From Adineta vaga (lineage: Eukaryota; Animalia; Rotifera): a stretch of DNA of 64,000 nt. Below the pieces are notes generated by a model. The model was not told where the DNA came from and did no database searches. It saw only the letters and a program-made list of their open reading frames with translations. The position numbers were made by a program, and so were the translations under genes. Positions within the stretch are counted from its first letter, which is position 1. The number at the start of each line of letters is the position of its first letter. Where the stretch lies: assembly GCA_021613535.1 (NCBI GenBank), contig CP075493.1, positions 10,974,001 to 11,038,000 on the forward strand. The letters are read 5' to 3'. This document shows positions 1 through 64,000 of this stretch, one piece after another.

Positions 1-1126
1 TCATTTACTTTTATTGATCCATTTGGAAATCAAACCATACATAAATATATGGATCATGAAATGATCAATGTAATCTTTAGAAAATATATCGAAGAATATA
101 TACCAAAATATTTAAAACAATGTATCAAATTTGCTCGAATGGTTCAAAGTCGTATTCTACCATTATATGATCATCAACTTCAATTAAATGCATCTGAGTT
201 TTGCGATAGTTATACATTTGTTGCATATACTGAAGTGACTGTTTGGATAGGTAATTACGAAAATTTATCATATAAACAATTAATAATACCAGTTCTTCTA
301 ACGGATATTATCGAAAAGATTCAAGAAGAATTAAAAAGGCGAACACGAACTACAAACATTGAATTAAAATCATTAACATCTGATCGAAATATACAACCGA
401 ATAAAGAAAAGTGGAATGACGGTAAAACACTTCTCTCCAGTGATACAATTATGTCATCTGAATTATATCAGAAGAATTCGATTGTAATGGCAAAATTGAT
501 AAAAATTAAAGTAGATTAGAAAATTATTCTTTTTCTTTGTATTTAATTTGATTCATTTTCTACGTCATTAGACAGCTGCAGCAGATTTGCATCCGAATAT
601 GCAACTATTTGTCAGAACTCTCACGAGTAGAGTTGTTACAATAGAAGTTCATTCAGAAACGACTATATCTGAAGTGAAAGAAATCTTACAAAATATGGAA
701 GGTATTAGTATTGATACACAACGTTTAATCTTTGCTGGAAAACAACTCGACGATGATAGAACTCTATCATATTATAATATACAAAAAGAATCGACATTAC
801 ATATGGTACTTCGTTTACGTGGTGGAATGTATCATTTTACTAGTGGCCGACAAGATTTTCAACATTTACCTCATGATAGCGCTGTATTAATCAAACATAT
901 TCTTCAATTCGAGTTTAAGGATATGAATGACATGATTAGTTTACCATCAAATGAATTCCAGAATGATATTTTACAAGCACAAATGCTTCTGTCGAAGTTA
1001 TATCATTCAATTAAAGATTATTCCATTGCAACTGATGCTCCAAATTTAAAAACTATTATACTTTCTACAAATATGGGTGATGAAGATAATGATCAGAAAG
1101 AAAATGTCTTTTCAAATAATGAATAA
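1..1126 (+). CDS. 5'-truncated protein with an internal ubiquitin domain and C-terminal extension
   Basis: Frame is open from base 1. Intron 511-571 (GT..AG) joins ORF 49-519 to ORF 587-1126 in frame. MQLFVRTLT...[36 protein letters not shown] is a ubiquitin fold with an intact LRGG. Confidence 0.85.
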
Positions 1127-1936
1127 TCGTCATATGAACAGATCAACTGTCGAGAGTATATACACGCAGAAGAGAAAAAAGCGTATAAACTTCAATATGA
1201 TAATTCTATCGAATAAGAAAATCATTTTCTTTGTGTCGTTCTATAAATAAATATTTACGCAAGCAAGATTCAAGAAAAGTAAATCAATACATTTCTTGCT
1301 TTCATAGGAATATAATGCGAAAACAGTCGATAGTCTTCACTATTCATTTAAGAACTATGTAATTATTACAATGATCTCATCAATTTGTGTGGTATTCTCA
1401 TGTGGAAGGACTTTTGAAATAGTAAGCATTGTTAATCGATGCCGAAATCTGTCATCATAGATATACGAATAAAACATGGATTTGAATTTTTCTACTTATA
1501 GAATAGAATAGAAGAGAAGAGATGTCTTCACATATACAGATATTCGTCTTTTTATTTCAATTTATTTAATATGAATAACAATAAGAAACGAAAAGCCACG
1601 TCTGTTCATCGTAATCCGATGACGAAAAAGAAATTTAATAATAATTATCAGTACATGTAAACTTTCTCTTACAGGTATAATATGTAAATATATGATTTTC
1701 CTTTTTTTAGAATATCGATTGAAATATTATCTAATGAGATTTTTTTGAATATATTTGATTATCTCGAAGCATTTGAAATCCATCATGCATTTTCAAATCT
1801 TAATGATCGTTTTCACCAACTTTTACATTGTCCAGCACTTCGATTGAAAATTAAATTAACCTATGGATCGGCCGGAGAAATATTTGCGAAAAATCACAAA
1901 TCATTATTATTTTCTTATCAAAATCAAATTTGTTCC

Positions 1937-2568
1937 GGCTATTTCCATGGTACTTGTGACAAAAAAACACAACATTCACCAAAACGTTTGAAACTTTCAG
2001 GGCTCGTGTAATAGTCACTTCTAAGACTTTTTTGCTCTTGGACAAAAGTTATACGATGTCTTGTTCAAGAGTTGTAGCCCAAACACCAAACACCCTCCGG
2101 AACGATTTTTTAAAGTATCTAATTCTTTATAACACTGCTAGTTTTGCACTACTTTGTGCTATAGAGATTCTGATGATAGATTTGGATTCCTCATCATCAG
2201 GGCTACCAGAATCACTATTTTGAGAAAAATTTTGGACTCATCTCTGAACGACGGAGCTCTGGAAACCCCTTTCAACAGCCGAGTATTCCAGGCTCAAAAA
2301 CTCCATAAATAGAGAACTCTGAACTTCGCGAAGTATCTCATTTGATAGAGAATCAAAAGATCTATCGAACCATATGTGCGCCGTCGGGGGGGAGTAAGAT
2401 TTCACCGAGATAGGGTCTCCATAAAACTGATATGGGTTTTTGAAAAATCATAAACTCTTTTTTGTCAAATTGAACCAAAAATATCAGAAAAAACTTTATT
2501 ATATGGATCATGGCGTAGTGGTACGTAGAAGATCGCTTAGATCCATCAAGATTCTACAAAGGTCTCTG
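1937..2568 (+). repeat. Left terminal inverted repeat (632 bp)
   Basis: Reverse complement of 2951-3582; no mismatch seen in the segments compared by eye. Confidence 0.93.
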
Positions 2569-2950
2569 GAGAACTATCTCAGATCTATACTATTTTCCAT
2601 TGATACATGTATTAATAGATCAGTACTGCAATGTTAATACTTTAATTATAAGAAAAGCCTGGTTCTGCAAGTACGAGAAGAAAAAGAAACCGCGGAAGAA
2701 CTTGTTGAAGTGTGAATGTTTCTGAGTCTGAGCTACTGAATAATGGAACACATACTTGAAGAAACAAACCAAACCACACACAGAATCGAACAAAAAAAGA
2801 GTAGGAGATAAAATAACATAGAACAAGGGAAGGCCAGTTAGACGAAAAGGCACAGTTTTAAAGGCATGATCAAGTAATCTTCTGCTACCCTTTCGCATCA
2901 TTTTCAAATTCTTACGTGGTTTCAATAAAGTTAGCACCAAGGTAATTCTA

Positions 2951-3582
2951 CAGAGACCTTTGTAGAATCTTGATGGATCTAAGCGATCTTCTACGTACCA
3001 CTACGCCATGATCCATATAATAAAGTTTTTTCTGATATTTTTGGTTCAATTTGACAAAAAAGAGTTTATGATTTTTCAAAAACCCATATCAGTTTTATGG
3101 AGACCCTATCTCGGTGAAATCTTACTCCCCCCCGACGGCGCACATATGGTTCGATAGATCTTTTGATTCTCTATCAAATGAGATACTTCGCGAAGTTCAG
3201 AGTTCTCTATTTATGGAGTTTTTGAGCCTGGAATACTCGGCTGTTGAAAGGGGTTTCCAGAGCTCCGTCGTTCAGAGATGAGTCCAAAATTTTTCTCAAA
3301 ATAGTGATTCTGGTAGCCCTGATGATGAGGAATCCAAATCTATCATCAGAATCTCTATAGCACAAAGTAGTGCAAAACTAGCAGTGTTATAAAGAATTAG
3401 ATACTTTAAAAAATCGTTCCGGAGGGTGTTTGGTGTTTGGGCTACAACTCTTGAACAAGACATCGTATAACTTTTGTCCAAGAGCAAAAAAGTCTTAGAA
3501 GTGACTATTACACGAGCCCTGAAAGTTTCAAACGTTTTGGTGAATGTTGTGTTTTTTTGTCACAAGTACCATGGAAATAGCC
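2951..3582 (-). repeat. Right terminal inverted repeat (632 bp)
   Basis: Reverse complement of 1937-2568. Confidence 0.93.
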
Positions 3583-5409
3583 TTCCATATTCTTACAATC
3601 ATTTTCTTATATCGATGCATTTCTTTCATCCATGAAAATCTCTTCATCATTTCAACGTCTCGAATCGATTATTCTAGGAGAAATGAAACCAAATAAACTT
3701 AACCACGTCTTTTCTCATTAGAAATCGAGACATCAGATTCTTTGAAAGATTTAAATTCTATTTATAAATTATGTTTTAAGTTACCGAAATTAAAATCATT
3801 AAAATTTTCAGCATATGAACACAATAACTATACTCCATCAACTTCATTACCAATGGTAATCATCAACGAATAATTCAGTCGTATTGAAGATTTAATAATT
3901 AATCATTCATGTACTTTTCAAGAATGTGCAACTATTATTTCTCATTTGCCTAAAATCGGTTCTCTATTTCTTACAAAATTGATTGAAAATAAACCAAATG
4001 AAAGAATTCTACCAATCAAATCATCGACTTTAACTCGTTTGATTCTCGATGAATATGATATCCCATTCAATGAATTGGAAATATTTCTACAAAATATCGA
4101 TGCAAAATTACATGTTCTATCATTGGATCTTGAATCAAACGATTTTAATTATCTTCATGATCAACGTTACGAAAATTTGATCTTAAATTATTTTCCACAA
4201 TTGAAAAAATTCTATTTGAAATATCGTCTGTTTAGAGAGTACGATGAAGATTATGATTTTATCTTATATTCAATTGAACCATATGAGTATATGTTGATAA
4301 ATGATTGTTTAATATAAATTTTTTTCATTTCTGTTGTTTTTCGATATAGAAAACAAAGGTATGCAGATTACGGTCAACAACTTCAATTGGATCTTTTACC
4401 TACGGATGAATTTTGGGAATTCTTTATCATGGATAATAATCATGCATCAGATATAGCACAAATCAAACATTTAATTATCTCGGAAAAAAATCTTTTTATT
4501 GGTTTATTGCTTGATCTGATGGATTTAATACCTGAACTTCTTTCATTAAAACTACATTCAATAGCATTAGATCGTTCAAAAAGATCATTAAATCAAAATC
4601 AAGTAGATCTTTTATGTTCATCGGAAGATTCGATTCGAATTGCAAAAGTTTATCTGGAAAAAATGAATGTTATTGAAGAGATCTTCTTTCTTCTGACACT
4701 TTGTCCGCATATGACTTATTTGAAAATTGATGATATTAATAATATCAATGTGGAAGTCTTTTTTCGACTTATATTATCAAAAAATCAATTTGAAGATAAT
4801 AAAAGTCGTCGTTCAATATGTATTCATCGTATTCGAGGAGCAGATGATAAAATGATAAGTGAACTGAACAAGATGATTAATGTCGAAAAACTATTGATTA
4901 ATTATAATATTCAACGTAGTAATGAACAGCTTTATTTACAATGGAATTGATTTAGCAAGGATTGTTTTTTTCAAATAAAAACTGATAATTATTTTACTGA
5001 TATAATTGTATACTAAACAATAACTTTTCTTTTTCATCGAATGAAGTGAAGGATCAAAACCGCGATTGTTCAACATTTATAGAAATGTCCTGTGTATTGG
5101 TTTTATTACAATAAGGAGGTTTTTCGGTTGAGAGGGGAAGAGGCAAATCTCCTCCAAAGCGTTCAATTTTCGTCTAAACTTCGAATTACGTTCTGCAAAG
5201 ATTTTGATATTCTTTTACAAATACATTGTGTGCATGAAAAAACTTGATTCAAGATGTGTCCATCACGCTTTGTATTGGAATCGAAATGATGATTATTAAA
5301 TTTTTGTTTGCGAATAAACAAACACTAACGGTCAGCGGTTTTTTACTTGTGAACAATATATCAACATCATAGTAAACATTTTAAAAAGTATCACTTCTTC
5401 ATATTTTAG

Positions 5410-5668
5410 TTTATCAGCATCTCATGATTTTCTTCATCAAATAGTAGGACCTTTTCGAATTTATTATCAAACAACAAGATGGTTATTTGGAAATGATTTT
5501 ATTCCATTTGCTACAGTTGAAACTGAAGAAATACATCCTCTAAGTATTCTTATCATTAATAACTACGAATCCATTCGATTATTTCTTATGACTGTTTTTG
5601 GCATCATAAAATTAATATTCATCGTCTCCATCGTTTATTTAACAAGACGTATTTTGTATAGACTATAA
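5410..5668 (+). other. Possible terminal exon or remnant of a small tail-anchored membrane protein
   Basis: Stop-free frame LSASHDFLHQIVGPF...IRLFLMTVFGIIKLIFIVSIVYLTRRILYRL* after a TTTTAG acceptor. No clear start codon; not in the ORF track. Confidence 0.3.
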
Positions 5669-6044
5669 AAAGAACTATTCTATATTGAACTTTAATTCTC
5701 TATCTATGTTCACGAGTTTTACTAACGTGTCTGTATAAATTTTCTCATCATTCAAGAAAAAAAAGGTATCTAACTATTTTGTTTTCAATAACATTTAATA
5801 AATTGATTGTCGTCAGAAAGAAATGGTAGCGTATTTTCTTTAAAAAAATTATATTACTGCTTTCATTCACTACGGGACGATTCGTTGTTAGTTTTGTTTT
5901 TTTCCCATCAAAAACGATGGAACGAATGTTGACATAATCATAAATGCACGTAGGGAAATTACGGTAAAATTAATTACTTCACAGTTGCTAGCGAGAAGTA
6001 ACATATATGTCGCAGAAAACTACGAAGTTGATCATTCAATAACG

Positions 6045-8855
6045 ATGCTTTTGATAAAAATATTACTTTCTTTTCATTTGATTCATACAGTATTACTATA
6101 TACCAAAGTATCCACTGACTATGATCTGTATGGTATCAAAATTGGTATCAATGATCATTTTATGATCTGTTGTGATAATATACTTTTACTTTGGTGGATT
6201 GAATTCATTCCTCATACGAATCATTCCAGTTGCACACTCTCGTATAATTTAACAACGTGTGATTTTATCTACAGTATTACTGTTCCAGTTACAAATAATA
6301 TTTCCTTTGTTTATAATTGTATTGATCATCAAGGAAACAATGTCATCGGTCATATTAGTGGCAATGATATGTGTGGTTTTATCTTAATCAATGAAAAAAT
6401 TGTTTCTAATTATTCTACACAAGATAACTTTGTGATTGATATAGATGGACAAGGTACAGGTGTCTATGGTTTTGCAGATGATTTTATATTCTTTTATGAA
6501 CTCTATCCAACGTATCAACTAGTCGTATGGTCAAACAATCTTGATCTTTCTCCTCGAGCAATTGATATTGGTACAAATCAAGAATATGCTGTTATTGTCG
6601 GCTATTGTCAATCAACACCAACATCTGCAAATGAATGTGGTTACCTTATTCAATTAAATACATCCCTATCGTCGCCTTCTATTACACATCAATTTCATAT
6701 TACTGATAGTTTAAAATATCCCTGGAGTGATCCTCGTTCTATTCATTATATTCCACAAAGTCGACTATATACAGAACAATTCGTTTTATCTGTATCTCTA
6801 GCATGGCATATTCAACGTGTTCTCATTGGTATTCCTGCATTGAATACTGTTTTACTATATTCATTGAATAATACTCAAATTCCTCTTTGCATTCGTCAGA
6901 ATGGTATTGGATTTATGGGTTACGGTAAAAGTGTTACATGGTTAGGTTCGAATGGTTCGAAAGCAGCCGTTCTAGCAAATATTTATACATATTCTACTTA
7001 TCAATGGATTTCATCATCAGTACATCTCTATGACATTGAATCGGATGACTTCTCTGATTCAACACAACCGATTTTTGTCTATCCGAATAGTCAACAAATT
7101 CTTCAGTTATTAACCGATCCATGCATGATTCGTATTACAAGCTCGCCGACTGGTCATTTAGGTGTTTTCGATCGTTTAGGTAACGCACTTGGTATGCTTT
7201 CAGTACCAGCAGGTACATATTCGGATACAAACAGAACTGCATACATAACGAGCCCTGTACCTTGTACTCGTGGTACGAATCGTGATTATGCTGGAATCGA
7301 ATTATGTTATCCTTATTCTTCATCGTCGGATAATTGTTCTCAAAATATGTTTTGTCCTTATGGAGCAGTAGGTGAAGTTTCTTATTCAGCATTTGAATCA
7401 ATTGAACAAGATCACGAATATCCTGAATCACCTGAAAATGTTGTTTTTGATGATATACTCATGCAAAATATGTTCATGTTTGATATCACATCAACTCATT
7501 GTTTACTTGTATCACCGATTACTTGGGTACTTTCCGTCATGACAATTAGTTTTATTGTTGCAATTATTGTGATCATTTCAGAAGCATTCTGCTCGCATCA
7601 ACATACGATCCGTGATGGAATTAAGGGAATATTCAAGAAAATGGATCTTATCGGCGAAGGAGAAGTATTTTGATTTCGTTCACTATTGCATTCCAATTCA
7701 AAATAACATTTTCTTTTCTAACTATTTAGTTATGGATCGGTGGTTTAACTTCAGCTGCTATCATTGTTCTGATTATATCAGCATATAGTTTTTCCAATTC
7801 ATATCTTCATCAATATCCTATCGAACAAGTTACTCGAAATAGTTCATTTGCATGTGATGTTACATTACGTAATGCTAAATTTAGTACATCAACACAAAAA
7901 AGATGGGATTCTCGTCATACTACAAAGGAAAGTCAATCGATGTTTGATTTATTGAATGCACAACCGTTTACACTTAATATTGATCTTGTTCAAACAGCAT
8001 TTACATGTGATGATTTCTTTTATGTACAACGTCTTCATGGAAATAAAGTTATTTCTTTATCCATAACGAAATGTGAAATGAATTACAATGATACTATTCT
8101 AAGTTTAGCTATTCTACTTCCAGTACATGAGATTAATGTTCAACTTATATTACCTGGTTTGAAAACAATTGGAGCTATTCGAGTTGGTTTAAGTGGGCCT
8201 TCAGCAGAAGCAGACAATGGAAGGTATGAGACAGAGAGAGAAATAGAGTAGTTTTATTTTCGTCTTTTTCTTATTGAAAAGATTTCAACTCGTGGAACTG
8301 AAATTTGCTTCAACATTTCTTTCATCATCACTGAATCAAGTTCTTGCTGAATCGATTATCTTTCCAATTGAATTAACACAGGTTATTAATCAAACGGATC
8401 CTTTGAACACTCATGAATCACCAACATTCAGTGGTATTTGGTCATCATCATTTAGTGTTAATTCCGATGAACTTTTTACAAATGAAAGTCGATATACATT
8501 CTTCTATCGTACACAGACCAATATCAGTATTATTATTGAACAGAGTATTTTCTATATCAGTAATTTACAACAACCAATTGCTCGACAAACAGAAATAATC
8601 TTTCGTAGTCTTCTGTTTACTACAGTTGTCTTAGAAGTTTTCGCTTTATTATTTCTTATTTTGAAACTATTGATCATTCCATTATTTCGTACAATTACGA
8701 ATCGTATCTGTCGAAAACCTCAAACGCATGAATCGATTCAACCTGAAAAAGTAGTTGTTATCGTCATGAAAGATAACAAATCAACATCGTTTGTCAAAGA
8801 AAAACCTTTTCGTAGATGGTCAACAATAATCGAGATTAAAGACACTAAATACTAA
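6045..8855 (+). CDS. Large multi-pass membrane protein with a beta-rich ectodomain and Cys-rich (PCxxGT, FCPYG) segment; function unknown
   Basis: Signal peptide MLLIKILLSF... Exons about 6045-7664, 7730-8223 and 8282-8855 with GT-AG introns. Three hydrophobic helices; MDLIGEGE|LWIGGL splices in frame. Confidence 0.75.
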
Positions 8856-9221
8856 AATTATGTAATATTACCGGACAAAAAAACAATTGAGATTCTCTTC
8901 GAATAAGTATATAGAATCACATTACTTTTTTCTTTATCAGTATTCTCGATCATACCGTATAAGCATTGAATATAAAAGAATGGACAGAACAAAATATTTT
9001 TATGTACATAAAAGAACAATATTGACAATTCTAATATTATTCAAAAAAAGTATACCTTTTCTGAATAAATAGAATTAGTATATCAACTACATAAGAATAT
9101 GTTTGTTGAATGAATAACATCAATACTTTGATTTCATATGCGAACATTTTCAATTTCAATATTGATTCTATTTTTACCTTTCATATGACAGTAGCACCTT
9201 CATTCTAATATTGCCGTTAAC

Positions 9222-11267
9222 ATGACTCGATATCGAAACTTTCGAGAGAAATTTCGTATTAGACATTCGACAAGCACTCCATCCAAATCATCGAATTCTA
9301 AAAAACGATCAAAACCGCATATAATAACATGTACCAAGCTAATTCTTTCTGCTTCTGTTCCTATAATGATTGCCATATTTACAGTTATTTCCTATGTTCA
9401 ACAAATGGAAATAGCCGAAGAAAATCGTCAAAAAGACGAACGTTTAGCTAATGCAACACGTGAAAAAGATCTTGAAATTGCCAATTTAACACGTTTACAA
9501 GATCAAATTATTGCTAATATGACACGTCATCATGATCTTCAATTGGCTAATTTAACACAAACTAAAGATTGGGAAATTGCTATGGCTAATTTAGAAATTG
9601 CTAATCAAACTAAAATTCAAGATCGTCAAATTGCTGAAGAAAATCGTGATGAAGATCGTGCACAACAACAAGATATTCATTATGAAACACTCTATTTAAA
9701 ATATATTGAAGATATATCAACTGTACTTTATAAACAACCATTCAATCAATCAACATTTACAAATGAAGAAAAGAAAATGCTCTATATTCGTCGAAAGACA
9801 TTAATTACATTACGATCGATTGATAGTGAACGACGAAGTCATTTATTTATATTTCTTCATGAAAATAATCTATTACCTGATCGATTATATTCAAATCTAA
9901 CAGTATCGTTAGTTCGAGCTGATCTACGAAATATTTTTATTGAAAGTCCATTGACAGGTCCGTATGAATTCAATTCATTAATTTTAGAATCACTTAATTT
10001 AATGAATGCAACATTTATTGGTTGTAAATTTAACGGTAAAACTAATTTTAGTGGTTCAATTATGACAAATATCAAATTTATTCGTGTTCATTTCGAGGAT
10101 AAACTAACTGCCTATGAAGTAAAATTAACAAATGCATCGTTTATTGATTGTACTTTTCGAGATATTGATTTGAAAGGAAGTGACTTGTCCCATGCAAAAT
10201 TCATTCGATCAAGTTTCAAAGAAATTTCTCTATTAGATAGTAATTCTACATCTGCAGTATTTACTGATTGTATATTCATTGGTGCAACAAGATTTTTCGG
10301 TTCAGAAATGCGTAGTATTACTTTCGAAAATTCTATATTTAATGGCAATCATGTACATGAATTTGCTGAATTATATTTAGATTATTCGTATTTTTCTAAT
10401 ACAACAATACGAAATACACATTTTAAAAATTCACATATTTCCTATACAAATTTTAGTCATTCTTATTTATATTATGTTCAATTTACAATCGTTTTTTTTG
10501 CAAATTCCTATTTTGAAAATTCAAATTTAACTTCAGTTGATTTTTCTCAAGTCGATCTAATCAATTCAAAGATCGATCTTAATAATTCTGAAAATACATT
10601 ACAATTTTATAATGTTATTTTACCAAATGGTACTTGGTTAATCAATACTGATAATCTTGTAACAGATGGAAATGCTGAAGAAAATGTAAGTAGATCGTTA
10701 TTAGAATGAACTATAAAAGAATTTATATTTTAGTGCATGAGTTTCACGAGAAAAAAGAATCAATTATCATGGACAAACGAAATTGGTTCGCCAATTGCGT
10801 ATATTTTACAAGCTGTTAATTCAATAACAGGACATTGTTCGTTCAAATGTAAAGATGAAAAGCCATGTTCAATGTGGCAATATATTGTACTCACTTCATT
10901 TATGTTGTTTATTGAAAGAAGAGAAGTGCCGTACAGCATCTCGGCATATTTTGGTACTGATAATGAATGTGTTGAAGGAAAGATTCATATTTCGATTTCA
11001 ACATATCATGGTACATTTAAACGAGAATTTTCTAATCCTTGTAAGAGAAAATGCGACATTTTAGACGATATAATTCTCTTTTTCCTTTTTGCTATAGATA
11101 TTAAATCGTCAACGAAGTCTATAGAATGGAAGAAACACGAAGATGTATACAAACTACCAAAAATAAAGGAAGATTTGTATTATATTCGAGTAACATTTGA
11201 CGAACGTTCGATTGCTTGTTATGTTGATAATATTGAATTTCGTCTAAGAAAAATAAATGAACTGTAA
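9222..11267 (+). CDS. Membrane-anchored pentapeptide-repeat protein with an 11-residue-repeat stalk
   Basis: Basic N-terminus, TM helix, IAN[LM]T repeats, then ADLRN/ASFID/SDLSH/AKFIR pentapeptide repeats. LPNGT and a spliced C-terminal domain follow (introns near 10686-10733 and 11041-11097). Confidence 0.8.
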
Positions 11268-11453
11268 CGTAAGATATAACAGATACAGCTTTGATTGAGC
11301 AGAAGAAGAAAAAAACATCAGATGAGTATATCGAAATTTTTTTATTTGTTAAACTTTCTCCAATCACAGATCGATGTTGTGAAATAACTGATGCATGTGA
11401 AAATATTTTTGACATTTGAAAAAAAAAACGAAAAAATTAATATTAATTATAAA

Positions 11454-13157
11454 ATGGGAAGAAAACGACGACAACAAATATGTTCAGCATTTTTGGAAGA
11501 TCTACCTAATGAATTATTTGCTGAGATATTTTCCTATTTAAATGGTATCGATGCAATATTTGCTTTTACAAAATTAAATTTTCGTTTTGAAAAACTTCTA
11601 CATAAATATTGTGAACATTTTGATTTTAAATTTATTAGTAAATTCAAATTTGATCTTGTATATCAATATAACAAAACACAACAATGGAAATCATTGCAAA
11701 TATCTGATGATGCATTTGGTCTCGTCGACTATTTCTCTGAAGTTTATACTTTCAGCATTGATTTTTCTCTATTAAAATCATTGACTATTATTAATCTAAA
11801 TTTACGAAAATCGTATTCAATTTTAACGCAAATTTCTTCTCTACAAAATCTTGTTTCATTAACAATTAAATCTCAATGTGGTGAACTAATGCCTCCATTG
11901 CATCTTCCAAATTTAAAAAGATTTGTACTTAGTTCTTGTTCATATATTGATTGGATCAAAGTAAATTTTTGAAAAACTCTTCAACAAATACATCACTTTC
12001 TTTCTTAGGATTTTACACAACTTCAAACAATGGAACATATGATTTCAAATTGTCATTGGTTTCATAATGATCTAATATGGCCATCAACATTAACACATTT
12101 TAAACTTATCTTTGAGTTTTCTATAGACTGGAATAGTGTACAACGTTCTCTCGTTCGTTTAGTTTTATTAAATACACTTGAAATCTATCAAAAACTAAGA
12201 GGAAATGATCCACCCAATGGTCAAATATGGGGAAATCTAATTCGTTCATCCTTACCATTATTAAAAACATTCAAATTTTACTTTCAATTCTGTCACTGTG
12301 TCCATTTACCCAACTCAATAGAAGAAATTATCGCATCATTTTCGACTTCATTCTATACATTGGAGAAGAAATGGTTTATTCGTTGTGATACATCTCAATA
12401 CTATTATGCACTTCTCTACTCTCTTCCCTTTCCATTTGAAATGCTTACAGTTTTACAAGGTTCAAACATTCGATCGATTACAACTTTACCGAATGATATA
12501 ACTTATTCGAATATATTTTCAAATATTAAAACACTTCAAATTTGGTATCAAACATCCGAACCGAATGATGATTTTCAAAGAAACAACATCGTTAATTTAT
12601 TAATTGCTAATGATTTTCCTGCAATAAAATGGATGCATGTATTAAATAATCTACAACATTTAGAAATGGACTATCCTCTAACAATGTCTCCAAACAATTT
12701 TCTTTATTTACTGGAAAATGCACCACATTTATGTTCATTAGTAACAGGACAACGAATTTTAGAATTAGCAACAGAACATTGGAGAAATATTTCAATATGT
12801 AATCAATTGTCTCAAAAGATTGTCTCATTAAAATTTTCTGGAAGATATGGAACATTAGAATGTATACGTCACAATGTAATCCCGAAAATTAGTGAAATAT
12901 TTTCTTCAAGATGTCAACATTTATCGTTATCTGTTCCACAATTATCAGTTAGTATTATTTATTTGATATTGAATATGTCTCAACTTCAAAGTTTACATAT
13001 TGCTCTATCGGATCAAACAAATCCGATCATTGATATAACATGGCTAGAAAAACAACAAACAATATTCAACAATTCAAACTGTATGATTTTTAGTGATAAT
13101 GTCAATGTTCATTTTTGGTTAGGAAAGCGTCCATCACACAAAAAAGCATTTCGTTAA
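11454..13157 (+). CDS. F-box/LRR-like protein
   Basis: LEDLPNELFAEIFSYL F-box-like motif and LRR-like LxxLxL segments. Intron 11961-12008 joins ORFs 11391-11972 and 12030-13157. Confidence 0.85.
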
Positions 13158-13315
13158 AGTAGTATGACGTCATGTCAAGTTTTTAGTACTAAAAGATATA
13201 AGAAAAAAAAACATGAAATCTAACAATCTATATAGCTATTCAGCTAGCATGCGCTAGTTGATAATAAAAATGAAGTAAAAAAGATCATCATAATAGATGT
13301 TCGAGTATAATTGGA

Positions 13316-13717
13316 TTATTCTGCAAACCATAATTTAGATTTTAATGTTTCTAATTGATTTACAGAAAGTAATTCTTCAAAAGGTACTAAATCCATGAAC
13401 CATTTCTGATATTCTGGTGGACAATCATCATTGAGAAATCCTCGGCGATGAAAGTTCTTTGTGCCCAATGTTGGTATGAGATGTATTTGTTTTGATGATA
13501 AATTTAAATCTGGATCATTGAAAAGGTCCATAAGAAATTCAGCAACTACTATGCATGATGCTTTGTGTGTTGTTGTTGTTCCAGCTATTGTACGTTTTCG
13601 AATTAGATATTTCAAATCGTTCAATGCAACATCACCATCATCAGTTGTTAAATACGGACGAGAATGAACAATATTTGTAAATAAAACAGATCCAATTAAG
13701 ATCAAGAACAAATTCAT
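13316..13717 (-). CDS. Small secreted precursor: signal peptide, acidic propeptide, RKR cleavage site, two-Cys mature domain
   Basis: MNLFLILIGSVLFTNIVHS signal and an IRKR furin-like site; TATA-like TATATATA about 60 bp upstream. Confidence 0.7.
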   Translation of the reverse strand: MNLFLILIGSVLFTNIVHSRPYLTTDDGDVALNDLKYLIRKRTIAGTTTTHKASCIVVAEFLMDLFNDPDLNLSSKQIHLIPTLGTKNFHRRGFLNDDCPPEYQKWFMDLVPFEELLSVNQLETLKSKLWFAE

Positions 13718-14474
13718 TGGTACTATATCGGTAGAATTTTATGTAAGTTATGATTTTTTTCTCTCTGTGTAAACGGTATATATATATAGAGAGAGAACGA
13801 TGCACATATGATATTAAAGTCGATTCGTATTCATGTTCTTTGTATTATGAAGGTCACTATTTGTATAAGAATATGTACATAGATGAATTCAATTGTGAAT
13901 GAATACGATAATCATTCGTCAAGCTAGAGGATATATATTATTATCAGATCTATCAGACATTAATACGAGCAACAGAATGAAAAGAGAAAATAATTTGATG
14001 GATGTAATGAGAGTGTGTGATGTCTTTTCGTTACAACAAATTCATCGTATATGTATACTATTCGTATAAAAAATAAAACCATATTTATCCGTTCATATAA
14101 ATTATAGTGAGAAGTTAGTTTGAAATTGTATTTTATAAGTCATGTCATTTGGTATAATTTTCTTCAGAAAATGTCTCCTTATTCATATAAAAATCCAGAT
14201 TCTATATTATGATTTTACTTTTGTACTTACTGGAAAAGTAAAAGAATCTGGGTTAAGTTTTGATTCAAAATTAATTAGAAAAATATAATCATATCTAGAA
14301 ATGAAAGGGATATATCTGTCTTAGAAGCCAATTAGTTTATGAGTATTCAGAATTAAAGATGAATCGAAGAAAATCATAGAATGACTTTAATTTCCTGAAC
14401 TTATTCTTCATTCATCTTCATCGAACAAAGTTCTTTTCCCAAAACATCTTGTAAAGATTAGCTTTCGTTCTTCT

Positions 14475-15528
14475 ATGGATACTACGGTCAAAGAAATAAA
14501 TAGAATAGCAACAATAACATTCTATGCTCTGTCGATAATCAATTTTGTCTTGGGTATAGTTGGTCTAACATTCAATTTACTTATCTTCACTCGACCTGCT
14601 CTACGTCGTCAACCATGTTCACTCTATTTTTTCTCATCATCATGTTATAATTATCTCGTCATATTATTGGTCATACCAATACGTCTTCTTGCAAACAATT
14701 ATAATATAGAAATGGTCAATTACAATCTTAGTTATTGTAAAATTCAAACCTTTTCTATTTTTGCCATACGTACCATATCTTGTTGGTTGATTACCTTAGC
14801 GACAGTAGATCGTTATTTGCATAGTTCATCAAATGCTTCTCTTCGTCAAATAAGTTCATTAAGAATAACGAAATGGGCAATCGGAGTTACTAGTATTACC
14901 ATTTTTATTCTCTATTGTCATATGATTGTATATTTTGAAATACGATATACACTGAATCGTTTTGGTATTATTGTGCCATCATGCAATGCTCAAAGTGGCT
15001 TTTATCGAACATTCAGTAGCTTCTGGTATATGGTTTTCTATTCACTATTTCCTTCATTTGTTATGCTTATTTTTGGTTATCTAACCATAAGAAATGTACA
15101 TCAACGTACTCGAATTATTCCAAGAGTTGCTAGGAATAATCAAGGTCTAAAACGCACAGACACTGTACTCTTGCGTATGTTAGCTGCACATAATGGTCAT
15201 CATCATTTGTACGATACCATTCTCAGTCTATCGCCTATACGGATCTTTTACGACACATTTTATCAAAGATACGTATCGATTGGCACAAGAAAATCTGACT
15301 TTTCAAATCGTTGGTGGACTAACTTATTTTGTACATTCAAGTAGTTTCTACATGCATACTCTATCGGGCACCATTTTTCGTAAAGAACTTCGCCGGCTCA
15401 TTAGATATGGTATTGAACGACAGAATGAAGTTCATATTCAAAGAAATGTACTTCGAATACAACCAACATCAGTTTTACAAAAAGAAAGTCATCGTAAACG
15501 AGTTACTAACAATACCAGAGAAGATTGA
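14475..15528 (+). pseudogene. Rhodopsin-like orphan GPCR, frameshifted at about 15189
   Basis: GLTFNLLIF, PCSLY, TVDRY (DRY) motifs and TM1-5 lie in ORF 14475. TM6-7 (VIIICTIPF, SSSFYMHTLSG..FRKEL) continue in another frame (ORF 15193-15528). Confidence 0.8.
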
Positions 15529-15880
15529 ACTGTGATTGTTACCTGTTTATAATCATGACAGTTACATTCATATCGTATGTAGAGAGACGTACATGTTTTT
15601 TTAAAAGTATATTCTGGCTGATCGAATGAAATTTTCCTTGTTGTGAACCATTAATTTTATTCTTACATACAATAATAACTATATCATTATAATACAAAGT
15701 TATATTCTATGTAGATGTCGATACTATAACCTAATGAAAATATTACTATTCCTTTCATTTATAAATCTTTATTTAACTACCAGTATAGAGGCATAGAAGA
15801 ATAGAAAATGAAATTCAATAAAATTATTTCAATAAAGATAAAGTAGTAATCACATTCAAGAAAACGACCATACTATAATC

Positions 15881-16818
15881 ATGTCTGAAAAATATCGTGA
15901 TGTATTAGATTTACATAATAAAAATGCTGTTATTACTGGTGCTAGTAGTGGTATTGGAAAAGAAGTAGCATTAACATTAGCTAAAGAAGGGTATAATATA
16001 TTATTACAATATTCCTTCTTTGATATGTATAGTTCATTTTAGATGTAATGTTGCTTTGTTAGCTCGTACACGTGATGCACTGGAAAAATTAGCATCGGAA
16101 TGTTCAAAACATGGCGTTCAGGCACATGTAATTACATGTGATATGTCGTCAAAACAATCGATCGATGATGCATGTAAACAAATTGGTCAATTATTTCAAA
16201 ATAAATTACATATTTTAATTAATAATGCTGGTATTTTTGGTGAAAGAGTATCTTCAATAGAAGAAAAAACACCATCGGGAAAAGATGTTGTCGATATGTG
16301 GGAAGAAGTAATGATGGTAAATTTAGTTAATTTAATGCGAATAACAGGAAAATGTTTACCAATGATGAAAGAATGTAAACATGGTGCTATAATTACAATT
16401 TCATCATTAGCAGCAACAGTAAGTTTTAAATCTTTACATAATATCGAAATTAATGTATTATGCTAGATGACCGGTGGTGGTTTAGCTCAATATCATGCAA
16501 GTAAATGGGGAGTAAATGGATTTCTTGGATCAATCTATGAAGGTAAAACATGTCGATAGATGTTGCAGAGCCTTTCTATTTTGAATCTACTGTTTACTTC
16601 TAGATGTTCGTGAATTTGGTATTAAAGTTTGTTCAATTATGCCAGGTTTTGTTAACACTCCAATGCTTAGTGGAGATCAAGCAAGATTAAATCTTGACAA
16701 ATGTATTCAATCAGAAGATATTGCTGAAGGTGTTCTTTATATTTTAAGAACACCTATCAATGTTTGTCCGACAGAAATTAAATATCGTCCACAATATACA
16801 CCATATTTAAAAAATTAA
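15881..16818 (+). CDS. Short-chain dehydrogenase/reductase (classical SDR)
   Basis: VITGASSGIG, NNAG, YHASK (YxxxK) and PGFVNT motifs across four exons with short introns. Confidence 0.92.
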
Positions 16819-17269
16819 AAAGATATTATTTTTAACTTATTCTTAACACTGACATTTTTTTAAGACATTGAATTTAAATAAACAAGAAACATTAGCGGAG
16901 TGAATACTATGATTATGAATTTTTATCATTGTATAGATATGTTTTGATTCTAGAGGAATTGAAGCGTCATCCTATCACTTATTTTCTCATGCTTCTCACT
17001 TCTCGTGAATCATAGAAAATTAAATTGTTTTTCCTTAACTTATTTTCACTGAACTATATTTTATAGAAGAAAAGAGAGATAATAGTTTCAAGTGAGTGTA
17101 AATATATTATGTAGATTAGACAAATAACAAAGGAATTATAACATCCACATCCATGGAATTTTGGAAATAAGTGCTTCTACAAGGGTTGACGAATTGGACA
17201 CTATGATAAGACTCTACTGAACATCTGCGAAAACATAAGGAACGAGATGATCTAGTTAAATGTATGATA

Positions 17270-18103
17270 TCATTCAAAAAGTTGTTGTTCAAATTCGCGT
17301 CGCAGTATTGCAATATATTGACACTGTAAATTGATACGTTCGGACATTTGTGTAGCAAAAAGATTAGCCAAACCAATATCACCGGAATTATAATACTGAG
17401 TATGATATTTTTGGCAGTAATCGATATTAAGATCATTTGTATTTGCACAAACTGCACGTGTCTGTACCGTGGTTCTATTTGTAATAGGGTTGTATCCACG
17501 AAGTCTGGTGCCACAAAGAGTTGTCAGGTTGTTTGCATCACCGCTATTAAAAAATAGATGGAGAAATTTAACACCAGGATGTTGAAGAATATTATTCTGA
17601 AGAAATGTTAATACTTCTGCATCATTGACGTATGGAAAAATCATCACCATAGTAAGCGAGCGATTGGGTCGATTTATTTGTTGAGCTAAGTTAGTATAAA
17701 TATTTACGATTGTAGTAATAGCAGTGAAAGGTGCTAAGTCGTTATTAGGATTGACAATATATCTAGTTCTATCGTAAACGATTATAGTGGGTTGATCATC
17801 AAATGGTCTAGGTGGTGGTTCTACTGCGCCGAACTGTAATGCCTAAAGCAAATAGAAGAAAAATACATTGTCACTATCAATAATAGTAAATATTCTTCAT
17901 GATACACATTCTTTGTCTACTAATATTCTATTTAGATAGCTGGAAACATGTACATATGTGAGGAATATTGATGACAATATTTGTTAGTGAAGTTACTCTT
18001 GAAATTACTGTTTCGCTACATGATCATCAAACTATCATTTCATAAAATCTATGATATGCGATGTATGTCATAATCATTCAAATTCACTTAGAAAACTAAC
18101 CAT
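17270..18103 (-). CDS. Hypothetical 191-aa protein, alpha/beta domain plus helical tail
   Basis: Exon 17842-17270 is stop-free after a CTTTAG acceptor (ALQFGAVEPPPRPFDDQPTIIVYD...). Probable ATG-only first coding exon ATG|GTTAGT at 18103-18101. Confidence 0.55.
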
Positions 18104-18938
18104 GTTGTCTATTGATTGATGTCACAAAGTGGTAGATATCGCAGAAAAGCGATCACAAACGCGTAGCCTATCTATAACGAAGAATAAATGGATGATTTTA
18201 TTGTAATAGTATAGGTTAAATGAAGTAGTCCATAACACTTAATCTTCTGAGAGATTTCATTGATTAGTGATATGTCAAAAACAATAAGAATATAACAAAA
18301 CAACTATACAGAGACTTATATACAGTAGAGTGCAAAAATAATTGCCGATAAACTTGTCAAGGTTCTTCTCATAGAAATATTAGATATTGGGGTATTTTAA
18401 TGTTGTTGTATGACATCAGTACTTTACTCTAAAAATACAGTAATTATTAATACTTTCGAAGTTTGCCATTGATATCAATCAATTAAATGGTTTAGTAGAA
18501 TGATCCAACTAGATTGAGATTTGTGCTATCAGACGCTCATACAGTAGTTTCAATAATGTAATATGATCTATCGGTCAGATCATATGAAACTGATGTTTGA
18601 CTTATGAGTGATTTTTACGAAAACGCATAGCAGTCTTCAAACAATACTAGTTTCACCGAATGCATCAAAAGAGTATCTACCATTTACAAATATTCCGAGA
18701 GTAATCGCTTGAAGAAGGTAGGAAACAGTTTTACAGAAAGTATATGCACTGAAGGGTATTTTTTTTTTGCACTCTCCTGTATACGTACATGAGAAAGAGA
18801 TTATACAGAGAAAACTGAAATCATACTCTATTTTTCAACTTTAACATTGATGGAAATGCAATAGGATATTAGACAAGATTTAATAGTTGCATTACTGTTA
18901 AATAACCTTAAACTTCACTCGAGTTCACCATTGATAGA

Positions 18939-20132
18939 TCAATCTTTTAAGTTTTTTTCCATAATTTTGGCATAATGCTTCAATATTTTGTTGGTATCAT
19001 CTCCGAGTAATTCGTAGCATTGCTTTGATCGATCAAGAAGACGCATAATCATTTTAGGATTTTTCGATTCATTAGCAAACGCTTGAAAAGCACTCTCTCG
19101 ATAGTGTTGTCCCAATTTGTGGTATAAATGACTTATGAGATGATCTATTGAACAGACATAAGTTACATTTGAAGTGTTGACAATTTGTTCTGCTTTGCAG
19201 AAAAAAGAATAATTTAACAATTGAGAAAGTGCTAGTATTTCTGGAGTTGGTAATGTTGAAGAAACGACAATGATTGGGGTTGATATTTTTAAATTCGTTA
19301 CAGACAATATCACTTGATCATCTGATTCACATGTTATAATATGAGCAATATCAGGATCAAGATGAATCAGTTTAATCTCTTCTCCAATAGTAAATATGAT
19401 TGCTACAGAATCTCGATCTTCTTCGCTTATATGACGTTTTAATTTCTCTTCTATATCAATAGTTGAATTGGTTCGTCTAATTGACTGTTTGACTTCATTC
19501 TGTTGAGATTCAATATAATCTATTTGATCTTTGAAATCATTGTCTGCTAGTCGGGCAACACATGTCATTATTTCTTTTGCCCTACCAAAGTAAGTGAGTG
19601 CAAAGTCCGTTGATGATGGATTCTGGTTTTTAAGGTATTCACCTTTGCTTCGATAATATTGGCTTATGTCTTGTAAAAGACGAATTAGAAGATTTTTCGA
19701 CAAATCAAAACAAAGAACATCAATATCATATTTTCGGCAACGATCAATCCAATTAGCGATGCTCGAACTACAATCGCCCAAGATGTAGATTTTTTTAATA
19801 GACTTCCATGTTTCAGTCATCTGTATAAATATGTTTGTAGCACTGGAGTCCGATATGACAAAAAATATGTGGTTCGAACTTGTGTTTTCGTCAAAATAGT
19901 GGTAACATAGGTTTTTATCATCAAAAATTCGTAACTCTCCCGCTAATGTCGGTAAATGTTTCTTGATTTCACCGATTAACTCAGCGTCATCTTCAATGTA
20001 AATGTCATTCGTTTGATTTAATGTTGAGCGATCTCTATTAGTTTTCGGTGTACTGTCTAATTCGGATAGTTCAGACAAATTGAGCGACGATTTTAAGTAT
20101 ACTATTGTATAATCTACCTCAGGAATTGCCAT
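18939..20132 (-). CDS. Intronless protein with two degenerate receiver-like alpha/beta domains, each followed by a TPR-like helical pair
   Basis: 397-aa ORF. IFFVISD..IKKIYILG and IIVVSS..LLNYSFFC segments are each followed by LLIRLLQDISQYY / LISHLYHKLGQHY helices. Confidence 0.65.
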   Translation of the reverse strand: MAIPEVDYTIVYLKSSLNLSELSELDSTPKTNRDRSTLNQTNDIYIEDDAELIGEIKKHLPTLAGELRIFDDKNLCYHYFDENTSSNHIFFVISDSSATNIFIQMTETWKSIKKIYILGDCSSSIANWIDRCRKYDIDVLCFDLSKNLLIRLLQDISQYYRSKGEYLKNQNPSSTDFALTYFGRAKEIMTCVARLADNDFKDQIDYIESQQNEVKQSIRRTNSTIDIEEKLKRHISEEDRDSVAIIFTIGEEIKLIHLDPDIAHIITCESDDQVILSVTNLKISTPIIVVSSTLPTPEILALSQLLNYSFFCKAEQIVNTSNVTYVCSIDHLISHLYHKLGQHYRESAFQAFANESKNPKMIMRLLDRSKQCYELLGDDTNKILKHYAKIMEKNLKD

Positions 20133-21254
20133 TTGATTTAGAATCGTTTATATTGAGGAACTATCGTAAAGAAAGTAATAACAAGGTATTATTTTATCAT
20201 CAAATAAGATTGTCAGTTTTAGCGATGTGAGTATCGATATGGGTGTGGATGATGGGCCAGTCTAAACATACACTCTTATTTTATCGGCATCTACAAGTTC
20301 AAAACATACGTGCATACCCTAGGATTTCGTAAAAGGGGTTGACTAATAAAGTACGCTTTATTGACGTGCTCATGGACTAACATAATTTTAACAAACGAGT
20401 GAGTCATTCCGTTGCATTGGAAACTTTTCGAACTTTGTTTAAGAATAGTGCTGATAAGCCTAGAATCTAGCTGATTAATGACGAGGAAGACGCACGAGTC
20501 ATGTTTTTGAACCTCTGCTTTTAACTTTACCTATTTTACAAGAACTCTAATCGCATACTTTAGTTACCTGGTGCATGCGAAAATGATTCTATGCACATTA
20601 ATTATCGTCTGTACCACACGTTAAATATCAACTGCAATTCTATTTAATTTCGTACACTATAATTCGTCCTGAGTTGTCTCATCGGGAAGAAGAATTTACT
20701 TATAAACAAGCTACATATATGTCCATGAGACTGAAAAATGGTCCTACTTGTACGAACTAAGAGTTACGACAAATACACTATATTGAAATAAAAATTGCTA
20801 TATCTTTTTCATTCCTATGTTATTTTATATGGTAGGAAGTAATCTTATTCAGCTCGAATTACTTATGCTCTATTCCTGATAAGATTTTGGCAAAATAATT
20901 TCAGTGTGTATTTTATAGAAAGAAAAAACCTTTTCTTCATCATGAATACTCACTTTGTTGGGCTTCATAAAAGTACTAATAAAACATTTTATATGCACTT
21001 TCTACCTACAGAAGCTGTGTCACTACTATTTGCTTTCTCTTCTTACGAATCAACATATTCGCTAGCATAAAAAACATTTTCTTTCGGCGAAATGAAAACA
21101 ACTCGCATCATACGACGAAGAGAAAAACAGCATCTGCAAACATTCGTCGTCGTCGTCGTGCATCGCACAGTGAAAATATACTTATTATTATAGCTCGGCA
21201 GTAGTTTACATGCATATAAAAGCGTATTCACTTCCTAATAGTATGGCGGTGCAA

Positions 21255-21492
21255 AGGTGGGTGGGTATGGGTAGGTGTGAGTAAAGCTTCACCCAGCACG
21301 CCCTTCATGATATCCCATTGATGGTGTTTTAACCCCATCGCACAGAGGGTTGTCATTGAAATTTTTCATCTATACCACAACATATTCTACCGCGCATATC
21401 TAAGATGGAACAACTTATACTATGTACCATTCCAAATTCACTCACACCCACCTGGGTGAAATTTCACCCACGTCCCCCACCCCTACCCCCTA
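21255..21492. mobile_element. Degenerate MITE-like element with G-rich/C-rich imperfect inverted ends
   Basis: Left GGGTATGGGTAGGTGTGAGTAAAGCTTCACCCAG resembles the reverse complement of right CTGGGTGAAATTTCACCCACGTCCCCCACCCCTACCC. No TSD resolved. Confidence 0.5.
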
Positions 21493-21499
21493 TGATCTT

Positions 21500-21623
21500 T
21501 CTCTGTACCTAGAGAAGTACCATGGAACGTTTGGTGTCCGTAGCTATTACAGGGACTGAATTCATAGCGAACAGATAGACAAACAAACAAACAAACAAAC
21601 TTTCTTCTTTATAAATGTACAGA
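21500..21623 (-). mobile_element. Possible Helitron-like 5' end fragment with a (GTTT)n microsatellite
   Basis: Minus strand reads TCTGTACATTTATAAAGAAGAAAG(TTTG)nTCT, like non-autonomous Helitron starts. The flanking A|T target is not seen. Confidence 0.35.
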
Positions 21624-22254
21624 CTTACTCTCTTAGTGCACAATAAGTAGTTTTTACGTACCTCTCACAAATTGGAAAAATAAGGAAATGACGTCGTTGA
21701 CGACCAAGCATTATTTTAACATAGTAGGAAAAACAAGCATTACCAATATTTTTCTTTATTGAGTTTTATTTTTCTGTCAGAAAAGCAATGTTTCCACAAC
21801 ACCAACCATTACTGTAGCATATGAAGAAAAAGAAAAGTTTCCTGCCGAGCGTTAGAATTTTTGATGATGGAACAACATAAAGGCATGTGAGAAATGGTAA
21901 TGAAGATTAAGTCTGAAAATTCGACAGAGCTGTTCTGGAGTTCTAAGAAAGAAGATAGGAGCAACTTTTCGGATTCATACAACGACATTCAACATGAAGA
22001 TAGATAATCAATGATCGCGTTTTTTTTCTGACAATCGATAAACTACGCAGAAAAAGCGTAAGATCTCTGCTGTATGTAATCTCGAAACTTGTAATTTCGA
22101 TGATTTTATTGAGCTCTTTAACAGAATCAAGAGAAAGATGTCCGTACATCATATCACAATGAATTGATTACATCAAGCAGATAAATATCAATAAAAATTA
22201 CATTTAAGAGCAGTCCAATCTGCTTTATTTATGCAAGAAATAAACGCATAATAA

Positions 22255-23385
22255 CTACTCTAATGTTCTTTCGTCGATATTAAATTTCAGTACTCGATTA
22301 TTATTTGAATCTGCAACATAAAGATTATAGTTCAAATCAAAAGAGACATCCATGGGATTATTCAATTGATTTAGTTGTGTACTAGAACGATGTCCTCCAA
22401 TTAAAATACTTCCTTGAATAGCTCCTTTTAGCCATCGCATAATTCGATGATTGGAATAATCAACAACATAAATTAATTCTAAATCATCAATATAGATTCC
22501 TTCTGGAAATGATAAATGCTGTAAAGTACACCCTTCACCATTACCACCAGCAACGACAACACCTTCTTTTGCACCTCTGATCCATTTCATTACACGATGA
22601 TTTTGCCAGTCGGATACATACACTGAGTAATACTTATCATCCATTGTAATACCATAGCACCTGATCTCGAAAGGATCACTTCTCCACTGGATCCATATCG
22701 ACGTGCCCACTGCATTACTCGTCGATTTTCTCGATCGCAAATGATTAATTTATCAGCTTTCTTATCTATAAATACATCTGTTGGATAATTTAATTGATCA
22801 TTTTGATTTACTTGTTCTTCGGTTGCATCAATATTCCATTCTACAACACGATGTTTTAAATAATCAGTAATTACAACTGTTCGATCATCATCAACATCGA
22901 TACCATATGGCTTGAAGAGTGTATCAAGATCATCCTGATCATGAGGAACAATTGTATTTACAGCAATACCAGCTTGTATCCATTGTGTATTGAGACCAAT
23001 CTGCGAAGAATGCATCACTTCTAAAGATTGAAGCATCGAAACAAACCATGAATTCACTTTCTAAAACTCTTACCAATTGCTTGTGTAGTTTCCGTCACAA
23101 TACTTTCTGTTGAACTTTCACTCGATTTATTGGTAAGAAACGTACTCGGCTTATTGGTCACGAAGAAACTTGTGCTTACGTTGTTATACGAAAACTCTGT
23201 AGTAATCTGCTGTGATCGATTCATGAATTGTTGAGGTAAACGACTAGTAACTCTTTGTACTCTGCTATTTAGTTTTTCTTTACTTATTATGAAGAAAACT
23301 ATACCAACAATGAAGCTAAGAGTAAGGCATATTGAAATACTTCCAAATATATATTTAGATCTATTGAAATTTCGTACAGAACGAC
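22255..23385 (-). pseudogene. TM helix, Ser/Thr stalk and NHL-repeat beta-propeller; 1-nt frameshift at about 22671; no in-frame ATG of its own
   Basis: Exon 23385-23074 encodes GRSVRNFNRSKYIFGSISICLTLSFIVGIVFFII and an S/T-rich stalk. Intron 23073-23021. NHL motifs LNYPTDV, VVAGGNGEG, YVADSNNNRV. Confidence 0.8.
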
Positions 23386-23472
23386 CTAAACAAAAACTAC
23401 ACTGTACTTATCACATGATCAAATAAGTTTTGCACTTTTTTTACCATTACTGACTTGTTCTCAGGAGGACAG

Positions 23473-24573
23473 TTATTCATCATCATCATCAATACATTCT
23501 TTCAATTCAATTTCATATTGTACACTTGCCGTACATTTTATTTTATTTTTCACTTCAAATACCGCGAAGGGTAAAATTAATACTTCTTCTTCGTCAGGTA
23601 TTTTTGACATCTCGGCAGTATTGATTGCTGTTTTATTCTGTTTGATTGAATATTTCGATAAAACTGAGACTTTGGATTGATGATAATCATCGATGTTTAT
23701 CTGGCCAAAATTTTCTTTAGCAAAGAACCGAGCAACATCTTCTTTTTTTGATGTCGATAGAAATGTTCGATTCAATATATGATTACCAATCGTATAATGT
23801 TTGAAATCATTTGTTTTCATTGATAAACCACGGTAAACAGTCCCTAGATATTGATGTTCATAAATATCTGGATGATTTATCAATAATGTAACAATATGTA
23901 CTAAACAATTGATTAAACGATATTTTTTCGGTGAAGCGTAATAAGAATTTACATCGAAATAATCGAAGATATAGAGTGCAATATGTTCGTTCAGAACTCG
24001 ATAGAAACTATTTAATATAATTTTGTTCGTCAATTGCTTTTGAAAGGTTTTTGCGAGTTTTTCAGTTTGTTCTTTTGTAAAATGTTCAGATCGAATTAAA
24101 TAGTCTTTCAAATAATAATCAGTAATTTCAATTAATAGTTTTGTTATCAAGTGATTTTTATTATCATAAGTTTTGTATAAATCAATTTGTTCACGAAATT
24201 GTTTACGTTTTTTGATCATATCCGAGCCTGACAAACACCATTCGATACTACCATTTTCGTGTAAATAAAATAAATTATAATCCTTCTCTAATAATTGTCG
24301 TATTTCATCGATTTGTGATTGATGATAAGGTATCAATTTATGAAAATTATCTTTAAATAATTTGAATGCATTTTTAGTAAGATAGATTGAAATTTGTTTG
24401 TTTAATCCAGTGTAAACGACAAAATGGGATGAAACGTCGTCATGAAAAGTATTTCTTTGATCAATTGTTTTAATACGTGTTTCAAAATTAAAATATTTCG
24501 CAATTTGATAGTTCTCGTTAGTAGTCGATACATTGTATGTTAATGGTATCGTTTCTTCTTTATGTTTAAACAT
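23473..24573 (-). CDS. R-S-E type (NAD:arginine) mono-ADP-ribosyltransferase domain protein
   Basis: VYRG, FLSTS and DEEEVLILP (R-S-ExE) catalytic motifs of the cholera-toxin-like/VIP2 clade. Confidence 0.88.
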   Translation of the reverse strand: MFKHKEETIPLTYNVSTTNENYQIAKYFNFETRIKTIDQRNTFHDDVSSHFVVYTGLNKQISIYLTKNAFKLFKDNFHKLIPYHQSQIDEIRQLLEKDYNLFYLHENGSIEWCLSGSDMIKKRKQFREQIDLYKTYDNKNHLITKLLIEITDYYLKDYLIRSEHFTKEQTEKLAKTFQKQLTNKIILNSFYRVLNEHIALYIFDYFDVNSYYASPKKYRLINCLVHIVTLLINHPDIYEHQYLGTVYRGLSMKTNDFKHYTIGNHILNRTFLSTSKKEDVARFFAKENFGQINIDDYHQSKVSVLSKYSIKQNKTAINTAEMSKIPDEEEVLILPFAVFEVKNKIKCTASVQYEIELKECIDDDDE

Positions 24574-24942
24574 CTAAAATTTTATAAGAATGATGAATAT
24601 GTAGATATCATATTTTTGCTTTATTGTCTCGTAATATTTTTTTATGTGTTGGAAAGAGAATGCGTACAATTCTTTTCAATTGATGACGTGCTTTATCATC
24701 TCGACACTATCAAATCGATTCTTTCTTCCCTTTCTTCCTTTCAGTAGGTAGTCGAAAAAAAGAAGAAGACGAGTTTCTCTTTTGGATTATTTCTTTTTGT
24801 TTTTAAATTTATCATTCTACAGTTCATAAATCGATGGTTAAATATTGACGCTTCGAGATTGTTTAGTTTATTGAAAAATCAATTCATAGTTTAAAACTAT
24901 CTAAAAAAGACTACATAAGATGTGCAATTCAATGTTCATTAT

Positions 24943-25357
24943 TTAACATTTGACGTCATCAGCTTTGATTTGACGTGCAGCAATCGCTCTGTCAACAAAG
25001 TCTTTAATAGCCCATTCCTTTGCACCATCTCGACTATAACGTGTAGCTTTACCAACAATACCTGGTGCTTGAGTATCACATCAAAATTCTGCATCCCATT
25101 TCCATTCCCATCTGTGAAAGCCTCCTTTCAATCGATGTGTACACGGAAATCCACAATTGCTATTACCTTGTGGTTTATTCCAATTGTGAAGTCTATAAAG
25201 TTCTTTAGCCAACTGTTTTGCACATTCAACATAGCTTCCGTCAGCAATAGTATGGTGATACATGTTTGAACGAAGATCGTTAATAAAATATGTTACTTGG
25301 TTTTGCAAGAAACAGATGAAACTAATAATCGTAACGAGGAAAACTTGATAATTGCAT
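24943..25357 (-). pseudogene. Anti-lipopolysaccharide factor (ALF)-like gene with an in-frame TGA at 25083-25081
   Basis: Reading through the TGA gives CTHRLKGGFHRWEWKWDAEF*CDTQAPGIVGKATRYSRDGAKEWAIKDFVDRAIAARQI. This matches the ALF pattern C..FWCP..I.G.A..SR.G....A..DFV..A. A signal-like NYQVFLVTIISFICFL is in frame, but the ATG at 25357 is one base out of frame. Confidence 0.75.
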
Positions 25358-26591
25358 TGTAAATCAAAATAGAATGAAAATATTTATGCAAGATAAAGAA
25401 GCAAAAAAGAATGTTTATTATATACAATAGAAGAGAACAATGAGATTTGATACCTGACTCGAATATTAATTTGTATGAAAGTGATTTACAAAGATTATCA
25501 AAAGAGCTAGATAATAATCTAAAAATAAACAGACACTTTTCTTGAGCAAAGTTATTGTTCTTCATTATATATATTTTTAATAGAATCCATCGTTATAAAA
25601 TGTAAATTTCATTTCAAACGATCATATCTCTTCTCTTGACCTTCTTTTCTGCACAGACGAAGATCATATTGTATATTTTCCGATAAGAGAAAGTTACTTT
25701 TCCTCAACGATAATATTTTTTGATCAAACTAAACAAGCAGGTTTTATACTAAGTTTAATCACATTGATTCACAGTTCATTTGGATGTATAATATCATTGA
25801 TGGTCATGTTTAATATTTTGATCTATAATTGATATTATAATGATACGAAATCACAATATTTCTCTCAACAAATATTTATTTCTTACTTTGTCTTTATTCA
25901 ACAATCGTCATGTCAATGGATACTCAAATATTTGCAGTTAAACAACATCAAGATTGAGATCTTCTTGTGTATATTATAACAGGTATTGCACATCCTTTGA
26001 TGACTCGAATAGCATGGCTACCTGTTGAAATGTTCACGGTAGGTTTAAGTGTCGCATTAATTTCTTCTATTCTACAAGTTAAAAGTATTATTTGGAAATT
26101 TTCGAACTAAATCAAATTCTACCCAATAATAATTCATTACCTGAAGGAATTCAAATGAAAAATCATGTGAATATTGAATAATAGATTGATGATTTATTGA
26201 GAGAGATTTCATTATTTGACATATATTCAGTTGATATTGACTGTTGTCTGTGAAAGTATATTCATCTATTTTACAAATATGTTTGAAAAATAATACTGCT
26301 CAAATCTTATTAATAATATATGTTTATGAAATTTTTCTCCTATAAAAAACCTTCTCTTTAAACATTATATGTTAAAGTAAAAAATGTATGATAAGGAAAT
26401 AATAAAACACAATGATCATAGTATAAATTATTTTCTCTTTCTTCGTAGGTATGTCACATGTTTTGCTATTGAAACAAAATCATACGTATATTTAAATATG
26501 AATGACGTATAATATCGATCACAACGAAAAAGAAAGAAATGTCGAAATCTGGAAGGATTTTTGAGTATGTTTTCAAACAATAAAACTATGC

Positions 26592-26615
26592 ATGACTTAG
26601 TAGATCCGACTTTTG
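26592..26615 (+). promoter_or_regulatory. Conserved upstream motif of Cys-rich paralogue 1
   Basis: ATGACTTAGTAGATCCGACTTTTG, 22/24 identical to 28795-28818. Both copies start 391 bp before their ATG. Confidence 0.5.
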
Positions 26616-26982
26616 CTTTGACATAAAATTGTCATGTTTCACACAAATCAAAACACAATCATCATCATATTTAATAGAAACTCAAAGTATAATTATGCAC
26701 TCGGAAGAAGTTGTCTCACACTGATTTATCAAAAAACAGATACCTGATAAGAAAAAAAATATCAAATGATCATATCTTTATTGAATACAATCGACATATA
26801 TAAACGTCGAATATAAGGATGATGTATTGGATTTCATTTCGTCTCCATTGCCGATAGCAACAACAAACATCGAAAAAGTTAACTTTCAACTATAGATTAT
26901 ATCCTTTTACTGATTTGATATTTTATTTTCATTATTATTATTATTGAATTTTAAAAAGGATCTATTTGACGTTCACGTTACA

Positions 26983-27723
26983 ATGTTGATTGCTGCTTTA
27001 ATTCTTTTAGTTTTCTTCTTTAATCTACCTAGTACTTCAGCTGCGATTATTTGTAAATCTCCTTTAAAAATCTGTAATAATGTCTGCTATCATCCAAGCG
27101 TCCATCAATGTAGCAATGGTGTAGTCTGCAATACCAATCACAAAATATGCAATGGTCGGTGTTATGCACCTTATACAGAAAAATGCATTGACGGTCTCGT
27201 TTGTTTAAACGATCAAAAATTATGCGGTAATATGTGCTATAGACCTGCCGTACAAGAATGTATCAATGACGTAATCTGTGCTTCTAATCAGAAATGATGT
27301 AGCGGTCAGTGTTATACACCAAGTGTTCAACAATGTACTACTGGTGTTTCAATTTGTGAAAACAATGGAATACTTTGTGGTGGCAAATGCTATACACCAA
27401 GTACACAACGATGTATTAACGGTGTACTTTGTGCTTCTAATCAACTATTATGTAATGGTAAATGCTATACACCAGGTACGCAACAATGTGGTACTTCCAT
27501 TTGTGGCAGTGCTGAAATTCCGTGTGGAAACAAGTGTTATAAAACAGGCATACAACTGTGTTTCGACGGTGTAATTTGTGCTTATAATCAATTATCATGC
27601 AATGATAAATGTTTTACGCCAGGCACACAAAAATGCTTCAATGATGTAATTTGTGCTTATAATCAACAATTATGCAACGGTCAATGCTTCTCACCAGGCA
27701 TACAAAAATGTTTCAGTGGCTGA
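26983..27723 (+). pseudogene. Secreted Cys-rich protein with about 9 25-aa repeats (CBM52/Carb_bind-like); in-frame TGA at 27295-27297
   Basis: Signal peptide followed by the unit ICxxNQxLCNGxCYxPxxQxCxxGV. The same frame stays open for 141 codons of perfect repeats after the TGA. Confidence 0.8.
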
Positions 27724-28794
27724 ACATGATACGACTTTTGCAGTTGATGACTTTACATATATTGAGATAAAAACTATCTTTCTTTTGTTTTGTTTTCTTT
27801 CTATACTTCTGTATTCTAAATAAAAGTTGAAGTCCATTATTTAATGATACGGATTAGATATGAATACAGTCATTGCATTCGTTCCGTCTCATAATTCCAA
27901 ACTCCAAGTCACGTATACTCGGATGTTTGGGAAAAATAGTACGAAAGGTAATTTACTTGAAATCTTTATTCTTTTATGTAATAGTTGTTTAGAAATTGTA
28001 ACTGAGCTTCTCTTGAAAGATATTATATCAAATTTCACAATATAGTCGTCAAAGAAAATGAGAAGAAATGAATGTAAAAATGCATACAATGTCTTCATTG
28101 GATACTTGCGCGCAGTTTTTCATTGTCAGCAATTAATTACTTCTCTCGTATAGGATGTGAAATATATATGATGTTAGGAAATGTCAAACATCTGCCAGGT
28201 AAATAGTTATATTTTCAAAATCAATCTGTAATTTTTGAAATTATTCGAATTGTAAATACAGTTGTTTAACAATGTGACAGGAGAAACAGACGAGTCTTTA
28301 GAATCGCATCCTATATGCGTACTATCACTTGCGCTGTAAGAATAAATTGAAAATATTCTCCTTTGATGTATACTTTATGAAGCGAAAAACATGTATAATT
28401 AGTTACATGTACAGATAAATATTATGCGTATTCATATACGGTTTTATTTGTTCTTTCATTTTCGACGCGAATTATAGTATGACTATAGTTTTTTCTTTCT
28501 CCAAATGGCTGTTACATGTTTTGACGGACGGTAAAATATGATATCGATAAAGATAAAGTAAAAGGAGAAAAAATACTACCATTTTCTGAATGATTCGACT
28601 TCACGTCTTATGCTTGGCTCTGATGTATATTTTTCGCTATTCTAACAAGATGACTTTCTGCATTAATGCTCTAATTATACTATGAAAATAATACTATCGC
28701 GCAACAAAGTTAATTATTTTGAATATTGTTCAACTATTGCTAAGTTCGTATTGATCCTTAAGTAAAAACCTCAGCACAAACTATATCGACGTGT

Positions 28795-28818
28795 ATGACT
28801 CAGTATATCCGACTTTTG
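28795..28818 (+). promoter_or_regulatory. Conserved upstream motif of Cys-rich paralogue 2, containing TGACTCA (AP-1 consensus)
   Basis: ATGACTCAGTATATCCGACTTTTG, 391 bp before the ATG at 29186. Confidence 0.5.
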
Positions 28819-29185
28819 TTATTAATTTAAAAAAACTTAATTGTACGAATGTGGTAATTAGCACATGATAATAAACTCGGAACAAGCTATCATAAGAAAT
28901 CTTCGAAAAGAACGCAGATAGATAGTAAGAGAACGCAAGAAAGAAAAAAATTAGACGCATGTACCTGCAACGACCTATAGGCTCGATATATGACTTTGTA
29001 TACGAAAGCAATACGTTTCATTTATTTTCGATAGGTGCGACTATTGGTAAACACTGAATTAATTTTAGTTTAAAATAATCATCGTTTATTTCTTATTCTG
29101 CATAGAGTAAGTATGACGTTTCTATGATAATATATTTTCTATTTATATTCAGTTTTAAAAAGAATTGTCGAACAAGTCTCATACA

Positions 29186-29548
29186 ATGTTGATCGCTTTG
29201 ATTTTTGTATTCTTCTTCATTCATCTACCTATTAGCTCAGCAGCAGCTATATGTACATATGATCAGCAACTATGTGGTAGCATTTGTTATAAATCCAGTA
29301 CACAACAATGTCTTCATGATATAATCTGCGCTTACAATCAGAAGCTATGCAATGATCGGTGCTATTTACCTGGTGTACAACAATGTTTTGGTCATATTAT
29401 TTGCGCATACGATCAAAAACTGTGCGGCAGTTCTTGCTATAAACCAGGAATACAACAATGTCGTAATAATATAATTATTAATTATAATCAGAATATACGC
29501 ATTGGTTGATGTTATATGGCAGGCACACAAAAATGTTTGAGTGACTAA
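29186..29548 (+). CDS. Secreted Cys-rich repeat protein, paralogue of 26983-27723; TGA at 29507-29509 cuts the last repeat
   Basis: Similar signal peptide and three intact repeats. After the TGA the frame reads CYMAGTQKCLSD*, matching the paralogue's end CFSPGIQKCFSG*. Confidence 0.8.
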
Positions 29549-29843
29549 ATCGTCAATTCTATTTATAAACTGATGACTATATAAATCTACTAACAAACGA
29601 TTTGAGTTTCAAATAGAAGACAAAATTTGATATAGAGAAATCGATATCACCAAGGTTGTAGATGCAATCATTGTATTTGTTTCATATTCTCATCCTCACT
29701 GACCTTTCATTATATTTTATAGGAAACAGAAAGAATAGTTGCATTTGATGTTGAAACTGATCTTTGTTTTTTTTGAAAATTAGTAATCAAGAAAAATGAT
29801 CATTTTAATACTATAACTATTGTAGATGTAGCCTTGGTTTTTT

Positions 29844-31178
29844 TTAGATAGGAACATCTTCGATATCTATCCAGCAACGTTTTTGCCATGATTCTAAACC
29901 CTTTTCGGCCAATTGAACACCTTTGGCTGCAGCACGCAAATCCCAAGGAAATGGTTCATCTTTCACTACATGACGTAAAAATAATATCCATTGTATCTTA
30001 AATGCATTATCATAGACTTGATCGCCATCGTCCACAGCTGTCCATCCGTCTTGGAAATTAATAGAGCTATTCACATCGGGATTCCATACTGGACGTGGTG
30101 TAGCATTATAAGATTGTTTATAACAGTTGCGCAGTCCAGCCACTGCAGAACCATGAGTGCCATCAACCCAAAGAGTTAGTAGATCATCGCGTCTAACTCG
30201 AACACACCATGATGAGTTGAAATGTGCAATTATATTATCAGCTAATTGAAAAGTAGTATATGCTGCATCATCTGCTGTACATGTATAAGGTTGACCATGT
30301 TCATCCCAACGCTGTTTCATATGTGTCGCACCTAAACATGAAACAGCTTGAACTTCACCGAACAGATTATCTAGTATATAACGCCAATGACACAACATAT
30401 CAAGAATAATACCACCACCATCTTCTTTGCGATAATTCCATGAAGGACGTTGAGGTACGTTTTCATCTTCTCCAGTAAATACCCAGTAGCCAAATTCGCC
30501 ACGTACGGAAAGAATACGACCAAAAAAGTTCTTATCTTTCAATAATTTCAATTTCTGAAGTCCAGGTAACCACAATTTATCTTGAACAACACCATGTTTA
30601 ATTCCTGCTTCTTTGGCTAATTTATAAAGTTCATGAGCATCTTCAAATGTTTCTGCTACAGGTTTTTCACAATAGACATGCTTGCCGACTGCAATCGCTT
30701 TCTTCACTGCTGAAATACGTAATTTTGTTAATTGAGCATCAAAATAAATTATATTTTCTGGATTCATCAATGCTTCGTCTAAGTCAGTGGTCCATTGTTC
30801 TACACCTGTCTGAGTAGCCAGTTTCTCTAATTTAGCTTTATCACGACCAACTAAAACAGGAATTGGCATAATAATTTCCTGTTCATTGATTTTTATACCA
30901 CCTTCTGCAATAATTGCCATAATTGACCGAATTAAATGTTGATTTGTACCCATACGACCAGTTACACCGTTCATGATAATACCAATCTTATGAGTTTTCA
31001 TATTAGTAGATTCATTCAATTGTGCATTGTTAACATTTGCAGCTCTTTCAATATTGTCCTTGTTCAGATTGTGAGATGATAAATCAACTATAAGAAAGAA
31101 GTACATATTTTTTTTTCGAAGTAGAACATGACAAAATCTTTTTATTGATCGCCGATACTCACGTATATCTTCTGACAT
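29844..31178 (-). CDS. Gfo/Idh/MocA family NAD(P)-dependent oxidoreductase, bacterial-like
   Basis: IGIIMNGVTGRMG, HVYCEKP, QRPSWNYR and GGIILDMLCHW motifs. The core from M at 31001 is intronless. Probable intron 31162-31088 (GTGAGT..TTATAG) in the N-terminal extension. Confidence 0.92.
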   Translation of the reverse strand: MSEDIREYRRSIKRFCHVLLRKKNMYFFLIVDLSSHNLNKDNIERAANVNNAQLNESTNMKTHKIGIIMNGVTGRMGTNQHLIRSIMAIIAEGGIKINEQEIIMPIPVLVGRDKAKLEKLATQTGVEQWTTDLDEALMNPENIIYFDAQLTKLRISAVKKAIAVGKHVYCEKPVAETFEDAHELYKLAKEAGIKHGVVQDKLWLPGLQKLKLLKDKNFFGRILSVRGEFGYWVFTGEDENVPQRPSWNYRKEDGGGIILDMLCHWRYILDNLFGEVQAVSCLGATHMKQRWDEHGQPYTCTADDAAYTTFQLADNIIAHFNSSWCVRVRRDDLLTLWVDGTHGSAVAGLRNCYKQSYNATPRPVWNPDVNSSINFQDGWTAVDDGDQVYDNAFKIQWILFLRHVVKDEPFPWDLRAAAKGVQLAEKGLESWQKRCWIDIEDVPI

Positions 31179-31647
31179 TGAAAATTTTGAGTTTCAATTA
31201 CGCCTTTAGTTGAATTTTTGTGAAGAACGTGTGATAAGAAAAGAGCAACGCATATGAATCTTTTTCTTACATATGCAAATAGTATACTCAATAGAAGTGA
31301 AACAGAGAAAAGAAAACTAAGTGTATACTGACAGATGATTTTAAGACTACAGGACAGCCATTAGAGAGGATAGAATTAACTGGCAGATGAGTGTGATACG
31401 ATTCTTAGACAAGTAAAATAATAAAAATTACAATTTTCTACCGTTCTGACAAAGCCATCTTTAAATAATTACAAAATGGCGAGTTCGATTACACAAGAAT
31501 TGCGCAACTGAAAAGTAACGTGTTGTTTTTTTCGCTGTATGTTGATAAAACATACCTGACTGCACGTTGACATGTGTATTTAAATTTATAAAACTATCGA
31601 ATAAATATCAAAAAGTTCTCTAAAAGACGAACAAATCAGTCGAATTA

Positions 31648-32293
31648 ATGGCAAAAAATAGAAACGGTCCAGTAGAAGATTTGGAAGAAGGTCAAAGTGA
31701 AGAGTGAGTCATAGAACATTTTCAGTGGCAACTAATTCTTTTTCTTCTTTGCTATTGATTTTTATAGCACAAATGATGATTTGAATCAAGGAATGACATT
31801 GGACGAGTACAAAATTCAACGTGATGCCAAAAAGAAAGCATTTTCTATGAAATTATCAAAACTTAACGTCAGACAGGCCGGCGAAGGTGAAGATGCTCAA
31901 CGTTACAAAACATATGAATGGATCTATCGAAAGACCAATAATGAAAATAAAAAATGGCAACATATCACTGATTATACTGAAGAAGAAAATACTAAAAAAT
32001 TGGTATCGATCTTGTCGACTATTGAAAAACATGAGTCTAATACTGACGATAACAATCAAGACGAAATGTCCAACGATGATGAAAATTTACAACAAGGTAA
32101 GGATCTATGATCTATTTGTTTGATCATAACTTCTATCTTCATAGAACCAACAGGCATGACATCAATTCAACAGGAACAACCATCAATATCAGTACAAACA
32201 ACTACTGAATCAAAACAGACATTACCTCAACATCCATATTTACAAACACAGTTTTCTGATGATTACAATGCTCAGATTAATATCTACTTCTAG
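31648..32293 (+). CDS. Short HABP4/SERBP1 (Vig/Stm1)-like protein
   Basis: Three exons. MTLDEYK...LNVRQAGEG resembles the SERBP1-family motif EMTLDEWK...FNIRKPNEG. Ends QINIYF. Confidence 0.65.
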
Positions 32294-32516
32294 TTAATCT
32301 TCGATATAAAATGCTATGGATGACCAGCATTTCTTAGCTGCAAAGTATCACATTCTATCGACTCATTTCTTTGTTCTACATTTCTAAATGTTCGAAGAGA
32401 AAATTGATTATTCTTATTAAAAACTATAAATTCATTTGAGTATATATTTCAAAAATAAAAAGATTTATGTGAAGTAAAATGTCAATAGTTTTAATACAGA
32501 TATTTATTTTTTAAAT

Positions 32517-34130
32517 TTAACGCTTACGAACTATATCCACCGATTTAATAACTGTTGTTGTTGATGAATCAATAAAATTTAAAATAGCATGTGAAGAATC
32601 TTGAATTAAAAGTTGATGAAATCCATAACCATTACATATCCAGGCTTGTCGCTCTGTATCATTCGTTTTAATTTTTTCAGTACTCGTAGGTGCAGCACCT
32701 GCTCCATCGGTAACATGAATCAGACCATCGCCTGAGGTGAAGTTTCTTGTCACGATATTCCCAGACGCATCCAATGGATAAAGAAGTTCCATCCAATGCA
32801 AATGACCAGCAAAATAAAAGTCAACTTTATACTGACTGAGAAGAGGCATAAAAGCAAGTTCACATGAACGGCAATTATCCGATGGCGGTATTATTGCATG
32901 GCCGACTAGCAAACAGAAATAAAGCAATTGTAAAATATTAGTGTAACGCTTTTAATCTGTTTTCTTCACATGAGTTTTAGTTACTCTGTCATTCTCATGC
33001 TTTCAGTTATTTTACATTCATTCGACAATTAATTCGTAGAACAGAAAACGAAGAAAGATCGAAATCATACCTATTTGTACAGCAGGAACGACAGTACTGC
33101 CGTAAAATGGTCGATGACCAGTTGCGACGATCCATGGAACTTTGGCACGTTGAGCTGGATCAGTCGCTTTTTGAAGATCAGCTTGCAACCATGTCACCTG
33201 AGCAGATTTACCAACAAAATGGCCAGCATTGAGTGTTGTATCTGGTCCCGTTGGTGCATCGACAAAATCTGTTTCTGTATTTAACATGATTACGTGAATT
33301 GGACCATAATCAAATGAATACCACATGTTTTTATAACCTCCACTAAGATCACCAGACATACAGAATCGATTTTGATATGCCGTAAAATTTCGTAGAAAAC
33401 TGGGACATATCGCATCACTATATTGGAAACATGTTGCTTCATGATTTCCAGGGCCCACTTGATAGGGTACATTCGCTGATATTGGCTGTAAATTATCCTG
33501 AAATGTATTCCATGTATCTTCATAAGGCTTAAAATCAACAAGAAATCCATATAAGTCCGCATAAGCTTAGCACCAGTATGAATAAAAATATTGGAATAGT
33601 TAGCGAAATTGTTGCATAGCAAGAAGAGTTTTTCTTGCTTGATTCTGATTGAAGTCATTATCTAAGCTTAAATCACCGACAAATGAAAGATTCACCGGAT
33701 ATTCTGTCGTGATACCAGGAGTAGGTGCTGTCATAAATGAATAAATATTGGATTCATCAACGAAGTTAGATGAGGCCTTTATACGATAATAGTATTTAGT
33801 CGATGGTTGGAGATTATCAAGATATACATTATGAAAGAACTTTTTTATTATATAGTATGAAGTGGTGAAACCAGTAGTTGATGTCATGGTAAGTGCATTT
33901 TGATCTGTACCGTAAACTATCTGAGGTGAAGGTGTATCATCAATATCTGCAAAACCATCTGTTGTCCATGATACAGTCACTCCGGTTGGTCGTAGAGCAA
34001 GGCGAATATGTGTTGATCTATTTTTCTTTGGAATAAATGAACATAAAGATAATCCCTCGACATAAATCGAAAATGTCGTCAACAAAACGAAAGTTATTGA
34101 AACGATGTTGTATACTAAATGTTTAACCAT
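32517..34130 (-). pseudogene. Secreted purple acid phosphatase (FN3-like N domain plus metallophosphoesterase) with two compensating frameshifts
   Basis: Signal peptide; FVGDL, GNHE, GHRP and GHLH motifs. The segment 33565-33610 is out of frame (two TAA) and the GDxxY motif is damaged. Intron about 33071-32907. Confidence 0.85.
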
Positions 34131-35023
34131 TGCGATTCGAATTAATATTTGTCGTTATAATCTTCATCTTATTTTATAGCAATAATAACGCAAATTATGA
34201 CGTCAATTGCATGCTAAAAATAGACCAATACATTGCTTCTTTTTAACAAACAATATAGAAAACGAACATTCTTCAGTGGATAATTATAACCTATGATACG
34301 ATAAAATGTGTAGACCATTCTTTATTTCATATGTATGTGATTGAGTATCATCATAAAACGTACACAAAAAATTTCATACTGTATCATTCGAAGTAATGAC
34401 ATGTGCATAAAACAAGAGGAGTAATCTGTATCTACTTATTATAAAGATTATCCTATCCGATGATAATATTAAATTTTGAGCATAAATCAATACACAGGTA
34501 ACGAAAAGAAAGACAAAGATATGTCTATTTTTTGCTTATTTTTCAGTCGTGCGACGTGTATTATGTTAACGAGCCAGTACGCAATATCTTTTATTTTTAT
34601 TTCTATCATAGTATCGAACAAATATATGTAGTATTAAGAATTCAAACAAAAAGAAATTGATACATTGACATATTTCATTACTAGAACACGGATATATTGC
34701 TAAGTTTACATTTATTCTTTCTCGTATCAATCGAACAAAATCAAAGAATTTCTTTTTTCTTTTTTTTTCAGCTGTCAATGTTTGTTGTGTACAAGAGAAA
34801 ACATAAGATAACTCATACGAGTACATACACTTCTTAGATAAGAAATGGACTGATAGCAAGAGAGAAATGAAAATTTCATACGTTCAGCACTCATACAAAC
34901 ATTTTGAATTGTTATCTTTTGGTGAATGTTTGTCTACATATCAGTAGAAGGCATGTTTCATTATTGTTGAATAGTTTGTATTGATGTTTTAATTTGCGAA
35001 TGATATCGAATATAGAATCAAAT

Positions 35024-37245
35024 ATGCCATTAGATACATTTCTTTTACCATCATCTGCTGACATTGGACAACAAGAATATCAATTATCCATGACATCTAT
35101 TCCAACTCATAATCATTTGATAAAAGATCAAAAAAATATATCCGCTCGTATGATTATTGTTGCTAATCGTTTACCCATAACAATGACAATCAAATCGAAA
35201 CGTGATGGACAAAGTGAAGTGGAATTTCTTTCTAGTTCAGGTGGTGTGGCATCGGCTTTAACTGGTATTAGTAATTTATGGATTGGTTGGCCAGGTGGTG
35301 AAGTGAGAAATGCTGAAGATCGAAAAAATGTTACAGAGAAATTACGTAAATTCGATTGCATACCTGTATTTTAACTGCCGAATTATGCAATTTATTTTAT
35401 AATGGCTATTGTAATGATCTTCTCTGGCCACTTCTTCATTATATGCCATTACCAATAGAAGCAATCAAATCACATGATAAACGATATCTTGCCTATCAAG
35501 ATGCTAATGCTCAATTTGCTAAGATTGTTTTGGATAATTACGATGATGGTGATATTGTTTGGATACATGATTATCATCTGATGTTAGTTCCATCTTTATT
35601 ACGTCGTGCAAAACCTCAAATGAAAATCGGTTTCTTCTTTCATACACCGTTTCCATGTGGTGAAGTTTACTGTACCTTACCTTCACGTAGTGAACTTTTA
35701 CTTGGTGTTCTCAATAGCAATCTGATAGGTTTTCATACTGATCAATATTTACGACATTTTCAATCAGCAGTATCTCGACTTCTCAATGTTGAATATGACA
35801 ATAATCAAGTATAAGAAATCCTTCGTTTTTTTTCTTCAATATTTACGATTTTTTGTTGTTATTTATTTAGATTAGAATGCAAGATATTATGTCTCGACTG
35901 GGTGTCTATCCCATTGGTATCGATGCTCGAAAATTTGTCGATACAGTAGCATCCGATTCATGTCAAGAATATGTAAATGAATTAAAGTTACATTTTGCAG
36001 GTCGAAAGGTGTTATTAGGTATTGATCGTCTCGATTATATCAAAGGTATCTTACAGAAAATGTTAGCTTTGGAATTATTTTTCGAAAATCATCCCGAATG
36101 GATAGGCAAGGTGATCTTAGTACAAGTAGCAGTACCATCTCGTACTGATGTTCTTGAATATCAGATGTTCAAAGCAGAAACTCATAAACTAGTTGGTCGT
36201 ATCAATGGTCGATTCGGTAGTGTGGCAAATGTTCCGATTTGTTATTTGGATCAATCAATGCCATTCGAAAAGATGTGTGCATTATATCATTGTGCAGATG
36301 TTATGATGGTTACTAGTATACGTGATGGTATGAATCTTGTTTCATATGAATATATTGCTTGTCAGAAAGATTCTACTGGTGTATTGATTCTTAGTGAATT
36401 TTGTGGTGCTGCTGAATTATTAGATGGTGGTGTTTTACAAATCAATCCATGGAATATTAATGATGTAGCTAATGCTATTTATAAAGCTCTAACAATGACT
36501 GAAAATGAACGTCGAAAATTGTCTGATATTGCATGTAACTATGTTATGGGACACACAGCAAAGAATTGGGCAACGAAATTTTATGAAAAACTTAAACATC
36601 AAGAATTTGTATCAACAAACGTTTCACAACCAATTCATCGAAATGCAAGTAGAGATATCAATGAAAAAATATCGAAATCACTTAATATGGAAATGACCTT
36701 GTCGAAATTTAACAGCGATCAACGTGAATTATTAATTACAAGTTTAGTGGATCTTATTCATCGAGTCGAAGCCTTATCACCTACTACGATTGATGATACG
36801 AATGAAAAAGATACATGTATTTCTCGTAGTCAATATCAAGATGTTGGTGAATTATGGGGATGGCGAAAATCATCAGCAACAAATTCTGATACATCAAATA
36901 AAGTTTCTTCTGTACTTGATTCATGTGAATCTATTCACAAAAATATTGCAACTTTGGAGAAAACTTTATCGGATAAAAACAATAATGACGAATGTTTTAC
37001 AGTCGATGATAATAATAATTTATCAGGTAAGCATTTATTCTTGTGAGAACGAATTTTGATTGGTATAATGTGTTTTCAGATAACAATTCTTCAAATTCGA
37101 ATGATTCAGTTAGATGGTTCAAAGTAGGCTCAACAATTTTATCCGTATTTAAAAATCTGATCAAAGAGGTAAATAAATCTATATTCTTTGATATGAATTA
37201 AATTGTTTCTTTTTTTTTCTTCGTATATAGATTAATCATGATTGA
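35024..37245 (+). CDS. TPS1: Trehalose-6-phosphate synthase (GT20) without a TPP domain; 1-nt frameshift at about 35370
   Basis: VANRLP, WIGWPG, FYNGYCN..LWPLLHY, WIHDYHL, HTPFP, DRLDYIKG, RDGMNLVSYEY and LSEFCGAA motifs. Three short introns. One T is missing in CCT GTA TTT TA ACT. Confidence 0.92.
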
Positions 37246-37424
37246 TATCTATTTCATACAATTTTCTATTAAAACATTATTAAAAATTAGAATATTAGAT
37301 AATTTTGTTTTGTTTATTTGTCTTCTAAATTGTTAATTTTATAGATTGAAATATATACTTGAACCAATATAATGAGAATATAAATGTAAGAGGAATAAAT
37401 ATGTTGCGTCCTTTTAACGAATAT

Positions 37425-38759
37425 CTATACTTCAACTGTCTTATGAACAGAACGGTTTTTAAGCATTAATTGATGTTGCTTAATTATGGCACGATAGTTA
37501 GGTAATGTTTTATATGTAATACGATTTGAATTATGATAACTATTAGCACCACGATAGCCAGTACGAACCAAATAGATCATATCTGGACCACCATCACAAT
37601 TCCATTGGCTACAACTTGATTTATTGTCAAATGAGGATAATCGATCGAATTGCCAATCGACATAATGAAAACCTGTATAACGGAGACTATCATTCACTGT
37701 TAAACCTGTATCATCATATAATAAACGATCAGCAGCAATATGCCAATTATTCAAATGTTCTAAATCATTTGTATATGATAAACTTAAAATATTTCGTTGA
37801 TCAACAACAGGTTCAACTGTAACTGGATTACATAATGTTATATAGATTTGAGTAATAGGATCAAATCTGATTGTAAATTTACTCATACCACCTGGAAAAT
37901 GAATGACTGAAATAAATGATAAAGTATTCAATGTTTGATTTAATTCTAAAATAATTGCTAAATTTGATAATGGAATTGAATTAAAACGTAAGACGTTCAA
38001 TATACGTAATTGCTCATCGTCGTTTTTTGACGATGTTTTCTGTAGTACTACAATATTTCCTTCTAGAAAACCTGGTGCAGTTAAATTAGGATACGTTTTT
38101 GGTAACCATTTGGTATCGAATGGTAATGGTGGAGTTATTTTCCAATTTCTGAGAGACATAATTGGATCGTCTGCAGTAATATTCTTTGATAATGAATATG
38201 ATGATAAATTACAACTGATAATTGCTGCTTGAAATGGATAAGGCCATTTTCCTGTTCCAACATGATATTCTACCGTACGATACATCATTTGATTGGCAGT
38301 AACAATTGGCATTGCACCAGAATCGAACCAACCATTAAATAATAAAACACCTTCATCACTCTGATTATAATTCCATGAAGCACCATTATCAATACTACGA
38401 TGTATAACTATTCCACTATCATTTTTTCCACCTCTTATACCAATCGCATATATTCTATCATTGTAAACTGTTAATGTTGTGAAATATGTACGTAAAATAT
38501 AAGATATGAATGTCCATGTTACACCATCATCATCACTGCTATACACGGAAACATTTTGTGGATAAGATTTCGTTCCAGGTCCAAAAAAATCATGACTAGC
38601 TAATAGACGACCGGATGAGAGACGAACAATTGAAGGTGAACCAAGATAAACATGTGACGGTTCCTCATGATAAGCGACTTCATTTAAACCTAAACTTGAA
38701 TCAGGTAGTGGTTTACATGAACATAATGACAGAAAAAATATAAAGTATATCGAAGACAT
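37425..38759 (-). CDS. Secreted BNR/Asp-box (sialidase-like) beta-propeller, bacterial-like and intronless
   Basis: Signal peptide, YLGSPSIVRL..LASHDFFG, Asp-boxes SSDDDGVTW and SIDNGASW, FPGGMSKF, GFHYVDWQFD, ANSYHNSN. Confidence 0.85.
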   Translation of the reverse strand: MSSIYFIFFLSLCSCKPLPDSSLGLNEVAYHEEPSHVYLGSPSIVRLSSGRLLASHDFFGPGTKSYPQNVSVYSSDDDGVTWTFISYILRTYFTTLTVYNDRIYAIGIRGGKNDSGIVIHRSIDNGASWNYNQSDEGVLLFNGWFDSGAMPIVTANQMMYRTVEYHVGTGKWPYPFQAAIISCNLSSYSLSKNITADDPIMSLRNWKITPPLPFDTKWLPKTYPNLTAPGFLEGNIVVLQKTSSKNDDEQLRILNVLRFNSIPLSNLAIILELNQTLNTLSFISVIHFPGGMSKFTIRFDPITQIYITLCNPVTVEPVVDQRNILSLSYTNDLEHLNNWHIAADRLLYDDTGLTVNDSLRYTGFHYVDWQFDRLSSFDNKSSCSQWNCDGGPDMIYLVRTGYRGANSYHNSNRITYKTLPNYRAIIKQHQLMLKNRSVHKTVEV

Positions 38760-38937
38760 CAGCAAAGATTTATTTAGCTTTAAAAGAAAGAAGAATTTAT
38801 AGTAGATTTAATATTGAGAAAAAAACAAAAACGAAAAGAGATAAGAAAATCAAATAGAGATAAGCAGAATATTGATGATAATAAAGCACAAAATTATTGA
38901 GGGAAGAAATATTTCAAATAAGTATTTTCTAAATGAG

Positions 38938-40110
38938 TTAATTTTCATCACATGTTATTTGTGGATCTATACGTATGATCTTATTATTCGCACTATTGGA
39001 TAGTATCATAACATAATTGTCCAAGAAGAGTGTATCAAAATATCCTTTGTCCATACTCCAATTACCAAGACTAATTCCGTTAGCACTATATATTCGAAGT
39101 CCATAATCATAAACAGTAAACCATCGACGATTACAATCATCAATCAATACATGTGATCCATAGGTGAGTGTCGTAGGTGCACTGACAAATAGTGTTTGTG
39201 TCCAATCGCTTGTTGTTTCAATATATTTGTATCCATATATAGAAGGAACACTCCATGATGCTACATAAAAATATGTATCATTTACTTTGAATAAACCATG
39301 TGGTGCTCCATAATTCACTGATGAATATGTTGTCATTTGATAATTCGTGTTATTTATCAATGAAAAATAGTAAATACGATTATTATCAGCAGAAGCAACA
39401 ACCATTTTTGAACCATTATCTAAGAAAATGATATCTCGGACACCATTCATAGGAAATCCTACGAGCGAATTTATATTTGTGATATACTTTAACGAATTAT
39501 TTCCATTACTAGTAAATACAGATATTGTTTGATTAGTAGTGATTCCAATATAATATTTTTGTTGAAAATAAGCAATATTTCCTACTGATGCATTGATTGA
39601 AATATGTTCAAGAAGTGTTAAAGTTTGAGGATCGAATCGATCTAAGTATGATGGAACAGTACTGGTCTGTTCTATCGTAACTAATACACCAGTATCATCA
39701 AGTAGAAGACAGCGAGGCTTTGTGACAGTTACATTAATCATTCGGTTTGAAGCATTTTGAAGTTTCTGTAATAACAATGTTGTATTTGACATACAACATG
39801 GATTACTTGCATTTGGAAAGATATTTTGAGGAAAATAAACACGAGAATTGTTCATTGATTGATATGTATATGTTCGAGGATAGCGAATGAAAAGTTCACA
39901 TGTAAAATTTGCATAACAATTTAATGCAAGTATCGAAGAATTTTGTAATGACGAACAAATACATTGATCGCATGTCATATTTGATACTCGAGTAGTATTT
40001 AGTATAGGTCGAATTGGTATGAGAACAGCATTGTTTATAAAAGGAATACTTTTACATTGAATTTTGAGAAAAAAATAACACAAAATAATATATATGGTTT
40101 GTATCGGCAT
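38938..40110 (-). CDS. Secreted protein with a PAN/apple-like Cys domain and an NHL/YVTN-like beta-propeller
   Basis: Signal peptide, TCDQCIC..LNC..TCELF, and propeller-like repeats VVASADNNRI, APHGL, SNSANNKII. Confidence 0.7.
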   Translation of the reverse strand: MPIQTIYIILCYFFLKIQCKSIPFINNAVLIPIRPILNTTRVSNMTCDQCICSSLQNSSILALNCYANFTCELFIRYPRTYTYQSMNNSRVYFPQNIFPNASNPCCMSNTTLLLQKLQNASNRMINVTVTKPRCLLLDDTGVLVTIEQTSTVPSYLDRFDPQTLTLLEHISINASVGNIAYFQQKYYIGITTNQTISVFTSNGNNSLKYITNINSLVGFPMNGVRDIIFLDNGSKMVVASADNNRIYYFSLINNTNYQMTTYSSVNYGAPHGLFKVNDTYFYVASWSVPSIYGYKYIETTSDWTQTLFVSAPTTLTYGSHVLIDDCNRRWFTVYDYGLRIYSANGISLGNWSMDKGYFDTLFLDNYVMILSNSANNKIIRIDPQITCDEN

Positions 40111-40650
40111 GATGAGAAGAAAATAATGAGAATTCCTTTTAGTCGTTATATCTTAAAAGTGAACTGCATTTCAAAGAAACGTGAATAATTAAATTTTCTC
40201 GTTAGTTTTAAACTTGGCCAGTATTTAATGCAGAAATGTTACCAAACACCTATGTGATGAATACTTTTTGTTGAATGCATTGTTTTAGTTAATCAAAAAG
40301 CAATTCATCAATTATATAGTTGCTTTCTCTCGTGGCTACTTCTTTGTCATGAGTGCTCCTTATTTAATGAAATAAAATTGAATGTAAAACTTTTTGTCAG
40401 GCGAGAATATCCCATTTTTATCTACGTGTTTTATATAATTGAAATATATTTATTCTGAGAAAATACAGAAAGAAATTAACTGTTCCTTTATTAGAATGAG
40501 TATACTTTAACAGGTATGGAATGTGTTTATATTAACGTTAGACGACATCTATACAAACGAATAAAAGACAAAGATATGATTTGCATATATAGTGTTCTTA
40601 TCTTTCGACTATATTCTTTCATTTTTCTGTTTCGACAATTATATCGAGAC

Positions 40651-42100
40651 ATGTCTTCTATCTATGACATAATTATTATTGGAGGAGGTATTGTTGGTTT
40701 AGGAGTATTTCATCAATTAACATTAAATGGTTATCAAAACGTTCTACTTTTGGATAAATCACCACAAATTCTAACGGGAGCAAGTTCAGGAAATAGTGGA
40801 ATATTACATACAGGATTTGATACAGTACCTCGAACATTAGAATCAAAACTCGTACAACGTGGATATCATTTATATCAATCATTCAAACGAGATATTGAAT
40901 TACCAATAAAAAAAATTGGTGCGTATCTCGTCGCTTGGAAACAAGATGATATAAAAATTCTCAAAGAAGTCTTAAATACTGCGCATCAAGTAGGTATTCA
41001 ACCGTTAAGGATCGATATTGAAATGAACTATTGTCATTTAGAATGGTGTATTTGATATTGAAGAAATCTCTTCTACAACCTTGTACCAACGTGAACCATT
41101 ATTACGATATGGTGCACTAAGAGCGTTGCATATTCCTGGTGAATCTTTAGTAGATCCTTTAACATTACCATTGATTTTATTGATGCATGGAAAAATTTTA
41201 GGTGGTCATATTCAAATGAACATCGAAATAGTAAAGGGTGAATATGATTACGAAAATAAATATTGGAAATTAAATAATGGACAATTTCGAAGTCGAATTG
41301 TCATTAATTGTGCTGGTCTCTATGGCGATATTGTTGAACAGATCCGTATCGAGCAACAATTATTGTCCACATCAACATTCACTATTCAACCACGTATCGG
41401 TCAATTTTCTGTTTATTCATTTCCTACAACATCACCACCTTTAAAATCTATTATTTTACCAATACCAACAAAATTCACTAAAGGTATCATTGTCTATCCA
41501 AATCTATTTAATCAAATTATTGTTGGACCAACAGCAGAAACTCAACATGATCGATCATACGCACCAATCAAATCCGACGTAATACAGATGTTACATGATA
41601 AAATCAATGAACTCATACCATCGTTTTCAAAATCGAATTATAAATATATTGGCTCGTATACGGGAATACGACCAGCAACAGAATATTCTGATTATCAAAT
41701 ACATTCGTATAATGCAATACAATGGATTTGTTGTGGTGGAATACGTTCTACTGGATTAACATCATCATTAGCCATTGGTGAATATATTTGTGAGAAATTG
41801 AATGAGATGAATGCTATTAGACAACAACTATATTGTATAGGCTACTCATCAGAAAGATATTATCATTCATTAAAAGAATTAAAAGCAATGTTCATTTCCA
41901 CACCTTGTGGATTACAGCCAAAAATAGTCATGAAAGAATCAAAACTATCATTATCAACAGGAAATATACAATTTAATGATGATACTTATGCTTCAAATTT
42001 GAAAATAGACTGTAATGGTGACTTATATGATATATCACATTCATTATTAAAACTAGCATGGATGACTAAAGATTCATCTTCCATTATTTCTCATTTATGA
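40651..42100 (+). CDS. FAD-dependent oxidoreductase (DAO superfamily, LhgO/GlpA-like)
   Basis: YDIIIIGGGIVG, ASSGNSGILHTG, VINCAGLYGD, VGPTAE, TGIRPA and GIRSTGLTSS motifs. One intron at 40990-41041. Confidence 0.9.
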
Positions 42101-42313
42101 GAATACTTGTTACAATAGACATCAATTTCTTTTTCTAGTACATTGCATCATTCTACTAACTATACTCATTCTGAAAAAAGTTGTATTTGAAAGAGCGACA
42201 TCTCACTTGAATTACTATGATTAGTTAGAATTTGCCTTTCGTTGTTCGTAAGGTGGATAAAAAACCCAGTACTAAAGTTTTTGCTTAAGAACTCGCAATC
42301 GTTTTCATGTGTC

Positions 42314-44133
42314 ATGTCGAATTACCTAACACCATCGATTGAAATTTTACCAGTGGAAATACTTCATTCTATTTGTGATAATCTTGATGCTCAGACAATT
42401 TTCTATTCAATTCGACCATTATCACGATTTTTTCGATCAGTTGTTCATAGTTATAATCGTTGTGAATTGGATTTTAGTTTAATTTCTAAGTCAAATTTTT
42501 ATTTTTTCTGTCGATGTATTCATCCTGAAAATATTGTGTCATTAACACTTTCCAATGATTCACAACTTTTAAATCAAATCGATTTATTTATTTCACTTGT
42601 GCATCTTCAACATATATCTCGACTTCGATCATTAACTCTTTTCCATGCCACTGAGAGACAAGTCAATCATATTTTGAAATCTATCAACTTGGAAATACTT
42701 AATACATTATCATGTCAGATTAGAAAATCTAGTAGTTCGTGTTCAAATACAACAGTAGTTCCTACGCTATTGACTGTTCTAAAAACAGCACTTCGGCAAT
42801 TAGAATTTAAAGCATATTATACAAGTACAGCATCCGAAACTTCATGGTCAGTTAAAGATATAGCTGCATTACTAACAACTGACGATCGTATGAATGTTGA
42901 TGATCTTCGCAAAATACTGCAATGTTCTTCGTATTTATCATCACTGAATATCAGTGATGTTCCATTCGGTAATGTAACACATTCGAATTCTAATTGTTTT
43001 CGACAAATAACATCTTTAACATTCACTAGTCTATCGATAACAATCGATAGATTGGAATTATTTCTTTCTTTAACACCATTGCTTACTGATCTGAAATTAA
43101 TCGGTGGAAATGATATGCTCAATGGAAAACGATGGGAAGATTTCATTCAAATCAATCTATCACACTTGAATAAATTTGAATTCTATTTTCGCGAACGTAG
43201 ATCAGTTAAGCCAACAATAAATAATCTGAAGTTTATTAGTAATTCCTTCAAGACACCTTTTTGGACTGAGTATAAAAAATGGTTTGTTGTCTGTGAATAC
43301 GAACATCACCAATATGGCATGAATTTCATTTGTCTCTATTCAATTCCAATTTGTATATCTTTTATCAATTATCCGCCTGCGTCTCAAAAAGAATCCTTAA
43401 TTACTTCGAATAATGATGATATACTAACAAACAATAATATTGAATCACTTACTTTAACTCTAAATAGTTTCACAGCTGACATTATTCAACAAAAAGTAAG
43501 TTATCCGATAAAACAAAGAAAAAAGAATGTCATAATTGAATATCTCTAGCGTGGAATGATCAATCGTCCATTGTTTCCCAATGTTAATGAAATTAACCTT
43601 GAATTTCATGCGGGATGGCCTCAAATAACATTGAATTCACTTTTTGAAATCATCAATCTTTCTCGATTAGTTCACGTCAAAATATCGGGTGATTATCGGA
43701 GTCAATATACTGATGATTTATTGATGGAGATCAAACAGTTTTTACAAAAAACATCGAACCTTATTTCATTGACTATTCATAGTAGTTTCTACAAATATAG
43801 AGCCTATCTAATAGCGAATCATCTTCTTTCCATCATTCCACGTCAGTTAAACATTTGCAAATTCCAATATACGATATCGATCAAATCGATATTCTCCTTA
43901 AACAGTGTCAAAATCTTTCAATCATTGAATTTGAAACTGATGATGCGGATTTATCGACAGATATTGTCGATTGGTTTAATGATAATACAAATGGTACAAT
44001 ATGTGAACAAGATGATAGTATATTGACTATTTGGCTGGGAGCAAAAGCCAATCGTCCTATTCATAAACGATTGAAACTAAATAGCAATAAACGAGATTCT
44101 TCTTTTCCTCTTGAATATAATGTTGATCAATAA
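42314..44133 (+). CDS. F-box/LRR-like protein; 1-nt frameshift at about 43850
   Basis: IEILPVEILHSICDNL F-box-like motif and LNGKRWEDFI family motif. Intron 43496-43549. CAG TTA AA CAT TTG lacks one A. Confidence 0.82.
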
Positions 44134-44389
44134 AAAACGTTTTTAATCAATTATTAAGTTTTTCAACATAAGCATAGAATTTACATAATTATGATATGCA
44201 ATACTATATTCACAGTTTCAAATAAAATCTATACTTTCCATTATTTTAAAAGAAGATTATTTTATTTGCAAAGTTCTATAACTCAAAAGACTAACTATAT
44301 AATGTCGCATCGAATTATATCAAAATAAAGGTCATTCAGAGATTAGAAGCTTTGATCAATGACCATATCTAATGGTGATATAATTAATG

Positions 44390-45194
44390 TTATGGTTTTG
44401 AACGAAAAGAATAACTTCCTTCCCATGTATTATGCGATGAAGAACTTACACCATTTTGAGTAGTCCCATGATAATTAAATTGACCGGGAAGAATTTGAAT
44501 ATGGACTATTTTCGTTTCACCAATAGCAACAAGTCCAGCATGTACAGCAGCCGTGGCAATATTAGAATCATCAGTATAAACATGTGTACCCCATATAGAT
44601 CCTTTACTATTGCCTTTAATCTTGAAAGACAAAGTTTGCCCAACTTTATCACGAAACATTTTAATATTTGGTATTACCATCTCAAAATTAACTGGCTTTC
44701 GAGTAAATAAAAAACTTCCACTCCATATACCATACGATGAAGATGTTATACCGTCTCGAGTACTGCCAATATAGGCTTGTTGTCCAGGAAAAACTTTAAT
44801 ATCGACAGTCTTGGTTTCGCCTATATCAATAATTCCAGCATGTACAGCAGCCGTGGCAATATTAGAATCATCTGTATAGATATCTGTACCCCATACAGGA
44901 CCGACAGTATTGCCTGTGACCGCAAACGAGAAAATTTGACCAATCTTATCACGATATGCTTCTAGATTAATTGGTACGTCCGGTACAATATCTCCTATTT
45001 CAATAGATTAGCATTCTTTATTCATAAAATGCTCATGACTAGAGCGTATTTGAAATTCTCTTACCATTTAATAATGAGTCAGATGCCAACTTTCGGCCTA
45101 CCATTAAATCTGAACTATCAAGTGAGCGTTTTTTCAATAGTTTGTCTCTTAATTTATCAGCTTCACTTGAAAAGGCCAACATTGTTTCTAACAT
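44390..45194 (-). CDS. Tandem two-LCCL-domain protein
   Basis: Two copies of [VI]WGT[DH][IV]YTDDSNIATAAVHAG in one open exon (44994-44390). The upstream exon has a KKR site and a GTAAG donor. Start codon uncertain. Confidence 0.85.
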
Positions 45195-46153
45195 GACAGT
45201 AAATAACTTTTCTTATCGAAATCAATATGTAATCTGTTTATAAAAAGTTGCAGCAATTTTCGCTTTTGAATTGTGTCGTTTTCAATATTCTTCAAAAACA
45301 ACAAAGTTTAAAATTGACGCAGAGAAGATTTTTCTCATTCACGATCTACCTTTTACAGAACCAAAAAAAAAAGGAACGATTTTTTTTCTTTTCTGTTGTT
45401 TTACAATCAAAAAACAGCAACAAAACATCCATAACTATATTTTTATTAATTTACAATCACCTTGACTAAACCTCTACAATAAAATGATTTTGATTAAAAA
45501 ATTACCAATATTAAAAACAAAAGCTATCACTAGAGTGTACTTAGCTATCTAAAATGTTCACTCATTATAGTTCAGTGTAAAATATGGTAATATTTATCTC
45601 AGAGATATGAGATGATCACTTGAATAAACTTTGGCACTGCTTACCATTATCAACACTATAGAAAGAAATCTTGTTAATCTAGGAATATTTCTATGATGAG
45701 TGAATAAATTATATTTGAAGTAAATACGAGTATCTTTCCAAATAAGTCTAAAGTTTTATTTTGTGTTCTCATATTTTCTTTCAGTATTGACATTGTTCAT
45801 GCTTTGTCTATAGAAAAAATATTAAATTCACTGTTCTTTTGCATACATACACAGCTGCTTTTTCTTTCTTTCTTTATTCTTCTTTTTCTGTGGATACTGA
45901 CGCTGCAACATTAATAAAATATGCATCATCGATATGATATTTGATATCATTCGCTATGTTTCGATAGTTAATGCTTAAAAAAAACAATGTCACATAGAAA
46001 CACAAACGCATATCTGATTCATTCTTCTGCGCGATGATTGTAGTCGTTGGGCGTCTGTATATGTGATATCATAATATTTTTTTAACTTCAGTCTTATGCA
46101 CACATAAATATGAGTATATAAAGACAATTTGTTTCTTATAGAGGACACATACA

Positions 46154-46912
46154 ATGCTCATTTTTCTTTCAGTTACATTTCTACTGATAGGTAGTAATCA
46201 TGCTTTACAATGTGTGACTAACTGTTCGATCGGTCCGTTTGAATTTCATACTACATTGCATTCTGATGATGAAAAATGTCAACAACGTGTCTGTGCATCG
46301 AAATGTTCTCTCAATCTGGAATTTCTTTATCATACCAAAAGATACAAGGCTACGTTTGAACACAATACTGGATCACGAGATTTCATTTATATTACCATGA
46401 AACCTTATTTGTCCTATGATGTTAAGTATTCATGCTCGAAAAATAGCAATTGTGCTCTTGCGTATGCACAGAACAGAATTACCGATATGAGTAATCGAGC
46501 CTACAACGTTGCTCATATTCATAAACAACTTGCACCATTGATTGAAAATTCGACTAAATCCGATTCGATTCAATGTTATAATATGAAACATACTATTGTT
46601 CAATGTGCACCTAAAGAAGTTTGTAATGTAGATTATAATCCACGAGACCGCAAAGCCAGAGAACGAGGTTGTAAATATTTCAGTGATCCTATTGTGATGG
46701 TTTATGATAGTGAAACTTATTCGTCTTTCGATATTACTTGCAATCGTAATTTATGCAATGGTGATGCAACATTATCAGAAGTCAAAGCAATCCTTTTTGA
46801 ACATGGTTTGACCGATGGCAATGGTCGACGAATTGCTGCAGGAACAATGGGGATAGCTTCTGTTCTCTTGATGCTAGCTACTCTGACATTCACCGCTGCT
46901 TTTTATTTGTAA
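46154..46912 (+). CDS. Probable GPI-anchored Ly6/uPAR-like Cys-rich surface protein
   Basis: Signal peptide, LQC start, IQCY, CNRNLCN motif and a hydrophobic C-terminal tail. Confidence 0.7.
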   Translation: MLIFLSVTFLLIGSNHALQCVTNCSIGPFEFHTTLHSDDEKCQQRVCASKCSLNLEFLYHTKRYKATFEHNTGSRDFIYITMKPYLSYDVKYSCSKNSNCALAYAQNRITDMSNRAYNVAHIHKQLAPLIENSTKSDSIQCYNMKHTIVQCAPKEVCNVDYNPRDRKARERGCKYFSDPIVMVYDSETYSSFDITCNRNLCNGDATLSEVKAILFEHGLTDGNGRRIAAGTMGIASVLLMLATLTFTAAFYL

Positions 46913-46913
46913 T

Positions 46914-46962
46914 GCACCATTTGAGGGTTAAGAGTGGGTGTAGGTGTGATTTCATGAAGGAT
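46914..46962. repeat. Short fragment related to the 21255-21492 element
   Basis: CACCAT...GTGGGTGTAGGTGTGATTTCATGAAGG resembles the reverse complement of CCTTCATGATATC..ATGGTG at about 21302-21326. Confidence 0.35.
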
Positions 46963-47637
46963 TGACGGAATTGAATATGTTCAATATCGAGAAATAGAAC
47001 GTATATCATTAGCTATTGTATGAAGTCATTCTACCGCTCGCTTCTATTCTGGGAATGAAAACTTCGTAACAGTAGTTACTTCGACTAAGAAGCTATTCAG
47101 ATAATAGTTATCATTTTTTTAACAGAAATAATTTTTTTCTGGTTTTATTTCGTCGCAAGTAAAAGCAGAAAAAAATAGTTCAATAGATATTTCGTTCACA
47201 GACTTATTTTTGCACTCACCGCACGCTCATCCTTGCTTGGATCCATTCGGACACATAAATTCTACCATTCATTTCAAAGAACTTGAAAGCAGATTCTATA
47301 ATGAATTACTAAAAAAAAACACTTAATTATCCAGCAATCAAGTAACTAAATGATGAATGAGTACAAAAAGTTATGTATAATGAGAGAATAAAATGAAAAT
47401 TGTTATCTTTTATAAAAAATATGACGCGCAAATACTTTTTTTTAACTTCTCAATTATGAAGGTTGCTGAGTTATTTATGAATCTAGATATTTAATCATGC
47501 ACATTGAATTAGTTTTAGGTGATTAAAAAAAGAAAACAAATGCTTTTGTGTTTATAAATGGGAGCTATGAGAAGATAAACTCAACATTTCTCACAATTAA
47601 ATAAGAATAGCTCAACATCTATCTATTATTTTTCTGA

Positions 47638-48523
47638 ATGACAAACGACCATTCTGAAATGAAAGTTGTTAGTACAAAAGCCTTTTACTTACCACCAAAT
47701 TGGCCTGATATAAATTTTGCATCATATCTTGTTGGTGAAGCATTATCTATTCCATGCTATTTATTTGTCTTTTATCATCTTTTGGCAAGCATAAAGTAGC
47801 ACGTACAACTCTATACAATCATTCAACATTAACTGTACTGATTTTTAGTTTCATATATCTTATGCGCAACGAGGAACTTACGTACCATTTAATCCTGCTA
47901 TATGTCTTCTTTATCAATTCGTTGACTTTGGTATATGGTTATCGTTAGAACGACATATACTAATATTTCATTAACATTTAGTTCGAACGACTCGTGGACG
48001 TTTAGTATTTCACTATATTCCACTTGTCTGTTTTGCACTCTATGCACCGATCTTTTACTTTTATCTTTTATTTATTTATCCATGTGAATGTAAATATAAT
48101 GCTAATGCATTTTTATGTGATAGTCCATGGTATAATTGTTCAGTTCCGACAGCACTGTCTCCATTGATTGTTATCCTTAGTGGTAGTTTTCTTATTCGAG
48201 TTATTGTTCGGCAACGTCGATTACAACAAGGTTATAGTTGGCGAAAAAAAAATCGAAAAATGATCTTACCATTCATTTTTATTACTGTTGCTTATATAAT
48301 CTTTGTTCTTCCATTCGTAATTCTAACAACGATGGCAACATTGGGAATCACAAAGTATGGTACTGATGTTTCAGAATTTCTTTTTTACATTTCAAATGAA
48401 CTTGTAATAGTTATACCTTATACTACGCTGATTTTATTACCTAATTTGAAACAAAAATTTCGTATGTTAATTTGCTGTAAATCGTTTCAAAAAAGTGTGC
48501 TACCATTAACTCATCATGCCTAA
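47638..48523 (+). pseudogene. Degenerate rhodopsin-like GPCR
   Basis: TM1 SIPCYLFVFYHLL ends in a stop; ARTTLYNH continues in another frame. Further shifts and missing helices precede ORF 48164-48523 (TM5-7, WRKKNRKM). Confidence 0.7.
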
Positions 48524-48578
48524 TTACATTGAAAAACTGATATACTTAAAACTTCCTATTTTAACAACATTTGTTTAT

Positions 48579-51019
48579 TTATGTATATTGATTTGTCAGC
48601 GAATCATTGTCATCTCGTTCAATGGTCGTTGTCGATGAATGAATAATGGTCTCAGGTGCTACTATATTTGATCTCTTTGCTAGTCTAGAATTTGAGCCAC
48701 TCGATTGTACTGAAAGACGTTTTTCCATTGTGTTAGACACATCGGATGTTGTCATTTCTAATTCATTGCTATGGTTCTGAAGAAGAAGAAAAGTATGAAA
48801 TGTTATATTATTTGAATGAAAGTATATCCGTAGTATACCTTTTCTTTGTATCGTTTTGGTAAACAAGAACAGTACATATCTTTTATTGATATCACCAATT
48901 TTGGATCGATTTCATGTGGTTTACGAAGTCCAGTTAAATAAGAAACAATCATACCAATCAGTATGACAGTACTAACTGCAATCGGTGTATACCATAAATA
49001 ACTTATGGAATAAAAATTAATCAGAGGATCACGTCTAAATATACTCGTTCTTTTTGTTTCTCCGAATATGATAGAAGACAATCTCACTTGACAAAATCCA
49101 CTGTTTTCATTGTTGTCAGTGTACTATTCGATGAGTTACAATTCGCAATTGATAACGGCAAGCTTACATCTGTCATTTGATTTTTTGTTATTTGAGCACC
49201 CAAAAAAATCCACAACATTAACATGAGACTTGTGAGAAATCCAACAAGGCCTCCTCGCCGATTTGCTGTTGGAAAGAAAAGACCAAGAAAAAAGACGCCC
49301 ATAATTGGACCTTCTAGTACACCGAATAAAGACAAAACTGCATTGAGAATCATTCCTAAATAACTAACTATATAAGTTAATAAAATGACAGTTGCTCCAA
49401 GTATAACAGAAACGATTTTTGATAGGAAACCTTGTCTCTGATCTGTTAATTGTCGATCAAAGAGTCCTTTATAAATATCTTCAATTAGTACAGCTGCTAG
49501 ACTATTTAAGCCAGATGAAATTGTTGAGAGAGAACCAGAAAATATACATGCAAGAAAGACACCTGGTAAGCCTTTCTTATCACCTAACAATTCCATAACG
49601 AAATATGGAAAAATTTGATCTAAATCATCAATCTTGTTCGCTGTATATGGATCACAATCAGCATAATAAGCATAGATCATGACACCAATCAAACTTGACA
49701 TAAGAATGATTAATGCACTAGTAAAAGCATTAATAAATAGAGCTTGTTTAGCACCACGCGTCGAATGAATTGAAATATATCGTTGTATAAGTGTTTGGTT
49801 AAATCCATACGTCGATAGAAAATTGAATGACCCACCAATAAGTACTGACCAAATAGTATGTCGAGTACGTGGATCAGGACTAATGCTAGAATTCGAGGAA
49901 GAGTAACAAATTTCTATACATACATATCTGACTTAGGTAGCTTACTTATCGAATATAATTCGTTCACCTCGGGATGCAATAGAGAATGTTTTTTTGATAC
50001 CACCAAGTGTAATTAAACCTTGGATAATAGCAGATAGAAGACCAACTAGAATGATAATTGTTTGCAGAACATCTGTCCAAATGACTGCTTTCATTCCACC
50101 CTAGATAAAAAAACGATCAAGTCTGATTTTATCTAATTTAGATTTATTACCAAGGAAGAATAAAAAGTACAAATAACACCGATAGAAACAACACAAAGCC
50201 AAATATTTAAACCTGTGGCTAAATTAAAATAACCATCAGACTTTTTTGGTCTTTCAAAAACTAGAAAAATCTGTTTTACTTTGACTCAATGCCAATGCAG
50301 GTGCATACAATACAATAGCCATATAGATTATCTACGAGAAAAGCTTTTGAATTCAACATTTCACATATTTTGACTTACCATTATTGATGAAAACGTTAGT
50401 GACACACAGATGCGTACGGTTCGATCGAAACGTTGCTCTAAATACTATGTCACAAATAAAACTTCTTTCAACAACAAAATTCTGAAATAAAAAATCTATA
50501 CTTCATAGGTACTGGTAAAATTCATCTCGCGAAATTTTGGCATAAAGATTAATGCAGTTACTATTGAAGCAACTGTTACTGAAATAGCTAAAAGATTAAA
50601 TATAAAATGTGTATAGCTATGACCGATAGAAACAGATATTATTTCTCACCTTGATAACAATACATTGTACCGAATAAATAGATTTCACTAGGTGTACCTA
50701 AAAGTGTAATTGCAGAAATAAATGACACTGAAATGCTTAATGCCGTTGGTAAAACCTGTACAAAATCATTTGAAAAAACTATAATTATTGTTCATTTATA
50801 TACTTCATACATACACTCATGTTGCCATCAGCTGAAAAGAAGATAGAGAGAGTAAGAGTCGAATTATCTAAATGATGAACTAATCATACCAAGAAGAAAT
50901 TCTTTTGCAGAGCTTTTTTTCGATTTGAAAAATCCAAATATAATACCAATTACAGATGACAAGAGTAAAAGTATTACAAGAATGATATAATCAACTGCAC
51001 TAAATGTATGCGATGCCAT
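48579..51019 (-). CDS. SLC5/SSS sodium:solute symporter (SLC5A6/8/12-like), multi-exon
   Basis: DYIIL, SAITLLGTPSE, GGMKAVIWTD, NQTLIQRY, GLPGVFLACIFSGSLST and SYLWY motifs. About a dozen GT-AG introns and a 17-nt micro-exon at 50815-50831. Confidence 0.93.
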
Positions 51020-51993
51020 CTTTTAATCTACGAAATATATATAGAGTGCAAACTATTGTCAAAAGAAAAGTGTTTGTTAAGAGATAAATATAAGAATTAA
51101 ATACGCGTCGATGTTGTATTCTCTTTTATTATTTCAAACAGAAAAGAAAAGAAAAACGAAATAAATCTTTTTTTTGTATGATGATAAAACGATATTTGTT
51201 TAGTGTCGTAAATTTTGCTGTTATCGTCAGAATGAATATGGTGTTCAGAAAACTAACAGCAAGTCATTTGCACTATCCGTACATACCAATTTTGTTGCCG
51301 AATAATACATTATTCAAGAAAAAAAAGCAACGATAGCGATTACTATATGGATATTTCATGTTTATGAGACATATTTATGATCTAGCAAAAATAATAAAAA
51401 TTTGCCGTCTCATACATTAGTAAAGTAAGGAACGGGATTTTGTAACCGACAATAGCAGTCCATTCTTCCGGATAGATATGTGTATACCATCACAGACTGT
51501 TTGTTCAAAAAAAAACAGAATCAGCACAACTAATAAAAATACTGTGCTTTTGAATGCTATATTATCGCAAAATAATTGCATTCTTCACCGTCTTTTTGTA
51601 TAATAATATTTATCAGATGTGTTCGTTGAATGATTTTATTGATAATATCTTTTTTGGAAATATATCTGATTTTCGATAACATTGTCGAGAATCACTAGTA
51701 AGAATACATGAGGAAAGAAAAAAAAATCTTGTGCAATTACTATTCTATGAAACAGTCAACCTTGAGGGTGATGAAAGATTTCGAAACTGTACTGAATAAA
51801 AACAAAAATGAGCATGTGTGTTTGCATTAGAATAAAATATTATAGAGAAACAGGACTTTTTAAGTTTGTATAAAAATCACCTCTTTTTGCATTTTCAGTC
51901 AATACTTAAAAAATATATCATTTCAACGCAACTTATATTTATTTCTAGATTTAACTTCGTTTTTTTCTTACACGCAATACCATAAATAAAACC

Positions 51994-52976
51994 ATGAATT
52001 TCGGTGATCTTCAATCTCGTGATGGACTTCTTTTACTTAATAAGTTCCTTGTTGATAAATCATATATGGCAGGGTATATATTTTCAAATATTTTGTTTCG
52101 CAAAAACTGAACTTATTTATGTATTGAATAGATATTATCCAACACAGAATGATCTTATTTTCTTTGAAGCAGTAAAACAAGTTCCGTCAGCAGATTTTGA
52201 GAATGCTCTTCGATGGTACAAACATATTTCTTCATTTAATGATGAGGAAAAACAAAAGTACATTTCTTTCCATCTTCCATTACTTATTTAGATTTAATCT
52301 TAAAATTATATACCTAGATTCGAAGGTGAATTTGAGTCACTTTCTATCAAAAAGCTTGCTGCAGCATCTAATAAAGATGATGATGATGATGAATTTGACG
52401 TATTCGGTGATGAAGATGAAGAAGAAAGTGAGCAAACTAAACAACGTTTAGCTGCTTATGCTGAGAGAAGAGCAAACAGTAAATATCGGAGAAAATGATA
52501 ATCTTGAATGGTTTAAATTTCATTTTTAGGACCAGTTGTTATTGCTAAAAGTTCAATTGTTCTTGATGTATGCATTTGAAAATTGATCGAGACCTCATTT
52601 GTAGAAAAGTTTTCTTTTTCTATTAGGTTAAACCATTGGATGATGAAACAAATATGGAAGAACTTGAAGAAAATGTTCGTTCAATCGAATTAGATGGACT
52701 TCTCTGGGGTGCTTGTAAGTTCAGATTTCTTATTGAAAGTTTTCTATTTTATAATATCATCTCATTTCATAAAAGCTCAACTTGTTCCAGTTGCTTATGG
52801 AATTAAAGTATTACAAATAACATGTGTCGTTGAAGATGACAAGGTATTATTTGTATCATTTTTTGTCTATAAATCGAATTTATTTTCAGGTTGGCATAGA
52901 TACACTGGAAGAAAATATTACTGCATTTACGGATTATGTTCAATCCGTTGATATTATTTCATTTCGAAATGTTTAA
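51994..52976 (+). CDS. EEF1B2: Translation elongation factor 1-beta (eEF1B-alpha), divergent
   Basis: Seven exons: [78 protein letters not shown]. Confidence 0.92.
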
Positions 52977-54179
52977 ATTTTATGATTATAAACTATCTTT
53001 TTTTTCTTCTTTTCAAAAACATTCACACAGCTCTTTACATTTCTTCTTACTTTCATTCATTCTCACCTTCGAGATGAATGTCATCCTCATCAATAATAAA
53101 GACTCTAGATCATCACTTGTTTATTGAATAAATTATAGTCAAAAGATAGAAGAATGTTTATGATCAATGATGTACTTTAATCAGCAAAAATGAATGTTTG
53201 TTTTATCAAACATTTTGCCAAGTATGGTTTTGATAAACCTAGGTGTCCATCGAGAAAACGTTTCCTTGGTGATTATATCTTTTCCATCAGTATAAATTAG
53301 TGGCCCTAAATAAATGATGGATACAATTTAATATTCAATAATGGTTCTCAAAACGTGCGATATACCTGTCATATTTCCATAAGACAAATCATAATTAAAA
53401 GAATAGTGGTTAGGATTATAATCTTGTTCTTGGTAAGATGCCATATGATGTATTTATTTCTTCACAAGTATACGTTGGGAAGTTTTGTATAAAATAGCGT
53501 AGAGAAAATGAAGAAATGATGTCGATAAAAGTAGGTAATTTGTTTCTGTGTATTGAAAGTTAGTTTCGTAATTATTATTTTCAATAGGAAAAGATACAAA
53601 AAATGAAACTTCAGTAATCATGTTGATATGCTTGATTGCATTGGTGCTTGTCTTTCGTTTCAATTATTATTCTGTATATTATGAAATAACATTCTATGTA
53701 AAAATATGTTTTGATTCGTCTTGATTATAGACGTATGAGTGAGTAATCAATATAGTCATCGACACAGAATGTGTTCATCATTCGATTACATCGGAATTTT
53801 AGTCGATAATTTGGTGAATGTTTATGTGCAGTTTGAGAAAAGGATACTTTTTACATCCTTCTATGGAACTATGATATAGGTTATATAAGCAGTATGAGTG
53901 TTGTGAAGTAAATAATTCACCTATTTGAAAGAAAATTCATTCTTTCGTTAAATATCAATATTTTTTCCAATTTATATAAAACTGAAAAAGCAATTAGAAG
54001 AACATTATCATGTTTTATTCTATTCAGTAGCGATATGAGAGGACGAGAGATCGTCATTATTTTCGTTTGGAAGAAATGCATATAGCTTCCTAGCCATTCA
54101 TTGTACAATATAGAATTTACATAATTTCGAGTAGTTGCTTGGTAACTAGATTGAACAAGAAGAGCTTTGATATGAACAG

Positions 54180-54265
54180 TCTATACTTTTGAAGAACATG
54201 TCTTTTCAATAGTTTAACTCGTAATTTATCTGCTTCACTTAAAAAAATCAACATTGCTAGTGAAA
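54180..54265 (-). pseudogene. Orphan diverged copy of the first exon of the LCCL gene
   Basis: MLIFLSEADKLRVKLLKR here versus MLAFSSEADKLRDKLLKKR at 45182-45126. The nucleotide similarity is visible. Confidence 0.6.
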
Positions 54266-54587
54266 TAGTGCTAAACAAGCTCTGTTATCAAGGTCAATAG
54301 CTATTCAAACGTTCTCTTCTCTAATACCTGATTGTTACTCGACATGAATTTTAAACAATTGACCGTGTTTTTCTAACTGAAAAGAGAACGAAATCAAGAA
54401 TCTTGTTGTTCACTACCTGTCATCTCTTCCACAAGAGTGAAACACAATATAGGTAACTACGTTTTTTTGGTGATTTATAATCATCACTTTGATCAAACTT
54501 CTATCATAAATCTTTTATGTAAACTACATGGTAACATGCATTGAAAGTATATTACGAATAAATAGATATAGTAAGTGTTTTTCATCT

Positions 54588-55334
54588 CTAAAATGACGTT
54601 GAAATTATCACGGGTTTTTGTTCTTTCACAATCGTCGTTTTTTTAATATCTACACTGCAATGATGTGTTGACTTTTTTTGACGACGAGGATGCAGAATGG
54701 TGAAAGCAAAGAAAACAGCTGTAATATATCCAATAATCGATGAAATAATTATTAGGATAAAACTGTAACCAATGGCAACGGAAGTTTGAAATACAACGCC
54801 AAAATCTTCAATTACGAGTTTAGTATAAAAGATGTAACCGATAGTTATTAAAATTGGTCCAATTACTAAAAAAAGTAATGGTATGGTACGAATAACACGT
54901 TGAAGATTCAACAAACAAATAATGACTGCCAATAACACCCCGATAAAGATTGAAACCATTCCAGTAAGAATAAGCACTTGTGATAATTTAAAATTTGGTG
55001 GTGTCTTAAGTAGATTTGGAGTTTTATCGAACAAGTGATATGTAGCTTGACCAATGCCATTACTTAATTGTTCTTTTACTATACTGACAGTTGCTGATAT
55101 TATTGTTAAAACTTGTGTTTGATTTGTTCCTGTTGCAATAATGAGCGACGAAATGAATGAAGTATTGAGTAAAATATCATTCAACTTTGTTTCGAGTGAC
55201 GACGAACTACTTGAAACAGTTATCCAATTCGTTGTAGCAACACCGATAATCAGTATGGCCAATGCAATGGCACCGACAAGTGCGACATATAAAATCAAAA
55301 GTTTTGTGATTTTGTTCGTCGTCCTTTCAACCAT
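54588..55334 (-). CDS. Four-TM claudin/PMP22-like membrane protein
   Basis: TM1 ends IGVATTNW, followed by a large loop, three more helices with GYSF before TM4, and a basic tail. Confidence 0.7.
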   Translation of the reverse strand: MVERTTNKITKLLILYVALVGAIALAILIIGVATTNWITVSSSSSSLETKLNDILLNTSFISSLIIATGTNQTQVLTIISATVSIVKEQLSNGIGQATYHLFDKTPNLLKTPPNFKLSQVLILTGMVSIFIGVLLAVIICLLNLQRVIRTIPLLFLVIGPILITIGYIFYTKLVIEDFGVVFQTSVAIGYSFILIIISSIIGYITAVFFAFTILHPRRQKKSTHHCSVDIKKTTIVKEQKPVIISTSF

Positions 55335-55608
55335 TTTATAAAAAAAGCAACGCTGCAAGAGCAAATTCTAATATCTTACGATGTTCTCTTTCTGTACTTG
55401 TATTTTAGAAGACAATAAAGATTATTCGAATAGCTTCGCTTTTTCTTTTATAGAATCCTCTATTTTATTATGACAACGATTAAAAGAGAGCAATAAAATG
55501 ATTTACATACAATATGAATAATCACAAGACAACACTTTCTTACATGAACACATGAAGCATCATAAATAGTTATTAAAATAAAAATATTTCACCAAATAGT
55601 CCCTTTTC

Positions 55609-58600
55609 TTACATTCTTTGATTGATATAAATCTGAAAGAAAAAGATTATTCATCAGCAAATCTGGAGAAAATATACAAACAAATGAAAACATATTCGAT
55701 TAAGTACTATACTAATAATTGATCAATTTTCTTAGGAAAACCAACAATCGAATCTAGATACTCTTTACGCATCAATACATTTCTTTCGTCTTCATTCTGT
55801 CTTCCTAAACCTAAATAGGATCCTTTTTCTCATCATTATTAGTATCAAAAACGTTTCTTAACGATCCATTGTAAAAATCATTTGAACATAAATGAATAAA
55901 TATGTTCTGTCTGATTATTCAAACGATTATCTCTTGCTTGTCGAAAACTTTCATTTATAATCGATACAAACATCGATAAACAAATGAAAATAATAAATAA
56001 TAAATAAAATAAAGAATTAAATGCTATAAATACTATCGAAAACATGATTGAGAATGAAAGTAATTCTTTTCCAGCAATTTGCAACGTTTGAATGAATAAA
56101 TTAATTTGAAGATTAAATCGACATAATCGAATAAGTTTTATTTTTCCAAAAAAACAATTAAAACTATAAATATTTGTTAAAATATCATTGATATAAGTGT
56201 AACCATTTGTTTTCGAAAACAATTCTCCAATACGATGACATTCACGGTAACACCATAAATGAATTACGATACCAATCCATGAACAGATAATGATTCCAAG
56301 TTGAATTAATGACCAAAATCCGAGAAAATATTTCCATTTCAATCGAATAAATAACTGCATTGCTTTGAGAAAGGAATTACTTGAAAATTGAATTGGGTGA
56401 ATATTTGAATGTGTTACAAATCCACCTGTTGATAAAAAATCAATGAGCAAAGTCACTGAAGTAAACAATTGAACATTTGAATTGTATAAATTTAATTGAA
56501 TTATAATTGCTCTTGTAGGATCATCAATCCACTTGATTTTATGTAGTTTTGATAAATTAGTTTGAATTTTCGGTGGAGATATATGTAAGAAATTATTCTA
56601 TGAAGGATGGCAACTTTATTAATGAATATAATATGATATATAGAAAACAAACTTGATTGTTATGAAGGTATTCTTCATTTTCATTCAAATATTCACTTGC
56701 TTCACTGTCATCAATGGATTTTTGACAAAAAAATGCAAAAAATATCGTCAAAGTTATGATCTTTAACAAAAAAATTATATCCAATCAAGTGAAATTTAAT
56801 CTAAAACAATATTACCTTTAGTGGGTGAGTCAAAAGAATTGATATTCCAATCATTAATATAAAGAGACCATAAGCAATAAATATAAACCACCATGACAAT
56901 TTCCATGAACTTTTCGTTCTTTTTTCTTTCTGTAATAATGGTTTCATTTTATACAATGTTCGATGTAATAATAACGGTCGTTTATTACGTGGTTGAAGTC
57001 GTCGAAAGATTTGAATCAGTAAAAGACTTGAAAATAAGGAAATCACCTCAATGATTATACCAATCTAATCTATAACGATATTTCAAATAAATTAAACGAA
57101 AAAAAACAAACAAACGTGATATGATCAATTTACTTGGTTTAAAGAGATTTGTATTGAATCAAATAGTATTATGGAATTTTTGTTCGCATTTGTTACTTTT
57201 TGTAAATCATAATACATGATGTTGAGAAACATCGAAACGAAGAATAGAACAAAACAACAAGTACACCGTTGTGCATGTGTAAATTGATTCGATGGACTAT
57301 GATACGCTTTTTTTGATAAAATATAGGAAAATTCATTTGTTTCATTCGAACTAGCAACTGTTAAAATACGTTCAATCTATTTTCAAAATGAAATAAAAGA
57401 TTATTTGATGAAACTACAATATTTTACTTTTCCGTCATCTTTTTCGACAGCTAACCAGTGTTGACAGATAAAATGAGATTTCTTCATTGTCTGCAAATCA
57501 CGAACGATCAAATATTTCAGAAACCAATATGATGATGAACCTTTTCCACTATTATCATGCCAAATATGAATACAATTTAACAATCCTAACGATTGTGAAA
57601 CAGACTTTATAAATGAATCAATTCCACCGCATTGAAGAATACGAGCAGATGTTTGATCATCAATACTATGTAATATAAAACATACATTTGACTTTGTCCC
57701 TGAATCTTTTCGGTGACCAGTAAAGACAAGAATGTGATAAAAATATTCCTCGGATGGATGATTATCAGGTAAAGGTGCGACTTCTAATTTTTCCAGATCT
57801 TTCCTATCCTTATAACGTGCATAAATAATCAAAATTATATAAATTGAAAATACACAAATGATTATTAAATAAATGGTTCTATTACGAATGAAATCAGCAT
57901 TAGCAAAAACATATTTCCAATTGATAGCATCTGGTAAAACTGCGAAACCACTTGCAAATGTTGTTAAATGCTTTGAAAAACATTGTGTTTGATAGTAATT
58001 TGTTGAAGAACCAACAATTAATCCATCTGATTTCCATTCATCATTTTCATCAAGATAATAACAGCCAGACGTAAACACTCGTAATTCATAATTTGATGTG
58101 AAATTATATTTTTCATTAGTTATTGGTGGTTGATTTAATGAATAATTTGAACAGTAAACATTCGAATCTAATTCTCGTAAACCCATTACTAAGGAACGAT
58201 GACCCAACGTCGCTTGATTGTCAAGAAAAAATATATAAATACTTTCATTTGTTAAATCAAAAGGACATAAAAGTCTCCATCCATCGATTTGATTAATGGA
58301 ACTATTCAGTTGAGGTATGCCATCGTATTTATAAATTAATAAATAGGATATATTCGATTTTAATGGATGAATTTCAACATGAACCGATATAGGAAGAGAA
58401 GTTGTAATATTAATATAATGTAAATAAAATAATTGTTGGTGATTCGTAGAATTCATTGATATAACATCGTGTAAACTCATTGATGGTATCGTAAGATTTG
58501 GATCTCGAGGAATGATGATTTCAATGAAATTATTACTTATAATTTCGATTGGAACTTCGCGTTCATTTTCATCAAGAATTGTCACTGAAATCGATGTCGA

Positions 58601-61600
58601 AAGATTCGTATGTGATTGTGATTTTCCATATGATGCAAGTGGTTTCATAATTGTCTGTAAAGATAAAACTAATGAAGATAATATGCGGTTAATAACAGAA
58701 AATGATTTTACTCGAATAGAGACAGTCTGATTTATATTTAAATTTGTTTGAATTGTTGATGGAGAATTGATTTGTGCATTGCCAACTTGTTTGATTTGTT
58801 TATTACTTAATGATTTGATCGTGTTTTTTTCTAACGACATAAATACTTCCAACATATTCATCGTATAATTTTGTTCAATATTCAAGTATATATTCATCGA
58901 TGAAGTTAATAATGAAATGATTTCATTTACTTTTGTAAGAATTTCATCGGCTAACTGTTTTTGATAATAGAAATTTTGATCCAATTTGTTTCCATCAGTT
59001 AACACATCTATAAGGTACAATCGAGTCGACATCTTCATCACTAAACAACATTGATCATATAACTTACTTATCCTTGACCAATCCGATTCTAAATCAGTAT
59101 CATAATCATCCGGTAATGTTGATGCTTGTGATAGATCATTATCTAATGCAATTGTTCGTTCTTATAATGGACCATTGACAGACTAAAATCGTTTCTCGTT
59201 CTCATAACAATTCTGAATTGCATAATCATCACTTACACTTAAAAGATTTGTTGCACATTGAAGTAGTTGACTTCCAGCTCTTTGAGTATCTTCATATGAG
59301 ATTTGCGTTGACATTGAAGACAAAGCTCTGGTTAACTTATAACATCGACCTAATGCAATTCTCTATAAAATAAAAGTTTTCATTAACAAAAAAGTGCATA
59401 TCGCATTTTCTTTCTAACCAAAGTATTTCTCGACAATTGACTTGTTGCTTTTGTTAATTGCACTAATGTTGACGATTGTAAAAGAATACTATTCGATGTT
59501 GTAATTGGTAAATTAGTTGTAAATTTCATTAAATATTCTCGAACATTTGCTTGAGCATTTAATTCTTTATTATAGTTATTCAAAACTGAGATATTCAATG
59601 GCATAAATACCTATAGGAAAGATAAAAATCAAGATCAAGATCATCATCATCTATAAAATCGGAATTGATTCAATACTCCTGAAGAACGGGAACTTCCTAA
59701 TGATGAAATTGAAATGCTTGTTAATGGAATACCGTCTATAGATAGAACAATGAGAGATTGTTTTAGTTATTACAAAAGAAAAATTTACTTGCAACTGCTT
59801 TATCAACATTTTCTTCATTAATTTTATTAAATTCTTTCGAAATTGAACTAATTACTTGTCCAACAACATTTTGATTTGCACTTGTCAGTAAGTGTACAAT
59901 GGTATTATTTGTTGATGAATTTCCAATAGAAGTGATGAAATCATTGATTTCTTCAATATTTGGTCGAACATGAATCAGTAATGAGAAATTATATTCACTG
60001 ATAGAATTTAATTGATCACGAATATAGATAATCAAATGAATTTCGAATGTTGGATCATCTCCCGATGGAAATTGCATATCAAATGTAGACATTGATGGAT
60101 AACCAGTTATTGTTTGTTTTGCTCGATCGGTGGTCCAACCTGTAACGGAGAGAACCATATAAAGTAATTGTTTTTTCTTACGAGAATGAACTTTACTATA
60201 AACTGAATAATCTTTAATTCCAGCATCATCATACCAATCAGAACATTTGATATTGAATAAAGTACTTGTTGTACCATTCAAAGGATTAATTGAACATGAA
60301 CCATTTATTGGTGGTTGATTGATCTTAAAATCTAATGAACCTATACTTGATTTTGTTGGAAATTGATAAGTAACTTGAAATCGCCAAAGTTTCCATTGAG
60401 AATTAAATAAGAATAAATCATGTTTTGCTGTAGACTTTGTTGTATCCATACCTACAAAGAAACAATCATATATCTTTCAACTACTAAAGTAAAGAAAAAC
60501 AATATACCAAAAAACCAAATATTCTCATATAGATCTGTTTGATTAAATAAAATCCATTGTGTTATATTCGATGTAGAATTTGTTATTCCGTAATAAATTT
60601 TCCATGAAATATCTTCAATGATTGAACAATTGCCTACACAAATAGAAAATAAAGCTACTTGTGTAGTTGGATTAATAAATTGAAATTCTAAATTTGGAGC
60701 GTACATGGTTGAAATAGAACAACCAAAACAAAAGTATTCATTAGTACTGATAATCGCATTATAGAAATCAATAAACTATCTTCTTTACCCAATTACAATC
60801 ATTTGTGGACGAGTTTCTTCAATATTAACAAGAACATAACCAGTGGCTTGTCTTGAAGAATTTTGTTTATTTTCCATATAGACCATAAATTGATATGTTC
60901 GATTAGATTGAAGTGAGCCAGAAACGATGACGATTGACGAATTGATATCATTCGTAAATTTCCATCCAGTTCGATTTGTTAAACATGATCGATTTAATGG
61001 ATCAATGCGTGCATCATCAATTGATAATAATGAGCCTTGGAAATTTTGAAACATCGATAAACCATAGATTCGACAATAATATGTATATTTCCAATTCTAG
61101 TTCAAGTTATAAAAGAGTACTTAAAAAAAATTGAAGAATATCATTTACTTTCTTACTTTAGAATTAAAGATAGAACTATCTGGATCGACAGAATACGTTC
61201 CTGGATCAAGTAAAAGATCTTGTTTCGATCCACTTGTAACCATTGATGTACCAAATTGAACAAGATTTGCTGTTATATCCGTTGTTGTTATTAGAATATA
61301 AACAGATGATGATGAAGAATATAATATTGAACCATTCATTGTCACTGTCAAATTTAATTCATATGTGCCATAGGAAAGTGTTTTTGATGGAATGTACAAT
61401 TCACTCAATCGGGTATCAATCATTGAATCTAATTGAATAGTTTTTGAACATGTTAGTGTTGTACAATTCTTGATCAACCATTGTGTTGTCATTGAAAGTG
61501 ATGGATTACAATTAAATTCAATCAATGAAGCAATCGTAAAATCTTGACTTCGACGATATTGTATTGGGGATGAAAGTGTTGATATACCCGGAATGAGTGT

Positions 61601-63630
61601 TATACGTGGATAAAAACAATCTAAGACGAATAATTATCTTTCACAATAGTATGTCAATACTTACTTAAATTGAAGATAGGTTGTTTGGAAGTTAACGCCG
61701 TTGATGTCATCGGTTCTAGAAAAGGTATTGTAAATGTTGTTTTTTTGTTCAATTTGACAACTTCTGTGCTATACAACATACCCAAGGTAATTGATGTTGA
61801 AACTGACTGCAAAATGTCAAATGTCCAAAATGTTGAATCAATAAATGGTTCAGAATCAAGGTCTATAATCGAATGGTTTTTAATGAATTGTTTGATAATA
61901 ATACTAATACTTACGATGAGCATCAGTCGTGCTTGCAACACCTGCCGCAAAGTTATAAAATATTATTACTAGAATAAGGAATTCCATACGTACCACTATC
62001 AAATGTGACATAATAGGAATGGCCAAGAATCCATGGTGCAACTGGAATCTGAATAGTCAATTTGAAATTTGAGTATGGCACTTGTGATGACCATCCAGCA
62101 TCAAAGGATAGAGCCACTTTATGAGTTATCGCATCAATAAATTTGATATTAGTGCCATTGCGTGATGCTCGTTTAATATGGTATGCAGCTAAAAACAAGT
62201 TTGGAAATCTTGTTAGAGACAATCACAAGATAAACAGTACCTTGGATTAAAAATACAGTGTGATTTTGTGAAATAATGCCTTTGGGTGAAATTGTATTTT
62301 GAATAAATCTAAGTGCATCGAAACCGACGAAATATGTAATACACCATTGTTGATCAGATTGAATGAGAGTATTGTCAACAGCTGCAGCACAAATAGGTTG
62401 AGGACCGTATTGACTGGCAATAGGAGTCCAGCTGAGAACAACTTCATAGATATCTAGATATGAGTAAAAATGAAAGAATAAATTTAAAGAATAAGTTTTA
62501 TACTGACTAGAGCTTGAATTTAAAATAGCACTCTTTGTCATACCAATCGGAATACTAGTAATTAAATCGATTATAGTTTTATTAGAACAAAATATTTGGA
62601 TAAAGACGTGTTCTGTTACATTAAAACCAATAGGTATACCGACACGAGCTAAGAAAAGTCAACAATAATAATGATCAATACTGAAAGAGTTGTGAAAGTT
62701 ACCTTGATTGGTTCGATCACCAATAATAGCTGGTGGAGTAGTACAATTGTCGGATGTATTGTAACCATAGAGGAGAAATTGAAGTGAAACAGAACTCATC
62801 GGTGTTGTTGATGAACTATCGAAATAATCTTCTATTTGTATTGCAACTGCAGCGTACATTGATATATTTGTTAAAGTAAATATAATGGTACAATTATCTG
62901 AAATTAAAGTTGCGCCTGGAACACCTGAGCAAACGCCACCGCATTCATTAAATGCATTCGTATTATTCGTGGATCGGTCAGACCATCTGCATTTTAATAT
63001 ATCAGAGCCATCAAAATCGACCATATGAACAACATAAACTTGTTGTACATTAATTTCCTTGTAAATAAGGGGAAGAGCAACACCAATAGGACTGGAGTTG
63101 ATAAAACCATCAGGTCTAGTAATCGTGTTTATCCGACTGACGACGTTCCATGCACCATTACCGCCAATAACAATCAGATTGTATAAACAACTGTTAGAAA
63201 TATAACCAATGCTGAATTGAGTACTAAGTGGATGTGTTTCTGTTGTATATTTTTCACCAATACTAACATCAAGTGAATTGCTATAGTCAATGCACGGTAA
63301 GCTGGTGGTCGTACGGTTGCTCCAAGAGATACAGTTACCAGAAGCACATGATATAGTCAAATTCGAACCGATAAAACCTTGCGTAGCTATGGTTGAATCA
63401 TTACACATTGCCATACTGCGACGCCATAACCATCGTTGACGTATTAGTATATCAATAGTGACACCCGATGGAGTATTATTGACTGGATGCCTAGAGAATG
63501 TTTTATTGCATACAATAATGAAAGAACATATGTTGATGACTGACCATGTAATTGTACCACCAAAAAAATGTGATGCATCGAAGGTGTATATTTGTAAAAA
63601 GAAAATGATGAAAAATCTTCTGAATTTCAT
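55609..63630 (-). pseudogene. Polycystin-1/PKDREJ-like receptor (REJ, GPS, PLAT, channel), decayed
   Basis: Signal plus SHFFGGTITW; REJ motifs LDPGTYSVDPD and PPINGSCSINP; GPS motif TQCFSKHLTTFASGF; PLAT motifs FTGHRKDSGT and IWHDNSG..W. In-frame TAA at 59164-59162, a shortened PLAT domain, and most of the TOP/pore region is missing. Confidence 0.85.
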
Positions 63631-64000
63631 CTAAAAGAACTTAAACTGAATGACTATAAGAAAGAGTAACAGAATATATATATGAGATAGAAAATAAAAA
63701 CTAACTGCTACTTATCCGTAGAAAACAATATGAAAAAATGAAATGAAACTAAGAATTTTCCTTCCTATATATATATATCTCTTTGGTTGTTTGCTCATTT
63801 CTAACCGATCATCGGCAATCGCAATTAAACTGATGACAATCTTGATAATTATTACTAAATCAATCAAGAGATCGTTTTACTAGAATGAAACTATCTTTAT
63901 GATAATACAATCAGGTTTTGAACGATTTGATCATTTCTTATCCTAACAATTGGATAAGTGAAGTCTTGGAGCTTGATAGTACTTAGTTGGTGATTTTGTA

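Follow-up and report, generated by a model that had tools for sequence, protein, structure and literature searches.

The minus strand of the window (the whole stretch of Adineta vaga DNA analysed here, 64,000 nucleotides) carries the remains of a gene that very probably once encoded a single fused protein, in which an ADP-ribosyltransferase (ART) domain, a transmembrane (TM) helix, a Ser/Thr stalk and an NHL propeller followed one another. The explanation that best accounts for the observations as a whole, and which is probably correct, is that a member of a bdelloid gene family has decayed at this locus, with both haplotypes broken in the runs examined, and that the intact members of the family are likely to be single-pass receptors that would respond to ligand binding by ADP-ribosylation of a cytosolic target. 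The interest lies with this family rather than with the window allele, the architecture having come to light through a dead copy. The exons for the ART, the TM/stalk and the NHL part, the two phase-1 introns and both stops proposed in the initial annotation were all found in their predicted places. The features of the locus are as follows:

23445-24573 (minus strand): exon 1, with a degenerate ankyrin-like N-terminus, a helical domain, an R-S-ExE ART and a 10-codon acidic linker containing two stops
24573-23473 (minus strand): ART open reading frame (ORF), 366 aa, Pfam ART
24005-24038 (minus strand): conserved helix preceding the NAD-binding core, broken here; the other allele is about 32 bases longer
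23898-23901 (minus strand): site of a 5-base insertion in the other ART haplotype, found in three of four DNA runs, with a frameshift before the catalytic Arg
23830-23832 (minus strand): catalytic-site Arg (Y-R-G) assigned from sequence; R253, invariant in 56 relatives
23749-23757 (minus strand): S-T-S motif assigned from sequence; S278, invariant in the 56 relatives
23584-23592 (minus strand): E-x-E motif assigned from sequence; E329 and E331, shared by at least 90% of the 56 relatives
23512-23514 (minus strand): stop codon of the second allele, seen in a single X16 contig that also has the sense codons at 23475 and 23463
23475-23473 and 23463-23461 (minus strand): the two stops of the window allele, in the acidic linker; sense codons in the second allele
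23386-23444 (minus strand): predicted intron 1, 59 nt, GT-AG, phase 1, with the same splice sites in both alleles
23074-23385 (minus strand): exon 2, 312 nt, phase 1-1, with a TM helix at about 23338-23282 followed by a Ser/Thr stalk
23021-23073 (minus strand): intron 2, 53 nt, GT-AG, phase 1; the orthologue model P0277 has its junction at this position
22255-23020 (minus strand): exon 3, NHL propeller, with five blades versus six in the orthologue
23174-23491 (plus strand): spliced antisense RNA contig, with two introns that are GT-AG on the plus strand, 23236-23294 and 23322-23379

In a Pfam search, the ART ORF scored 27 bits for PF01129 (cut-off 22.3) and the repeats of exon 3 were recognized as NHL repeats (PF01436); with a profile of the ART family, the N-terminal region matched ankyrin repeats weakly. 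No hydrophobic N-terminus or signal peptide was found in the sequence at the start of the ART ORF. Exon 2 encodes a TM segment with a KD value of 2.65 and a stalk that is 41% Ser/Thr and contains three N-glycosylation sequons. Four of the 1037 donor-like sites on the two strands of the window open an in-phase TM exon, and two of these four are the ART-TM junction; the occurrence of this junction in the window is more than chance. The window's TM exon resembles, by eye, those of L004, L013 and P0064, and is itself neutral by the charge rule, with four Lys+Arg before the TM helix and five after it.

Fused relatives are numerous. ART searches retrieved 14 longer relatives and 101 of similar length, besides the window's own protein. 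The 78 of these 115 that could be parsed comprise 28 with a TM helix 17-51 aa past the ART, 13 with a long tail devoid of TM and 37 with a short tail; a TM helix is also visible in three of the 37 unparsed relatives (P0012, P0072 and P0086). Lys+Arg residues are commoner before the TM helix in 23 of the 28 TM-bearing relatives, and full-length relatives continue for 170-480 aa beyond it. P0121, an ART-TM-stalk-NHL protein of 747 aa, comes from metagenomes, a source from which it would appear to be encoded by one ORF, and 13 of the 15 members listed for its cluster (28 members) are full length. P0009 has the order ANK-ART-TM-NHL, and an ART-TM-PGRP protein is encoded within one intron-free ORF at L008 5923-7428 (L012 repeats L008, and L011 is a fragment). 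Just upstream of this ORF, two stand-alone ART-like ORFs and a CAP-domain gene (L008 2974-4659, plus strand) make up an ART cluster. A TM follows the ART in 10 of the 14 loci studied (eight distinct genes, with L003 counted without a phase check); L001, L002 and L007 end without a TM, and L014 has no motif. The window's order, in which an ART exon, a phase-1 intron, a TM exon, a second phase-1 intron and NHL succeed each other, is repeated in L004, L006 and L009, in which the NHL frame stays open as far as the contig reaches (for 23, 122 and 188 aa, respectively), whereas L005 continues into PGRP. The second intron of L009 (752-1360) is about 550-610 nt long, versus 80-150 nt in its close relative L006, perhaps due to an insertion. 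Scans that reach close relatives only gave no match to P0121 in viral contigs and no relative in genome contigs among 52 candidate stretches; at this reach they have no bearing on origin, and no donor or transfer is proposed. The single type II-like membrane protein postulated in the initial annotation, with the order ART, TM, stalk and NHL, is supported by the existence of fused, stop-free relatives, and by a second allele of the locus itself, in which both stops are replaced by sense codons and the splice sites are the same.

Many gene models of this family are short. A phase-1 donor (GTAAG or GTATG) is found at the ART end in 9 of the 14 loci, and 19 of the 37 short relatives end exactly 14 aa past the last ART strand. 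Most of the short models, which end at this conserved donor, are therefore explained by gene calling that has run on into the donor, and the family has remained hidden in annotations because gene models cut it at the conserved intron. The window donor is in the family's phase, four codons further out. Given the 13 of 78 relatives with long TM-less tails, together with P0002, P0005 and P0023, in which ART is joined to NHL without a TM, some models must skip the TM exon or be chimeric. Chimeric modelling probably explains the fusions in P0010 (aldo-keto reductase) and P0013 (kinase), which were left unused as evidence; P0006 and P0070 may be chimeric too.

The closest relatives of both halves of the locus come from A. 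steineri: P0016 for the ART (57%) and P0257 for the NHL part (68%). They lie on 16,168-bp contigs and have neighbouring accessions in eight record pairs. In a tree of 35 ART cores (P0128 and L004 excluded), the window ART is sister to P0016 with a support of 100/99. All eight record pairs split the A. steineri orthologue into two genes, its ART model meeting a stop after the linker, and this two-gene annotation counts against the fusion. The NHL models of the orthologue have no TM and no signal, and one of them, P0277, starts with residues corresponding to the last ones encoded by the window's stalk exon.

Alleles were compared in short-read contigs of four DNA runs from four studies, in which two alleles were seen; one of these runs is possibly the source of the window sequence. 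The phase of the contigs is only partly known, and is uncertain beyond about 31 bases, including between distant lesions. Joints with short sides and 80% likeness were taken as paralogues. The initial annotation had read ART, TM, stalk and NHL in one frame; this fails in the window, in which the NHL exon shifts frame at 22666/22667. As all four DNA runs carry one base more than the window at this site, the deficit is probably an assembly slip, and it is this slip that changes the NHL frame; an intron was rejected as the cause, since the candidate introns cut conserved blades and the reads show the extra base. All four runs also carry one base more at 24037/8. This is probably a second assembly slip, and it hides a real frameshift in the helix ahead of the ART core. 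The ART ORF of the window lacks 10-11 residues of this conserved helix, the first half of which sits in another frame ending in a stop (24037-24008), and the short-read form of the window-type haplotype stops at 24010-24008. The helical region before the core (Y-T...N..L) is intact in all 24 aligned relatives and missing in the window allele.

The other allele is damaged as well. The 5-base insertion and the longer helix lie on the same contig (depths 127.6, 18.1 and 16.1), the insertion not being shown in run X2; a rescuing intron was rejected by inspection, as it would cut the invariant helix. Because both ART haplotypes are frameshifted upstream of the catalytic residues in the short-read contigs, the 366-aa ORF is partly the product of an assembly slip. 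The corresponding protein is present as such in NCBI, and is probably not made. The suggestion that the window allele now makes a soluble ART is not supported, given that the frameshift of the window-type haplotype precedes the catalytic residues. The two stops had been described as single changes from CAA and CGA: the second allele does have sense codons at these sites, but it mismatches one of the two codons guessed. Stop-free fused homologues, for which the initial annotation had called, do exist among the relatives, and the second allele is free of stops at both sites but has a stop of its own 13 codons earlier, phased with the linker sense codons by a single contig of depth 2.4. In comparison with the six-bladed propeller of P0257, about 51 aa (roughly one blade) are missing near 22640, plus 8 aa; a 24-base indel occurs at 22807 in exon 3, and one allele keeps those 8 aa. 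The coding variants displayed (34 of about 120 variant places) comprise 11 synonymous, 20 missense and 3 nonsense changes, a synonymous share not far from the 27% predicted in the absence of selection; these variants look neutral. There is a good likelihood that the clone has no working allele. The truncated helix, the missing blade with the 8 aa and the breakage of the other allele had all escaped the initial annotation.

The RNA contig spanning the TM exon and intron 1 comes from run X17 (one contig, second allele, depth 4.66) and has three to four stops in each frame. It is considered an antisense transcript because it is spliced at plus-strand GT-AG introns and retains intron 1 of the gene. 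The contigs from runs of guessed or unrecorded kind consisted of two unspliced contigs from X16 and this antisense-spliced one from X17, a third run, X18, yielding none; no sense-spliced junction was present in these contigs, which have no bearing on expression.

Several neighbouring features of the window were also recorded. On the plus strand, 26914-27723 and 29159-29509 open like signal peptides and continue into Cys-rich repeats; with two pieces matching Pfam Carb_bind, they probably encode secreted proteins that bind carbohydrates, close to the receptor gene. An intron-free, bacterial-looking Gfo/Idh/MocA oxidoreductase at 29844-31193 (minus strand) is a possible foreign gene. The 402-aa intron-free ORF at 18939-20147 (minus strand) has no Pfam match above the cut-off, and a protein of the same kind, by eye, is encoded at L008 11992-12858.

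The structure model of P0016 has a mean pLDDT of 74.8, residues 1-77 being unreliable. Its fold matches XopAI, Vis, C3 and HopU1 (Foldseek E 4e-9 to 8e-7), and also that of a Tre1-type toxin (E 4e-9 to 2e-6 for all five), and the best sequence match of the ART is Vis (E 3e-7). An ExE motif goes with arginine as the acceptor, and on this motif the ART is predicted to be arginine-specific. In intact members of the family, the ART is probably active and faces the cytosol. An ART, with or without ANK, also follows TIR, kinase and LIM domains and precedes NACHT-HEAT (P0125, P0128, P0150, P0013, P0154 and P0243), combinations that hint that ARTs may serve more widely as immune outputs.

NHL is just one among several interchangeable outer domains, a point also absent from the initial annotation: the relatives carry NHL, PGRP, GH16, LRR, CD225 or 7TM parts. 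On the tree of ART cores, the NHL label requires eight changes, at least four of them forced by starred branches, a number equally low in 300 of 500 shuffles, and the PGRP label requires nine, at least three of them forced by starred branches; some outer-domain labels depend on possibly chimeric gene models or on a contig size shared between models. A catalytic PGRP amidase has four zinc ligands, His-Tyr-His-Cys. At the positions that we take to be these ligands, the fourth, Cys, is absent from all nine domains with a complete C-terminus (24 sequences given, 19 aligned and 5 unparsed), and the GH16 of P0004 lacks both of the residues presumed to be its catalytic Glu. Judged by these residues, the PGRP and GH16 outer domains would bind without catalysis, like recognition-only proteins. 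We infer that ectodomains have been swapped by the shuffling of phase-1 exons. The repeated recruitment of non-catalytic PGRP and GH16, LRR and NHL to one position fits selection for ligand binding.

The receptor proposed for the intact members would work as follows. Such a protein would be inserted with its N-terminus inside, consistent with the lack of a signal peptide and with the Lys+Arg bias in 23 of 28 relatives, giving a predicted type II topology with the ART inside and NHL, PGRP, GH16 or LRR outside. The outer domain would bind a microbial or matrix ligand, ligand-driven clustering would relieve a brake formed by the ankyrin-like or helical N-terminus, and the ART could then transfer ADP-ribose to an arginine, either of a target in the cytosol or of the receptor itself. 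Phase-1 exon borders would allow outer domains to be exchanged and the TM exon to be skipped. The steps beyond topology are modelled on PGRP-LC and enzyme-linked receptors, and by the same analogy ligand-controlled immune signalling by intact members is put forward tentatively. The family may conceivably constitute an undescribed class of bdelloid enzyme-linked immune receptors, exon-shuffled, with a toxin-type ART inside the cell and outer sensors for peptidoglycan, glucan and other ligands, the copies of which are lost allele by allele like fast-turnover resistance genes; we rate this idea as a little less probable than its negation.

The locus could instead consist of two neighbouring genes, one for a soluble ART and the other for a TM-stalk-NHL protein that starts independently, in keeping with the window annotation, which has the 366-aa ART alone, and with the two-gene annotation of the orthologue. 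The initial annotation had denied the TM-NHL part any in-frame ATG, which is not strictly true: an ATG at 23447-23445 could reach the TM frame via a 43-nt intron ending at the AG at 23402. However, this ATG is absent from the other allele, the linker codons of which are sense, and intron-free and full-length fused relatives exist, the donor phase is conserved across the family and the orthologue's NHL models contain neither TM nor signal; a two-gene arrangement is very improbable. It is also rather improbable that one haplotype still makes a working receptor or a soluble ART, with the lesions lying on the other haplotype or being contig artefacts. Sense codons at both stops in the second allele, the longer helix and the 24-base NHL piece each found in one allele, and the uncertainty of contig phase past about 31 bases would allow for this, but the longer-helix allele bears the 5-base insertion on the same contig in three of four runs, the allele with sense linker codons has the stop at 23514 on the same contig, and the neutral look of the variants argues the same way.

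Two further explanations concern the intact members. They could be membrane-tethered ARTs, constitutive or alternatively spliced, in which the outer domain serves only for localization or as a decoy and no signal crosses the membrane. Many models do end after the ART or just past the TM, some skip the phase 1-1 TM exon, and passages of bioRxiv 2021.09.04.458992 report the PGRP and GNBP families to be little up-regulated in bdelloids upon fungal infection. Repeated recruitment of binding domains to the same position, and the explanation of most short models by gene calling at the conserved donor, speak against such a tethered enzyme, which we consider unlikely. The proteins could also be defence toxins acting outwards, the C-terminal domain binding a microbe and the ART being released onto the microbe's proteins; the nearest folds are indeed those of bacterial toxin and effector ARTs, and a binder joined to an enzyme is a toxin layout. 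Yet there is no N-terminal signal peptide, a TM separates the ART from the binder, the charge bias places the ART inside in 23 of 28 relatives and no translocation domain was found, so that this role has very little likelihood.

No description of ART-TM-outer-domain proteins was found in the full-text literature searched, which was mostly open-access and the supplements of which may list such genes; the receptor architecture is apparently undescribed. Sections of PMC12957317 indicate that another ART family, linked to Crinklers, occurs in rotifers too, and those of PMC12220480 and PMC10809525 report GO enrichment for ADP-ribosylation, with a discussion of PARP activity in PMC12220480. Excerpts of PMC9334734 and PMC8878817 contained nothing relevant to ART-TM-outer-domain proteins. 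According to parts of PMC3417536, eukaryotic mono-ARTs are nested within the bacterial toxin ARTs. The genes described here would offer concrete, testable candidates for bdelloid immunity, the receptors of which have barely been studied, and ART-TM-PGRP combines an obvious ligand with a natural intron-free member (L008). The output of known enzyme-linked receptors comes from kinases, cyclases, phosphatases or TIR domains, and a receptor of the kind proposed would, if real, add toxin-type ADP-ribosylation as a new output chemistry for animal pattern recognition.

The rotifer ART shares its fold and the Y-R-G, S-T-S and ExE motifs with bacterial R-S-E mono-ARTs (Vis, 4xzj; XopAI, 6k94; C3, 1g24; HopU1, 3u0j; Tre1-type toxin, 6drh/6dre), but at 12-21% identity, in an animal gene with introns and with no delivery part, and the family adds a predicted ankyrin-like and helical N-terminus, a TM helix and a C-terminal binding domain. 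It belongs, like the vertebrate ecto-ARTs ARTC1-5, to Pfam PF01129 and to the R-S-ExE type. In ARTC1-5, which carry a signal peptide, the enzyme lies outside the cell, either GPI-anchored or secreted, whereas the rotifer proteins have no signal peptide and their enzyme is predicted to lie inside, ahead of the TM. PARP16 is a tail-anchored ART facing the cytosol, but it is of the H-Y type and has no ligand-binding ectodomain. Drosophila PGRP-LC is a type II protein with a non-catalytic PGRP outside that signals via an adaptor-binding cytosolic motif rather than an enzyme, and the GNBP/beta-glucan recognition proteins are secreted, non-catalytic GH16 binders; the rotifer relatives resemble PGRP-LC in their predicted type II layout and apparently non-catalytic PGRP, and the GNBPs in an apparently non-catalytic GH16. 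Receptor kinases, guanylyl cyclases and phosphatases, mostly type I proteins, cross the membrane once, with an outer domain that varies and an enzyme in the cytosol, an arrangement that would recur in the rotifer family with an R-S-E ART as the enzyme.
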